Under the pieces are notes generated by a model. The model made no database searches. It worked only from the letters and a program-made list of their open reading frames with translations, and was not told the origin of the DNA. A DNA stretch of 64,000 bases from an uncultured Bacilli bacterium (lineage in GTDB: Bacteria; Bacillota_I; Bacilli_A; RF39; UBA660), in assembly GCA_944359625.1 (NCBI GenBank), contig CALVSW010000005.1:10339-74338 (forward strand), written 5' to 3'. Position 1 is the first letter of the stretch; the number at the start of each line of letters is the position of its first letter. The translations under genes and the position numbers were made by a program. Shown piece by piece: positions 1 to 64,000 of the stretch.

Positions 1-230
1 GTATTGCTAGTAAATATAAAGATTTAATTGATTTTGCTTTAATTATTAATTTACAAAAAATGAAGTGCTCTTTAAGAGGAATAAAAGATGATATCGATTT
101 AGGTAAAGTAGCACAAAGTTTTGCTCAAAATGGTGGCGGCCATAAAAAAGCAGCTGGCTTTTATATTAATGATGAATGTATTGATATAATTGAAAAGTTT
201 GTTGTAGAATATATTCGTAGTAAAAAATAA
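1..230 (+). CDS. DHH/DHHA1-family phosphoesterase, 3' fragment (5' end outside window)
   Basis: Frame from nt 3 reads ...CSLRGIKDDIDLGKVAQSFAQNGGGHKKAAGF...SKK* (stop at 228-230); SxR...GGGHxxAAG is the DHHA1 signature. Confidence 0.8.
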   Translation, partial: IASKYKDLIDFALIINLQKMKCSLRGIKDDIDLGKVAQSFAQNGGGHKKAAGFYINDECIDIIEKFVVEYIRSKK

Positions 231-284
231 GACAAAATATATTTTATATGATAAAATAAAATTGTGAGACAAAGGTGGTAAGAT

Positions 285-1070
285 ATGACAAAGATAATTG
301 CATTAGTTAATCAAAAGGGTGGTGTAGGTAAAACAACAACTAGTATTAATTTATCAGCTGCTTTAGGAAAAGAAGGTAAAAAAACACTTTTAATTGATTT
401 AGATCCGCAAGGTAATGCATCAACAGGTTTAGGATTAAATAATGGGGATATTAAACATGATATTTACGATGTTATGACTGGAGCATGTGAGGCAACTGAT
501 GCTATTATTAAAACAAAATTTAAAAATTTATCAATTATTCCAGCTACATTAAATTTAGCTGGAGTAGATGTAGAATTTGTTAAAGCTATGCTCGAAGATT
601 CTAATTTTCGTCAAAATGAACAGCTTAAGTTAAGTTTAGAACCATTAATGGATAAATATGATTATATTATAATTGATTGTCAACCATCTTTAGGTATAAC
701 TACTATGAATGCATTAGTAGCAGCTAATTCAGTTATTATTCCTGTTCAGTGTGAATTCTTTGCTCTTGAAGGTATAACCCAACTTTTAAATTCTATTATT
801 ATGGTTCAATCTAATATGAATCCTGGTCTTAGAATCGAAGGTGTTTTACTTACGATGTTAGATGGTAGAACTAATATTGGTTTAGAAGTAATTGAAGAAA
901 TTAGAGGATACTTTAAAAATAAAGTATTTAATACGATAATACCAAGATTAGTCAGATTAGTAGAAGCTCCTAGCCATGGTAAACCAATAAGTGACTATGA
1001 TCCTGAAAGTAGAGCAACATTAGCTTATCAGAATTTAGCTAAGGAGGTTATAAGTAGAAATGGAAACTAA
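285..1070 (+). CDS. soj: ParA/Soj chromosome partitioning ATPase
   Basis: NQKGGVGKTT deviant Walker A, DLDPQGNA, IPVQCEFFALEG, EAPSHG; overlaps parB. Confidence 0.95.
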   Translation: MTKIIALVNQKGGVGKTTTSINLSAALGKEGKKTLLIDLDPQGNASTGLGLNNGDIKHDIYDVMTGACEATDAIIKTKFKNLSIIPATLNLAGVDVEFVKAMLEDSNFRQNEQLKLSLEPLMDKYDYIIIDCQPSLGITTMNALVAANSVIIPVQCEFFALEGITQLLNSIIMVQSNMNPGLRIEGVLLTMLDGRTNIGLEVIEEIRGYFKNKVFNTIIPRLVRLVEAPSHGKPISDYDPESRATLAYQNLAKEVISRNGN

Positions 1071-1941
1071 GAGAAAAGCTTTAGGAAAAGGTTTAGAACA
1101 GTTATTTACAAATGAAAGAATAGATTTTGATAATTTTGAAAAAGGGTTAGTTGAAGAATCAAGACCTAATGAAATTAGAGAAATAAAACTAGATGAAATT
1201 AGAAGTAATCCATATCAACCCCGAAAAGTATTTGATGATGAATCTTTACAAGAACTTGCATCTTCGATAAAGGAACATGGTGTAGTTCAACCAGTAATAG
1301 TAAAAAAAAGTATAAAAGGATATGAATTAGTAGCAGGTGAAAGAAGAACAAGGGCTTGTCGTCTTGCAGGATTAAAAACAGTTCCAGCAGTTGTTAAAGA
1401 TTTTAATGATCAAGAAATGATGGAAATAGCTTTAATTGAAAATATTCAAAGAGAAAATTTAAATCCTATTGAGGAAGCCATGGCTTATGATGCTATTATT
1501 CATGGCTATAATTTGACTCAGGAAGATGTAGCTAAAAAATTTGGTAAAAGTAGAACTTATATAACTAATTTATTAGGATTATTAAAACTTCCTGAAGAAA
1601 CAAGAAGATTTGTTGAGGAAAAAAAATTATCTATGTCCCATGCCAGAGCTTTATCAAAATTAGAAGATAAAGATGAAATAAATCGTTTAGCAAGTAAGAT
1701 AGTTGATGAAGGATTAAATGTTAGAACAATTGAAAATATTGCTCGAGATATAAATAATCCTAAAAAATTAACATTGCCACATAAAGGTTTTAATAGTAAA
1801 TATAGTATATATGAAGATTTAATGCGAGAAAAAATTGGTACAAAGGTAAAGATTACAAATAAAAAAATTGAAATACCTTTTTCATCAACTAAGGAATTAG
1901 AAAAAATATTAGAAATTTTAAAAATAGAGGTAGATAATTAA
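1060..1941 (+). CDS. spo0J: ParB/Spo0J partitioning protein
   Basis: ALGKGL N-terminus, NPYQPRK, LVAGERRxRA, ALIENIQRENLNPIEEA, HTH region. Confidence 0.95.
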   Translation: METKRKALGKGLEQLFTNERIDFDNFEKGLVEESRPNEIREIKLDEIRSNPYQPRKVFDDESLQELASSIKEHGVVQPVIVKKSIKGYELVAGERRTRACRLAGLKTVPAVVKDFNDQEMMEIALIENIQRENLNPIEEAMAYDAIIHGYNLTQEDVAKKFGKSRTYITNLLGLLKLPEETRRFVEEKKLSMSHARALSKLEDKDEINRLASKIVDEGLNVRTIENIARDINNPKKLTLPHKGFNSKYSIYEDLMREKIGTKVKITNKKIEIPFSSTKELEKILEILKIEVDN

Positions 1942-1942
1942 G

Positions 1943-2755
1943 ATGAAAATTATTGAATGGATAATAGATGTTATAACTTTAAGACAAATATATGTACCTT
2001 TAGTATCTATAACTATAGGTATTTTATCTTATAAAATAATACGCAAGGCTTTAGCTAAATTTATTCACAAGGGAAAAAATAATTATGATACTAAAAAAAT
2101 TAAAACGATTATTGAATTAGTTTCTAATATTTGTAAATATATTTTAGTTATAATAGTAGGTGTTATTATATTAGAAGCTTATGGTATAGATACTGCTTCA
2201 ATTATAGCCGGATTAGGAGTTTTATCAGCTGTAATTGGTTTAGCTTTTCAAGATACTTTAAAAGATTTTATTAGTGGTGTTACAATAATATTAGAAAATT
2301 ATTATATTGTTGGCGATATTATAATTTATAAAGATTTTACTGGTGAAGTTATAGAACTAGGTTTAAAAAGTACAAAAATAAAAGATTGTACTGGTCAGGT
2401 TATGACAATTGCTAATCGAAACATAAACGAAATTATAAATATATCACAAAAAAAAGCGACAATTGTGTTAAAAGCTTTAACTGATTATCGTGAAGATATC
2501 GATAAAGTAGAAACTGTTATTAAAGGACTTATCCCCTTGTTAAATAAAATAAAATATGTTACAACTAATAGTGCTGTTTATTTAGGAATTGATGAAGTAA
2601 ATAGTAATAGTGTGACGTATTTACTTAATATTGAATGTTTACAGGATCAAAAATATCAAGTAAGACGTGATGCTATAAAAATAATTAAAACTGAATTTGA
2701 CAAAAACGGAATAAAAGTTCCTTATCAGCAAATAGAGGTGCGTAATGAAAAATAA
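1943..2755 (+). CDS. Small-conductance mechanosensitive channel (MscS family)
   Basis: GLAFQDTLKDFISG, VGDII, GEVIELGLKST, IANRNI motifs; 3 TM segments. Confidence 0.9.
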   Translation: MKIIEWIIDVITLRQIYVPLVSITIGILSYKIIRKALAKFIHKGKNNYDTKKIKTIIELVSNICKYILVIIVGVIILEAYGIDTASIIAGLGVLSAVIGLAFQDTLKDFISGVTIILENYYIVGDIIIYKDFTGEVIELGLKSTKIKDCTGQVMTIANRNINEIINISQKKATIVLKALTDYREDIDKVETVIKGLIPLLNKIKYVTTNSAVYLGIDEVNSNSVTYLLNIECLQDQKYQVRRDAIKIIKTEFDKNGIKVPYQQIEVRNEK

Positions 2756-2942
2756 TTATAAATTAGGAAGTCTTGTGGTCATGAAAAAGGCTCATCCTTG
2801 TGGAAGTAATGAATGGAAAATCATTAGAATGGGTGTAGATATTAAGATTAAATGTATTAAATGTGGTAGAGAAGTTATGCTTGATAGATTAGAATTTGAA
2901 AAGAAATTAAAAAAAGTTATAGGTGAAGCAGATGGAGAATAA
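2745..2942 (+). CDS. DUF951 (YyzM-like) small protein
   Basis: MKKAHPCGSNEW...IRMGVDIKIKCIKCGR; usual position upstream of ychF. Confidence 0.9.
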   Translation: MKNNYKLGSLVVMKKAHPCGSNEWKIIRMGVDIKIKCIKCGREVMLDRLEFEKKLKKVIGEADGE

Positions 2943-4464
2943 GAAAATACGCCTTAAACTAAATCCGGTAATGACTTTAGTAATTCTTATAGCATTAACT
3001 ATAGTATTAAGTGGTGTATTATCATTATTCGGATTAGAGGCTTCTTATAATGAAGTAAATGAAGTAACTAATACTTATGATAGTACATGGGTAGCAGTTG
3101 AATCTCTATTTAATTTAAGTGGTATTAAATATATTTTTGAATCAACTGTTTCGAACTTTGCAGCTTTTACACCATTATCTATGTTATTAATTATTTTAAT
3201 AGGTATTGGTATAATGGAAAAAAGTGGTTTCTTAAAAACATCATTTAATATATTAACTAGAAAAGCTCAAAAAAAGACAATTACCTTTATTATGGTGCTT
3301 GTTTGTATACTATTTTCAATAGCGGGTGATATTGGTTATGTAGTTATGATACCATTAAGTGCTTTAATTTTCTATCATGGTCGTCGTAATCCTCTTATTG
3401 GAATAGCAGCATCCTTTGCAGCTTTAAGTTGCGGTAGTGGATTAAGTTTATTTTTAACAAGTTTAGATTCTAGCTTATTGAAAGAAACAACTAATGCAGC
3501 CCATATTTTAGATGCTAATTATACGATATCAACGTGGGCCTTTATTGCCATAATGTTTGTATCTATAATAGCACTAGCAAGTATAATTACAGTAATTACT
3601 GAAAGAATAACAATGACTAAAGTTAATAAGTATGAATTTAAGGATGAAAAAAAGGATTTACGTTTAACTAAAAGAGAAATAAGAGGATTATTATTTTCAT
3701 TAACTATGGGTGGTTTATACTTGTTAATATTTATTTATAATATTATTCCTGGCTTACCTTTTAGTGGTAATTTATTAGATTATACTCAAGAATTATATAT
3801 AGATAAGTTATTTAGTCCTAATTCATTTTTCTCTCAAGGTTTTGTCTTTATTATAACCATTTTATTTGTTATCTTTGGTTTATTTTATGGTATTGGTGCT
3901 AAAACTATAAAAAATCATAATGATTTTTGTTCATTTTTAACTCATTCTTTAGATGGTATTGGTCGTCCAATATTATTAATATTTTTAGCTTCCGTTTTAA
4001 TAAATGTCTTTAAAAAAACTAATATTGGTATTGTATTATGTGCAATTGTAGCTAATTTAATAGATGGTAGTACTTTTACAGGAATTCCATTAATTATATT
4101 ATTGTTTATTGGAATAGCATTTGTTACATTGTTTTTACCTAATTCTTTAAATAGATGGACAATTTTAGCGGGTGCATGTGTGCCTAAATTGATGAGTAAT
4201 GGTGTTTCTCCAGAATTTTGTCAAATTATTTTAAGATTTGCTGAATGTGCATTTTATGGATTAACACCTATAATGGCTTATTACATAATATATCTTGCTT
4301 ATTTAGAAAAGTATAATCAAGATCAAGAACCTATATCATTATTTACAACATTTAAATATCAATTACCATATTCAATTGCTACTTTTATTTTACTATTAGT
4401 AATAATTATCTTATGGTATGTTATAGGTTTACCTTTAGGAATTGGTGCTATGCCTAATATTTAG
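2932..4464 (+). CDS. AbgT-family transporter
   Basis: About 11-12 TM segments; NFAAFTPL, GIGIMEKSG, GRRNPLIGIAASFA, GLPLGIG motifs; ATG at 2932 follows AGGTG RBS. Confidence 0.85.
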   Translation: MENKKIRLKLNPVMTLVILIALTIVLSGVLSLFGLEASYNEVNEVTNTYDSTWVAVESLFNLSGIKYIFESTVSNFAAFTPLSMLLIILIGIGIMEKSGFLKTSFNILTRKAQKKTITFIMVLVCILFSIAGDIGYVVMIPLSALIFYHGRRNPLIGIAASFAALSCGSGLSLFLTSLDSSLLKETTNAAHILDANYTISTWAFIAIMFVSIIALASIITVITERITMTKVNKYEFKDEKKDLRLTKREIRGLLFSLTMGGLYLLIFIYNIIPGLPFSGNLLDYTQELYIDKLFSPNSFFSQGFVFIITILFVIFGLFYGIGAKTIKNHNDFCSFLTHSLDGIGRPILLIFLASVLINVFKKTNIGIVLCAIVANLIDGSTFTGIPLIILLFIGIAFVTLFLPNSLNRWTILAGACVPKLMSNGVSPEFCQIILRFAECAFYGLTPIMAYYIIYLAYLEKYNQDQEPISLFTTFKYQLPYSIATFILLLVIIILWYVIGLPLGIGAMPNI

Positions 4465-4531
4465 GTATAGTTTTTTTATTGCTAAATAGTATATTTTCCT
4501 TTATAATATCATAGGAAATGAGAGTGATAAT

Positions 4532-5632
4532 ATGGCTTTAAAAGCAGGTATTGTAGGATTACCAAATGTTGGTAAATCAACTTTATTTAATGCAATAACT
4601 AAAAAACATATTTTAGCAGCAAACTATCCTTTTGCTACTATTGATCCTAATGTGGGAGTTGTAACAGTTCCGGATAGTAGGTTGGAGTTTTTAGAAGAAT
4701 TATACGTCCCAGAAAGAACTATTCCTACAACTTATGAATTTACAGATATAGCAGGATTAGTAAAGGGTGCTGCTACAGGTGAGGGCTTAGGTAATAAGTT
4801 TTTATCTCATATTAGAGAAACTGATGCTATTGTTGAAGTTGTAAGATGTTTTGATGATCCTGATGTTATTCATGTTGAAGGAAATTGTGATCCAATCCGT
4901 GATATTGAAATTATAAATGTAGAATTAATTTTAGCTGATTTAGAAATAATTGAAAATAGAATAAACAAAATTCAAAAGAAGGCTGAAACGACAAAAGATA
5001 AAGAATCTTTAAAAGAATTAGGAGTTTTAAAAAAATGCCAACAGGCTCTTTTAAATAATATTCCTTTAAGAAGAATTGAACTTGATGATGAGGAAAAGTT
5101 ATTAATAAAAAATTATAATTTTATTACTTTAAAACCTATTATTTACGTAGCAAATGTTTCTGAGGATGATGTAGTTATTGGTGAAAATAAATATACTAAA
5201 CTAGTAAAAGAGTATGCAAGTAAGGAAAATGCCTCAGTAGTTGTCATGTGTTGTAAAATGGAATCAGAATTAGCTGAATTAAATGATGATGACAAAAAGA
5301 ATTTTTTAGCCGAATTAGGAATTAATTATAGTGGATTAGATAAGTTAATATTTGCAACTTATGATTTATTAGGATTACAAACATTTTTTACAGTAGGTAA
5401 AGATGAGGTTAGAGCGTGGACCTTTAAAAAGGGAATGAAAGCCCCTGAATGTGCTGGGTTAATTCATAGTGATTTTCAAAGAGGTTTTATTAAAGCAGAG
5501 GTTACAAGCTTTAATGATTTAGCCGAATTAGGAAATGAAAAAAAAGTCCAAGAAGCTGGGAAAAAGCGCTTAGAAGGAAAAGATTACTTAATGCAAGATG
5601 GTGATATTGTTTTATTTAGATTTAATGTTTAA
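4532..5632 (+). CDS. ychF: Redox-regulated ATPase YchF
   Basis: GIVGLPNVGKSTLFN, ANYPFATIDPN, DIAGLVKGA, TGS C-terminus ending FRFNV. Confidence 0.97.
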   Translation: MALKAGIVGLPNVGKSTLFNAITKKHILAANYPFATIDPNVGVVTVPDSRLEFLEELYVPERTIPTTYEFTDIAGLVKGAATGEGLGNKFLSHIRETDAIVEVVRCFDDPDVIHVEGNCDPIRDIEIINVELILADLEIIENRINKIQKKAETTKDKESLKELGVLKKCQQALLNNIPLRRIELDDEEKLLIKNYNFITLKPIIYVANVSEDDVVIGENKYTKLVKEYASKENASVVVMCCKMESELAELNDDDKKNFLAELGINYSGLDKLIFATYDLLGLQTFFTVGKDEVRAWTFKKGMKAPECAGLIHSDFQRGFIKAEVTSFNDLAELGNEKKVQEAGKKRLEGKDYLMQDGDIVLFRFNV

Positions 5633-5749
5633 CCAAATTTTGGTTACATATTTATAGCACTTTTATTACAGAAATAATAGATAAAATTTACAAGTTTTAA
5701 AATAAGTTATATGTAATAATAATATATATAAACCAAAAGGAGGATTAAA

Positions 5750-5968
5750 ATGGAAAGTAGAGTTAAGTGGTTTAATAATGAAAAAGGATTTGGCTTTTTA
5801 GAGAATGGTAATAGTGAGGATATTTTTGTTCATTACTCACAAATAGTATGTGATGGTTATAAAACATTAAAAGAAGGAGAACGTGTAACTTTTAATTTAA
5901 TTGAGACACCAAAAGGATTACAAGCTAAAAATGTTGAGTCTATTCATGACTTAGTCAATAATAAATAA
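5750..5968 (+). CDS. Cold-shock protein (CspA family)
   Basis: VKWFNNEKGFGF (RNP1) and DIFVHYS (RNP2); AAGGAGG RBS. Confidence 0.95.
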   Translation: MESRVKWFNNEKGFGFLENGNSEDIFVHYSQIVCDGYKTLKEGERVTFNLIETPKGLQAKNVESIHDLVNNK

Positions 5969-5969
5969 T

Positions 5970-6131
5970 ATGAATAGTATAGAAAAAGAAAGAATTATTA
6001 AAGACTTACAGAATTTATCTAATTCCTTAATTGAAGATACTTTAATAAATATAAGTAAAGAGATAATTAATCTTTCTAACTATCAGACACTTTATATTGA
6101 AGAATTAAAAAGAAGAAAATATAGTAAATAA
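5970..6131 (+). CDS. Hypothetical 53-aa protein (below ORF-track cutoff)
   Basis: ATG 1 nt after the csp stop; MNSIEKERIIKDLQNL...ELKRRKYSK*; ends exactly at the terminator hairpin. Confidence 0.55.
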   Translation: MNSIEKERIIKDLQNLSNSLIEDTLINISKEIINLSNYQTLYIEELKRRKYSK

Positions 6132-6159
6132 AAAACTAAGTGCAATTACTTAGTTTTTT
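6131..6159. terminator. Bidirectional intrinsic terminator
   Basis: aaaaactaag-tgcaatta-cttagttttt inverted repeat between convergent small ORFs. Confidence 0.7.
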
Positions 6160-6277
6160 CGTCTTTATTATTTTTCTTTTTTAAATATTTTTTATTTATT
6201 AATTTTACCTTAACGCCTTTTTCTAATGCAAAGCATTTTTTTACTCCATCAGGTAAATTCTTCTTATATACTTTCAT
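6146..6277 (-). CDS. Hypothetical 43-aa lysine-rich protein (below ORF-track cutoff)
   Basis: GAGGTG RBS then ATG; MKVYKKNLPDGVKKCFALEKGVKVKLINKKYLKKKNNKDEKTK*; TGTTATAAT extended -10 just upstream on the minus strand. Confidence 0.6.
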   Translation of the reverse strand: MKVYKKNLPDGVKKCFALEKGVKVKLINKKYLKKKNNKDEKTK

Positions 6278-6362
6278 AGTTCACCTCACAATTAATCTTC
6301 GGTTATTATAACATAGTTTTATTTTGATTTAAATAAATTTTAAATCTTTTTAATAAAGTTAA

Positions 6363-6662
6363 TTAAATCTTTAAAACTTTAGCTTTAGTTTTAACACATA
6401 ATTTTTGACATATAGATTTAATTTCTTCATCTGTAAATAAGTATTCTTGTCTAAATAAAATGAATAATTTTAAGCCATTTTCGTTTAAAGGCTCATCTAT
6501 ATAATTAAGATTTAATAAAACTTTATTACAATAAGCTACATAATCTTCATTTAAGTCGCTTTCTAAAAAAGTAGATATAATCTTTTTATTTTCTTCTCTT
6601 CTTTTTCTATATTCTGATATTTTATCTTTAATAGCTAATAATTTGCTTTTTATTAATTTCAT
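6363..6662 (-). CDS. Hypothetical protein
   Basis: 99-aa ORF with AAGGAG RBS; no recognised motif. Confidence 0.65.
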   Translation of the reverse strand: MKLIKSKLLAIKDKISEYRKRREENKKIISTFLESDLNEDYVAYCNKVLLNLNYIDEPLNENGLKLFILFRQEYLFTDEEIKSICQKLCVKTKAKVLKI

Positions 6663-6740
6663 ATTTCTCCTTTACATGAAAAATATTTTATCATAGAGAA
6701 TTTTAATTGTAAATAAAGCTATGATTATTGTATAATAAAA

Positions 6741-7241
6741 TTGATGATAGGTATGGAAGATATAGTTATAGATGTAAGTATTAATAATAAAAATGACTTA
6801 TTTAATATGTATAATAATAAAATAATAAATCCTACTTTAGGAACATATTTATTTAATGAATTAAAAGGCAAACCAGTAGTAGCTCCCGTAACTATTAATA
6901 TTTATACAAGTATTATTTTTACAGATAATGATAAAATTAATATTATTAAAATGATAAAAAATAATTTTGACTTTATTGAGAATGAAGATTTAATTACACA
7001 AAGAGTTATTAATTATCGCAGTATTATTCTACTTTTGTTTGGAACAATTTTTATTTGGATATCTTACTATCTAGAATTTATTAATAATTATATGTTTAAA
7101 GAATTACCACTTATATTAGGATGGGTAGCAATATGGGAGGTAGCAGATTATTTATTTTTTGATCGTACAAAATCACGAATTGAAAGAAAGAGAATAAAGC
7201 AATTAAAAAATGCTAAAATATTGTTTAAGGAGATAAAATGA
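6741..7241 (+). CDS. Hypothetical membrane protein (2 TM)
   Basis: Two hydrophobic helices near the C-terminus with GWVAIWE motif. Confidence 0.7.
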   Translation: MMIGMEDIVIDVSINNKNDLFNMYNNKIINPTLGTYLFNELKGKPVVAPVTINIYTSIIFTDNDKINIIKMIKNNFDFIENEDLITQRVINYRSIILLLFGTIFIWISYYLEFINNYMFKELPLILGWVAIWEVADYLFFDRTKSRIERKRIKQLKNAKILFKEIK

Positions 7242-7573
7242 AAAAATACATATTAGATTATATGAAAGAGATAGAATCATTAATTAAGAATAAGAAAGTT
7301 AGTAAAAAAGATATAGATTTACTTTTAGTAAAAATTAAATTTTTTCAACACGAAAGATTAATTCATCTTTTAGTAACACTATTTTACGCTATATTTTGTT
7401 TAGTCTTTTTTGCTTTAGGTATGATAAGTCCTATCTTCTTTATAATTGATATTATTTTACTAATTTTTTTAATATTTTATATTTTACACTATTTCTTTTT
7501 AGAAAATAGTACGCAATATTTTTATAAATTGTATGATGAAATGATTGAATTAGAAAAGAAGAAAGGGATATAA
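7238..7573 (+). CDS. Conserved hypothetical membrane protein
   Basis: FFQHERLIHLLVT...HYFFLEN..Q..Y motif; 2 TM; ATGA-type overlap with upstream ORF. Confidence 0.75.
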   Translation: MKKYILDYMKEIESLIKNKKVSKKDIDLLLVKIKFFQHERLIHLLVTLFYAIFCLVFFALGMISPIFFIIDIILLIFLIFYILHYFFLENSTQYFYKLYDEMIELEKKKGI

Positions 7574-7576
7574 GAG

Positions 7577-8026
7577 ATGTATTATGTTAGAAAGATTATT
7601 ACCTATTTAGTTATAGTTTTATTACTATTAGATTTTATATTTATTTTAGTTTGTAATTTTAATATATTTGGCTGTTTAGCTATTAAAATTGATGATAATT
7701 CCTATTTACCAGATTTAAAAGCAAATGAAATAGCTATTTCGATTCCTCAAAAAAGTTATGAAGTAGGAGATGTTGTTATAATTTCTAATTTAGATGAATA
7801 TCATATTGAAAAAATAAAAGATATTAGTCGGAATATTGTAACTACAACAAGTATGGATGGAAAAGTTACTTATGATTTAAAAAATCTTGAAGATGTAGTA
7901 GGAAAAATAAAAATTAGAATAAATTTGTCTATGATAATAACCTTTATAACTACTTTATCGTTAGGAATATTATATTTAATTTTTGATTATTATTTATTAA
8001 GTAAAAAAGATTCTAAAGCAAATTAA
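7577..8026 (+). CDS. SipW/S26B signal peptidase I-like protein, degenerate active site
   Basis: TM-FG...NSYLP...YEVGDVV...VVGKI-TM layout matches SipW; the THR and KGD motifs are not conserved. Confidence 0.55.
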   Translation: MYYVRKIITYLVIVLLLLDFIFILVCNFNIFGCLAIKIDDNSYLPDLKANEIAISIPQKSYEVGDVVIISNLDEYHIEKIKDISRNIVTTTSMDGKVTYDLKNLEDVVGKIKIRINLSMIITFITTLSLGILYLIFDYYLLSKKDSKAN

Positions 8027-8649
8027 TGTTTAGAATCTTTTTTATTTTTTGAGACATCTTTAACAACTACAGCATCAATTATATTATCATTTTCTTTTGG
8101 TTTGATTTCTCTTACTTCTTTTTTACAGAATATATAACTAAATATTTCTAATATTGCATATATCATTAAGACTAATCCAATAGCTTGGAAAGCTAAATTT
8201 GCTTCTAATATTGTATATAAACCAGCTCCGATTAAAAGTATTGCAACAATTAATAAAACAATAAACTTTGTTTTTTGTTTTTTTAAATAAAGAACATTTA
8301 TCAAACGATTAACACCAATAAATAATATCCAACCACCAATTAAAAATCTTATTAAAGCTTCTATTACACTAGCTAAAGAAATAAACACCAGACCAATTAC
8401 TATTCCAATAATCCCGCTTATCATACCAATAGAAGATGTAGTATTATCCTTTTTTACTTCAATATAATTTTTTATACAATTAAAGACTCCAATTATAGCA
8501 ATAATACTTCCAATAACTCTAGATATAACTACAATCATTACATCAGGACTAGTAAACATTATAGCACCTAGAATAAAAAATATGATAGCACTAATTAAAT
8601 TTGAAGTGCTTGTGTAAGATTTTATTTCAATTCGCATACGTTCCTCCAC
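8023..8649 (-). CDS. HdeD/DUF308 membrane protein
   Basis: Six short Gly-containing TM helices in repeated pairs. Confidence 0.75.
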   Translation of the reverse strand: MEERMRIEIKSYTSTSNLISAIIFFILGAIMFTSPDVMIVVISRVIGSIIAIIGVFNCIKNYIEVKKDNTTSSIGMISGIIGIVIGLVFISLASVIEALIRFLIGGWILFIGVNRLINVLYLKKQKTKFIVLLIVAILLIGAGLYTILEANLAFQAIGLVLMIYAILEIFSYIFCKKEVREIKPKENDNIIDAVVVKDVSKNKKDSKH

Positions 8650-8721
8650 ATTTATAAATTATACTATATTTTTTTTAAGATTTCTATTATTATGTGTTAT
8701 AATTAAAATAGAGGTTTTTAT

Positions 8722-9144
8722 ATGAATAATGATAATTTAAATGATGAAAAGTTAGAATTTAACGATTATAGTCTTCCTAAAGTTAAAACTGAAGGAGATA
8801 TTCCTAAAAGAAATGTAACTTTTAGTTTTCAGTCTTTCAAGCAAACATTAAAAGAAGTGCATAAGTTTATTACGACTGCTAATACTAAAGAACTATTTAA
8901 ATTTATATTAGATTTAATACTTTTATTAGTTATAGTAATTTTAATTAGTTTGCCATTTACTCTTATTATTGAATTAGGTGGAAATTTTATTGGATTACTT
9001 AATAATGAGTATATATTTAATACATGGGAAGTTTTATTAAATACTTTATATACTATTACAGCACTTTATTATTATTGTGTAACTTTTAATAAAAGATTTT
9101 ATAATATAAATGAAAAATATTGTTCAAAGGAAAAAGAAAATTAA
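8722..9144 (+). CDS. Hypothetical membrane protein
   Basis: 140-aa ORF, GAGG RBS, TGTTATAAT promoter, 2 TM. Confidence 0.7.
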   Translation: MNNDNLNDEKLEFNDYSLPKVKTEGDIPKRNVTFSFQSFKQTLKEVHKFITTANTKELFKFILDLILLLVIVILISLPFTLIIELGGNFIGLLNNEYIFNTWEVLLNTLYTITALYYYCVTFNKRFYNINEKYCSKEKEN

Positions 9145-9145
9145 T

Positions 9146-9175
9146 AACTTTGGGTTTATCACTCAAAGTTTTTTC
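9146..9175 (+). terminator. Intrinsic terminator
   Basis: aactttggg-tttatc-actcaaagtt followed by a T run. Confidence 0.6.
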
Positions 9176-9238
9176 TTGTAATTTATTAATATTTGTAGTA
9201 ATATCTTAAAAGAATTTACAAGAAAGTGGGTTTTTGTT

Positions 9239-11044
9239 ATGGATAAAATTATAAATATTGCTGTTGTAGCCCATGTTGATGCTGGTAAAAGTACCTTAGT
9301 AGATGCTTTACTAGAACAAAATGGGGTATTTAGAGAAAATGAAGTTGTACATGAACAAGTAATGGATTCTAATGATTTAGAAAGAGAAAGAGGTATTACA
9401 ATTTATTCTAAGAACTGTGCTATTAGATACAAAGATTATAAGATAAATATTGTAGATACTCCAGGACATGCGGATTTTTCTTCTGAAGTAGAACGTATAA
9501 TGCGTACAGTAGATACAGTAATTTTATTGGTAGATGCTAAAGAAGGTCCAATGCCTCAAACAAGATTTGTTTTAAAAAAAGCTTTAGAACAAAATCTAAG
9601 ACCAATATTATTTATTAATAAAATTGATAAAAAAGATGCTCGTCCATTAGAAGTTGTTAATATGACTTTTGATTTATTTATGGAATTAAATGCTACGGAT
9701 GAACAATTAGATTTTCCAATAGTTTATGGTGTTGCTAAAGATGGTAAAGCTACATTAGATTTAAATAATTTAGGTGATGATATATCTCCTTTGCTAGAAA
9801 CAGTTTTAAAACAAGTAGAACCATTTAAAGGTGATGTAAATGATAATTTACAATTACAAGTATCTCAATTAGATTATGATTCGTTTATAGGACGTCTTGG
9901 AATAGGTCGAGTTAATAAAGGTGTTATAAAATCTGGTAGTACAGTAAATTTATGCCGCAATGATGGTAAAGTAGAACAATTTAGAATATCAAAATTATTT
10001 GTTAATGAAGGCATTAAACGTAAAGAAGTTAGCGAAGCTTATTATGGAGATATTGTAATATTTGCTGGTTGTTCCGATATTTCAATTGGAGATACTGTAT
10101 GTACTTTAGGAATTATTGATCCATTACCAAAAATTGAAATTGAAAAACCAACTTTATCAATGAATTTTATGGTAAATAGTGGACCATTTGCTGGTGAAAG
10201 TGGTAAGTTTTTAACTTCTCGTCATATTAAAGAAAGATTAGAAAAAGAGTTAGAAACTAATGTTGGATTAGAAGTAGAAGAATTGCCTAGTTTAGATGGC
10301 TTTAAAGTATCTGGTCGTGGGGAATTACATTTATCAGTTTTACTTGAGGAAATGCGTCGTGAAGGATTTGAATTATGTGTTTCTAAGCCAGAAGTATTAT
10401 ATAAAGAAGAAAATGGTAAGAAGTTAGAGCCTTTTGAAAAGGTTATAGTTAATACTCCAAGTGAATATTCTTCAACTATTATTAGTGACTTACAAGAACG
10501 TAAAGCTACACTAGAAATTATGAATAATAATGATGATGGTTATGTTCATTTAGAATTTAGTGCACCAACGAGAGGATTAATTGGATACCGTAGTGCTTTT
10601 ATTACAAATACTAAAGGTGAAGGAATAATGGTTCGTTCATTTGATTCTTATAAGCCTTATGTTGGTTTAATTCATGGCCGTAAAAATGGTGTTTTAGTAT
10701 CTATGGAACAAGGAAAGTCTTTAGGTTACTCATTATTTAATTTACAAGAAAGAGGTCAATTAATAATTGGCCCTGCTGTAGATGTTTATGTAGGTATGAT
10801 AGTAGGAATTCATAATAGAGACAATGATTTAAATGTTAATCCTTGTAAAAATAAAGAGATGTCTAATACAAGAAGTAAAGCTGCAGATGATGCAATAGCG
10901 TTAGTACCACCAAAAACCTTTAGTTTGGAAGAAGCTTTAGAGTTTATTGCTGATGATGAATATGTTGAAATTACTCCGGCTGTTATAAGATTACGTAAAA
11001 AAATCTTAGATCCAAATGAAAGATTTAGATTAAATAGAAAATAA
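9239..11044 (+). CDS. typA: Translational GTPase TypA/BipA
   Basis: [45 protein letters not shown]. Confidence 0.97.
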
Positions 11045-11099
11045 ACATAAAATTTATTGTAAATAAAATTTTTGTGATATAATTTAAATGGAGGTTGGT

Positions 11100-12665
11100 A
11101 TGGAAAAGAAAAAGAAAAGTTCAAGTAAACAAACTTCTAGCAAGAAAAATATTGCTGAAAAAGTTGAAGTAGTTAAAGATGAACCAGTGGTAACTAATGT
11201 AAAAGAAGCTAAAACTGTTACTAAAGAAGCAAAAACTAAAAGTCATGATCATTCATTATTTAAAGTACTTGCAATTTTAGTATTAATAACAGTTGTTCTA
11301 ACGTGGATAATACCATCAGGATATTTTAATGGCGCTGATTACGTCGAAAGTGATATTATTAGAATTGGAATTAATGAATTGTTTATTTCTTTCTTCTATG
11401 GAGCTAATTACTATTTAATTCAAATTGCCTTTGTTTTAATGGTAGGAGCTTTTTATGGAATTGTTAGTCATTTACCTTCATACAAAGCTTTAATAGAAAA
11501 GCTAACAAATTTCTGGCGTGGAAAAGAAAAAGCATTTGTTTTAGTACATACTTTAATTATTGCATTATATGTATCAATTGCAACTCAAAGTTTTCCTATT
11601 TTATTGTTTGTTCCAATGGTTATAACTATTGCTAATAAATTAGGATTTAGTAAGTTTAATTCTTTAATGATAACTTTTGGTGCTATGATTGCTGGTATGG
11701 CTGGTGGAACATTTAGTACTTACGGTGCTGATTACATAGTAGATAATATGGATACTACTTATATGTCTGGGATAGCATATCGTTTTGGTATATTAGCTAT
11801 AACATATATATTAGTAAATGTATTAATATTTTCTAATATGAACAAGAAAAAGGAAGCTGTAATTGAAGAAGATGTTTTTGCTGCAGAAGCAACAAAAACT
11901 GGTAAAGCTTGGAAATCAGTAGTATTATTTGGAATAATTTTTGTAATAATGATTTTAGGATTTATCCCTTGGAATGAAGTATTTGGTATTGAGGTGTTCG
12001 ATAATTTCCATAAATGGTTAACTACTGATGTTACTATTCATATTGGAGATAAAGATCATGCTATATTTAAATATTTACTAGGAAATACTGTAGCATTTGG
12101 TTCTTGGGATATTTATACAATGGGATATGTTGCTTTAATTATTCTATTAGTTGTTAAATTTACAGCAAAAATCAAATTAAATGATTGCATAGAATATATG
12201 TATGAAGGTGCAAAGAAAATGTTAAAACCTGCATTATATATTATGTTTGCATATGCAATGTTTGTAATTTGCTATACTTCTGGATTTACTACTTATATTA
12301 TTGATTGGTTAAGTTCAGTTGGTAAAACAGTTACTGATGCCACAACAACCTATGTATTTAATCCGTTTACAAATGCTTTAGCTAATGCCATTTCTCAAAT
12401 TTTACATGTTGATTTTGGTTATACTGGTTTTGTAGCTTCTTCAATGTATGCAGCTAGATTCCCAGAATACACAACAACAATTATGACTATTATGATTGCT
12501 ATGAATGGCTTTGTATCATTCTTTGCTCCAACTAGTGTTATCTTACTTGTTGGCTTATCAATGTACAACGTTAGTTATAAAGAATGGTTAAAATACATTT
12601 GGAAGTTTGTCCTAATCTTATTAATTGTTTTACTTGCATTATTTGCCTTAATGACATTTATTTAA
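11100..12665 (+). CDS. YfcC/DcuC-like (ion transporter superfamily) transporter
   Basis: LTWIIPSGYF, FFAPTS...L....VSYKEWLKYIWK; about 12 TM; GGAGG RBS before ATG 11100. Confidence 0.8.
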   Translation: MEKKKKSSSKQTSSKKNIAEKVEVVKDEPVVTNVKEAKTVTKEAKTKSHDHSLFKVLAILVLITVVLTWIIPSGYFNGADYVESDIIRIGINELFISFFYGANYYLIQIAFVLMVGAFYGIVSHLPSYKALIEKLTNFWRGKEKAFVLVHTLIIALYVSIATQSFPILLFVPMVITIANKLGFSKFNSLMITFGAMIAGMAGGTFSTYGADYIVDNMDTTYMSGIAYRFGILAITYILVNVLIFSNMNKKKEAVIEEDVFAAEATKTGKAWKSVVLFGIIFVIMILGFIPWNEVFGIEVFDNFHKWLTTDVTIHIGDKDHAIFKYLLGNTVAFGSWDIYTMGYVALIILLVVKFTAKIKLNDCIEYMYEGAKKMLKPALYIMFAYAMFVICYTSGFTTYIIDWLSSVGKTVTDATTTYVFNPFTNALANAISQILHVDFGYTGFVASSMYAARFPEYTTTIMTIMIAMNGFVSFFAPTSVILLVGLSMYNVSYKEWLKYIWKFVLILLIVLLALFALMTFI

Positions 12666-12670
12666 GATTA

Positions 12671-12697
12671 TAACCCTTATTTAATTAAGGGTTTTTA
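12671..12697 (+). terminator. Intrinsic terminator
   Basis: aaccctta-tttaat-taagggtt followed by T run. Confidence 0.75.
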
Positions 12698-12725
12698 ATT
12701 GCTAAAATTTATTAATTTAAAGTAC

Positions 12726-12754
12726 TTGATAATCTAGTTTTACTTTGCTATAAT
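12726..12754 (+). promoter_or_regulatory. SigA promoter of rpsF-ssb-rpsR
   Basis: TTGATA-17 bp-TATAAT with extended TG. Confidence 0.75.
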
Positions 12755-12770
12755 ACAAATCGAGTGATGA

Positions 12771-12822
12771 ACACTCCTTGCTTTATTTTTATGTAAAGCC
12801 GAGAAAGACCAGAAGGAGGTGT
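12771..12822 (+). promoter_or_regulatory. S6:S18 ribosomal protein leader
   Basis: ACACTCCTT pairs with the RBS AAGGAGGTGT; inner gcttta/taaagc hairpin followed by CCG; directly upstream of rpsF. Confidence 0.75.
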
Positions 12823-12827
12823 AGTAT

Positions 12828-13118
12828 ATGAATAAATATGAAATAATGTTTATTGTTAAAACTACGATGGATGAAGCTAAGGTAAAGGATACTGTTGAAT
12901 CTGCTAAAAAATTAGTTGAAACATTAAAAGCTAAGCTTGATAGTTTTAAAGAAATGGGTGAAAGAAAACTTGCTTACCCAATTAAAAAAGAAATCAATGG
13001 CTATTACTATGTTATGAATATTGAAGCATCTGTTGCAGCAATTAAAGAAATAGATCGTAGATTTTCTTTAGATGAAAGTATTTTAAGACATTTAATTATA
13101 AAATTAGATGAGGAGTAA
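12828..13118 (+). CDS. rpsF: 30S ribosomal protein S6
   Basis: MNKYEIMFI, GERKLAYPIKK...GYY, ILRHLII. Confidence 0.97.
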   Translation: MNKYEIMFIVKTTMDEAKVKDTVESAKKLVETLKAKLDSFKEMGERKLAYPIKKEINGYYYVMNIEASVAAIKEIDRRFSLDESILRHLIIKLDEE

Positions 13119-13123
13119 AACTT

Positions 13124-13606
13124 ATGAATAAAGTTTTTTTAATCGGAAGATTAACTAGAGATCCAGAAATGCGTACTATTTCTACTGGTGCAGTAACTAC
13201 TACTTTTTCAATTGCAGTAAATCGAAATTTTACTAACTCTCAAGGCGAGAGAACTGCTGATTTTTTTAACTGTATTGCATGGCGTAAATTAGCAGAAAAT
13301 ATTAGTAAATATTGCCAAAAGGGTACACAGATTGCAATTGAAGGACGTATTCAAAATAGAAGCTATGATGCTCAAGATGGAACAAAGAGATATGTTACTG
13401 AAATAATTTGTGATAATGTAACTTTTTTGAGTTCTCGTAATGATTCGTCAAGTTATGTTCCAAATGATTATGAACAACCAAATGTCGAAAATGAAGTAAG
13501 TGATTATGGTAAGTCTCCTGATATTGCTAGTAACGATTTAGCAGAAGATCCATATGCAAATATGGGTGCTGAAGTATCATTATCAGATGATGATTTACCT
13601 TTCTAG
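13124..13606 (+). CDS. ssb: Single-stranded DNA-binding protein
   Basis: MNKVFLIGRLTRDPE, OB fold, DDDLPF tail. Confidence 0.97.
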   Translation: MNKVFLIGRLTRDPEMRTISTGAVTTTFSIAVNRNFTNSQGERTADFFNCIAWRKLAENISKYCQKGTQIAIEGRIQNRSYDAQDGTKRYVTEIICDNVTFLSSRNDSSSYVPNDYEQPNVENEVSDYGKSPDIASNDLAEDPYANMGAEVSLSDDDLPF

Positions 13607-13622
13607 GAAAGGAGAACTAAGT

Positions 13623-13841
13623 ATGGCAGACTTTTATCGTAGAAAAAAGAAAATTTGTCAAATGTGTGCTAATAAGAAGGTTGACTATAAAGATGTAGCT
13701 ATTATTTCTAAATATATTACTGAAAAAGGAAAAATAGTAAATCGTCGTATTAGTGGTGCTTGTCAAAAACATCAAAGATACATTGCAAAACAAATAAAAT
13801 ATGCTAGATATATGGCATTAATTCCATATGTTAAAGACTAA
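13623..13841 (+). CDS. rpsR: 30S ribosomal protein S18 (Zn-binding type)
   Basis: RRKKKICQMC...VDYKD...GKI..RRISGAC.KHQR; AAGGAG RBS before ATG 13623. Confidence 0.96.
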   Translation: MADFYRRKKKICQMCANKKVDYKDVAIISKYITEKGKIVNRRISGACQKHQRYIAKQIKYARYMALIPYVKD

Positions 13842-13943
13842 TTATAAAAAGACAAAAGGGTATATTTAACTAATTTGTCTTTTTTTGTTAGTATCTTTTT
13901 TTATATTTTTTTGTTATAATAATCATACAAAAGAGGCGATATT

Positions 13944-14384
13944 ATGAAAGTTATACTTTTAAAAGATGTAAAAAATCAAGGTAAAAAAGATGATATTATT
14001 GAAGTGGCTGATGGTTATGCTAATAATTTTTTAATAAAAAAAGGCTTAGCTGTTGCTTTAACAGATACTAGTAAAAAAATTTTAAATAATCAAATTACTA
14101 CAAGGCAAAAAAAAGAAGAAGAAATAATTGAAGAAATGAATAAAGAAAAAGAAAAGATATTAAAAGAAAAAATTGTTTTCAAAGTTAAAACGGGAAAGAT
14201 GGATAAAGTTTTTGGAAATGTTTCTTCTAAACAAATTGCTGATTATTTAAATAAATTAGGATATAAGGTAGATAAAAAGCAGATTCATATAGATTTTCCG
14301 TTAGATACTTTAGGCCGTCATATGGTTGAAATTGAACTTCATAAAAAAGTGAAATTTAATATTGGTGTTAATTTAGTAAAGTAG
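13944..14384 (+). CDS. rplI: 50S ribosomal protein L9
   Basis: [31 protein letters not shown]. Confidence 0.97.
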
Positions 14385-15746
14385 GTGATTTCGATGGCAA
14401 GGACAATGCCACAAAATAAAGATGCTGAAATGTCAGTTTTAGGCTTATGCTTTTTGGATAATAATTTGATTGGTAAAATACTTGAAGAAGTTAATAGTGA
14501 TATGTTTTATAATGATGCTAATAAAAAAATATATGAAGCTATTAAAAAAATGTATGAAAATCATATAGCATTAGATATAACTACTATTACTGAAGAATTA
14601 GATAAGAGTAAGAATTTAGCTGCTGTTGGTGGCATAGAATATTTAACAGATGTTATAGATTCTGTTGTAACAGCATCTAATATAGATTATTATATTAACA
14701 TTATAAAAGAAAAAGCTATAATACGTCGTTTGATTAATACAGCTACTGATATTATAACTGAGTCATATAATGAAGATGAAAACATTACTGCTTTATTAGA
14801 TAATGCTGAAAAAAGTATTTTAGATGTTATACGTTCGCGTCAAACAACTGAATTTATGCCAATTGGCGAAGTTTTAAAAAATGCTCAATCGCAATTAGAA
14901 TTTCTTTCTCAAAATAAATCTACAATATCTGGGTTAGAAACAGGTTTTTATGATTTAGATAAGGCTACAAGTGGATTACATGAAGGAGAAATGATTGTTT
15001 TAGCAGCTCGTCCAGGTATGGGAAAAACTGCTTTTGCTTTAAATATAGCGACTCATGCTGCTAAAACTACCAAAAAAGCAATTGCTATTTTTAATTTAGA
15101 AATGTCAGCAGAACAATTAGTAAATCGTATGATAAGTGCTATTGGTGGTATTGAAGGTAGAAAATTACAAAATGGTCAACTTAATCAAAATGATTGGAAA
15201 AAATATAATGAAGCAGTTAGTCAATTAGCTAATACTAACATTTATATTGAGGATAATGCCGCAATTACATCTAATGATATTCGTGCTAAATGTCGTCGTT
15301 TAGCGACTAAACCTGAAGGTTTAGGCTTAATTATTATTGATTATTTGCAGTTATTAACTACAGGTGGGAAAAGACCGGAATCTCGTCAACAAGAAGTATC
15401 TGATATTTCCCGCTCTATAAAAACAATGGCTATGGAATTAAAAGTTCCTGTAATTGCTTTAGCGCAGCTTTCACGTAATGCTGAGAAAAGAGAAAATAAT
15501 GAGCCTATGTTAGCTGATTTACGTGAATCTGGTTCAATTGAGCAAGATGCCGATATAGTAATGTTTATTAATCGTAAAGACTATTATAAAGCAAAAACTG
15601 AATTAGGTAAAAATGAAAATGTTGAAACTGATATAATTATTGCTAAACATCGTAAGGGTGGTACTGGTAAATTTACGGTATTATTTGAACCAACGATGAT
15701 GAATTTCCGAAACTATATGGTTATGGAAAAAGAAGGAGAATATTGA
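14385..15746 (+). CDS. dnaB: Replicative DNA helicase (DnaB; DnaC in Bacillus nomenclature)
   Basis: AARPGMGKTAFALN, IIDYLQL, AQLSR, DLRESGSIEQDAD. Confidence 0.97.
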   Translation: MISMARTMPQNKDAEMSVLGLCFLDNNLIGKILEEVNSDMFYNDANKKIYEAIKKMYENHIALDITTITEELDKSKNLAAVGGIEYLTDVIDSVVTASNIDYYINIIKEKAIIRRLINTATDIITESYNEDENITALLDNAEKSILDVIRSRQTTEFMPIGEVLKNAQSQLEFLSQNKSTISGLETGFYDLDKATSGLHEGEMIVLAARPGMGKTAFALNIATHAAKTTKKAIAIFNLEMSAEQLVNRMISAIGGIEGRKLQNGQLNQNDWKKYNEAVSQLANTNIYIEDNAAITSNDIRAKCRRLATKPEGLGLIIIDYLQLLTTGGKRPESRQQEVSDISRSIKTMAMELKVPVIALAQLSRNAEKRENNEPMLADLRESGSIEQDADIVMFINRKDYYKAKTELGKNENVETDIIIAKHRKGGTGKFTVLFEPTMMNFRNYMVMEKEGEY

Positions 15747-17248
15747 TGCAAAAGAATAAAATAATTGCTGGGGTATTAACTTTAATTATTGGAATAGGTA
15801 TTTTTTTAATTGGTTTTATTGATAATAATTATAATTACAATGTAGATGAAGTTTACCAAGTTTATTTGGATGGTGAAAAAATTGGGGTAATTCAAGATGA
15901 AAATGAGTTATATTCTTTAATAAATGAAGAGCAGAAAAGTATTAGAGATGAATATAACGTTTCGCAAGTATATCCCCCAAAAGGATTTTCGATATCTAAA
16001 TATGTAACTTATGATACCCAATTATCTACAGCAGCTGAAATTTATAATTTGATAAAAGAAGAAAAGGATTTTACTGTTAAAGGATATACTATAACGGTAA
16101 TGTCAGAAGAAAATGAAGATGAAGATGCTAAAGTACTCTTTAGAATAAATGTATTAGATAAATCTATTTTTGAAGAAGCAATAAATAAAGTTATTAAATC
16201 ATTTATTAGTGAAGAACAATATAACGATTATATTAATGATAAACAATTAGAAATAGATGAAACTGGTGAAAAAATACTTAATATATACTTTCAAGAAAAT
16301 ATTTCTATAAAAGAGACTTATATAAGTACTCAAGAAAAAATATTTGATGATGTTGATGAATTAAGTAAATATTTACTTTTTGGTGAAAATAATCAAGAAA
16401 AAAAATATAAGGTAAAATCGGGTGATACGATTGAAAGTATTGCATATGATAATGAATTAAATGTTTCTGAATTTTTAGTTGCTAATAATGAATATAAAAG
16501 TGAAAATGATTTGTTAGCTATTGGTGATGAGGTAATTATTTCCTTAATCGATCCCATGTTAACTTTAGTTTATGATAAATATACGGTTGAAGATGTTACA
16601 GAAAAGTATAGTACAATTACTAAATATGATTATAGTAAACCTACTTCTTATCGTTTAGTACAAACTAAAGGTGTCAATGGAATTAGACGAGTTGCAAGTA
16701 CTGTTCAAGTTATTAATGGTGATGTTTCCCAGGGTTCAGTAATCGATCAAGCTAATACTTATGTTATAAGAGAAAAAGTAGATCAAGTAATTGTAAAAGG
16801 TGCTAAAAACTCTGGTATATATGTAGATGATGGTACCGAGTGGGCTTGGCCAACAAATCGTCCATGTATTATTACATCAAGATTTGGTACACGATACTTA
16901 TTTGATCGTACATCTCATGATGGTTTAGATATATCTGGTACTGGATACGGATCTCCAATTTATGCAATCCAAGATGGCGTTGTAATGAGTGCTCGTTATG
17001 GCGGCTGGGCTGGAAATTCTTCTGGTTTAAATATTATAATTCAACATTCGAATGGTTTATGGTCATTGTATGCCCATTTATCAGCAATTAATGTTTCGGT
17101 AGGAGATCAAGTAACACGAGCGCAAAGAATTGGTTCCATGGGTAATAGTGGTCTGGTAACAGGTACCCATTTACATATTGGTATATTTACTGGTAAACCA
17201 TATAATGGTGGCCGGGCTATAAATCCTGAATTAATATTAAACTATTGA
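15743..17248 (+). CDS. Membrane-anchored LysM-G5-M23 peptidoglycan endopeptidase
   Basis: N-terminal TM; LysM YKVKSGDTIESIA; G5-like segment; M23 HDGLD and HLH Zn ligands. Confidence 0.9.
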   Translation: MMQKNKIIAGVLTLIIGIGIFLIGFIDNNYNYNVDEVYQVYLDGEKIGVIQDENELYSLINEEQKSIRDEYNVSQVYPPKGFSISKYVTYDTQLSTAAEIYNLIKEEKDFTVKGYTITVMSEENEDEDAKVLFRINVLDKSIFEEAINKVIKSFISEEQYNDYINDKQLEIDETGEKILNIYFQENISIKETYISTQEKIFDDVDELSKYLLFGENNQEKKYKVKSGDTIESIAYDNELNVSEFLVANNEYKSENDLLAIGDEVIISLIDPMLTLVYDKYTVEDVTEKYSTITKYDYSKPTSYRLVQTKGVNGIRRVASTVQVINGDVSQGSVIDQANTYVIREKVDQVIVKGAKNSGIYVDDGTEWAWPTNRPCIITSRFGTRYLFDRTSHDGLDISGTGYGSPIYAIQDGVVMSARYGGWAGNSSGLNIIIQHSNGLWSLYAHLSAINVSVGDQVTRAQRIGSMGNSGLVTGTHLHIGIFTGKPYNGGRAINPELILNY

Positions 17249-18018
17249 GAACTTGTGTTTTAGCTAGTGGTTCTAAAGGAAATGTAACTTATGTTGAAAC
17301 TAATAATCATAAGATACTTATTGATATTGGAACTAATGTAAAATATATTAAAGAAAAATTATTAGAGATAGAAGTTTTAGTTACAGATATAGATATTATT
17401 TTAATTTCTCATATTCATAATGATCATATAAAAGCATTAGAACAATTTATAAAAAAATATAACCCATATGTTTATATGACATCTACTATGGTTGAAGAAT
17501 TAGAAATAAATCATCCAATAAGAAATTATGAAAAATTAATATTATTTAATGATGATATATATCTTGATACAATGCATATAGAAGTAATTAAAACTTCTCA
17601 TGATACAAAGGATTCAAAAGGTTTTATAGTAAAAGAAAATAGTAAATCAATTGTTTATATAACTGATACCGGATATTTAAATCAAAAATACTTTTCTAAA
17701 TTAAAAGATTGTAATGTTTATTTATTTGAAAGTAACCATGATGTAGAGATGTTAATAAATGGTAAATATCCTCAATGGTTAAAAGATAGAGTAGTAGGAC
17801 CATATGGTCATCTTTCTAATAAAGATGCAGCAATATACTTAGCTAAATTAATTGGTAGTGATACAAAAAAAATTATTTTGATGCACTTATCAGAAAATAA
17901 TAATACTAAAGAAATAGCCTTAGACACTATTAGGTCTGTTTTCTTAGAATATGGGGTTAAATTTGATAATATTAGTTGTGCTAGTCAAAATGAAAAGTCT
18001 GAGGTAATAAATCTATGA
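17245..18018 (+). CDS. walJ: MBL-fold metallohydrolase YycJ/WalJ
   Basis: LASGSKGN, SHIHNDH, SHD, TDTGY, ESNHD, GHLSN, HLSENNN. Confidence 0.88.
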   Translation: MRTCVLASGSKGNVTYVETNNHKILIDIGTNVKYIKEKLLEIEVLVTDIDIILISHIHNDHIKALEQFIKKYNPYVYMTSTMVEELEINHPIRNYEKLILFNDDIYLDTMHIEVIKTSHDTKDSKGFIVKENSKSIVYITDTGYLNQKYFSKLKDCNVYLFESNHDVEMLINGKYPQWLKDRVVGPYGHLSNKDAAIYLAKLIGSDTKKIILMHLSENNNTKEIALDTIRSVFLEYGVKFDNISCASQNEKSEVINL

Positions 18019-18449
18019 TAAAAATAATATGCGTTGGTAAAATTAAAGAAGAGTATTTAAATTTAATGATTAATGATTATACTAAAAGAATAAATAAATA
18101 TCATAAATTACAAATTATAGAAGTTAAAGATTCTAATATTGAAGAAGAGAAAAAAGAAATAAATAAGCATATTGATTCGAAAGATTATATTATAGCTTTA
18201 GCAATTGAAGGAAAAAAATTAAACTCGGTTGAATTAGCTAATATGTTAGACAAACTTTTTATAAATTATAGTAATATTACTTTTATAATTGGAGGGTCTA
18301 TGGGAATAGCAAACGAAATAAAAAATAAAGCAAATTATTTATTATCATTTTCTGATTTTACATTTCCTCATGGATTATTTAGAGCAATTTTATTAGAACA
18401 AATATACCGTTCATTTAAGATAATTAATAATGAGACTTATCATAAATAG
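18015..18449 (+). CDS. rlmH: 23S rRNA pseudouridine(1915)-N3 methyltransferase
   Basis: FIIGGS.G, LSFS.FTFPH, LLEQIYR, YHK C-terminus. Confidence 0.96.
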   Translation: MIKIICVGKIKEEYLNLMINDYTKRINKYHKLQIIEVKDSNIEEEKKEINKHIDSKDYIIALAIEGKKLNSVELANMLDKLFINYSNITFIIGGSMGIANEIKNKANYLLSFSDFTFPHGLFRAILLEQIYRSFKIINNETYHK

Positions 18450-18501
18450 TACTATAATGGTACTATTTTTGTTATAATTGTATATGAAAGAAGGAATAAT
18501 T

Positions 18502-19161
18502 ATGATAGGAAATGATTGGGATGAAGTATTAAAGGTTATTTGGCAAAGTCCTAATTTTAATAAATTTTATAATCATGTTTTAGATATGTATAATAAAGAA
18601 ACAATATATCCTCCAAAAGATTTAATATTTAATGCTTTAAAATTAACACCTTATAGAAATACAAAGGTTGTTATAATGGGTCAAGATCCATATCATGGTG
18701 AAAAAGAAGCTATGGGTTTATCTTTTTCGGTAGATAAAAGTGTTAAAATTCCTCCATCTTTAAAAAATATCTATAAAGAATTATATGATGATTTAGGTAT
18801 TAAACCTTCTATTTATGGTGATTTAACAAAATGGGCTAAAGAAGGGGTATTATTACTTAACTCTGTATTAACAGTAAAAAAAGATATGCCAGCATCTCAT
18901 CGAAACATTGGTTGGGAGCCAATGACTGATTATATTATTAAAGCATTAAATGCTAAAGAAACACCAGTAGTATTTATTTTGTGGGGAAATTTTGCTAAGT
19001 CAAAGGCAAGTTTAATAACAAATAAAAAGCACCTTGTAATTACAAGTGCTCATCCATCACCTTTTTCATGCAGATATGGCTTTTTTGGAAGTAAACCATT
19101 TTCAAAAACTAATAACTTTTTAATAAAAAATAATATAAAACCAATTGATTGGCAATTATAA
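18502..19161 (+). CDS. ung: Uracil-DNA glycosylase
   Basis: GQDPYH, IPPSL.NI, GVLLLN, HPSP motifs. Confidence 0.96.
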   Translation: MIGNDWDEVLKVIWQSPNFNKFYNHVLDMYNKETIYPPKDLIFNALKLTPYRNTKVVIMGQDPYHGEKEAMGLSFSVDKSVKIPPSLKNIYKELYDDLGIKPSIYGDLTKWAKEGVLLLNSVLTVKKDMPASHRNIGWEPMTDYIIKALNAKETPVVFILWGNFAKSKASLITNKKHLVITSAHPSPFSCRYGFFGSKPFSKTNNFLIKNNIKPIDWQL

Positions 19162-19701
19162 TTTAAAATCTTCTAAATCATCATCGTTCATATCTTTATT
19201 ATCAAAATAATTACGAGCCTTAATATTGTGTAATTTAGAGATAATATTTGAAGGAAATTTCTTGACTAAAGCATTTAAACTTGAAGTATATTTATTATAG
19301 TATTTTTTAGCAGCTGAAATTTTTTCATCGTTTTCAAGTAATCTTTTATATAATTCTTTATATTCTTTTATTGCTGATAATTCTGGATAATCATTTTTTA
19401 CTTTATCCATTAATAATAAAGTATCATTTAATTTTCTTTCCATTTCAAAAGTGGAAATTTTTTCTTTTTTAAGCTTTTCTAATTCTTTAAAAACTATTTT
19501 TGTCTCTGTTATATTATTATGAATTATATTTTCTAATTTTATTATTATATCATACTTACTTCTTAAAGAATCATCTATTATACTTTCAGCTTCATTAATT
19601 CTTGTTAGACACTCTTGTAAACTATTAAAATTAGATATATAGATTATACCTATAATTCCTAATATTGCTACTATTAATAATATTGCATATAATATAACCA
19701 T
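19156..19701 (-). CDS. LemA-family protein
   Basis: N-terminal TM, YPEL, I.AA..YYN....N.....FPSNII. Confidence 0.85.
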   Translation of the reverse strand: MVILYAILLIVAILGIIGIIYISNFNSLQECLTRINEAESIIDDSLRSKYDIIIKLENIIHNNITETKIVFKELEKLKKEKISTFEMERKLNDTLLLMDKVKNDYPELSAIKEYKELYKRLLENDEKISAAKKYYNKYTSSLNALVKKFPSNIISKLHNIKARNYFDNKDMNDDDLEDFKL

Positions 19702-19802
19702 TTTAAGCACCTACCCTAAAGCAATTATATCATAATTTTAATAATATTTATGATTAATTACCAAAAAAATTGTAAATATGATATATTTATTCTGGTGTTA
19801 AT

Positions 19803-20312
19803 ATGAAAATTAAATGTTTAGTAGTAGGAGAATTATCTGAAAATTGTTATATATTAGAAAATAATGGTAAAGCAGTTATTATTGATCCTGGAGATGAAGT
19901 AGAAAAAATTATTAAAGAAGTAAAAGATTTAAAAGTAGTTGGTGTTTTAATAACACATCATCATAATGATCATATCGGTGCTTTAAATTATATTTTACGT
20001 AAATATAATTTAAAGGAAAATATAGTAAAAGATAATTCATTTAAATATAAAATAATAAATACTCCGGGACATTCTAGTGATTCAAAAACTTATTATTTTT
20101 ATGAAGATAATGTTATGTTTACTGGTGATTTTTTGTTTAATAGTAGTATAGGTCGAATTGATTTGCCAACCGGTTCAAAAAAAGATATGTTAAATTCTCT
20201 TGCTGAAATAAGTAAATATCCTGATGAAATAATTATATATCCAGGTCATGGACCAATTAGTAAGTTAGGATATGAAAAAAAGTATTTTTCATATTATAAA
20301 ATGATATTATAA
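19803..20312 (+). CDS. MBL-fold metallohydrolase (glyoxalase II-like)
   Basis: THHHNDHIG, TPGHS, FTGDFLF, YPGHG. Confidence 0.9.
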   Translation: MKIKCLVVGELSENCYILENNGKAVIIDPGDEVEKIIKEVKDLKVVGVLITHHHNDHIGALNYILRKYNLKENIVKDNSFKYKIINTPGHSSDSKTYYFYEDNVMFTGDFLFNSSIGRIDLPTGSKKDMLNSLAEISKYPDEIIIYPGHGPISKLGYEKKYFSYYKMIL

Positions 20313-20331
20313 AAAGAAACAATTAATGTTT

Positions 20332-20703
20332 CTAATATTTTTTTTCTAAAAATTCATAGCCATAATTTATTTTTTCATCAAAGGTAACATAATTAAGATA
20401 AATCATTAAAATCAAATACCATTCGCCATTTTTAGGATTGCTAATTATTAAATGATCTCGTCCTGCTTGTTCAATTCTTCCTTCAAATATCTTATTGCGC
20501 CATTCGGTAGAATCAGGAAAGCTAACATAAGCTTTCACCATTTTTCCTTTATTTAGACGTAAGATATTTTCAATATAACTTTGTTCCATTGGTAAACTAA
20601 CTCCATAGTCATCTATGGTTTTATTACTATTATTATTCATATTTACTTCATAGTTACTTTGATTAGTTGGGAATGTTGGATTTTGATAATAAGTTCCGTT
20701 CAT
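20332..20703 (-). CDS. gerQ: Spore coat protein GerQ
   Basis: EQSYIENILRLNKGK...F.G.IEQAGRDHLIIS.P...YLILMIYL.YV.FDE.INY matches the GerQ family. Confidence 0.88.
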   Translation of the reverse strand: MNGTYYQNPTFPTNQSNYEVNMNNNSNKTIDDYGVSLPMEQSYIENILRLNKGKMVKAYVSFPDSTEWRNKIFEGRIEQAGRDHLIISNPKNGEWYLILMIYLNYVTFDEKINYGYEFLEKKY

Positions 20704-20779
20704 AATCTCTCCTCTCCATAAAATATATGCAAAATATAAAAAATGTTGTATAATGTTTTTGTATAATAAAGGTGATGGT

Positions 20780-21679
20780 ATGAATTTAAATATTGATTAT
20801 ATATGTCAAGTGTTTAAACAAAAAAACTTAATTTTACGTTTACTAGTTTTTGTAGTAGCTGTTTTTGTTTTATCCTTAAACTATAATGTATTTATAACCC
20901 CTAATAATTTTAATATTGGTGGTACAAGTGGGTTAGCAGTTATAATTAATAGCTTATTTAATATAAAACCATCTTTATTTATACTAATAAGTAGCATAAT
21001 TTTACTTATTATATCTTATTTTACACTTGATAAAAATCAAACTTATCGTAGTATAATTGGCGCATTTTTATACCCTTTATTTATCTCATTAACTGAGCCA
21101 TTAGCTAGAATTATTATTCCTTATGTTGATTTTTCAAATATTTTAATTACTATTATTATCGGTGGTGCTTTATTTGGAATATGTACTGGTTTTATTTATA
21201 AAACAGGATTTACTACTGGCGGTGGGGATATAGTAATAAAAATTATTAGTAAATATAACCATATTAGTGATGGTAATTCGCAAATAATTGCTAATGGGAC
21301 AATTATTATATTAGGAACGTTTGTTTTTGGTGTTGCCAATTTAATATATTCTTTAATTCTTATTGTTATATCCGCTTTATTAGTTGATAAAATCCTTTTA
21401 GGAATTTCTGATAGTAAAATGTTTATAATTTATACTAAAAAAGTTGATGAACTTCAAAATATTCTTTTAAAGAATATGGCAACTGGTGTAACGATATTTA
21501 ATACTCAAGGGGGATATAAAGGTGAAAAAAGAAAAATGTTAATGGTTGTTGTTCCTAATAGTCTTTATTATCTAGTAAAAGAAACAATATTAAATATTGA
21601 TAGTGAAGCCTTTTTTATAATTAGTGATTGTTATGAGGTAAAAGGAGGGGTTAAGAAAAAAAGATATTCATTTATTTAG
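20780..21679 (+). CDS. YitT-family membrane protein
   Basis: GGTSGLA, GFTTGGGD, GVT....GGY, ID..AF.II.D..EV.GG. Confidence 0.9.
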   Translation: MNLNIDYICQVFKQKNLILRLLVFVVAVFVLSLNYNVFITPNNFNIGGTSGLAVIINSLFNIKPSLFILISSIILLIISYFTLDKNQTYRSIIGAFLYPLFISLTEPLARIIIPYVDFSNILITIIIGGALFGICTGFIYKTGFTTGGGDIVIKIISKYNHISDGNSQIIANGTIIILGTFVFGVANLIYSLILIVISALLVDKILLGISDSKMFIIYTKKVDELQNILLKNMATGVTIFNTQGGYKGEKRKMLMVVVPNSLYYLVKETILNIDSEAFFIISDCYEVKGGVKKKRYSFI

Positions 21680-21702
21680 TGTTATGGAAGTAAGGTGAAA
21701 AA

Positions 21703-22404
21703 ATGAAATTTATAGAGATAAAAAATTGTTCAAAGGTATATAAAAATGGAGTAACGGCCATTGCTAATTTAGATTTAGAAATAAAAAAAGGCGAATTTGT
21801 TTTTATTATAGGTACTACTGCATCAGGAAAATCAACTTTGATAAAAATGTTATATAGAGAAGAAAAACCTACTAAAGGTGAAGTAATGGTTGGTGGTATC
21901 AATGTTGGCAAGTTAAGAAATGGTAAAGTTTACAAATTACGTCGTAAAATTGGCGTAGTATTTCAAGATTTTAAACTATTACCAAAACTTAGTGTTTATG
22001 AAAATGTTGCTTTTGGTTTAGAAACAATTGGAATGAAAGCAAAGGAGATAAGACCTAAAGTATTAAGCGCCTTAGAAAGAGTTGGCTTAAAAAGTAAGTT
22101 AAGATGTTTTCCACGAGAGTTAAGTGGTGGCGAACAACAACGTGTTTGTATTGCTAGAGCCATTGTTAATGAACCTAAACTTTTAATATGTGATGAACCT
22201 ACGGGAAATTTAGATCCTGATACATCTAAAGAAATTATGAAAGTTATAGATTCTATTAATAAAGATTTAGGAACTACAGTTGTAATGGCTACTCACGATA
22301 AAGATATTGTTAATCGTATGAAAAAAAGAGTAGTAACAATCGATTCTGGAATTAAAGTTAGTGATGTAGAGAAAGGGGGATATAAAGTTCATGAGAGTGC
22401 TTAG
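21703..22404 (+). CDS. ftsE: Cell division ATP-binding protein FtsE
   Basis: VFQDFKLL, LSGGEQQRV, DEPTGNLDP, ATHD; upstream of ftsX. Confidence 0.95.
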   Translation: MKFIEIKNCSKVYKNGVTAIANLDLEIKKGEFVFIIGTTASGKSTLIKMLYREEKPTKGEVMVGGINVGKLRNGKVYKLRRKIGVVFQDFKLLPKLSVYENVAFGLETIGMKAKEIRPKVLSALERVGLKSKLRCFPRELSGGEQQRVCIARAIVNEPKLLICDEPTGNLDPDTSKEIMKVIDSINKDLGTTVVMATHDKDIVNRMKKRVVTIDSGIKVSDVEKGGYKVHESA

Positions 22405-23284
22405 AATTTTTATACGTAATTTTCGTGATTCTTTAAGAAGTGTTTTTCGTAATTTTAGTTTATCTATTGCTTCAATAACTTGTATAACTATTACATTAAT
22501 ATTAGTTTCCTTATCAATTGTTATTTCCGCTAATTTATATCATTTTACAAAAACACTTGAAGAAGAATTAACGATTATAGTTTATTTAAATGAAGATGTT
22601 GATAGTGCTAAAGAGCAACAAATTGAAGCTGCTATTAAGGGTATGGATTCTTATGAATTTTTAGAATTTAAATCTAAAGAAGAGTGGAAAAAAGAAATGC
22701 AAGAAACATCGAGTGAATTAAGTGCAACTTTAGAATATCTGGATACTAATCCGTTACTTGATTCAATCACGGTAAAAGTATTAGATATAAAAGATTTAGC
22801 TAGTTCTGCAGAATATATTAGAGGTTTAGATGGTGTTAAATCAGCAAAATACGGTGAAGATACAGTAGATAAAATTATATTTATATTTGATGTAATGGAA
22901 AAAGCTACTATTGTAATTGTATTAGCACTTATTTTGGTTACAGCATTCTTAATTAGTAATACTATTAAATTAACTATTTTTTCTCGTCGTAACGAAATTG
23001 AAATAATGAGATTAGTTGGTACAAGAAATATTGTAATTCGCCAACCATTTATTATAGAAGGTTTTATCTTAGGCGTAATTGGTTCTATTATTCCGATAAT
23101 AATAACTGTTTATGGTTATATAATATTTTATGATCATTTTGATGGCTACTTATTTTCTCATATGGTAGAACTTTTAAATCCTACAGCTTTAATATGGAAA
23201 GTTTCTTTAATAATTATGATTATAGGAGGTATTGTAGGTATGTTTGGTAGTTCAAGAGCAGTTAGGAAGTATTTAAAGATATGA
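22391..23284 (+). CDS. ftsX: Cell division permease FtsX
   Basis: ISNTIKLTIFSRRNEIEIMRLVG...IRQPFIIEG. Confidence 0.95.
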   Translation: MRVLRIFIRNFRDSLRSVFRNFSLSIASITCITITLILVSLSIVISANLYHFTKTLEEELTIIVYLNEDVDSAKEQQIEAAIKGMDSYEFLEFKSKEEWKKEMQETSSELSATLEYLDTNPLLDSITVKVLDIKDLASSAEYIRGLDGVKSAKYGEDTVDKIIFIFDVMEKATIVIVLALILVTAFLISNTIKLTIFSRRNEIEIMRLVGTRNIVIRQPFIIEGFILGVIGSIIPIIITVYGYIIFYDHFDGYLFSHMVELLNPTALIWKVSLIIMIIGGIVGMFGSSRAVRKYLKI

Positions 23285-24492
23285 TAAAAAAGATAGTAAG
23301 AATAAGCTTATGCTTTCTATTATTAATTCCTTATTTTTTAGAACCATTTGCCGTTAATGCTTCTTCTAAAGCAACGACTATAGCAGGGTTAAAGGAAGAA
23401 TTAGAAAATTTAAAAAAGCAAAAAAAAGATGCTGCAAATGATAAAAAACAAACTCAAAGTGAAATTGCTAAAAAAAATGCACAAATAGTAGCTGCAAGAG
23501 AAGAACAAGATAAGATTACTGAAGATATTGCTAAAGCTGAATTAGAGATTAGTGAATCTAATGAAAAGATAGAAAAGTCTAAAGAAGAAATAGATTCACT
23601 TATGAAATATTATCAATTATCTAGTAGTGAAAATGTATATTTAGAATATATTACGGGAGCATCAACACCAACTGAATTTGTAATGCGTGTAGAAGCTGTA
23701 TCTCAGATTTCCGACTATTATCATCGTAAAATAGATGAATTAAATGAATTAATAACTAAAAATGAAAATTTAAAAGTTGAGTTAGCTAATAAAAAAGTTG
23801 AGTTAGAAGAAGTAATAGAAAAAAATAGTAAACTTTTAGATAGTTTAAATGATCAAATTAGTGAAATTAATGAAATAAATGAAGATATAGATTCGCAAAT
23901 AAAAAATCAAGAAGCTTTAATTAAATATTATCAAACAGTATGTAGTTCTGATACACAATTATTAAGTAGTTGTGTTAGTGTTGCTGCATCCACTGGTTGG
24001 TTAAGACCATTAGTTAAAGGAAAGATAACTTCAAACTGGGGATATCGTGGTGTAATTATATCGGGAACTTCATCTTTCCATAATGGAATAGATATCGGTG
24101 GTAATAATGAAGGCACACCAATTTATGCAACTGCTAGTGGTACTGTTGCCGCTGTTACAAGAAAATCTAGTTGTGGTGGGAACATTGTCTATATTCATAA
24201 TAATGTTAATGGAAAAGCTTATACAACTCAGTTTGCACATTTATTATCAATTAAAGTAAGTGTTGGTGATGAAGTAGATGTCAATACTGTTATTGGTACT
24301 GTTGGTGGTGGTCCCCAAACATGGTCATGGGATAAATGTTCTACTGGAAAACATTTACACTATGGTATTTCTACTGGTTACTATTTAGGTGGTGGTGCTG
24401 ATGGCTACTCATCTTGGTCTAAATTTATTGCAAATTCCATTAAACCAACTGGATTCCCAGCAAAAGGTGTAACTTGGTATAATAGAGGTTAA
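23281..24492 (+). CDS. Coiled-coil M23 murein hydrolase (FtsEX-controlled, EnvC-like architecture)
   Basis: Signal peptide, long coiled coil, M23 with HNGID and HLH. Confidence 0.88.
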   Translation: MIKKIVRISLCFLLLIPYFLEPFAVNASSKATTIAGLKEELENLKKQKKDAANDKKQTQSEIAKKNAQIVAAREEQDKITEDIAKAELEISESNEKIEKSKEEIDSLMKYYQLSSSENVYLEYITGASTPTEFVMRVEAVSQISDYYHRKIDELNELITKNENLKVELANKKVELEEVIEKNSKLLDSLNDQISEINEINEDIDSQIKNQEALIKYYQTVCSSDTQLLSSCVSVAASTGWLRPLVKGKITSNWGYRGVIISGTSSFHNGIDIGGNNEGTPIYATASGTVAAVTRKSSCGGNIVYIHNNVNGKAYTTQFAHLLSIKVSVGDEVDVNTVIGTVGGGPQTWSWDKCSTGKHLHYGISTGYYLGGGADGYSSWSKFIANSIKPTGFPAKGVTWYNRG

Positions 24493-24500
24493 TAAATAAA

Positions 24501-24530
24501 TAACTATCCGTTGTGGATAGTTATTTATTT
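24501..24530. terminator. Bidirectional terminator
   Basis: taactatcc-gttgt-ggatagtta flanked by A- and T-rich runs between convergent genes. Confidence 0.7.
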
Positions 24531-24904
24531 TGTTTTTTAACTGGCATTTGGTCAGTTAACCCTTCTACTAAATCTCTTTTTCTAATTGCCTCACTATACC
24601 AAATACATTCATCTTTTTCTTTATCTTTTAACATTAAGAAATTATTTAACATTTTATAAGTTTTAGGATTCATACTTTTAATATTATATCCAGTAAGAGG
24701 GGAATCATCATCTATACGTCCTAATAAATAATCAGTTGATGTGTTTAAATATTCAGCAATTTTTATTAAAGCATCACAACTAGGTAGTGCTTTATCACTT
24801 TCATAAGCACTTATTGTTTCTTGTTTTACATTAATGGCATTAGCTAAATCAACTTGGGTAATTTTTCTTTTAATTCTAATCTTCTTTATATTATTCATAA
24901 ACAC
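24521..24904 (-). CDS. XRE-family HTH transcriptional regulator
   Basis: ITQVDLA..INV....ISAYE....LP....LI.IA..LN.S.DYLLGR. The protein reads on the reverse complement (GAGAGG RBS; stop at 24521-24523), although the ORF track labels it '+'. Confidence 0.9.
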   Translation of the reverse strand: MFMNNIKKIRIKRKITQVDLANAINVKQETISAYESDKALPSCDALIKIAEYLNTSTDYLLGRIDDDSPLTGYNIKSMNPKTYKMLNNFLMLKDKEKDECIWYSEAIRKRDLVEGLTDQMPVKKQNK

Positions 24905-24955
24905 CTCTCTATATAAACTATATTTATATTATATTATAAATTTTAATATATGTAA

Positions 24956-24977
24956 ATATCATAAATATTTATGATAT
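24956..24977. promoter_or_regulatory. Perfect 22-bp palindrome, candidate operator overlapping an extended -10
   Basis: ATATCATAAAT|ATTTATGATAT; overlaps TGATATAAT at 24972-24980. Confidence 0.5.
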
Positions 24978-24987
24978 AATCTATATA

Positions 24988-25815
24988 GTGATTTTTATGC
25001 AGTTTAAAAAAATATATATTGAAATAACTAATTCTTGTAATCTTAAATGCAGCTTTTGTCCAGGTAATATGCGAAAAAAAGAATTTTTAGAATTTGATAA
25101 GTTTAAATTATTATTAGAAAAAATTAAACCATATACTAAGTATTTATATTTTCATTTAATGGGAGAGCCTTTATTACATCCTTTAATAAATGAATTTATA
25201 GATTATGCTAGTCAGTATTTTAAAATTAATATAACTACTAATGGTTACTATATTAAAAAGATTGAAAACAATAAAAATATTAGACAATTAAATATTTCTT
25301 TACAAGCTTTTAACAATGATAGTGAAGATTATTTAATGAATATTATTGAAGTTACTAATAAATTAATAAAAAATGGAACAATAGTTAATTTTCGGGTATG
25401 GAATAATACGGAAACTACTACTAAGCTAATTAATAAAATAGAAGAATATTATAAAGTTAGTATTAATGGTAATACTAAAATAAAAGATAATTTATATGTT
25501 GATTATGCTACTATATTTAATTGGCCAGATATAAATAATAATTATTATAATGAATATGGTAGTTGTATGGCACTAAGAACTCATATAGGAATACTAGTAG
25601 ATGGTAGTGTTGTTCCATGTTGCTTAGATTATAATGGTAATCTTTGTTTAGGAAATATATATAAAGATAATCTTGTGGATATTTTACAATCTCCAAAAGC
25701 TATTAATTTACTTTATAATTTCAAAAATAATAAAAAAGTAGAAGAAATGTGTCGCCATTGTGATTTTTATGATAGAATAACGAAGAAAAAAGCGAGGGAT
25801 AAAAATGAAAGATAA
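24988..25815 (+). CDS. Radical SAM protein with SPASM/twitch domain
   Basis: CNLKCSFC, MGEPLLHP, TTNG, C...DGSVVPCC...LGNI...CRHC. Confidence 0.92.
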   Translation: MIFMQFKKIYIEITNSCNLKCSFCPGNMRKKEFLEFDKFKLLLEKIKPYTKYLYFHLMGEPLLHPLINEFIDYASQYFKINITTNGYYIKKIENNKNIRQLNISLQAFNNDSEDYLMNIIEVTNKLIKNGTIVNFRVWNNTETTTKLINKIEEYYKVSINGNTKIKDNLYVDYATIFNWPDINNNYYNEYGSCMALRTHIGILVDGSVVPCCLDYNGNLCLGNIYKDNLVDILQSPKAINLLYNFKNNKKVEEMCRHCDFYDRITKKKARDKNER

Positions 25816-28615
25816 AATAATAATTAGAGGAGCACGTGAAAATAATTTAAAGAATGTTAATCTCGATTTACCAAAAAATTCATTAATAGTAATGACAGGT
25901 GTATCTGGCTCTGGAAAAAGTTCTTTAGCATTTGATACCATTTATGCTGAAGGACAGCGCCGTTTTGTAGAAAGCTTGTCAAGTTATGCTAGACAATTTT
26001 TAGGTAATTCTGATAAACCAGATGTTGATTCAATCGAGGGGTTAAGTCCTAGTATTGCAATTGATCAAAAAACAACTAATAATAATCCTCGTAGTACAGT
26101 AGGAACAGTAACGGAAATTTATGATTATTTAAAATTATTATATGCTAGAATTGGTATACCTTATTGTCCTAATCATCATGAGCCAATAATGCATCAAAGT
26201 ATCGATGAAATGACTAACAAGGTTATGGAATTTCCGGAAGGAACAAAGTTAGAGATTATGGCTCCAGTTGTTCGTGATGAAAAAGGTGCTCATAAGGAAC
26301 TTTTAGATGATTTACGTAAAGAAGGTTATACTAGAATTAGGTTAAACGGGGAATTACGTAATTTAGATGATGATATTGTTTTAGAAAAAAATATTAAAGA
26401 TACTATAGATGTTATTATCGATCGTATTGTTTTAGCACCAGATCAAAGAAGTAGAGTTTTTGAAGCTATTGAAGCAGCAACTAACTTAGCAGATGGAATG
26501 GTTTTAATTCATATCATTGATGGGGAAGAAATTTTATGGAGTGAGAAGTTTGCATGTATTAAATGTAATTACTCTATTCCAGATTTAGAACCAAGAATGT
26601 TTTCTTTTAATGCTCCTTTTGGAGCTTGTCCAGATTGTAAAGGACTTGGATTTAAAAAAACTATTTCTAAGGATTTATTAGTACCAGATGATTCTTTATC
26701 AATAAATCAAGGCGCTATAAAGACTATGAGCGATGAACAAAATATTTTTTATACTGATGTTAAAACTGCTTGTGATTTTTATCATATAGATATGGACAAG
26801 CCTTTTAAAAAGTTAACTAAAAAAGAAAAAGATATAGTATTTTATGGCTCAAAAGAACCACTAAATTTTGTTTATACTGCTAAAAATGGAAATAAAAGAA
26901 TTTCGAAAGGATATTATGAAGGGGTAATAAATAATTTAGAACGTAGATATATTGAAACAACAAGTAATTGGATAAGAGACTGGTTAGATAATTTTATGAT
27001 GGAATTAGATTGTCCAACTTGTCATGGTGCAAGATTAAAAGAAAGTGTTTTAAATGTCTTTATTAATAAGAAAAATATTTACCAAATGACTCAAATGAGT
27101 ATTGGTGAACTTTTAGACTTTATAAAAAATTTAAAATTAAATAAAGAAGAAAAAGAAATAAGTAATCTTATTTTAAAAGAAATTATTAATCGTCTAGAAT
27201 TTTTAAAAAATGTTGGTCTTGATTATTTGACTTTAGATCGTATGGCTGGCACATTATCTGGTGGTGAATTACAAAGAATTCGTTTAGCTACGCAAATTGG
27301 TTCAAAATTAAGTGGAGTTCTATACGTTTTAGATGAACCTAGTATTGGTTTACATCAAAAGGATAACGATAAATTAATTGCTTCGCTAAAAGAAATGGTA
27401 GATCTTGGGAATACTTTAATTGTAGTTGAACATGATACTGATACGATGCTTGCAGCCGATTATTTAGTTGATGTTGGGCCCGGTGCTGGATTAAAAGGTG
27501 GGGAAATAGTAGCTTGTGGAACCCCACAAGAAGTAATGAATAATCCAAAATCTTTAACAGGTAGATATTTAGCTGGAATAGAAAAAATTGAAGTTCCTAA
27601 GAAAAGAAGAAAAGGTAATGGTAAATTTTTAGAAGTTATTGGAGCTGAAGAGCATAATTTAAAAAATATTAATGTTAAAATACCTTTAGGTAAGTTTGTC
27701 TGTGTTACTGGGGTATCTGGCTCTGGAAAAAGTTCATTAGTAAATGAAATTATTTATAAAGCAGTATTTAAAAATATATATCCAAAGTCTAAAATTATGC
27801 CTGGTAAATATAAAAAGATAAAGGGATTAGATTATATTGATAAAGTAATTCAAATTACTCAGGATCCAATTGGGCGTACACCACGATCTAATCCAGCAAC
27901 GTATGTTGGCGTTTTTGATGATATTCGTGAATTATTAGCAGAAATGAAAGAATCTAAAATGCGTGGATTTACAAAAAGTCGTTTTTCCTTTAATGTCAGA
28001 GGTGGACGTTGTGAAGCTTGTTATGGTGATGGTGTAAAAAAAATAGAAATGCATTTTTTACCAGATGTTTATGTTCCTTGTGATGTTTGTGGGGGAACTA
28101 GGTATAATAAAGATACTTTACAAATTAAATATAAAGGTAAGAATATTGCTGAAATATTAAAAATGCGAGTTGAAGAAGCTGTAGATTTCTTTGAAAATGT
28201 ACCAAAAATTAAACAAAAGTTAGATATTATGATGGACGTTGGTTTATCTTATGTAGAACTTGGTCAAGGAGCTCCAACTTTATCTGGTGGTGAAGCAGGA
28301 CGTGTAAAACTTGCTAAAGAATTACAAAAGAAACCTACTGGTAAGAGTTTATATATTTTAGATGAACCAACAACTGGTTTACACTCCGATGATATTAAAA
28401 AACTTTTAGTAATTTTACAAAGAATTGTTGATAATGGTGATACCGTTTTAGTTATTGAACATAATTTAGATGTAATTAAAGTTAGTGATTATATAATTGA
28501 TTTAGGACCAGATGGTGGTAATGGTGGTGGTGAAGTAATTGCTACCGGAACTCCTGAAGAAGTAAGTTGTAATCCAAAGTCTTATACTGGATTATATTTA
28601 AAAAAATATCTGTAA
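25805..28615 (+). CDS. uvrA: Excinuclease ABC subunit A
   Basis: Two GVSGSGKSSL Walker A motifs, LSGGE signatures, zinc fingers. Confidence 0.98.
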   Translation: MKDKIIIRGARENNLKNVNLDLPKNSLIVMTGVSGSGKSSLAFDTIYAEGQRRFVESLSSYARQFLGNSDKPDVDSIEGLSPSIAIDQKTTNNNPRSTVGTVTEIYDYLKLLYARIGIPYCPNHHEPIMHQSIDEMTNKVMEFPEGTKLEIMAPVVRDEKGAHKELLDDLRKEGYTRIRLNGELRNLDDDIVLEKNIKDTIDVIIDRIVLAPDQRSRVFEAIEAATNLADGMVLIHIIDGEEILWSEKFACIKCNYSIPDLEPRMFSFNAPFGACPDCKGLGFKKTISKDLLVPDDSLSINQGAIKTMSDEQNIFYTDVKTACDFYHIDMDKPFKKLTKKEKDIVFYGSKEPLNFVYTAKNGNKRISKGYYEGVINNLERRYIETTSNWIRDWLDNFMMELDCPTCHGARLKESVLNVFINKKNIYQMTQMSIGELLDFIKNLKLNKEEKEISNLILKEIINRLEFLKNVGLDYLTLDRMAGTLSGGELQRIRLATQIGSKLSGVLYVLDEPSIGLHQKDNDKLIASLKEMVDLGNTLIVVEHDTDTMLAADYLVDVGPGAGLKGGEIVACGTPQEVMNNPKSLTGRYLAGIEKIEVPKKRRKGNGKFLEVIGAEEHNLKNINVKIPLGKFVCVTGVSGSGKSSLVNEIIYKAVFKNIYPKSKIMPGKYKKIKGLDYIDKVIQITQDPIGRTPRSNPATYVGVFDDIRELLAEMKESKMRGFTKSRFSFNVRGGRCEACYGDGVKKIEMHFLPDVYVPCDVCGGTRYNKDTLQIKYKGKNIAEILKMRVEEAVDFFENVPKIKQKLDIMMDVGLSYVELGQGAPTLSGGEAGRVKLAKELQKKPTGKSLYILDEPTTGLHSDDIKKLLVILQRIVDNGDTVLVIEHNLDVIKVSDYIIDLGPDGGNGGGEVIATGTPEEVSCNPKSYTGLYLKKYL

Positions 28616-28649
28616 ATATATAAATTTATTTGCTAAAATAATATAGAAG

Positions 28650-29450
28650 GTGATAGTAATGAATCCAGTTGCATTTAGTATTGGTTCTTTAGAAATAAAA
28701 TGGTATTCTCTTTGTATTTTATTAGGAGCTATTTTAGCTTATATATTAATTTTAAAAGAAGCTAAGAAATTTAAAATAAATGAAGATTTTATATTTAATT
28801 TATTTTTCTATACATTGATATTCGGTATATTAGGAGCTAGATTATATTATGTTTTATTTAATTGGAATTTATATGCCAGTGACATTCCTTCAATATTTGC
28901 TATTTGGAATGGTGGTTTGGCAATACATGGGGGAATAATTGCTGGTCTTATAACTATTTATATCTATACTAAAAAACATAATGTCAGATTTTTAAAAATA
29001 TTGGATATTATAGCCCCAGGCCTATTAATAGCACAAGCTATCGGACGTTGGGGAAATTTCTTTAATCAAGAAGCTCATGGAACTGCAACGACAATCTTAA
29101 ATTTGCAAGAAAAATTTATACCCCGTTTTATAATTGAAGGAATGAATATTAATGGTATTTATTATGAACCAACATTTTATTATGAATCTATTTGGTGTGT
29201 ACTTGGTTTTATTATTCTTCTAGTTACAAGACGTAAGAAAAATATTAAAGTTGGTACTATTTGTTCATTATATTTAATTTGGTATGGTTTAGGAAGATTT
29301 GCTATAGAAAGTATGCGTACTGATTCGTTAATGTTAGGACCATTTAAAGTAGCCCAAATTGTATCAATTGCCATGGTACTTATTGGGATAATTATAATTA
29401 TTTTGAATTTTAAAAAGAGTAAATATGAAGATTTATATAATAATTATTAG
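28650..29450 (+). CDS. lgt: Prolipoprotein diacylglyceryl transferase
   Basis: GARLYYV, GGLAIHGG, QAIGRWGNFFNQE, PTFYYES. Confidence 0.96.
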   Translation: MIVMNPVAFSIGSLEIKWYSLCILLGAILAYILILKEAKKFKINEDFIFNLFFYTLIFGILGARLYYVLFNWNLYASDIPSIFAIWNGGLAIHGGIIAGLITIYIYTKKHNVRFLKILDIIAPGLLIAQAIGRWGNFFNQEAHGTATTILNLQEKFIPRFIIEGMNINGIYYEPTFYYESIWCVLGFIILLVTRRKKNIKVGTICSLYLIWYGLGRFAIESMRTDSLMLGPFKVAQIVSIAMVLIGIIIIILNFKKSKYEDLYNNY

Positions 29451-29461
29451 GAGGAATTAAA

Positions 29462-30352
29462 ATGTTTGATTTAATAATTATCGGTATGGGTCCGGCTGGA
29501 ATTGCAGCTAGTATTTATGCTAAAAGAAGTAATTTAAAAGTACTTTGTTTAGAAAAGGGCATGATTGGTGGCGAATTAAATTATATTGACAAAATAGATA
29601 ATTATCCAGGGTTAAACGATATTTCTGGTTCAGCTCTTGCCTATAAACTTTTAGAACATATAGATGAAATGAAAATTGATTATCGTTTTGAAACTGTAAA
29701 AGATATTTTAAAAAAAGACAATTATTATGAAATAGAAACAAATAAAGAAAAATATACAACTAAATATATAATTTTAGCAACGGGAAGAAAAGCTCGTAAA
29801 TTAGGTTTAGAAAATGAAGATACTTTTTTAGGACGTGGTATAAGTTATTGTGCTATATGTGATGGAGCCTTTTTTAAAAATAAAGTTGTTAGCGTTGTAG
29901 GCGGTGGAATGGCTGCTTTAGAAGAAGCCTTATATTTAGCTAATATAGTTAAAAAAGTTTATTTAATACATCGTCGTGATAAGTTTAATGCAACACCAAG
30001 TATTATAGAAAAGATAATTAATAATCCTAAAATAGAAATATTATATAATGAGGAAGTTGTTAAGTTAAATGGTAAAGATCATTTAGAAAGTATTGAATTA
30101 AAAAGTGGTAAAGAAATTTTTACATCTGGTTTATTTATTTATATAGGATATACCCCAAATATTGATTATCTTAAAAATTTAGATATTTTAGGTTCTAAAG
30201 GATATGCTATCGTAGATAAAAATTTTAAAACTAAACAAGATGGTATATATGCTGTAGGAGATTTAGTTGAAAAAAATAATTATCAAATTTTATTAGCAAT
30301 GGCTGATGGAATTACAGCTTCTTTAGATGTTACTAATAATCTACTCAAGTAA
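29462..30352 (+). CDS. trxB: Thioredoxin-disulfide reductase
   Basis: GMGPAG, GISYCAICDG, IHRRD, YAVGD. Confidence 0.9.
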   Translation: MFDLIIIGMGPAGIAASIYAKRSNLKVLCLEKGMIGGELNYIDKIDNYPGLNDISGSALAYKLLEHIDEMKIDYRFETVKDILKKDNYYEIETNKEKYTTKYIILATGRKARKLGLENEDTFLGRGISYCAICDGAFFKNKVVSVVGGGMAALEEALYLANIVKKVYLIHRRDKFNATPSIIEKIINNPKIEILYNEEVVKLNGKDHLESIELKSGKEIFTSGLFIYIGYTPNIDYLKNLDILGSKGYAIVDKNFKTKQDGIYAVGDLVEKNNYQILLAMADGITASLDVTNNLLK

Positions 30353-30409
30353 AGTTAATTAACTTTATTTTTTTCTATAATTGTGATAATATTTAGCCGT
30401 GGTGAAAAA

Positions 30410-30769
30410 ATGAAAAATGCGCTTGTATATGCCTACATTGGTGATTCTATCTATGAATTTTATATTCGTAAATATTTAATTGATAGTAATATTTGTAAAA
30501 TCCATGATTTACAACAAGCTAGTTTAAATTATGTATCAGCTAAGAGTCAAAGAAGAATATGTGAAACATTAATTAATGAAAAATTCTTTACAGATGAAGA
30601 ATTAGATTTAATTCGTTGGGGAAGAAATCAACATGGTAGTAAAGCAAAGTCAACTGATATTGTAACCTATAGAATCGCTACAGGTTTAGAATGCTTAATA
30701 GGGTATTTATATTATGATAATAAATTGGATAGATTAAAAAGTATCATGGAAAGGATTTGTAAATTATGA
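30410..30769 (+). CDS. mrnC: Mini-ribonuclease III
   Basis: AYIGDSIYE, YVSAKSQ, GRN, YR.ATGLECLIGYL. Confidence 0.92.
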   Translation: MKNALVYAYIGDSIYEFYIRKYLIDSNICKIHDLQQASLNYVSAKSQRRICETLINEKFFTDEELDLIRWGRNQHGSKAKSTDIVTYRIATGLECLIGYLYYDNKLDRLKSIMERICKL

Positions 30770-31458
30770 AAGTATACGGTCGAAATGTTATTAATGAGTT
30801 ATTAAATAGTCCTGATAAGATAAAAAAAGTATATATTAGTTCAACTATAAAAGATAAGAATATTTTAATGCATATTAAAGATAAAAAAGTAAAATATGAA
30901 TTAGTAAATAATAAAATTTTAGATAGTATGGTAAAAGGAAATCACCAGGGAATAGTAGCCGTAGTAGATGATTATAAATATGTAGATTATAAAACGATGA
31001 TTGGTGATGATATAATTGTTATTTTAGATCATTTAGAAGATCCTCATAATTTTGGCGCTATTATAAGGACTTGTGAAGCAGCGGGAATTAAATCAATTAT
31101 AATTCCTAAAGATCGAAGTGTAAATATTACTGATACGGTTGTTAAAACTTCAACTGGGGCTTTAGAATATGTAAATGTTGCTGTTGTAACTAATTTAGTA
31201 AATGTTATTAAAGATTTAAAAAATAATGGCTATTTTGTCTATGGAGCTGAAGCAGATGGTACTCCAAGTATAGATTGTAATTATAATAATTTATCAGTTT
31301 TAGTTATAGGAAGCGAAGGTAACGGGCTTTCAAGACTTGTTAGAGAAAATTGTGATGAAATTATATCTTTACCAATGAAAGGACATGTTAATAGTTTAAA
31401 TGCCTCTGTTGCTGCAGGTATTTTAATTTATGACATGATAAGAAAGAATGTTAAATAA
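30766..31458 (+). CDS. rlmB: 23S rRNA Gm2251 methyltransferase (TrmH family)
   Basis: HQG, DPHNFGAIIRT, GSEG.G, SLNASVAA. Confidence 0.93.
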   Translation: MKVYGRNVINELLNSPDKIKKVYISSTIKDKNILMHIKDKKVKYELVNNKILDSMVKGNHQGIVAVVDDYKYVDYKTMIGDDIIVILDHLEDPHNFGAIIRTCEAAGIKSIIIPKDRSVNITDTVVKTSTGALEYVNVAVVTNLVNVIKDLKNNGYFVYGAEADGTPSIDCNYNNLSVLVIGSEGNGLSRLVRENCDEIISLPMKGHVNSLNASVAAGILIYDMIRKNVK

Positions 31459-32074
31459 TTATAATGATTTTAATGATTCTGAACTTTGTATGTTAATAAA
31501 AGAAAATAATGAAGATGCTAAAGATATTATGTATGCTAAATATAATTATATAATTACTTCTATTATAAAAAAATATTTAAGTATTATAAAAAAATTAAAT
31601 TTAGATTATCATGATGTTTATCAAGAAGCAATGTTTGGTTTCTTAGATGCTATTGATAAATATGATGAAAATAAAGATGCATCTTTAAAAACTTTTATAT
31701 CATTATGTGTAACAAGAAGAATTAATGCTGCTATTATTAAAGCTAGTCGCTTAAAAAGAAAAGCAGAACAAGAAGCATTATCAATAGATTATATATATGA
31801 TGATTCTAATTTATCTTTACAAGAGTTAATTAGTGATAATAATAAAAATAATCCATTAGAACAAATGACTAAGATTGAAGAGATAAATTATAAAATAAAT
31901 TTAATTAAAGAAGTGTTAAGTCCTAAAGAAGAAGAAGTATTTAATTTACTATTAAATGATTTAGATTATAAACAAATTGCTATTATTTTAAATACTACGC
32001 CTAAATCTATAGATAATGCTATTCAAAGAATAAAAGCTAAAGTAAGAAAAGTTATTTATAAAGAAGAAAATTAG
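31448..32074 (+). CDS. sigH: RNA polymerase sigma factor SigH
   Basis: QEAMFG..AI..YD..K.AS.KTF..LC, LS..E..V, Y..IA..L....KSIDNAIQRIK; conserved position between rlmB and secE. Confidence 0.8.
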   Translation: MLNNYNDFNDSELCMLIKENNEDAKDIMYAKYNYIITSIIKKYLSIIKKLNLDYHDVYQEAMFGFLDAIDKYDENKDASLKTFISLCVTRRINAAIIKASRLKRKAEQEALSIDYIYDDSNLSLQELISDNNKNNPLEQMTKIEEINYKINLIKEVLSPKEEEVFNLLLNDLDYKQIAIILNTTPKSIDNAIQRIKAKVRKVIYKEEN

Positions 32075-32159
32075 TTGCTTTTTTGATAAACATAGTGTAT
32101 ATTTTAGATAGACATGTAAAGGTCTTTTTATTTTAATTTTAATATTTGAGGTGTATTAA

Positions 32160-32360
32160 ATGAAAAAGAATAATAAAAAAAATAAAAACAAAAATTCATT
32201 TTTAAAATCAGTAATTTCTGAATTAAAATTAGTAACTTGGGCAGAACCTAAAAATATTATTAAATATTCTCTAGCTACAATAGTATTTTGTTTAATATTA
32301 TCTGGATATTTTGCTATTTTAAATTTAGCATTGTCATTTATAAAGGAGATGTTTCTATAA
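32160..32360 (+). CDS. secE: Preprotein translocase subunit SecE
   Basis: SELKLVTW plus one TM; upstream of nusG. Confidence 0.9.
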   Translation: MKKNNKKNKNKNSFLKSVISELKLVTWAEPKNIIKYSLATIVFCLILSGYFAILNLALSFIKEMFL

Positions 32361-32893
32361 TGGAAAAGTTATGGTATGTAGTTAATACTTATAGCGGACA
32401 TGAATATAAAGTAAAAGAAAAATTAGAATCTAAAATTGAATCAATGGGTTTACAAAATAATATTTTTAGAATCGTAATTCCAGAAACTACTGAAGTAGAA
32501 GTAAAAGATGGGGAAAAGAAAGAAAAGAGAAAGAAAATGTTTCCTGGTTACATTTTAGTAGAAATGGATATGTCTGATGAATCTTGGTATATTGTTCGTA
32601 ATACTCCAGGAGTTACAGGATTTATTGGTTCATCTGGTAAAGGTGCCAAACCAACTCCACTACTTCCACAAGAAATTGATAAAATTCTAGCTAATATGGG
32701 TATGAGTAGAGTTGATATTAAATCAGAAATGGCTGTTGGGGATATGGTTAATATTGTTGATGGACCATTTAAAGGTATGTCTGGTAAAGTAGATTCTATT
32801 GATATTGAAAATAATCGTTTAAATGTCTTAATAGATTTATTTGGTCAAGAAACACCTGTTGAAGTTGAACTATTTCAAGTTAATAAAGCTTAG
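32360..32893 (+). CDS. nusG: Transcription termination/antitermination factor NusG
   Basis: WYVVNTYSGHE.KVK, FPGYILVEM, VRNTPGVTGF, KOW domain; real start ATG 32360 after AAGGAG. Confidence 0.97.
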   Translation: MEKLWYVVNTYSGHEYKVKEKLESKIESMGLQNNIFRIVIPETTEVEVKDGEKKEKRKKMFPGYILVEMDMSDESWYIVRNTPGVTGFIGSSGKGAKPTPLLPQEIDKILANMGMSRVDIKSEMAVGDMVNIVDGPFKGMSGKVDSIDIENNRLNVLIDLFGQETPVEVELFQVNKA

Positions 32894-32989
32894 TTTTATA
32901 CTAAGTTTTTTTATGTCAAATTATTTAGTTATTATTTTATGTTTTATCTTACTATGTTAAAATAATTATTATAGGGATGTAATATTAAT

Positions 32990-33913
32990 ATGAAGAAATT
33001 TTTAAAGAATAACTATTTAGTAATTATTATTTTTATAATATGTATATTTTTAGGTTATTTTTACCTTTTTGGTGAATTTAAATCTACTTATTTAAATAGT
33101 GATGATATTAATAATGCTTTTGAAATGATGTGTCAAAGTGATGAAATGAAGACATCTAAAGAATGTCAAGATTATTTTATAAATGGACCTTATGAAGATG
33201 CCGAAAGAGATGTTTTATTTATTTTTTATTATCTTCTTGATTCTTCTCCTTTACGTATTTTAAGTTTTACAATGTCCTTTTTAATTTCATTAGTATCTTT
33301 AAAAAAAATAAGTACAATATTTAATAACGGTCAAACTAAATTATATCTAACACGTGAAAAATATTCTGTTTTTATTAAGAAAACGTTATTAAATTCTTTA
33401 AAATATATATTTTTATTTCCCATAATTTTTATTATTCTTTATCTTGGTTGTTTATGGTTAGGAAAAGGTAATTTTGATGTTAGCTACTTAATTGATAGCT
33501 CTGCTTCAATGATACCTTATCAGTATGCTAGTTTAGGACCTTGGTTTATTGTTTTATTTACTTATAGTTTAATTATTAACGTAATTATTTATATATTATT
33601 GGGTTTAATTTCTTTAAGAATAGTTAATAATTATTACGTTAGTATTATTATTTCTTATATTTTATTTTTAGTAATGGCTATATCAGGAGAAATCTTTGGA
33701 GAATTAATTTTTTATGAATGCTTTAATATAGATATTCATAACTATTTGAATTTTATAGGTATTTTTGAATTTTCTGATATACCAAACTATTATTTATATA
33801 CTGGTATTAGAATATTAATTATATTTATATTAACGGGTATTATATATCTATTATATAGAAATAAAGAAAAATTAATAAATTATACTGAAAAAAAGTGGGA
33901 GATTTTAAAATGA
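32990..33913 (+). CDS. Putative ABC transporter permease
   Basis: Six TM segments; overlaps the ATPase gene; extremely AT-rich. Confidence 0.65.
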   Translation: MKKFLKNNYLVIIIFIICIFLGYFYLFGEFKSTYLNSDDINNAFEMMCQSDEMKTSKECQDYFINGPYEDAERDVLFIFYYLLDSSPLRILSFTMSFLISLVSLKKISTIFNNGQTKLYLTREKYSVFIKKTLLNSLKYIFLFPIIFIILYLGCLWLGKGNFDVSYLIDSSASMIPYQYASLGPWFIVLFTYSLIINVIIYILLGLISLRIVNNYYVSIIISYILFLVMAISGEIFGELIFYECFNIDIHNYLNFIGIFEFSDIPNYYLYTGIRILIIFILTGIIYLLYRNKEKLINYTEKKWEILK

Positions 33914-34557
33914 TATTGAAAATAAATGGATTAGTTAAAAATTTTAAAAATGAATCAGTTCTTAATGATATAAATTACGAATTTGTATCAGGAAATATTT
34001 ATGGGATTTTAGGTCGAAATGGTTCAGGTAAAAGTGTTTTGTTAAAAATTATTTCCGGACTTTATAAACAAGATCAAGGAAAAGTTTTATTTGATGAAAT
34101 AAATTATAATGATAGTAATGATTTTCCTAAAGATGTAGGTATATCTATTGAAGATCCTAGTTTTTTAAATGATTTAACTGGTTTTGATAATTTAGAATTA
34201 CTCGCTTCTATTCAAAATAAAATAGGTAAAGATGATATAAATAAAATTTTGGATATTGTAAATTTAACAGAAGAAAAGGATAAGAAATATAAAAAATATT
34301 CTTTAGGAATGAAACAAAAATTATCTCTAGCTCAAGCATTTATGGAAAATCCTAAAGTAATTTTATTAGATGAACCATTTAATGGTATTGATCGAATATC
34401 TGTTGATAAAATTAAAAATTATTTAATAAATTTAAAAAAGAAAGATGTTTTAATAATTATTACTACACATATTAAAGATGATATAGCAGGATTATGCGAT
34501 GTTCTTTTAGAATTAGAAGATGGAAAGATAAAAAATTATGAAGGTAGTAAAGAATAG
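33910..34557 (+). CDS. ABC transporter ATP-binding protein
   Basis: GRNGSGKS, YSLGMKQKL, LDEPFNGID, TH. Confidence 0.93.
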   Translation: MILKINGLVKNFKNESVLNDINYEFVSGNIYGILGRNGSGKSVLLKIISGLYKQDQGKVLFDEINYNDSNDFPKDVGISIEDPSFLNDLTGFDNLELLASIQNKIGKDDINKILDIVNLTEEKDKKYKKYSLGMKQKLSLAQAFMENPKVILLDEPFNGIDRISVDKIKNYLINLKKKDVLIIITTHIKDDIAGLCDVLLELEDGKIKNYEGSKE

Positions 34558-35908
34558 CATAAAATATTTTTTTAAAACCGATTGGTCTAAATGGATTATT
34601 GTTTTTATCTTTTTAATATCATTATTAAGTTTAGGAGCATATCGTGATATAGTTGATTTATTTACTGCTTTATTACGTAGTTATTCTGATAATTCTTTTA
34701 TTGCATTTATATTTTTAATTTTGGCGGTAAATACTTTATATTTATATAAAACACTTTTTTATAGTAATAATTATTTAATCAGAACCAATAATCGATTTAA
34801 ATATTTAAAATATACGTTATTGACAAATTTAATTATAAGTTTTATTTATTATTTAATATCATTTTTATTTGTTTTACTTTTTGCTCTTTTTAAAATAAAG
34901 GGTGGTATTGATTTAAATATTATCTTTAATTATGGTATACTAGGATTTCTTTATTTTTTATATCATTATTTCAAAGTATTTATTATTTTATTTGTAATTC
35001 TTAACATTTCTAGATATATATTATTAACATTTAAAAGTCTTACATATGTTGCATTTATCTTTATCTTAATTTTATTTATTATTAACTTTAATTTTCCAAT
35101 CAGTTTAGATCCAAATGCTATTTATAAATTTAATATATTATTTCCGTATTATTTTTTTCCTTTAAATTTTAATAGTTTAAAAGTTGATGCTACATATTTA
35201 TTAGGAGAACTATGTATTTTATATTCATTTAATATTATTTTAAAAAATTATTATTTATATATTAAAAAAGTTAAGTTTAAATTATTAAATCTAAAATTTT
35301 TGAAATTAGAATACTATAATTTTATTAAAGATAATATAAAGTATTTTATATTGTTCTTTATTATCGAAGCTTTTATGATTTTAACATATTCATTTTTAAC
35401 TCCTAATAATAATGTTATGTATTTTTCTTTAAATTTAATTAAAGCTCAAAATGATATATTTATTATTCTTAATAAATTATTTAGTATTTTGTTTATAATT
35501 TTTATTATTATTTTAAATTTGAAATATATTTATGGTTATGGTAAAGCTTATTTGATACTGAGAACAGATAATAAAAAAGTATTATTTTTTGTTATCTTAT
35601 CTATTATTTTAAATATACTTTTTATCAATTTATTTTTGCTTTTTATAGGAATTATTATTTCTTTTATCAGAGGGTTGAATATTAGTTTCAATTTTAATAC
35701 TTTTGTTAATATATTATTTCTAGAAATATATATCGGTTTATTAATTAATTTTATTTTCTATAATAAATATCGAATATTATGTTTCTTTAGTTTAATATTT
35801 ATTATTTTATTTATAATATCGTTTAAATTACAATTAATTAACATTTTATTATTTGCAATTATATTGTTATTAAGTATAAAATTATTGAAAATTCAAGATA
35901 TGGAGTAA
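34538..35908 (+). CDS. Putative ABC transporter permease (possible double-permease fusion)
   Basis: About 12 TM in two halves, each with YLIRT/YLILRT; very AT-rich. Confidence 0.6.
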   Translation: MKVVKNSIKYFFKTDWSKWIIVFIFLISLLSLGAYRDIVDLFTALLRSYSDNSFIAFIFLILAVNTLYLYKTLFYSNNYLIRTNNRFKYLKYTLLTNLIISFIYYLISFLFVLLFALFKIKGGIDLNIIFNYGILGFLYFLYHYFKVFIILFVILNISRYILLTFKSLTYVAFIFILILFIINFNFPISLDPNAIYKFNILFPYYFFPLNFNSLKVDATYLLGELCILYSFNIILKNYYLYIKKVKFKLLNLKFLKLEYYNFIKDNIKYFILFFIIEAFMILTYSFLTPNNNVMYFSLNLIKAQNDIFIILNKLFSILFIIFIIILNLKYIYGYGKAYLILRTDNKKVLFFVILSIILNILFINLFLLFIGIIISFIRGLNISFNFNTFVNILFLEIYIGLLINFIFYNKYRILCFFSLIFIILFIISFKLQLINILLFAIILLLSIKLLKIQDME

Positions 35909-35980
35909 TTGTATTTTTAACTTGCAATTACTCTGTTTTTATGGTAGTATCTAGGTGCAATTAATTTTTGGTTGCATTAA

Positions 35981-36020
35981 GTGGGAGGGAAATGCGGAAT
36001 GCCCTATACCACTTACACGG
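35981..36020 (+). promoter_or_regulatory. rplK leader, L1-binding-type hairpin
   Basis: GTGG-GA-GGG...CCC-TATA-CCAC followed by CACGG, as seen upstream of rplK in Firmicutes. Confidence 0.7.
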
Positions 36021-36048
36021 TAAAATATTTTTATAGGAGGTGTTTTTC

Positions 36049-36642
36049 GTGGCTAAAGAAGTCGTAAAGAAAATTAAATTACAAATTCCAGCCGGCAAAG
36101 CAACACCAGCTCCTCCAGTAGGAACTGCACTTGGACCAGCAGGAATAAATTTACAAGATTTTTGTTCAAAATTTAATGATGCTTCTAAGGATAAGATGGG
36201 CGATATTGTTCCATGTGAAGTTACAGTTTATGATGATAGATCATTTGATTTCATCTTAAAAACTCCACCAACTCCTTTCTTAATTAAGAAGGTTGCTAAG
36301 ATTCAAAAAGGAAGCCAAAAGGGTGCAAATCAAGTTGTTGCAACTCTTACTAAGGATGAACTAAGATCAATAGCTGAAATGAAACTACCTGATTTAAATG
36401 CTTATGATATTGAATCTGCTATGACAATAGTAGAAGGTACTGCAAGAAATATGGGTGTTGCAATTAAAGGCGTTAATGATGCTGAATTAGCAACTCAAGG
36501 TGCCGAAGCTGCTAAAGAAGAAGCAGAAGCTAAGAAGCGTGAAGCTGAATTAGAAGAAATGACTGAATCTGCTAAGGATGCTAAATTAGGCGAAGTTGAA
36601 GTTATATCAGATAAAGATAAAGACGAAACTGAAGAAAATTAA
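36049..36642 (+). CDS. rplK: 50S ribosomal protein L11 with acidic C-terminal extension
   Basis: KLQIPAGKATPAPPVGTALG...GTARNMG; GTG start after AGGAGG; 197 aa. Confidence 0.96.
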   Translation: MAKEVVKKIKLQIPAGKATPAPPVGTALGPAGINLQDFCSKFNDASKDKMGDIVPCEVTVYDDRSFDFILKTPPTPFLIKKVAKIQKGSQKGANQVVATLTKDELRSIAEMKLPDLNAYDIESAMTIVEGTARNMGVAIKGVNDAELATQGAEAAKEEAEAKKREAELEEMTESAKDAKLGEVEVISDKDKDETEEN

Positions 36643-36690
36643 TTTTATATACATTCCGCTAATAAACCACGATTAGAAAGGAAGTTAAAG

Positions 36691-37386
36691 ATGAAAAAAG
36701 GTAAGAAGTATGTGGAAGCTTCTAAATTAGTTGATAGTTCTAAACTTTATTCTAAAGAAGAAGCTATTAAGTTAGTTAAAGAAACTGCTATTGCTAAATT
36801 TGATAGTACAATAGAAGTTGCTATTAAACTAAACTTAGATACTAAAAAGGCTGACCAACAATTAAGAGGTTCACTTGTATTACCTAATGGTACTGGCAAA
36901 ACTAAAAAAGTTTTAGTAATTGCTAAGGGTGAAGCTGCTAACCTTGCTCGTGAAGCTGGCGCTGATTATGTTGGCGATAATGACATGATTGATAAAATTC
37001 AAAAAGAAAATTGGTTTGATTTTGATGTTATCGTTGCAACTCCAGATATGATGGCAAGTTTAGGTAAAATTGGTCGTGTTTTAGGCCCTAAGGGATTAAT
37101 GCCTAATCCTAAGACTGGTACAGTAACTGCAACTCCTGATAAAGCTGTTAGTGATATTAAAAAAGGTATGGTTACATATAAAACTGATTCATATGGTAAC
37201 GTACATACTGTAATCGGTAAGGCTTCATTTAGTGATGATAAATTATTAGAAAATTTAGTTTATGTTTTTAATACAATTGTTAAGGTAAAACCTACTTCTG
37301 TAAAGGGAAACTATATTGAAAATATTTCAGTATCATCTACAATGGGACCTGGAGTTAAAGTTGATAAAAACTCATTTGAAAAATAA
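36691..37386 (+). CDS. rplA: 50S ribosomal protein L1
   Basis: [32 protein letters not shown]. Confidence 0.97.
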
Positions 37387-37410
37387 TTAATTTAGTTAAA
37401 AAAGCAATTA

Positions 37411-37505
37411 CCAAAGACAGTAAGTGTAAAAGTAAATCTTACCGAGGGAAAACTTGATTTAAGTATTCTTTACTTGATTAAGACTCCCTTTTGGGAGCTT
37501 TTTTA
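37411..37505 (+). promoter_or_regulatory. L10 leader with attenuator-like hairpin
   Basis: CCAAAGACAGTAAG...CTTACCGAGGG core, then ctccc-tttt-gggag plus T run upstream of rplJ. Confidence 0.8.
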
Positions 37506-37532
37506 TAAATATAATAGAGGGAGATAATTTCT

Positions 37533-38027
37533 ATGGCAAGTAAAAAAATTCTTGAAGCTAAGACAAAAACTGTTGAAGAGATTACTTCTAAGATTAAAGA
37601 TTCTGAATCTGTAATTTTATTTACTTATCAAGGATTAACAGTTTCTGAATTAAGTAGCTTAAGAAGAACATTAAAAGATGCTAATGGTGAATTAAAAGTT
37701 TATAAAAACACATTAGTAAAGCGTGCTCTTGATGGTCTAGGAATTAAACTTGATGAAGAATTTCTTCAAGGGCCAAATGCAATTGTATTTGGAAAAGAAT
37801 TATTAGAACCAATTAAAGCAATTAGCAAGTTTGCTAAAGAACATGATAATGCGACTATTAGAGTCGGAATTATAAGTGGCGATGTTGCTTCTCTTGATGT
37901 TATTAATGAATATGCTAATATTCCATCACGTGAAAGCTTGTTGACACAACTTGCTGGTGGTATGATTCAATATGTTAGAGATTTATCAATTGCATTGAAT
38001 TTATACTCAGAAAAATTAGAAAAATAA
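37533..38027 (+). CDS. rplJ: 50S ribosomal protein L10
   Basis: YQGLTV, KVYKNTLVKRA, L.GPNA, IPSRE.LL. Confidence 0.96.
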   Translation: MASKKILEAKTKTVEEITSKIKDSESVILFTYQGLTVSELSSLRRTLKDANGELKVYKNTLVKRALDGLGIKLDEEFLQGPNAIVFGKELLEPIKAISKFAKEHDNATIRVGIISGDVASLDVINEYANIPSRESLLTQLAGGMIQYVRDLSIALNLYSEKLEK

Positions 38028-38049
38028 GTATAGGAAAGGAATTTTAAAA

Positions 38050-38421
38050 ATGGCTAAATTTACAAAAGAAACATTTATTGAAGGTTTAAAGGAAATGACT
38101 ATTCTTGAAGTTAAAGAATTAGTTGATGCAATGAAAGAAGAATTTGGAGTTGATCCAAGTGCTGTTGCAGTAGCAGCTGCTCCAGCAGCTGCAGCAGAAG
38201 CTGTAGTTTCTAATAAGAATGTAGTTCTTAAAAATGCTGGCGCTACTAAAATTGCTGTAATTAAGATTATTAAAGAAGTTTGTGGCTTAGGTCTAGTTGA
38301 AGCAAAAGCTTTAGCTGATAATGGTGGAAATATTAAAGAAAACGTTTCTCCAGAAGAAGCTGAAAAGATTAAAGCTCAATTAGAAGAAGCTGGTGCTGAA
38401 GTTGAATTAGTAGATTGCTAA
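38050..38421 (+). CDS. rplL: 50S ribosomal protein L7/L12
   Basis: MKEEFGV, Ala-rich hinge, KIAVIK, GLGLVEAK, LEEAGAEVEL. Confidence 0.97.
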   Translation: MAKFTKETFIEGLKEMTILEVKELVDAMKEEFGVDPSAVAVAAAPAAAAEAVVSNKNVVLKNAGATKIAVIKIIKEVCGLGLVEAKALADNGGNIKENVSPEEAEKIKAQLEEAGAEVELVDC

Positions 38422-38439
38422 TTTAATCTTTATGTAATT

Positions 38440-38475
38440 AAACTGTGGATAACTCTAAAGTTATCCACAGTTTTT
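38440..38475 (+). terminator. rplL terminator whose stem is two inverted perfect DnaA boxes
   Basis: aaacTGTGGATAAc-tctaaa-gTTATCCACAgttt-tt. Confidence 0.8.
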
Positions 38476-38528
38476 AGTTGTTATTGATTAAAAAAAATAC
38501 TTATTATATAATTGACTTGAGGTGTAAC

Positions 38529-38942
38529 ATGAAATTAGATAATAAAGGTTGGGGGTTATCTACTTTATTGATTTGCTTTTGTATTATTTTATTTTTTTTA
38601 ATTATAAGTGTTTATTATGCACATACTTTTTCAACCAAAATTGATAATGAACAAAATGAATCGGAAGAATTAAATAATAATTATTACAAAGAATTAGAAA
38701 GTAATATTAATTTTATTGTAAATGATTATATAAATAGTGGAAAAATAGTTGTTAATAATGGCTCAACAACATTACTAGGATTAAGTGAATTAAAACAACT
38801 AGGATTTATTGAAAATATTATTGATGAGGTAACCAAAAATGAATGTAGTGGTTATGTAATAATTAAAAATATAAATAATGTTATGGATATTAATTCTTAT
38901 TTAAAATGTGATAATTATATAACGGAGGGATATAATGGATAG
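38529..38942 (+). CDS. Degenerate prepilin-like membrane-anchored protein
   Basis: MKLDNKG|WGLSTLL plus TM; LSELKQLGFI...CSGYV...YLKCDNYIT; GAGGTG RBS. Confidence 0.6.
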   Translation: MKLDNKGWGLSTLLICFCIILFFLIISVYYAHTFSTKIDNEQNESEELNNNYYKELESNINFIVNDYINSGKIVVNNGSTTLLGLSELKQLGFIENIIDEVTKNECSGYVIIKNINNVMDINSYLKCDNYITEGYNG

Positions 38943-39300
38943 TTTAAAAAAGATGAAAAAGATATCTGTTATCTGGGGAATTGTAATGATATTGATTTTT
39001 GGATTATTAACATTTGTAGCTTTAAATTGGAAAAAATCTGATAGAGAATATAAAAAGTTAGAGGAATTATTAGTAAGTAAAGTGACTTCTTATTATGAAT
39101 CAAAGTATTCTTACCCAACTGGTATGGAAGTAGTAACCATATCATTGTCTGAGTTAAAAGAAAATAATATTTTAGATGAACTTAAGTATAACGATGATGT
39201 ATGTGATGGCTATGTTAAAGTGTCATTTGATGGTGTTATTAATTATAAGGGATATATAAAGTGCAATAATTATGTTACTAAAGGCTACATTGAAGCTTGA
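38935..39300 (+). CDS. Membrane-anchored paralog of the upstream pilin-like protein
   Basis: N-terminal TM; LSELKENNIL...CDGYV...YIKCNNYVTKGY. Confidence 0.6.
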   Translation: MDSLKKMKKISVIWGIVMILIFGLLTFVALNWKKSDREYKKLEELLVSKVTSYYESKYSYPTGMEVVTISLSELKENNILDELKYNDDVCDGYVKVSFDGVINYKGYIKCNNYVTKGYIEA

Positions 39301-39325
39301 CAATCCATTTTCTTAATGATATATT
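39297..39325 (+). promoter_or_regulatory. SigA promoter of the str operon
   Basis: TTGACA-17 bp-TATATT with extended TG. Confidence 0.7.
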
Positions 39326-39340
39326 ATTTTTGAATTTTAT

Positions 39341-39406
39341 GGGCAGTTCTATCTATGGTAGAACTGAACTTAAATTATAATTTGATACACCAGGATGTGT
39401 GTATAT
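39341..39406 (+). promoter_or_regulatory. Structured rpsL leader
   Basis: cagttcta/tagaactg hairpin, then atacac-caggatgt-gtgtat hairpin just before the RBS. Confidence 0.55.
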
Positions 39407-39420
39407 GGAAGGAGGAAAAA

Positions 39421-39837
39421 ATGACTACAATTAATCAACTTGTTAGAAAAGGAAGAAGTAAGAAGGTTAAGAAAAGTAAGAGCCCTGTTTTAAATATTGG
39501 TTTTAATTCAATGGAAAGAAAAGAAACTGAAGTTAACAGTCCTCAAAAAAGAGGTGTTTGTACAAGAGTTGGTACTCGTACACCAAAAAAACCAAACTCA
39601 GCATTGAGAAAGTATGCACGTGTTAGACTTTCAAATGGTCGTGAAGTTGATACTTATATTCCTGGAGAAGGACATAATTTACAAGAACATAGCGTAGTAT
39701 TAATACGTGGTGGTCGTGTAAAAGACTTAATCGGTGTTAGATATCATATTGTACGTGGTACACTTGATACACAAGGTGTTAATAATAGAAAACAAGGCCG
39801 TAGCAAATATGGTACAAAAAAGCCAAAAAATAAATAG
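39421..39837 (+). CDS. rpsL: 30S ribosomal protein S12
   Basis: [34 protein letters not shown]; AAGGAGG RBS before ATG 39421. Confidence 0.98.
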
Positions 39838-39855
39838 TTAAGGAAGGAGATAATT

Positions 39856-40323
39856 ATGCGTAAAAGACGTGCAATAAAAAGAGACGTATTACCTGATTCT
39901 TTATATCATTCAAAAGTAGTTACAAAACTTGTAAATACTATTATGATTGATGGTAAAAAGGGTACGGCTGAAAAGATTCTTTATGATGCATTTGATATAA
40001 TAAAGAAGCAAACAAACCAAGAACCTCTAGATGTTTTTACTGAAGCAATGAAAAATATTAAACCTGCTTTAGAAGTAAAATCAAGAAGAGTTGGTGGTTC
40101 AAATGTACAAGTTCCAATTGAAGTATCTGATGATAGAGCTCAAGCATTAGCATTACGTTGGCTAGTTAATTATGCTAAATTACGTAATGGAAAAGGAATG
40201 GCTATTAATTTAGCAAATGAAATAATGGATGCTGCTAAAGGTGTTGGTGGCGCTGTTAAAAAACGTGAGGATACTCATAAGATGGCAGAAGCTAATAAGG
40301 CATTTGCTCATTATAGATGGTAG
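39856..40323 (+). CDS. rpsG: 30S ribosomal protein S7
   Basis: [28 protein letters not shown]. Confidence 0.98.
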
Positions 40324-40329
40324 GTAATT

Positions 40330-42402
40330 ATGGCAAGAGATGTTTCAATAGATAAAGTAAGAAATATTGGTATTATGGCTCATATTGATGCCGGGAAAAC
40401 CACTTTTACCGAAAGAATTTTATTTCATACTGGTATAACTCATAAAATAGGAGAAACACATGATGGTGAATCTCAAATGGACTGGATGGAACAAGAAAAA
40501 GAAAGAGGTATTACAATTACTTCTGCTGCTACTACAGCTCATTGGAAGGGATATCGTTTAAATATAATTGATACCCCGGGACATGTTGATTTTACTGTTG
40601 AAGTTCAAAGAAGTTTAAGAGTATTAGATGGTTCAATTTGCCTTTTAGATGCTAATGCTGGTGTTGAGCCTCAATCAGAAACAGTATGGCGTCAAGCTAC
40701 TGAATATAAAGTTCCAAGAATGATTTTTGCTAATAAAATGGATAAAATAGGAGCTGATTTCCAATTTACACTTGATACTATTAAATCAAGATTAAATGTT
40801 AATTATGCCCCAATTCAATGGCCAATAGGAGCAGAAAATGAATTTAATGGAATTGTTGATTTAATTACTAGAAAAGCTTACCATTATGATGGTGAGGAAC
40901 ACGAAAATCCAACAGAGATTGAAATCCCAGCTGATATGGTTGATTTAGTTGAAAAGAAGAGAACTGAATTAATTGAAAAAGCTGTTGAATTTGATGATGC
41001 TTTAATGGAAAAATATTTAATGGGAGAGGAATTAACTGTTGAAGAAATAAAAGGGGCAATTCGTAAAGGTGTTTTGGCTGCTGAGTTTTTCCCCGTAATG
41101 TGTGGTAGTGCGCTATCTAATATTGGTGTAAAGCTTGTGCTAGATGCTATTATCGATTATATGCCAGCACCAACAGATATTCCTGCTATTGAATGTTTTG
41201 ATAAAGATGGCAATGATGTTTTAAGACATCCAAGTGATTCTGAACCATTTACTGCTTTAGCATTTAAGATTATGACAGATCCATTTGTTGGCCGTTTAGC
41301 ATTCTTTAGAGTTTATTCTGGACATCTTTCGAGTGGTTCATACATATTAAATTCTACTAAGAATGTTAAAGAGAGAGTTGGTCGTATATTACAAATGCAT
41401 GCAAATAATCGTAAGGAAATAACTGAAGTTTATTGCGGTGAAATTGCTGCTGCTGTTGGTTTAAAATCTACTACAACTGCTGATACATTATGCGATGAAA
41501 AAAATCCTGTAATTATGAAGGGTATGGAATTCCCATTACCAGTTATTGACGAAGCTATTGAACCAAAATCAAAAGCTGATGTTGATAAAATGGGTATAGC
41601 TCTACAAAAGTTAGCAGAAGAAGATCCAACATTTAAATATTCAACTGATTTTGAAACTGGTCAAACAGTTATTAGTGGAATGGGCGAATTACATTTAGAA
41701 GTATTAGTTCGTCGTATGAAAGATGAATTTAATGTTGATGTTAATGTTGGTCGTCCACAAGTTGCTTATCGTGAAACAATTACACAAATGGGTGAATGTG
41801 AAGGTAAGTATATTAAACAATCTGGTGGACGTGGACAATACGGTCATGTTTGGGTTAGATTTGAACCAAATCCAGGAAAAGGTTATGAATTTGTTGATGC
41901 TGTTGTAGGTGGTGTAGTTCCTCGTGAATATATTCCAGTTACAGATAAAGGTTTACAAGAAGCTTTAGCAGGTGGTGTACTTGCTGGATATCCAATGGTC
42001 GATATTAAAGCAACACTTTTTGATGGTTCATACCATGATGTCGATTCATCAGAAATGGCATTTAAAATTGCTGCATCATTAGCTGTTAAAGAAACTAAAA
42101 ATAAATGTAAACCAGTTATTTTAGAACCAATTATGAAAGTTGCTGTTACTGTTCCAGAAGAATATATGGGTAATGTAATGGGTGACTTAACAAGTCGTAG
42201 AGGTCGTCCACTTGGTCAAGAATCTCGTGGCAATGCTTTACAAATTATGGCAATGGTTCCACTAGCTGAAATGTTTGGGTATGCAACTGCTTTAAGAAGT
42301 AATACTCAAGGTCGTGGAAACTTTGTTATGGAACTAGATCATTACGATGAAGTTCCAAAATCTATTGCTGAAGATATTATTAAGAAAAATAGTGTTAACT
42401 AA
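40330..42402 (+). CDS. fusA: Elongation factor G
   Basis: [46 protein letters not shown]. Confidence 0.98.
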
Positions 42403-42470
42403 AAATAATGCTTGCAAAAAATTAAAGCTTTAGATAAAATATATATGTATTTAAGAAGGAGGAAAAAATT

Positions 42471-43643
42471 ATGGCAATTGGAGTTTATGATAGAGCTAAA
42501 GAACATTTAAATGTTGGTACTATCGGACATGTAGATCATGGTAAAACTACTTTGACTGCTGCTATTACAAAATATTTCGGAAAATTTGTTGATTATGCAG
42601 ATATCGACAAAGCTCCAGAAGAAAGAGAAAGAGGTATTACTATTAATACCGCTCATGTTGAGTATGAAACTGAAAAACGTCATTATGCTCACGTAGACTG
42701 CCCAGGACATGCTGATTATGTTAAAAATATGATTACTGGTGCAGCTCAAATGGATGGTGCTATCCTAGTTGTTTCTGCAACTGATGGCCCTATGCCACAA
42801 ACTAGAGAACATATTTTACTTGCTCGTCAAGTTGGTGTTCCAAAGATTATTGTATTCATGAATAAGGTTGATCAAGTTGACGATCCAGAATTACTTGATT
42901 TAGTAGAAATGGAAATTCGTGAATTATTAGGAGAATATGGTTTTGATTCAGAATGTCCTATCATTCGCGGATCTGCTCTTAAAGCTCTTGAAGGTGATGA
43001 ATCTGATATTGGTGCTGGTGCTATTAGAAAGTTAATGGAAGCTTGTGATTCATATTTTGATGTGCCAGTTAGAGATTTAGATAAACCATTCTTAATGAGC
43101 ATTGAAGATGTATTTACAATTTCAGGACGTGGTACAGTTGTTACTGGACGTGTTGAAAGAGGTCAATTACATCTTAATGATGAAGTAGAAATCGTTGGAT
43201 TAAAGGAAACTAAGAAGACTGTTGCAACTGGTATTGAAATGTTTAGAAAATCTTTAGATGTTGCAATGGCTGGTGATAATGCTGGTGTATTATTACGTGG
43301 TATTAATAGAGATGAAGTTGAAAGAGGACAAGTTCTTGCTAAACCAGGATCTGTTACTCCTCATCATAAATTTACTGCTAAGGTATATGTACTAAGCAAA
43401 GAAGAAGGCGGACGTCATACTCCATTCTTCTCAAATTACAGACCACAATTCTATTTTAGAACAACTGATGTTACTGGTGTAATCGAATTACCTGCTGGTG
43501 TTGAAATGGTTATGCCTGGTGATAATGTTGACATGACAGTTGATTTAATTGCTCCTGTTGCACTAGAAGTTGGTACTAAGTTCTCTATTCGTGAAGGCGG
43601 ACGTACTGTTGGTGCTGGTTCTGTTGTAGAAATTATTGAGTAA
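42471..43643 (+). CDS. tuf: Elongation factor Tu
   Basis: [36 protein letters not shown]. Confidence 0.98.
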
Positions 43644-43649
43644 TAAATT

Positions 43650-43677
43650 TAAGGTTCAGATTGCTGAACCTTTTTTG
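43650..43677 (+). terminator. tuf terminator
   Basis: aaggttcag-attg-ctgaacctt followed by T run. Confidence 0.85.
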
Positions 43678-43725
43678 TTGACTTTATTATTTATTAAGGT
43701 TAGAATAATGTTAAGGAGAATCGAT

Positions 43726-44298
43726 ATGAAAGAAAGCAAAAAAATTGTTAATACTATGACTATATTTTCTATAATAGGAGATATTTTATTATTATTGCTA
43801 GGTTCTTATTTTGCTCTAAATCCAACTATTTCCGCTTCGTTTATGGGCTATATGTTTGGAATAGCATTAATTATTACAGGTGTTTATAATTCTATTAAAT
43901 ATGTTGTCAATTTTGAAGTGAGTAAATTTTTTATAAATAGTCTTATTTATGGAATAATAAGTATATTAGCAGGAATTATAATTGTTTTTAATCCTTTCTC
44001 ATTTGCTAATATTGTAAGTATAATGTTAGGAATATGGTTAATTATTTCTTCTATATTCCGTGGTACTCTTGTTTGGCAATTAAAGAAATATAATGAAGAA
44101 ATTTGGCCAATTTCATTAACTATATCTCTTCTAACTTTGATACTAGGTATTTTAGTTCTAATTAATCCATTTGAATCATACCTTTTATTAACAACTTTTA
44201 TTGGTATATTAATTGCTTGTTATGCAGCAAGTGATATATTACAACAATTACTATTTAGAAAAAGACTTAATGAGATAATTAAAATTTTTTATAGATAA
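43726..44298 (+). CDS. HdeD/DUF308 membrane protein
   Basis: Six TM with two NPF repeats; AAGGAG RBS before ATG 43726. Confidence 0.8.
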   Translation: MKESKKIVNTMTIFSIIGDILLLLLGSYFALNPTISASFMGYMFGIALIITGVYNSIKYVVNFEVSKFFINSLIYGIISILAGIIIVFNPFSFANIVSIMLGIWLIISSIFRGTLVWQLKKYNEEIWPISLTISLLTLILGILVLINPFESYLLLTTFIGILIACYAASDILQQLLFRKRLNEIIKIFYR

Positions 44299-44405
44299 GC
44301 ATTTTGTATGCTTTTTTTATATTTAAATTAAAATTAAAGATAAATTATTTTGGTTGATAATATTAAAGAAATGGATTATACTATGTATTGTAAAAGGTGG
44401 TAAAA

Positions 44406-45638
44406 ATGAAAATAAGTAAAGTTTTTGGAAGAGAAATTTTGGATTCAAGAGGTAATCCTACTGTTGAATGTGAAGTGACTTTAGAAAATGGTGTTAGTGC
44501 TATTGCATCAGTACCATCAGGCGCTTCTACAGGAAGTCGTGAAGCACTAGAGTTACGTGATAATGATATGAATCGTTACCATGGTAAGGGTGTATTAAAA
44601 GCTGTAGACAATATAAATTCTATTATTGGACCCAAATTAGTTGGTATGGAAATATCTCAAAATAAAGTTGATTCTATATTAAACTCTTTAGATGGAACTG
44701 ATAATAAATCTAATTTAGGGGCTAATGCTACATTAGCTGTTTCATTAGCTTGTTTAAGAGTTCAAGCAAAAGCAATGAATAAAGAATTATATGAATTTGT
44801 TAGTGGTGGAAAAATTACCCTTCCTATTCCAATGATGAATATTGTAAATGGTGGAAAACATGCTAATAACGATTTAGATATTCAAGAATTTATGATAGTT
44901 CCAGTTGTTAAAACATTTAAAGAAAGATTAAGAGCTGGTTCAGAAATTTTCCATACATTAAAAAGTATTTTAGCTAACCAAGGTTTTTTAACTACTGTTG
45001 GTGATGAAGGTGGTTTTGCACCAAATTTGAAGAGTAATGAAGAAGCATTACAATTGATTGTTAAAGCTATAAATGATTCTGGTTACAAATCAGGTGAAGA
45101 TGTATTTATAGCATTAGATGTAGCTGCAAGTGAAATTTATGATAAAGATACTAATACATATAGTATTGATGGGAAAAAATTAACACCAGAAGAATTAACT
45201 AATTATTATCTTGATTTAATTCATCGTTATCCAATTGTAAGTATCGAAGATCCTTTTATGGAAGATGATTTTGATAATTTTAGTAAATTAACTAAACTTA
45301 TTGGTGAAAAAATTATGTTAGTTGGTGACGATTATTTTGTTACTAATAAAAAATATTTAGAGCTTGGTATTTCTAAACATGCTGGTAATACAATTTTGTT
45401 AAAAGCAAATCAAATTGGTACTATTACCGAAATGATAAATACTATTATAACTGCTAAAAAGAATAATTATAAAATGATTATTTCTCATCGTAGTGGGGAA
45501 ACAGAAGATACATTTATTGCTGATTTAGCAGCTGGATTTAATATTCCTTATATTAAAACTGGATCATTATCACGTGGAGAGAGAATTGCTAAATATAATC
45601 GCTTATTAAGAATTGAAGAAAGAGTTATGAATAAATAA
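44406..45638 (+). CDS. eno: Enolase
   Basis: REILDSRGNPTVE, VPSGASTG, GDEGG, SHRSGETED, KTGS. Confidence 0.97.
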   Translation: MKISKVFGREILDSRGNPTVECEVTLENGVSAIASVPSGASTGSREALELRDNDMNRYHGKGVLKAVDNINSIIGPKLVGMEISQNKVDSILNSLDGTDNKSNLGANATLAVSLACLRVQAKAMNKELYEFVSGGKITLPIPMMNIVNGGKHANNDLDIQEFMIVPVVKTFKERLRAGSEIFHTLKSILANQGFLTTVGDEGGFAPNLKSNEEALQLIVKAINDSGYKSGEDVFIALDVAASEIYDKDTNTYSIDGKKLTPEELTNYYLDLIHRYPIVSIEDPFMEDDFDNFSKLTKLIGEKIMLVGDDYFVTNKKYLELGISKHAGNTILLKANQIGTITEMINTIITAKKNNYKMIISHRSGETEDTFIADLAAGFNIPYIKTGSLSRGERIAKYNRLLRIEERVMNK

Positions 45639-45696
45639 CTTTTATTGAAAAAATAATAAATGTATGGTATAGTTTTTAAAGGAAATGGAGTGCTTT

Positions 45697-45915
45697 ATGG
45701 AAACTATATTATTGGTTGTTTCGATATTATTAATTGCAATTGTATTGCTACAAAGTAATAAGGCTAGTGATGCTGGTCAAATTATAACTGGTGGTAATGA
45801 GGCCTTGTTTACACATCAAAAAGAACGTGGTTTAGAACTTTTAATTAGTCGTTTAACTCTTATTTTAGGGGTTTTATTCTTCGTTATATCTCTTATTATG
45901 TTTTTACAGAAATAG
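45697..45915 (+). CDS. secG: Preprotein translocase subunit SecG
   Basis: VLLQS...I.GG...LF...K.RG.E; 2 TM; eno-secG-rnr synteny. Confidence 0.92.
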   Translation: METILLVVSILLIAIVLLQSNKASDAGQIITGGNEALFTHQKERGLELLISRLTLILGVLFFVISLIMFLQK

Positions 45916-45949
45916 TCGTAATTTCGACTTTTTTGTTATGGAGGAAACT

Positions 45950-46375
45950 ATGACTTACAAAAATGGTTTTACAATTGTTGAACTTTTGGCGGTATTAGTT
46001 ATTATGGCTTCAGCTGGTATTGTTATTAGTATGAATATGCAAGGATTAGAATCTCGAGATAATAATGATAATAAAATAGAGAATATTCGTAGGATTGAGG
46101 AAGCTGCTTGCAGTTATGTAGATAAAATTGATTTTGATTTAGATGGTAATGGTAAAGATCGTGATTACTGCATGGATACTAATGAGTGTAATATTACTTT
46201 AGCTGAATTAATTAGACAAGGTTATATAGATGAAGATTTATACTATGATGATGAAGGCCATTATTATCGTGATTTTAAGGATGATATTATAGTTGAAGTT
46301 CGCTGGATTGATACTGACGAATATAAAGTGAAAAAGTGTAGTTGTAAAATTGATGGGCATGATTGTATAGAATAA
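45950..46375 (+). CDS. Prepilin-type N-terminal cleavage/methylation protein
   Basis: KNG|FTIVELLAVLVI class III signal; ITLAELIRQGYI; six Cys; GGAGG RBS. Confidence 0.85.
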   Translation: MTYKNGFTIVELLAVLVIMASAGIVISMNMQGLESRDNNDNKIENIRRIEEAACSYVDKIDFDLDGNGKDRDYCMDTNECNITLAELIRQGYIDEDLYYDDEGHYYRDFKDDIIVEVRWIDTDEYKVKKCSCKIDGHDCIE

Positions 46376-46427
46376 GTAAAATTTTATTAAGTTTTACTTT
46401 TTTTATTTCATTTATGTTAAAATTATA

Positions 46428-48569
46428 ATGAAAGGAATGATTTTTATTAAAGATAAATTATTAAAAATATTAGAAAATATTCATGAAGCTAAAAGTTTAA
46501 TAGAAATTAATGACTTATTAAATTTAAAAACAGTTGATGAATTAAAAGAATTACAAAATATTTTAAAAGAATTAGTAGATGATTATACAATATACTATAC
46601 TAAAAAAGAAAAATATATTCTTTTAAAAAACTGTCCTAGTTTAAAGATTGGCAAAATTTCAGTTAATAAAAAAGGATTTGGCTTTTTAATTCTACCTAAT
46701 GAAGAAGATTTATATATTGATGATGATAATTTAGGCGATGCTATTGATGATGATATCGTTTTATGTGAAAAATTCAAACGTGGATTAAAAGAGGAAGCAC
46801 GTGTATTAAAGGTTGTAAAACGTGAATTAAAAAATCTTGTAGGTGAAGTATATTATGAAAATGATATTCCTTACTTAAAATTAGATGACAATAAAAAAGA
46901 TATTAAAGTTAAATTAGATAAAGAATCTGCTTCTCAATGTGTAGCTGGACATAAAGTTTTAGTTTCAGTAGAAAAGGAAATAAAGAATCATCTTTATTTA
47001 GGCCGTGTTTTAAAAATAATTGGCCATAAAGATGATCCTGGAGTTGATATTTTAAGTATAGCGTATAAATATAGTATTTATAGTGATTTTCCTGAAGCAG
47101 TATTAAACGAATTAGAAGATTTACCTATTACAGTAAGTAAAGAAGAATTAATAAATAGACGTGATTTAACAGATAAGATTATTTTTACTATAGATGATGA
47201 TAGTACTAAAGATATCGATGATGCTATTAGTCTTGAAATGGATAATGATAATTATGTACTTGGTGTTCATATTGCTGATGTATCTCATTATGTAAAAGAA
47301 AATACTGCATTAGGTGATGAAGCATTTTTAAGAGGAACTTCTTCTTATTTAGCTGATACAGTTATACCTATGCTGCCTCATCAATTATCTAACGGGATAT
47401 GCTCTTTAAATGAAAATGTAATACGTCTTACATTTAGTTGTGAAATGGTTTATGATTCAAATGGTAAGTTATTAGATTATGATATATTTCCTAGTTTTAT
47501 AAAAAGCAGTAAGAAAATGACATATAAAAAGGTAAATGATATTTTAATGCGTGATATTGTTGATCCTGAATATGCAAAATATAAAGATATCTTATTAAAA
47601 ATGAATGAATTAGCGCATATTCTTCGTAAATATAAAGAAAAAAGGGGATATATTGATTTTAATTTAGATGAAGCAAAAATTATTCAGGATAGTAGTGGAA
47701 AAGCAATTGATATTCAAAAAAGAATACGTGAAGATGGTGAAAAATTAATTGAAGATTTTATGATTGCGGCAAATGAATGTGTAGCTACTCATATATATAA
47801 TATGGATTTACCATTTATTTATCGAGTTCATGAAACCCCAAAACCTGAAAAAATAGAAGAATTTTTAACAATGATTAAATTATTAGGTTATAAAACAAGA
47901 ACTAATTTAAAAAATATTACACCCCATACTATGCAAAATTTATTAGCTGAATTAGCTGGAGTAAAAGAATTTAAAACTTTATCAAGTATGCTTTTAAGAA
48001 GTATGCGTAAAGCTGTGTATTCTAAAGATAATATAGGACATTTTGGAATTGCTTCGAGTGCTTATACGCATTTTACGTCACCAATAAGAAGATTTCCAGA
48101 TTTAGAAGTTCATCGTCTTTTAAAAAAATATTTAGTTGACCAAGATTTTTCAATGACTACTATTGATAATCTAAATACTTCACTAGATGAAATCGCTGAT
48201 CATTCTTCTGAAAGAGAGGTTGCTGCTCAAAACGCTGAACGTGATGTTGATGATATGAAAATGGCTGAGTATATGGAAAGTCATGTAGGCGAAGAATATA
48301 TAGGAAAAATAAGTTCAGTAACAAATTTTGGCTTTTTTGTCCAATTAGAAAATTTAATAGAAGGTTTAGTTCACGTTAGTACTTTAAAAGGTGATTATTA
48401 TAATTATGTTCCGGAACTTTTAAGCATAGTTGGTAAAAGTACTAAAAAAGTTTATCGATTAGGTGATGAGATAAAGGTTAAATGTGTAGCAGCTTCTAAA
48501 TACACATCTTTAATTGATTTTGAGGTGATTGAAGATAATGGAAATAATAAATCGCAAAGCAAAGTATAA
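46428..48569 (+). CDS. rnr: Ribonuclease R
   Basis: TID...KDIDDA, VHIADVS, YTHFTSPIRR.PD, C-terminal S1 domain. Confidence 0.96.
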   Translation: MKGMIFIKDKLLKILENIHEAKSLIEINDLLNLKTVDELKELQNILKELVDDYTIYYTKKEKYILLKNCPSLKIGKISVNKKGFGFLILPNEEDLYIDDDNLGDAIDDDIVLCEKFKRGLKEEARVLKVVKRELKNLVGEVYYENDIPYLKLDDNKKDIKVKLDKESASQCVAGHKVLVSVEKEIKNHLYLGRVLKIIGHKDDPGVDILSIAYKYSIYSDFPEAVLNELEDLPITVSKEELINRRDLTDKIIFTIDDDSTKDIDDAISLEMDNDNYVLGVHIADVSHYVKENTALGDEAFLRGTSSYLADTVIPMLPHQLSNGICSLNENVIRLTFSCEMVYDSNGKLLDYDIFPSFIKSSKKMTYKKVNDILMRDIVDPEYAKYKDILLKMNELAHILRKYKEKRGYIDFNLDEAKIIQDSSGKAIDIQKRIREDGEKLIEDFMIAANECVATHIYNMDLPFIYRVHETPKPEKIEEFLTMIKLLGYKTRTNLKNITPHTMQNLLAELAGVKEFKTLSSMLLRSMRKAVYSKDNIGHFGIASSAYTHFTSPIRRFPDLEVHRLLKKYLVDQDFSMTTIDNLNTSLDEIADHSSEREVAAQNAERDVDDMKMAEYMESHVGEEYIGKISSVTNFGFFVQLENLIEGLVHVSTLKGDYYNYVPELLSIVGKSTKKVYRLGDEIKVKCVAASKYTSLIDFEVIEDNGNNKSQSKV

Positions 48570-48966
48570 TTATTTTATTGAGGATCGTTATGTAGCAGGG
48601 ATTGAACTAAAAGGAACAGAAATAAAAAGTCTTCGCAAAAATTCTTGTGATTTGAGTGATGCTTTTGTAATTATAAAAAATAGTGAAGCTTTTTTATTAA
48701 ATGCATATATTGCTAAATACGATGAAGGAAATCAATTTAATCATGAAGAAAGAAGAACAAGAAGATTATTACTTCATAAATCAGAAATAAGAAAGATTTT
48801 AATTGCAAGTCAAAAAGATGGCTATACGCTTGTTCCTCTTAGAATATTTTTAGTAAATGGAAAAGCTAAAGTAGAAATTGGAATTTGTCGTGGCAAAAAA
48901 ACATATGATAAAAGAGAAACAATAAAAAAACGAGATTTGGAAAGAGAAATAAGAAGACGATATTAA
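48538..48966 (+). CDS. smpB: SsrA-binding protein
   Basis: NRKA, AGIEL.GTEIKS, LLLHK.EI, GKK.YDKR. Confidence 0.97.
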   Translation: MEIINRKAKYNYFIEDRYVAGIELKGTEIKSLRKNSCDLSDAFVIIKNSEAFLLNAYIAKYDEGNQFNHEERRTRRLLLHKSEIRKILIASQKDGYTLVPLRIFLVNGKAKVEIGICRGKKTYDKRETIKKRDLEREIRRRY

Positions 48967-49020
48967 ATTGATATATAGTCATATTTATGGTATATTAATG
49001 GTAATAAGAGGATAGATAAT

Positions 49021-50097
49021 ATGAGAAGATTAAAGAAAAAAAATGTAATTATTATTGTTTGTTCATTAGTTATTTTAGCTATAATTGTCGTTTTTGCATT
49101 TGTCATCCTTAATAATAAAAGCGATATGAACGGTACATCGAGCCAAGATGAATCAGCTACCGAAGAACCAATAAAAAAATTACAGATAATCAATGAAGAC
49201 TCAAATTCCAGACCTTATGCAGTTATGATAAATAATCATCCTCAAGCTCGTGCTCATCATGCTGGCTTACAAGATGCTTATATAATTTATGAAATGATAG
49301 TCGAAGGAGGATTAACTCGTTATCTTGCTTTATTTAAAGATCAAGATACTGAAAAAATTGGTAGTGTTCGTTCTAGTCGTCATTATTTTTTAGATTATGC
49401 TCTTGAAAACGATGCTATATATGTTCACTGGGGTTATTCTCCTCAGGCCAAAAGTGATATAAAAAGTTTAAACATTGATAATATTGATGGTTTAGTATAT
49501 GAGGGTAAATATTTTTATCGTGATCGTAGTTTAGGCGTTGCCACTGAACATACAGGATTTACTACTATGGAGTTTTTAAAAGAAGCTACGGAAAAATTAA
49601 AATACCGTGATACAAGTAATCAAGACACGTTATTAAATTATACGACTGATGTTGTTGATTTAAGTAGTAAAGAGGATAGTATAGTAGCTGATGAAGTTAC
49701 TATTAAATACTCTTCTTCTGTAACCGATAAATATGTTTATGATAGTACTTTAGGCGTTTATAAAAGATATGTTAATGGTAAAGAACACGTTGATGATGTT
49801 ACCAAAGAACAATACACATTTAAAAATATTATAACCTATCAAGTAGAAAATGATACTATTAGTGGTGATGATAAAGGTAGACAAGAATTTTATAATGTTA
49901 GTGAAGGAACTGGGTATTATATAACAAATGGTTATGCAATAAAAATAAAATGGTCTAAAAAAGATCGTAGTTCTCAAACTAAGTATACATATTTAAATGG
50001 TGAAGAAATTGAAGTTAACGATGGTAATACATTTATTCAAATTCAACCTAAAAATCAGAAATTGGAAATAAAAGAAAATAATGAGAATAATAATTAA
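49021..50097 (+). CDS. DUF3048 (YerB-like) membrane-anchored protein
   Basis: RPYAVMINNH..AR, GL..A...YE..VEGG.TR, G.VRS.RHYF. Confidence 0.88.
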   Translation: MRRLKKKNVIIIVCSLVILAIIVVFAFVILNNKSDMNGTSSQDESATEEPIKKLQIINEDSNSRPYAVMINNHPQARAHHAGLQDAYIIYEMIVEGGLTRYLALFKDQDTEKIGSVRSSRHYFLDYALENDAIYVHWGYSPQAKSDIKSLNIDNIDGLVYEGKYFYRDRSLGVATEHTGFTTMEFLKEATEKLKYRDTSNQDTLLNYTTDVVDLSSKEDSIVADEVTIKYSSSVTDKYVYDSTLGVYKRYVNGKEHVDDVTKEQYTFKNIITYQVENDTISGDDKGRQEFYNVSEGTGYYITNGYAIKIKWSKKDRSSQTKYTYLNGEEIEVNDGNTFIQIQPKNQKLEIKENNENNN

Positions 50098-50109
50098 TAG
50101 GGAGTTATT

Positions 50110-50364
50110 ATGAATAAAATAGGTGAGATATTAGGGAATTTTTATATATTATTTATTGCGATTACTATTTTTTTGATTTTAGCACTTATTGGTTATTTTA
50201 TTGATCAAAAACATCCCGATGAACCTAAAAAGAAAGTGTTAGATTCAGCTGAGGAATTAGAAGCTAAACTAGCTAATGCCAAAGGAAAAACATTTAGTGC
50301 TGCTGTTAAAAATGATAATGCAAGCAGTTCTTTAGATAGTAATACTAACAATTCAAATATTTAA
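50110..50364 (+). CDS. Hypothetical single-TM protein
   Basis: GGGAG RBS; hydrophobic stretch ending ALIGY; followed by a terminator. Confidence 0.7.
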   Translation: MNKIGEILGNFYILFIAITIFLILALIGYFIDQKHPDEPKKKVLDSAEELEAKLANAKGKTFSAAVKNDNASSSLDSNTNNSNI

Positions 50365-50469
50365 TATAATTAAGGTAACTTTGATGTTACTTTTTTTGCT
50401 TTATTAAAATGAGTAGAAAAGTGATTAATAATTTGCTATAATATGAAAAGTAGAAAGTGAGATGTTGCT

Positions 50470-51294
50470 ATGACATTGCAAACAATTTGGAGTTTAATTA
50501 CTAAAGTAATTGATATTTCCTTAGTTTGGATGATGTTTTATTACATATTAAAAAATATTAAAAATAACGTCAAAATGGTACTTATCGTAAAAGGTGTAAT
50601 CCTTATTTTAGTTATTAAATTAATAAGTAATCTTTTAAATCTTTATACAATAGGATTACTTTTAGAATATATTGTTGAATGGGGACCACTTGCTATTATT
50701 GTTATCTTTCAACCTGAAATTAGAAATGTTTTGGAATCAATTGGACGAACACAATTATTAGGAAGGCATAAGGTATTAACCGTTGATGAAAGAGAACGTG
50801 TTGTCTATGAAATAATGGATGCTATTGAATATTTAAAGAAAAATCGAATTGGTGCTTTAATTGTTATTGAAAGGGATATGTCTTTACAAGAATATATAAC
50901 ACCAGCAACAAAAGTTTATGCTGATTTAACAAGTCCATTATTAGGCACAATATTTTTTCCAAATAGTCCTTTACATGATGGTGGTGTAATTATTGAAGGT
51001 GATCGAATTACTTGCGCGGGTGCTGTATTTAAAACTAGCATGAATCCTTCTATTTCTAAACGTTTAGGAACAAGACATCGTGCAGCTTTAGGAATAGCTG
51101 AGGAAACTGATGCAATAGCACTAGTTGTTTCTGAAGAAACAGGGAGATTGTCTATTGCTGTAGATGGTGAACTAAAATATAATTTAACTTTAGATGAATT
51201 TAGAATGATTTTAGTTGATGAATTGAAACCAAAAACAGAATTATTTTATAATGCAGATGAGTCATTAGAAGGTGAAGGTGAAGATAATGAGTAA
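50470..51294 (+). CDS. dacA: Diadenylate cyclase CdaA/DacA
   Basis: 3 TM, IFQPEIR, PLHDGG, GTRHRAA, VSEETG. Confidence 0.95.
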   Translation: MTLQTIWSLITKVIDISLVWMMFYYILKNIKNNVKMVLIVKGVILILVIKLISNLLNLYTIGLLLEYIVEWGPLAIIVIFQPEIRNVLESIGRTQLLGRHKVLTVDERERVVYEIMDAIEYLKKNRIGALIVIERDMSLQEYITPATKVYADLTSPLLGTIFFPNSPLHDGGVIIEGDRITCAGAVFKTSMNPSISKRLGTRHRAALGIAEETDAIALVVSEETGRLSIAVDGELKYNLTLDEFRMILVDELKPKTELFYNADESLEGEGEDNE

Positions 51295-52672
51295 AATATT
51301 TAAGCTCATACTATCTTTATTCAAATGGTTATATAAAATATTAGATAAATTTATAGTTACTCCAATTAGTAAGCTAATATATAATTTAAATAAAAAGATT
51401 CAAAAAAATAATGGTAAGTTAGAAAAAATTCTAAATCGTCCTAATATGTTACTATATATGTCTTTAATTTTTGCAGTAGTAGTATTTTTACTAATTGATT
51501 CTAAAGTAATTACTTTAGTTGAAACTGAGGCAGAAATTATAACTAATCAACCAATTAAGGTAGAATATAATAGTGAAGCATACGTTATAGAAGATTTACC
51601 AGAAACGGTAGATATAACATTGATAGGTAGAAAAAGTGATTTATATTTAGCTAAGCAATTAGGAGAAAATGAAGTTGTGTTAGACTTAACTGATTATGGT
51701 GCTAGAGATGAACCTTATCGTGTAAAATTAAGTTACAATCAGACTATAGATTCATTAGATTATAAATTAGATCCGTCATATGTTTATGTAACTATAAAAA
51801 AGAAGATATCAAGTTTAAAATCTATAACTTATGATGTTATTAATCAAGATAAATTAAATGAAATAGCCCCAGAACTTAGTGTCGCAAATGTAGAACTAAG
51901 TAAAACTGAAGTGGTTGTTAAAGGAAGTCAAGATACTCTTGATAAGATTGCTACTGTTAAAGCGTTAATAGATTTAAATAATGAAAAATTTACTGCTAAA
52001 GGAACTTATACATTAGATTCCGTACCTATTGTTGCATATGATGAAACTGGTAATATTTTATCTAATGTTGAAATAGTACCAAACAATATTAGTGCTACTA
52101 TAGAATTTACATCTTATAGCAAAGAAGTTCCTGTTGAAATTTTAACTGTAGGCACACCAGTTTCAGGTAAAGCTATTAGTGGAATTACAATTAATGGTGA
52201 ATCAGATTTTAAAGTTACCATTTATGGAGAACAAGAAGCATTAGAATCAATTGATAGTGTACCTGTAACTATTGATGTTACTGATTGTGGTGCAAATGGA
52301 TACAAAGAATACCATGCTCCATTGCAAAAACCAAGTGGTGTTAGATATATGCCTAATACAAGCGTTGATATTCATGTTTCGTTTGGCGAAGCAAAGCAAA
52401 AAACAATTGAAAATGTTCGTATAAGTGTTATTCAGCCTAACAAAGAAGGTCTTGTTGCTAACGCTACTTCAAGTGCATCTGTTAATGTTCAGGTTATTGG
52501 AGTTCAATCTGTTATTGATTCGATAGATGCTAGCTCAATATATGCCTACATTGATTTAAGTGATTATACAGTTGGTAATTATTCTGTACCAGTAATGGTT
52601 AATGGAAGTAATCAGATGGCTACTTATATCGTTTCCTCAACTGTTGATATATCGATTGTAAATACTAAATAA
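51287..52672 (+). CDS. cdaR: CdaR/YbbR-domain protein
   Basis: TM followed by repeated beta-rich YbbR-like domains; overlaps dacA. Confidence 0.85.
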   Translation: MSKIFKLILSLFKWLYKILDKFIVTPISKLIYNLNKKIQKNNGKLEKILNRPNMLLYMSLIFAVVVFLLIDSKVITLVETEAEIITNQPIKVEYNSEAYVIEDLPETVDITLIGRKSDLYLAKQLGENEVVLDLTDYGARDEPYRVKLSYNQTIDSLDYKLDPSYVYVTIKKKISSLKSITYDVINQDKLNEIAPELSVANVELSKTEVVVKGSQDTLDKIATVKALIDLNNEKFTAKGTYTLDSVPIVAYDETGNILSNVEIVPNNISATIEFTSYSKEVPVEILTVGTPVSGKAISGITINGESDFKVTIYGEQEALESIDSVPVTIDVTDCGANGYKEYHAPLQKPSGVRYMPNTSVDIHVSFGEAKQKTIENVRISVIQPNKEGLVANATSSASVNVQVIGVQSVIDSIDASSIYAYIDLSDYTVGNYSVPVMVNGSNQMATYIVSSTVDISIVNTK

Positions 52673-52676
52673 TCAT

Positions 52677-52712
52677 AAAAAAACGACATTCGTTATTGAA
52701 ATGCCGTTTTTT
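52677..52712. terminator. Bidirectional terminator
   Basis: aaaaaaacgacatt...aatgccgttttttt between convergent genes. Confidence 0.65.
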
Positions 52713-52918
52713 TAATCTTCATTATGTTCAATATCCATAAATAAAAGACCAATATTTATCAAGCCACATATACCCACTATTATATAAATTGCATTTTGAA
52801 GCATTTCACTAAATTCAAATAGTGTATAAACTAGATTAAAATTAAATAATCCAATTAATCCCCAATTTATAGCTCCAATTATTGTAAATACTAGGCATAT
52901 TTTTTGTAATATTTTCAT
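52712..52918 (-). CDS. DUF378 (YuzA-like) small membrane protein
   Basis: IIGAINWGLIGLFNFNLV...IYIIVGICG. Confidence 0.9.
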   Translation of the reverse strand: MKILQKICLVFTIIGAINWGLIGLFNFNLVYTLFEFSEMLQNAIYIIVGICGLINIGLLFMDIEHNED

Positions 52919-52937
52919 ATAACCTCTCCTCTAATTC

Positions 52938-52966
52938 TATTATGGTCAAAATCGTGAATAATATTC
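52938..52966 (-). promoter_or_regulatory. SigG-like forespore promoter for the DUF378 gene
   Basis: Minus strand GAATA-17 bp-CATAATA, matching the GNATA/CATAATA consensus. Confidence 0.55.
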
Positions 52967-53006
52967 ATTTCAATAAATATAATTAGATTAGAAAAGGAGT
53001 TATACA

Positions 53007-54002
53007 ATGAAGAAAATAATAGTTTTGTTTTTCGCCATAATATTGCTTAGTGGATGTGGCAAAAGTAACGAGGAAAAAGTCTTTGATAAATTTAAATCTT
53101 CTGTTAATGAAAGTAAGTCTTATTTACTTAATGGGAGCTTAGAAATTTATAATGATCAAGATACATTTAACTATGCAATTACTGTTGGTTATAAGAAAAA
53201 AGATATGTATAAAGTATCGTTAACAAATCAAGTTAATTCTCATCAACAAATCATTTTAAAAAATGAAGATGGTGTTTATGTAATTACACCAAGTTTAAAT
53301 AAAAGTTTTAAATTTCAAAGCAATTGGCCAGACAATAGTTCACAATCTTATATTCTAGAATCAATTTTAAATGATTTAAGCAATACAGAAAATAAAGAGT
53401 TTAGTGAAAATGATGAATATTATATTTTAAAAAGTTCTGTTAGTTATCCTAATAATAAATCTTTAACTTATCAAAAACTATATTTTAATAAAAATAATGA
53501 ATTAAAAATGAATGAGGTTTATGATAATAATGATACTATGAGGATTAAAGTTGTATTTGATAGTATAGATTATAAGGCGGATTTAGATGATGAATATTTT
53601 AGCTTAGATAAATCTATTGATACTAATTGTTGTAATTCATCTGAAGCACCGACATCAGATTTTGAAGATATATTATACCCATTATATATTCCAAGTGATA
53701 CATATCTTACTACAAAAGAAACTATAAATACTGAGAATGGTAATCGGGCAATATTAACATTTGGTGGCTCAAAAGAATTCGTTTTAGTAGAAGAAGGTAG
53801 TGTTGCCAATGAAGAATTTGAAGTTATTCCAATTTATGGTGATCCATTAATGTTAAATGGCTCTATAGGGGCTTTAAGTGGTAATTCAATTTATTGGACG
53901 CACAATAATGTAGATTATTATTTAGCTGGTTCTGATCTTTCACAAGAAGAACTTCTAAATGTAGCTAATTCTATTTCTAATACAATTGTAACTGAAAAAT
54001 AA
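53007..54002 (+). CDS. ydcC: Sporulation lipoprotein YdcC-like (LolA-like fold, DUF4367)
   Basis: LSGC lipobox; QIILKN.DGVYVITPSLNKSFKFQSNWP.NSSQ.Y..ES closely follows Bacillus YdcC. Confidence 0.8.
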   Translation: MKKIIVLFFAIILLSGCGKSNEEKVFDKFKSSVNESKSYLLNGSLEIYNDQDTFNYAITVGYKKKDMYKVSLTNQVNSHQQIILKNEDGVYVITPSLNKSFKFQSNWPDNSSQSYILESILNDLSNTENKEFSENDEYYILKSSVSYPNNKSLTYQKLYFNKNNELKMNEVYDNNDTMRIKVVFDSIDYKADLDDEYFSLDKSIDTNCCNSSEAPTSDFEDILYPLYIPSDTYLTTKETINTENGNRAILTFGGSKEFVLVEEGSVANEEFEVIPIYGDPLMLNGSIGALSGNSIYWTHNNVDYYLAGSDLSQEELLNVANSISNTIVTEK

Positions 54003-54051
54003 CCCTTTACTTTTATAAATAAAATAGATTATAATTACTTTAGGTGATTAT

Positions 54052-54540
54052 ATGTCAGCAAATAACGAAGAAATGAAAACGATAAAGCAGTTTATAATAA
54101 CTTTAATAATACTAATTATAATAGTTTTAGGCATTTATTTTTTTACAAAACTTTTTGTTACAAAGGAAGATACTGATACAACAACAACTGATGTTGATTA
54201 TATAAATCCTAAAATGGCAATTGTAGGTACTATGCTAAAAAAAAGTGAAGATAATTATTACGTTATTTTATATAATACTGAAGATGATGATGCCTCGACT
54301 TATGCTGCATTGCTAAATAAATATTCAGCTAAAGATGATTATGTTACTACTTATCGCGTTGATTTGTCTAATCCTATGAATAGTAAATACATAGCTGAAG
54401 GTAGTGATGTTAATACACAATCAGATACCTTAAGTGATTTAAGATTTGGGGCAATAACTTTGTTAGAAGTTAAAAATGGTAAAATTATTGATTCATTTGA
54501 GTCAGTTGAAAGTATTGAAAAAGAGTGGAAACTAAGCTAA
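54052..54540 (+). CDS. Hypothetical membrane-anchored protein
   Basis: N-terminal TM plus extracellular alpha/beta domain; own promoter and terminator. Confidence 0.75.
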   Translation: MSANNEEMKTIKQFIITLIILIIIVLGIYFFTKLFVTKEDTDTTTTDVDYINPKMAIVGTMLKKSEDNYYVILYNTEDDDASTYAALLNKYSAKDDYVTTYRVDLSNPMNSKYIAEGSDVNTQSDTLSDLRFGAITLLEVKNGKIIDSFESVESIEKEWKLS

Positions 54541-54606
54541 ATTATTAGCTTTTTTTCTTACTTTAAAAAATAATTAAAATATGCTATTATAAAAATAGAG
54601 GGAAAG

Positions 54607-55806
54607 ATGAAAAGTAAAAAAAATGTATTCAGTATTACTGAAATAATAGTTATTGTAATTGTAACAAGTTTAGTTAGTGCATTATCTGCAGGTTTAATAA
54701 TAACTAATAGTTTTCAAAATAATTCTGGCATATCTTATTTAAATTTGGTAAACGATAAAAATTTAAAAGAATTTTTAAGTGTATATGGAAATATTTTATC
54801 TGGCTACTATGAAGATGTTGATCCTGAGGCAGCAATAAATAGTGCAATACAAGGTTTAACCACTTATTTAGGTGATAAATACACTACATATATGACTGAA
54901 GAAGAAGCTACAGCCTTAGATAATTCGTTAAAAGGTACATATGAAGGTATTGGAATATCAATGAGTGTAAATGATCCTCAGATAGTATATGAAGTATATG
55001 AAAATACGCCAGCTAGTAAGGCAGGTATTTTAAAACAAGATAAAATATTAAAGATAAATGGTATTGATATAACCGGGTTAAGTACTGCAGAAATTACTGA
55101 TATGATTAAAAAAAATGATAATATTAATTTAGAAATATTGCGTGGGGAAAACGTTATGAATTTTAATTTGAGTGCTGAAACTATTATTCTTCCACAAGTA
55201 AAATATGAGATCATTAATAATAATGAACATAAAATAGGTTATCTTTATATTGAAACTTTTTCGGCTACTATTGCTAATCAAGTTAGTAATGCATTACAAA
55301 AATTAGAAAATGAAAATATTGAATCTTTAATTATAGATGTTAGAAATAATGGCGGTGGTTACTTAGCAGAAGCTGAAAAAATAATAGATATGTTTGTTGA
55401 AAAGGGAAAAGTTATCTATTCGTTAGAAAGTAAGAATAATGTAGAAATATATTATGATAGTACTGAAGAAAGTAGAACATATCCTATAATTATTTTGCAA
55501 AATGGTGCCTCCGCAAGTGCATCTGAAATATTAACTGCCGCATTAATTGATTCTTATGGTGCTAAATCTTTAGGTACAACTAGTTATGGTAAAGGGAAGG
55601 TACAACAAAAAGTTAATTTAGATGATGGTTCAAGTTTAAAGTATACGACTTCTAAGTGGTTACGACCTAATGGTGAGTGTATAGATACGTACGGAATTAA
55701 TCCATATTACTTAGTTGAGTTAGAATATATAAAAGATGCAGACGGAAAAATTATTTCTGTTATTGATACACAATTAAGAAAAGCGATAGAAATTCTTAGT
55801 GAGTAA
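54607..55806 (+). CDS. S41 C-terminal processing protease (CtpA-like)
   Basis: GIG, PDZ (TPA.KAG), DVRNNGGG, SASASEI, YGKG.VQ. Confidence 0.93.
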   Translation: MKSKKNVFSITEIIVIVIVTSLVSALSAGLIITNSFQNNSGISYLNLVNDKNLKEFLSVYGNILSGYYEDVDPEAAINSAIQGLTTYLGDKYTTYMTEEEATALDNSLKGTYEGIGISMSVNDPQIVYEVYENTPASKAGILKQDKILKINGIDITGLSTAEITDMIKKNDNINLEILRGENVMNFNLSAETIILPQVKYEIINNNEHKIGYLYIETFSATIANQVSNALQKLENENIESLIIDVRNNGGGYLAEAEKIIDMFVEKGKVIYSLESKNNVEIYYDSTEESRTYPIIILQNGASASASEILTAALIDSYGAKSLGTTSYGKGKVQQKVNLDDGSSLKYTTSKWLRPNGECIDTYGINPYYLVELEYIKDADGKIISVIDTQLRKAIEILSE

Positions 55807-55875
55807 AATAAAATGCCTATAAAAGATTATAGACATTTTTTATATTAATTTATTTTAAAAAAGGTTATAATATAA

Positions 55876-56430
55876 GTGAAAGCGAAGTGCCGTATGAATA
55901 ATTTTAAGATAGGTGATAGATTAAAAATTCATTGTTATAAGCATGATGGTAGTCTTCATAGAACATGGGACGAAGCTACGGTACTTGATTATAATGATGA
56001 AATATTAGTTTGTGGAAATGATAGGACTATAGTTACAGAAAATGATGGTAGAAGTCATAAAACTAAAGAACCAGCAATATTATTCTTTTATAAGTCTCAT
56101 TGGTTTAATATAATAGCCCAATTAAAAAAACAAGGCTTATATTATTATTGCAACATAGCAAGTCCTTATTTAATTGATGATAATATAATAAAGTATATAG
56201 ATTATGATCTGGATTTACGTGTATTTCCCGATGGAGGATTTAGAATATTAGATAAAAATGAATATAGGTATCATAAGAAAATTATGAATTATCCTGATAA
56301 TTTGGATGTTATATTAAAAAATGAACTTAAAGAATTGATAAATATGAATATTAATGGAAAATCTCTATTTAATCCTCAAATTATAAAAAAATATTCGTTT
56401 ATTTATAAGAAAATTAAGTCTCTAAAGTAG
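55876..56430 (+). CDS. DUF402 (YgaC-like) nucleoside tri/diphosphate phosphatase
   Basis: YKHDGSLHRTW, EPAI..F, YYCNIASP, YIDYDLDL. Confidence 0.9.
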   Translation: MKAKCRMNNFKIGDRLKIHCYKHDGSLHRTWDEATVLDYNDEILVCGNDRTIVTENDGRSHKTKEPAILFFYKSHWFNIIAQLKKQGLYYYCNIASPYLIDDNIIKYIDYDLDLRVFPDGGFRILDKNEYRYHKKIMNYPDNLDVILKNELKELINMNINGKSLFNPQIIKKYSFIYKKIKSLK

Positions 56431-56489
56431 CATAAAAACGCTAAAAATCGAAAATTTGCAAAAAAAAATCAAAAAAACTAAATTTTTGC

Positions 56490-56518
56490 TTGCATTTTCT
56501 GATATTGTGTTATATACT
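56490..56518 (+). promoter_or_regulatory. rrn promoter P1
   Basis: TTGCAT-17 bp-TATACT with an A-tract UP element. Confidence 0.7.
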
Positions 56519-56592
56519 GAAAAAGAACTGCGGAAGAAAGCAGTTGGTAGCAAATAAAAGCTTAAAAAAGTTGAAAAAAAGTAAATTTACTA

Positions 56593-56621
56593 TTGACATT
56601 TTGAAGTCGATTTGTTATAGT
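56593..56621 (+). promoter_or_regulatory. rrn promoter P2
   Basis: TTGACA-17 bp-TATAGT, extended TG, A-tract upstream. Confidence 0.8.
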
Positions 56622-56704
56622 ATTTACTGCAACTGGTTGAGCTGCAAATGATCTTTGAAAACTAAGTAAAATAGTCAATTTGAGTAGCTTAGATTAAACT
56701 TGAT

Positions 56705-58276
<1,572 letters not shown>

Positions 58277-58513
58277 ATGGAGTTTATACTTAATAGAAAA
58301 AACCGTATAAAGTCTTCGGGGTTTGGATTTATTCAAAAGACTTTAAATTGGCTACTTAGCAATTATTTTACTTGGTTTTGAGAGATTATTTCTCTCAGGA
58401 TTTTGTTCTTTGAAAACTTGATAATGCGTGATATTTATTTAATATCATATTGAGTAGCAATTTTTAATATTGCATTAAGATCTCAAAACTCATCAATTAG
58501 GAAAATTAATGGT

Positions 58514-61438
<2,925 letters not shown>

Positions 61439-61495
61439 ATATATTCTTAATATATTTGAGTTGCATTATCATGTTTTTAAAGGACAAAATCTTTT

Positions 61496-61600
61496 ATAGG
61501 TGACTATAGCTAAGTGGATACACCTCTTCCCATCCCGAACAGAGAAGTTAAGCACTTATACGCTGAAGATAGTTTTATGCGAAAATAGGAAGTTGCCTAT
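61496..61600 (+). rRNA. rrf: 5S ribosomal RNA (short, about 105 nt)
   Basis: ataggtgac/gttgcctat terminal helix, CCCATCCCGAAAC-like loop C (cccatcccgaac), GAAGTTAAGC. Confidence 0.93.
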
Positions 61601-61692
61601 TTTTTTTTGCTTTTAATTTATTTATGTAAATTTTTAAACATAATATTGATAATCATATAATATATTTGTATACTATTATCAGGTGATTATAT

Positions 61693-62145
61693 ATGAATTT
61701 TAAAATTACAAGTAAATCTGTTGAAGATACTATGGAATTAGCTCAGAATATAGAGTCAGAAAAATTTCCAGGTATGATAATATGCCTTGATGGTGAATTA
61801 GGAAGTGGAAAGACTGTATTTGTAAAAGGATTTGCACAAGCTTTAGGAATAAAAGACACCATTACATCACCAACCTTTAATTTAATAAAAGAATATGATG
61901 ATGGAGAAGCAAAGTTATATCATATGGATGTATATCGATTAGAAGAAAATGACCAATCTATTGATTTTTCTGAGTATTTTGATGGCGAGGCAATTTCTAT
62001 AATAGAATGGTCTGATTTAATTTCAGAATCTTTACCAAATGAACGATTAGAAATTAAATTTAAAATTGTAGATGAAAATGTTAGAATCCTAAAGATTACT
62101 CCATATGGCAAAAAATATGAAGATTTGTGTGAAGCTATTTTATAG
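61693..62145 (+). CDS. tsaE: t6A biosynthesis ATPase TsaE
   Basis: GELGSGKT, SPTF, HMDVYR, IEW. Confidence 0.96.
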   Translation: MNFKITSKSVEDTMELAQNIESEKFPGMIICLDGELGSGKTVFVKGFAQALGIKDTITSPTFNLIKEYDDGEAKLYHMDVYRLEENDQSIDFSEYFDGEAISIIEWSDLISESLPNERLEIKFKIVDENVRILKITPYGKKYEDLCEAIL

Positions 62146-62182
62146 CTTTTTTTTCTTTTAAGTGCTATAATACCGAGTATGG

Positions 62183-62746
62183 TTGGTGATAATGATGTTT
62201 ACCTTATTTATTGATACACATTTTAAAGATGTTATTATATCTTTGTATAAAAATGAAAATTTACTTGATTTTATAATAGAAAAAAACGTTAATACTACAA
62301 GCCAAGTTACAATGCCAATTATTGAAAAAATATTAGAAAGAAATAATTGCAATAAAAAAGATTTAAATCGTATTGTAGTTTGCATTGGTCCCGGCTCATT
62401 TACTGGAGTTCGTGTAGGTGTAACAATTGCTAAGCTTTTATCATATTTATTAAATATACCAATATACACAATTACATCATTAGAACTTGCTGCATTGTAT
62501 GATAATTATAATCATGAAGAATATGGGATTATAGAAAATAATGGGTTATTTAAAGCAAAGTTTAAAAACAAGAAAATTATAGGTAGTATTCAATATGAAA
62601 AAACACAAAATATACCTGAAAATATTTTTATTAATTCTAACATTGTTCTTTCTAAATTGTTAGTTAATTTTTCAATTTTAAAAAAATCAAGTTCATTTTT
62701 AGTTAATCCTTTATATATCAAGGAATTAAATATTAATAAAAAATAG
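62183..62746 (+). CDS. tsaB: t6A biosynthesis protein TsaB
   Basis: LFIDT, GPGSFTGVRVG; between tsaE and tsaD; true start probably one of the ATGs near 62192. Confidence 0.9.
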   Translation: MVIMMFTLFIDTHFKDVIISLYKNENLLDFIIEKNVNTTSQVTMPIIEKILERNNCNKKDLNRIVVCIGPGSFTGVRVGVTIAKLLSYLLNIPIYTITSLELAALYDNYNHEEYGIIENNGLFKAKFKNKKIIGSIQYEKTQNIPENIFINSNIVLSKLLVNFSILKKSSSFLVNPLYIKELNINKK

Positions 62747-62757
62747 AAAGGAAAAAT

Positions 62758-63762
62758 ATGAAAGACATATTTATTTTAGCTATTGAATCAAGTTGTGATG
62801 AAACAAGTATGGCAATAGTAAAAAATGGAAATGAAGTTATTGGGTTAAGTACTAATACACAAATTCCTATTCATGAGCTATATGGCGGTGTAGTGCCCGA
62901 ACTAGCATCAAGAATGCACACAGAAAATGTTTTGTATGTTTTAGATGATTTATTAAAAAAAACTAATTTTAAACTAGAAAATATTGATGCTGTTGCGGTA
63001 ACATGTGGCCCAGGATTAACTGGAAGTTTATTAATTGGTATTGAAGCTGCAAAAGTTATTTCTTATTTATATAATAAACCTCTTATTGCAGTAAATCATA
63101 TAATTGGTCATATTTATGCTAATGCTTTAACTAAGAAATTAAATTTTCCTGCATTAGCACTAATAGTTAGTGGCGGACATACAAATTTAGTCTACATGAA
63201 AGATAATTATAAATTTGAAATATTGGGAGGAACATTAGATGATGCGATTGGAGAAGCATTTGATAAGGTTGCAAGAGTTTTGGATTTGAAATACCCAGGA
63301 GGTCCTAACATAGAAAAACTTGCTAAAAATGGCAAAACAACTTATAAATTACCAATTCCAATGAATAATCAATCAATGGATTTTAGTTTTAGTGGCTTAA
63401 AATCTGGTATTATTAACTTAGTTCATAATGAAATTCAAAGAGGCAATGAAATAAATAAAGAGGATTTAGCCTGTTCTTTTCAAAATATTGCAGTTGATGA
63501 AGTAGTCCGTAAATTAGAAATAGCTATTAACAAAACTAAAGTTAGTAATGTTATAGTAGCTGGTGGTGTATCAGCAAATACATATTTGCGTGATAAGATA
63601 ACTGAATTAACAAAAAAATATAATATTAATTTAGGAATTCCTGATTTAAACTATTGTACGGATAATGCCGCAATGATAGGAGCTGCAGCTTACTATCTTT
63701 ATTTAAAGAAAGATTTTTCTGACTTAAACTTACAACCTCAACCTAATAAAAGTTTAAATTAG
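62758..63762 (+). CDS. tsaD: t6A transferase TsaD
   Basis: IESSCDET, GGVVPELASR.H, NH..GH, VSGGHT, DFSFSGLK, CTDNAAMI. Confidence 0.97.
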   Translation: MKDIFILAIESSCDETSMAIVKNGNEVIGLSTNTQIPIHELYGGVVPELASRMHTENVLYVLDDLLKKTNFKLENIDAVAVTCGPGLTGSLLIGIEAAKVISYLYNKPLIAVNHIIGHIYANALTKKLNFPALALIVSGGHTNLVYMKDNYKFEILGGTLDDAIGEAFDKVARVLDLKYPGGPNIEKLAKNGKTTYKLPIPMNNQSMDFSFSGLKSGIINLVHNEIQRGNEINKEDLACSFQNIAVDEVVRKLEIAINKTKVSNVIVAGGVSANTYLRDKITELTKKYNINLGIPDLNYCTDNAAMIGAAAYYLYLKKDFSDLNLQPQPNKSLN

Positions 63763-63827
63763 GTAATAAAGTTATTGTAAAATAAACCATATTTGATATA
63801 ATATTATTATAGTACGGAGGTTATATA

Positions 63828-64000
63828 ATGGATAGTTTAAAAAAGCATATTGCTGTTTATGCTGCTATTGCATGCTTACTAATTATAGGGACTTTTTCAA
63901 TTACTTATTCATATTTTTTAGCAGATTTACAAGAAGATCCTTCAATTACTTCTACAAAAGTTACTGTTGGTAATCTTGATTTAAATTTTGTTACTAATCA
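63828..64000 (+). CDS. Secreted protein with SipW-type (TasA/camelysin-like) signal peptide, 5' fragment
   Basis: GGAGG RBS; MDSLKK plus hydrophobic segment, TYSYF...VTVGNLDLNF; runs off the window. Confidence 0.6.
   Translation, partial: MDSLKKHIAVYAAIACLLIIGTFSITYSYFLADLQEDPSITSTKVTVGNLDLNFVTN

Follow-up and report, generated by a model that had tools for sequence, protein, structure and literature searches.

Autoregulation of the L11 operon by ribosomal protein L1 is a classic system, and the L1 sites described by Fu et al. (2013; PMC3616713) include the same GA-bulged stem, mimicking 23S rRNA, that precedes rplK in the locus analyzed here. Its authors document dual sites in Firmicutes, the second of them before rplA, and report that both sites bind L1 in G. 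kaustophilus and that B. subtilis co-transcribes rplK with rplA (PMC3616713); a second L1-type site upstream of rplA in Bacilli, stated in an earlier note on this DNA, is thus on record. In the account of L1 given by a 2024 review, all known L1 sites are self-contained irregular stem-loops (PMC10931766). The spacer element of the present locus appears to derive from the described second site; here, however, that site lacks its 5' strand, and the remnant is predicted to reach over the entire rplK ORF and pair with the first site's apical loop.

The E. coli L20 (rpmI-rplT) translational operator likewise has a hairpin loop whose pairing partner lies far off in its mRNA, with a second stem-loop site beside it, as both sources outline (PMC10931766, PMC3616713). 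Protein, rRNA mimic and phylum all differ; furthermore, the L20 pseudoknot is itself the protein binding site and is located at the regulated ribosome-binding site, whereas in this locus it is at the second cistron that the remote strand is found, and the hairpin is the putative L1 site. A full-text literature search found no paper on long-range pairing between the loop of a first L1 site and the remnant of a second site.

Sequestor/anti-sequestor riboswitch platforms and long-distance pairings in RNA phage genomes provide wider precedents. In riboswitch-type coupling a single strand can either mask a Shine-Dalgarno sequence or take another partner, as is predicted here, whereas in this locus the anti-sequestor would be the loop of a putative protein-binding hairpin in the 5' UTR of another cistron.

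The rplK leader and the rplK-rplA spacer

The features of interest within the window (the whole 64-kb stretch of DNA analyzed) are as follows:

35922..35950, + strand: possible promoter (TTGCAA, 17 nt, TGgTAGTAT extended -10), identified by eye with low confidence
35978..36015, + strand: rplK leader hairpin of the L1-site type (RNAfold MFE -12.8 kcal/mol, z -2.2)
35994..36001, + strand: 5' strand of the loop-spacer helix (S2), GCGGAAUG, in the apical loop and adjoining the CCC of the upper helix (S1)
36016..36051, + strand: second leader hairpin, within which lie the Shine-Dalgarno sequence of rplK, AGGAGGUG (36034-36041), and its GUG start (36049)
36049..36642, + strand: rplK (L11), encoding 197 aa that include a ~55-aa extension at the C terminus (Pfam Ribosomal_L11_N and Ribosomal_L11, residues 9-139)
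36652..36659, + strand: 3' strand of S2, CAUUCCGC, probably the 3' strand left over from the second L1 site
36659..36676, + strand: small spacer hairpin CUAAU/AUUAG predicted by RNAfold, with loop AAACCACG holding CCAC (36667-36670)
36677..36693, + strand: rplA ribosome-binding site AAAGGAAG and ATG (36691)
36691..37386, + strand: rplA (L1), the presumed regulator (Pfam Ribosomal_L1, E 2.5e-64)

The start of rplK at GTG 36049 was set by alignment with relatives, and its stop codon is at 36640-36642; this 594-nt ORF forms the looped-out segment of ~650 nt between the two S2 strands. The sequence and RNAfold agree with the fold GUGG-GA-GGG...CCC-UAUA-CCAC that the earlier note had proposed for the leader: helix P1 (UAAGUGG/CCACUUA) is followed by the GA bulge and then by S1 (GGG 35987-35989 / CCC 36002-36004), with a 12-nt apical loop and a 3' internal loop of UAUA. 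In the DNA, GTGG (35981-35984), GA and GGG precede the loop (aaat followed by the octamer GCGGAATG at 35994-36001), after which come CCC, TATA and CCAC (36009-36012). The pairing probability of GUGG with CCAC is 0.86 in ensembles of 63 relatives, and the S2 5' strand has a mean unpaired probability of 0.72 in leader-only ensembles of 63 genomes. As folded by RNAfold, the stem has the form given by Fu et al. for L1-interacting mRNA leaders (6-12 bp, with an internal bulge holding G-A and an unpaired A; PMC3616713), and the rplK start lies 33 nt downstream of it, a position typical of such leaders. Leaders of this class are described as having nanomolar affinity for L1. The leader from 35960 to 36052, which includes the second hairpin, folds at -23.6 kcal/mol (z -2.3). 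Rfam scans found no L1-type family at the leader or the spacer, with Rfam 15 returning two chance-level matches only across 35880-36760 at E ≤10.

The candidate promoter scored below the threshold of a promoter scan. A TGGTAGTAT motif upstream of the leader recurs in genus relatives, and an RNA-library contig starts at 35976, near the candidate promoter. RNA-library contigs span 35976-36592 and 36435-36670, and one contig of a relative spans 36483-36809 across the spacer; these contigs can show neither structure nor a single transcript, and may contain DNA. In some runs they do not reach every part of the stretch, which carries no weight for or against the model.

The spacer is 48 nt long and contains CATTCCGC at 36652-36659, followed by TAATAAA-CCAC, such that a CCG - loop - CCAC 3' strand of a second L1 site is present just before the rplA Shine-Dalgarno sequence (36656-36670). 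There is no GTGGGAGG-type 5' strand in the spacer of the window, and the claim that the spacer holds only the 3' half of a site extends to all 75 distinct members of the clade described below. The stem of the small spacer hairpin is weak (-1.7 to -2.6 kcal/mol), with compensatory variants in L015, L033, L047, and L114, and the CCAC in its loop is near-invariant in the clade, without a local partner. Pairing of this CCAC with the rplK start region (GUGG) was rejected, as three genomes with an AUG start retain CCAC. The spacer hairpin together with the Shine-Dalgarno sequence was also considered as a circularly permuted L1 site and discarded, because the GA bulge would fall on the wrong strand.

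The exact reverse complementarity reported between the leader loop (35994-36001) and the spacer (36652-36659) is present in the sequence. Across the 64-kb window the octamer is found at these two sites and nowhere else, once per strand (0.43 occurrences expected), and the S2 duplex has an energy of -13.8 kcal/mol. In mononucleotide shuffles of the 91-nt leader and 48-nt spacer, at least eight contiguous Watson-Crick pairs were reached in 469 of 5000, and a duplex energy as good or better in 145 of 5000. Because shuffles match the observed length this often, the argument that an 8-bp match is unlikely by chance is weak for the single window, and significance has to come from comparison across genomes.

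Conservation and covariation across relatives

The comparison covered 63 distinct leader and spacer pairs and a further 12 distinct metagenome sequences, giving 75 distinct relatives. Pairing was counted, using our own scripts, on an alignment anchored on GGA/UCC; a MAFFT alignment of the 63 sequences was set aside, as it right-justified the gaps in the leader loop and misaligned the spacers of L039 and L052. Of the 63 genomes, all form S2 pairs 1-5, 60 form pair 6 and 57 form pair 7 (the other 6 have a mismatch there), whereas only 34 form pair 8. The uninterrupted helix measures 6 bp in four genomes, 7 bp in 10, 8 bp in 40, and 9 bp in nine, compared with averages of 1.7-2.6 bp for slid registers. 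The 12 metagenome sequences have helices of 5-9 bp, the 5-bp case (L125) coming from a short contig that has a different leader and may be chimeric; taken together, S2 reaches at least 7 bp in 69 of the 75 distinct relatives. When every window between the leader and the rplA end was ranked as a duplex partner of the loop 10-mer, the spacer site was best in 59/63 genomes and not top-ranked in four, with a mean duplex energy of -12.2 kcal/mol, 3.9 better than the runner-up.

Pairing is retained through changes on both strands. In L039 and L052, core pairs 1 and 2 have changed on both sides (G-C to U-A; C-G to G.U or U-A); pair 6 is A-U in genus g1, which includes the window, U-A in others, and C-G in a six-genome clade; pair 7 is G-C in L049 and L062, and pair 8 is A-U in L129. 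Two uncompensated events affect pair 6, both resulting in C.A (L032; L074 and L078), and the number of independent compensatory events is small. Dealing the spacers among genomes reached the observed pairing in 0/10000 trials, irrespective of whether all 63 genomes, 39 haplotypes, or 23 clade representatives were used, and simulating the spacer column along the protein tree reached it in 74 (pair 1), 47 (pair 2), 1 (pair 6), and 443 (pair 7) of 20000 runs. The double changes sit on stem branches that each make up ~1% of the clade tree length. In the cross-genome comparison that the earlier note had advised, complementarity is therefore conserved and both strands have changed together, judged against the permutation and tree-simulation controls, and the long-range pairing that it had proposed, looping out rplK, is backed by this conservation and compensatory change. 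These data argue strongly that the leader loop has been kept complementary to the spacer strand ~650 nt downstream through compensating mutations in this clade of small-genome gut Bacilli.

The same data bear on whether the two strands interact at all. The rRNA-mimicking loop GGA and the canonical UCCGC of the L1-site 3' strand might be independently constrained and complementary by coincidence, which would accommodate an invariant GGA/UCC core with a plausible constraint of its own on each side, a match that is not rare for a single window, and an independent-pairs sign test (phylogenetic) that was not significant (p 0.5-1), having too few contrasts (4 and 2 usable pairs). We consider such a coincidence improbable, as, on the same short branches of the tree, both strands are altered at flanking as well as core positions, independence is rejected by both permutation and tree simulations, and the helix is held at 7-9 bp by different pair combinations in different clades. 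The two octamers are also exactly inverted as DNA, and could be read as an inverted repeat acting at that level, for instance as a pair of DNA-binding-protein half-sites on either side of rplK. This reading is very improbable: across pairs -1 to 8, the exceptions to Watson-Crick pairing are far more commonly G.U on the sense strand (24 cells) than A.C (7 cells), the elements occur within a known RNA operator, in its hairpin loop, and at constant spacing to a Shine-Dalgarno sequence, and they lie closer together or farther apart as rplK and the spacer differ in length.

Geometry and the 23S rRNA parallel

The S2 5' strand is separated from the CCC of S1 by 0-1 nt in nearly all genomes (3 nt in L073), and the pseudoknot linkers are 3-10 nt, so that the strands adjoin closely enough for coaxial stacking and the linkers are sufficiently long, as in an H-type pseudoknot; the loop bases pair outside their hairpin with covariation support, as in a long-range pseudoknot operator of the E. 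coli L20 kind. As modeled, the arrangement is an H-type pseudoknot stacked on the 3-bp upper helix of the hairpin, in the position that H78 occupies in 23S rRNA. In the 23S rRNA of the window's own organism (Rfam LSU alignment), H77 reads GGUGG/CCACC, next come a bulge of 2 nt and an H78 base of 3 bp, and GGA sits just 5' to the 3' strand of H78; the leader hairpin matches this H77 / GA / H78-base layout, as would be expected of an rRNA mimic. Shared in order with the L1 stalk (H76-H78) are an H77-like GUGG/CCAC, the 2-nt bulge, the 3-bp H78 base and GGA just 5' to the 3' strand of H78, along with a 3' internal loop of greater length. H78 continues in the rRNA as a local hairpin, whereas in the mRNA the equivalent position would be filled by a strand from 650 nt away.

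The proposal that the leader provides the 5' half that a canonical L1 site lacks here is not supported by this geometry. Where GUGG-GA-GG would be needed, the loop has GCGG..., it pairs with a GC that is left unpaired in complete sites, and the spacer CCAC gains no partner from it; moreover, the canonical CCG has been lost in L039 and L052 and CCAC in L129, and all three keep the loop pairing. On this model, no second site is rebuilt; the structure formed is a pseudoknot helix that stacks onto the L1 site of the leader itself.

Predicted competition for the rplA Shine-Dalgarno sequence and probable origin of the split site

The S2 3' strand doubles as a predicted anti-Shine-Dalgarno strand, with UUCC (36654-36657) facing GGAA (36680-36683). 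In predicted ensembles of 63 spacers, the rplA Shine-Dalgarno sequence is unpaired with a probability of 0.39 and paired with the S2 3' strand with a probability of 0.56; blocking the S2 strand raises its accessibility to 0.77, compared with 0.39 when neighboring 8-mers are blocked, although the local masking structures in these ensembles are weak (-1.7 to -5.7 kcal/mol). The spacing from the end of CCGC to the Shine-Dalgarno sequence is fixed within the clade (16 nt in 44 genomes, 19 nt in 14).

We propose that the rplK leader would act as an ordinary L1-binding hairpin that mimics H77 and the base of H78, with an upper helix of 3 bp and a loop of ~12 nt. Eight loop bases would pair with the spacer strand ~650 nt downstream to form S2, end-on-end with the 3-bp helix. 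The spacer strand, as the remnant of an rplA-proximal L1 site that probably lost its 5' strand once, in the ancestor of the clade, would serve as a toggle between mutually exclusive pairings: paired with the leader loop it would leave the rplA ribosome-binding site open, and paired locally it would mask it. L1 occupancy of the leader hairpin would decide which pairing wins, and a single L1 sensor in the 5' UTR may in this way set the translation of both rplK and rplA. We infer that S2 exists in the cell, that the leader is bound by L1, and that this binding disfavors S2, such that excess L1 would shut rplA off. The coupling switch suggested in the earlier note fits the predicted competition between S2 and masking of the rplA Shine-Dalgarno sequence, a fit seen in thermodynamic folding ensembles. 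A toggle that passes leader L1 occupancy to rplA translation has, in our assessment, about an even chance of being correct: the strands are separated by a translated 594-nt ORF, where ribosome traffic could hinder closure, the near-invariant spacer CCAC is left without explanation, and the direction of the L1 effect on S2 (opposing or favoring) is itself a presumption.

The main competitor to this toggle has the opposite coupling, with L1 favoring S2. Under such a cooperative composite operator, S2 would extend the 3-bp H78-like helix to a quasi-continuous 11 bp, and L1 would bind and lock the pseudoknotted form, holding the rplA initiation region in the L1-bound complex and repressing it by tethering or entrapment instead of Shine-Dalgarno masking. 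The covariation and geometry are equally consistent with this, S2 sits where H78 continues in rRNA, the position of the 3-bp helix in the half-site clade is occupied by local helices of 5-8 bp in more distant Bacilli, and the L1-rRNA complex is stabler than the L1-mRNA complex according to the 2024 review (PMC10931766). However, S2 formation is predicted to expose the rplA Shine-Dalgarno sequence and not to hide it, and the ribosome-binding site would be at the end of S2 far from the L1 contacts and past another hairpin, where a steric block is not obvious from the geometry; we regard cooperative locking as possible but rather unlikely. A strand exchange, in which the spacer CC-GC-UAAUAAA-CCAC pairs with the leader GUGG-GA-GG and ousts the leader 3' strand, would produce a canonical second L1 site with rplK as its loop and would make the loop complementarity secondary. 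It would account for the near-identity of the spacer 3' strand to the complete sites of relatives and for a CCAC that is near-invariant despite having no local partner. Against it, the covariation between loop and spacer would be left unexplained, the bases of the exchange are all invariant and hence beyond a covariation test, and L129 (without CCAC), L087 (UUAC), and L039 and L052 (without the canonical CCG) all keep the loop pairing; we find strand exchange hard to credit.

Unwinding of S2 by the terminating ribosome was rejected as a general mechanism, because S2 begins anywhere from 0 to 38 nt after the rplK stop codon but keeps a fixed distance to the Shine-Dalgarno sequence.

The 75 distinct half-site relatives form a single clade without the 5' strand of the spacer site: the GUGG-GA-GG strand is found in 0/75 of the clade spacers, and a complete spacer site is found in 21 relatives outside the clade. 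A GCGG(A/U)N motif, complementary to the spacer N(U/A)CCGC, is present in the leader loop of 8/10 family-level relatives that have a complete spacer site, and in those relatives the N(U/A)CCGC strand is part of the local L1 site; the motif was found in 0/11 more distant Bacilli, in which folds have 5-8-bp local helices at the upper-helix position, compared with 3 bp in the half-site clade. Consumption of the lost 5' strand by the C-terminal extension of L11 was considered and rejected, as L018, L023, and L024 have both the extension and a complete site. We tentatively suggest, at somewhat less than an even chance, that in this family-level clade of gut Bacilli the pseudoknot replaced a second, independent L1 site, the pairing being older than the loss; the loop would be an anti-sequestor for an rplA platform 650 nt away, the leader hairpin an aptamer-like L1 sensor, and the operator would be split across a whole cistron.

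If this is correct, the L1 operator of the L11 operon would have its first reported long-range tertiary element, and the locus would offer a natural and compact test case for pairing across a translated ORF in the face of ribosome traffic. For these bacteria, it would mean that a two-sensor operon has become a one-sensor operon while its second gene stays controlled.

The rplK leader and the rplK–rplA spacer

Features of the locus in the window
36049-36642, + strand: rplK, L11 (Pfam Ribosomal_L11_N and Ribosomal_L11)
36691-37386, + strand: rplA, L1 (Pfam Ribosomal_L1)
Upstream of rplK: leader hairpin with GUGG, GA bulge, GGG, a 12-nt loop ending in GCGGAAUG (35994-36001), CCC, UAUA and CCAC
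36016-36051: second leader hairpin, with the rplK Shine-Dalgarno and GUG start inside (RNAfold)
rplK–rplA spacer, 48 nt: CAUUCCGC (36652-36659), UAAUAAA-CCAC, a weak hairpin CUAAU/AUUAG and the rplA ribosome-binding site

The earlier note had proposed that the loop of the rplK leader hairpin pairs with the rplK–rplA spacer about 650 nt away. The hairpin it described can be read in the window sequence and is folded with the same elements by RNAfold (−12.8 kcal/mol, z −2.2), and the complementarity was borne out, the octamer occurring twice in the 64-kb window (0.43 expected), on opposite strands, in the leader loop and the spacer. Its judgement that the match is unlikely by chance fared less well: at least 8 contiguous Watson-Crick pairs arose in 469 of 5000 shuffles of the 91-nt leader against the 48-nt spacer, and a duplex energy equal to or better than that observed in 145 of 5000. 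On the window alone the 8-bp match exceeds chance only weakly, and the case therefore depends on relatives.

An Rfam scan gave no match at the rplK leader or spacer; it recognised the rRNA operon and, 3′ of rplA, an L10 leader (37393-37512; RF00557, 49 bits, above the gathering score) that carries a terminator-like hairpin (37484-37497). In the second leader hairpin of the window and its relatives, a CNCG motif just 3′ of the L1 hairpin pairs with CGUG of the rplK start; the start codon is GUG in 60 of 63 clade genomes, and AGGAGGUGUUUUUC ahead of it is nearly invariant. The usual gene pair upstream of rplK is secE-nusG. It is absent there in the window, where 33895-35908 holds an ABC-transporter-like ATPase ORF and a very hydrophobic 456-aa ORF with no Pfam match.

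Relatives with half a spacer site

An L1 protein search covered 41 genomes (39 with a match, 30 loci obtained); an L11 search of genome contigs gave 80 loci and a metagenome search 80 further loci. Leaders and spacers were taken from the L1 and genome-contig L11 sets, using only loci holding both genes and leaving out exact duplicates (L031, L034, L037) and L011, in which the contig ends within the leader. The comparative set comprises 63 distinct leader–spacer pairs in which the spacer is without the GUGG-GA-GG strand, so that the earlier note's observation of a spacer with the 3′ half only extends to an entire clade. In a concatenated L11 and L1 protein tree (73 rows), the half-site sequences form a single clade (64 rows, SH-aLRT 99), consistent with the spacer site having lost its 5′ strand once. 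L11 is 192-204 aa long in all members; in the window its C-terminal extension of about 55 aa (36472-36639) is Ala/Glu/Lys-rich and lies C-terminal to the Pfam matches, whose last residue is 139. Outside the clade the extension occurs in three relatives (L018, L023, L024), L11 of the remainder being 139-147 aa (one 161).

A complete second site lies directly 5′ of the rplA Shine-Dalgarno in near-outgroup relatives and more distant Bacilli, as the earlier note had stated. This matches the dual arrangement described by Fu et al. (2013; PMC3616713), who report dual L1 sites in >40% of complete Firmicute genomes, L1 binding to both at 25-50 nM in G. kaustophilus, and co-transcription of rplK and rplA in B. 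subtilis. Among family-level relatives with a complete spacer site, 8/10 expose GCGG(A/U)N in the leader loop, where 5-7 nt match N(U/A)CCGC of the spacer site by complementarity (U-A in three, C-G in three); the motif was not found in L021 and L024 nor in 11/11 more distant Bacilli. The spacer strand of complete-site relatives belongs to the local L1 site, with which long-range pairing would therefore compete. Given the motif in eight of these ten relatives, the long-range pairing seems to have arisen before the 5′ strand was lost. In three short metagenome contigs (L119, L125, L130), which may be genuine recombinants or artefacts of chimeric assembly, the leader type does not match the spacer type or L11 length; in L130, for instance, a leader of the half-site clade goes with an L11 of 139 aa and a spacer site that is complete.

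Loop–spacer pairing across the clade

Pairs of the loop–spacer helix (S2) in 63 genomes, leaders anchored on the invariant GGA and spacers on the invariant UCC
Pairs 1-5: formed in 63/63; chiefly G-C, C-G, G-C, G-C, A-U
Pair 6: formed in 60/63; U-A 34, A-U 14, C-G 6, U.G 6, C.A 3
Pair 7: formed in 57/63
Pair 8: formed in 34/63
Pair −1: formed in 24/63

The uninterrupted helix measures 6 bp in 4 of the 63 genomes, 7 bp in 10, 8 bp in 40 and 9 bp in 9; sliding the register by 1-3 bases gives averages of 1.7-2.6 bp. Lengths of 7-9 bp are attained through different pair combinations by clade, AGCGGAU(G) types gaining a 5′-side pair and UGCGGAUUU types lengthening the 3′ side. Once 12 additional distinct metagenome half-site sequences (5-9 bp) are included, 69/75 have a helix of 7 bp or more, five have 6 bp and one, L125, has 5 bp; its leader is unusual, and the 2.4-kb contig that carries it may be chimeric.

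In the sisters L039 and L052 the otherwise invariant core is altered on both strands, with pair 1 changed from G-C to U-A and pair 2 from C-G to G.U (L039) or U-A (L052). Pair 6 is A-U in the genus that includes the window (g1) and C-G in a six-genome clade, pair 7 is G-C in L049 and L062, and pair 8 is A-U in the metagenome sequence L129, where the helix takes in the rplK stop codon. Parsimony on the tree gives one leader and one spacer change for pair 1 and two of each for pair 2, with no unpaired state, and four leader and six spacer changes for pair 6, with two transitions to mismatch (L032; L074 and L078). The stem branches with double changes each make up about 1% of clade branch length (total 6.63).

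When spacers were dealt among the 63 genomes, a permutation that ignores relatedness, the observed pairing at variable positions was reached in 0/10000 trials (301/378 paired cells against a mean of 250), and the outcome was the same with 39 haplotypes and with 23 representatives of clades hand-picked from the tree. Relatedness was kept by letting the spacer column evolve over the tree in simulation, with as many changes as observed and with rough, analyst-set base frequencies; the observed pairing was then reached in 74 (pair 1), 47 (pair 2), 1 (pair 6) and 443 (pair 7) of 20000 runs, and less often still at three times the change rate. A sign test on independent pairs, with only 4 and 2 usable contrasts, was not significant, and the number of independent compensatory events is small. 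In 59/63 genomes, no other 14-nt window between the 3′ end of the leader hairpin and the end of rplA forms as good a duplex with the loop 10-mer as the spacer site does; the exceptions are L032, L052, L074 and L080. Non-canonical cells on the sense strand comprise 24 G.U and 7 A.C, an excess that points to pairing in coding-strand RNA rather than DNA or antisense RNA. The alignment of relatives that the earlier note had suggested as a check yielded changes on both strands at pairs 1, 2, 6 and 7.

A predicted pseudoknot layout and a proposed spacer-strand toggle

The S2 loop strand lies immediately 5′ of CCC, the closing strand of the 3-bp upper helix, and a linker of 3-10 nt separates it from the G-run. 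Such an arrangement corresponds to an H-type pseudoknot with S2 stacked on the 3-bp helix, its long "loop" being the remaining leader, rplK and the spacer start. When the leader is folded alone, the ensembles leave the loop strand unpaired with probability 0.72 and pair GUGG/CCAC with probability 0.86; the S2 duplex of the window is −13.8 kcal/mol. In the Rfam alignment, the window's own 23S rRNA has H77 GGUGG/CCACC, a 2-nt bulge, the 3-bp base of H78 and the remaining H78, with a conserved GGA just 5′ of the returning H78 strand followed by a 12-nt internal loop. From this match, the leader would mimic H77 and the H78 base, with S2 in the mRNA placed where H78 continues in the rRNA; folds of distant Bacilli leaders have local 5-8-bp helices at that position. 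The window's own L1 stalk (60660-60720) reads GGUGG-UA-GAC against the Rfam consensus GGUGG-GA-GgC, and the mRNA mimic, with consensus-like GA and GGG, is nearer to that consensus than the organism's rRNA site.

Spacer ensembles were computed for 63 spacers, from 30 nt 5′ of the stop codon through 20 nt of rplA.

Unpaired probability of the rplA Shine-Dalgarno
Spacer free: 0.39
S2 3′ strand blocked: 0.77
Control, 8-mer 5′ of the S2 strand blocked: 0.39
Control, 8-mer of the rplA start region blocked: 0.39

In the free spacer the Shine-Dalgarno pairs with the S2 3′ strand with probability 0.56, and in the window alone blocking that strand raises accessibility from 0.21 to 0.69. At −1.7 to −5.7 kcal/mol these local structures have little stability, so that Shine-Dalgarno masking is a prediction only. 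The CCGC end stands at a fixed distance from the Shine-Dalgarno (19 nt in the 14 g1 genomes, 16 nt in 44 others) and the S2 strand at a variable 0-38 nt from the rplK stop; the strand is thus placed relative to the rplA ribosome-binding site.

Contigs from metatranscriptomic libraries
35976-36592: 3 differences
36435-36670: 0 differences, including the stop codon and S2 strand
36483-36809: 26 differences, from a relative, rplK end to rplA start

These contigs, the only expression data, are compatible with the leader hairpin and spacer lying on one transcript; they do not prove it, because such libraries can hold DNA and contigs reveal neither transcript ends nor structure.

The L1 operator itself is already known. 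In the literature searched, rplK, rplA and pseudoknot occur together only in Fu et al. (PMC3616713) and a 2024 review (PMC10931766); as far as the consulted portions go, the pseudoknots there concern other operators, and the review describes L1 sites as irregular stem-loops in all cases. The operator of the half-site clade is, by comparison and prediction, split and pseudoknotted instead, and this architecture in place of the second site is not known from that literature.

Strand exchange, in which the spacer 3′ strand would pair with the leader 5′ strand, accounts for the invariant spacer CCAC but leaves the loop covariation unexplained, and L129, L087, L039 and L052 argue against it. The CCAC (36667-36670, in the spacer hairpin loop) is kept in 62/63 genome-derived clade sequences (UUAC in L087) despite the loss of GUGG, its former partner, and is absent from L129; no partner or role was found for it. 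In the main rival to the reading favoured here, the pseudoknotted form, as a longer H78 mimic, would be preferred and locked by L1, which would repress by holding the rplA start region in the complex. We favour L1 binding that opposes S2, since only then would excess L1 shut rplA off through the predicted masking. Most likely, then, the spacer strand acts as a toggle coupling rplK and rplA: paired with the leader loop it would leave the rplA ribosome-binding site open, and paired locally, in the past with the 5′ strand of the second L1 site and today with the rplA Shine-Dalgarno, it would close it. Whether L1 occupies the leader hairpin would bias this toggle, so that one sensor would govern both cistrons.
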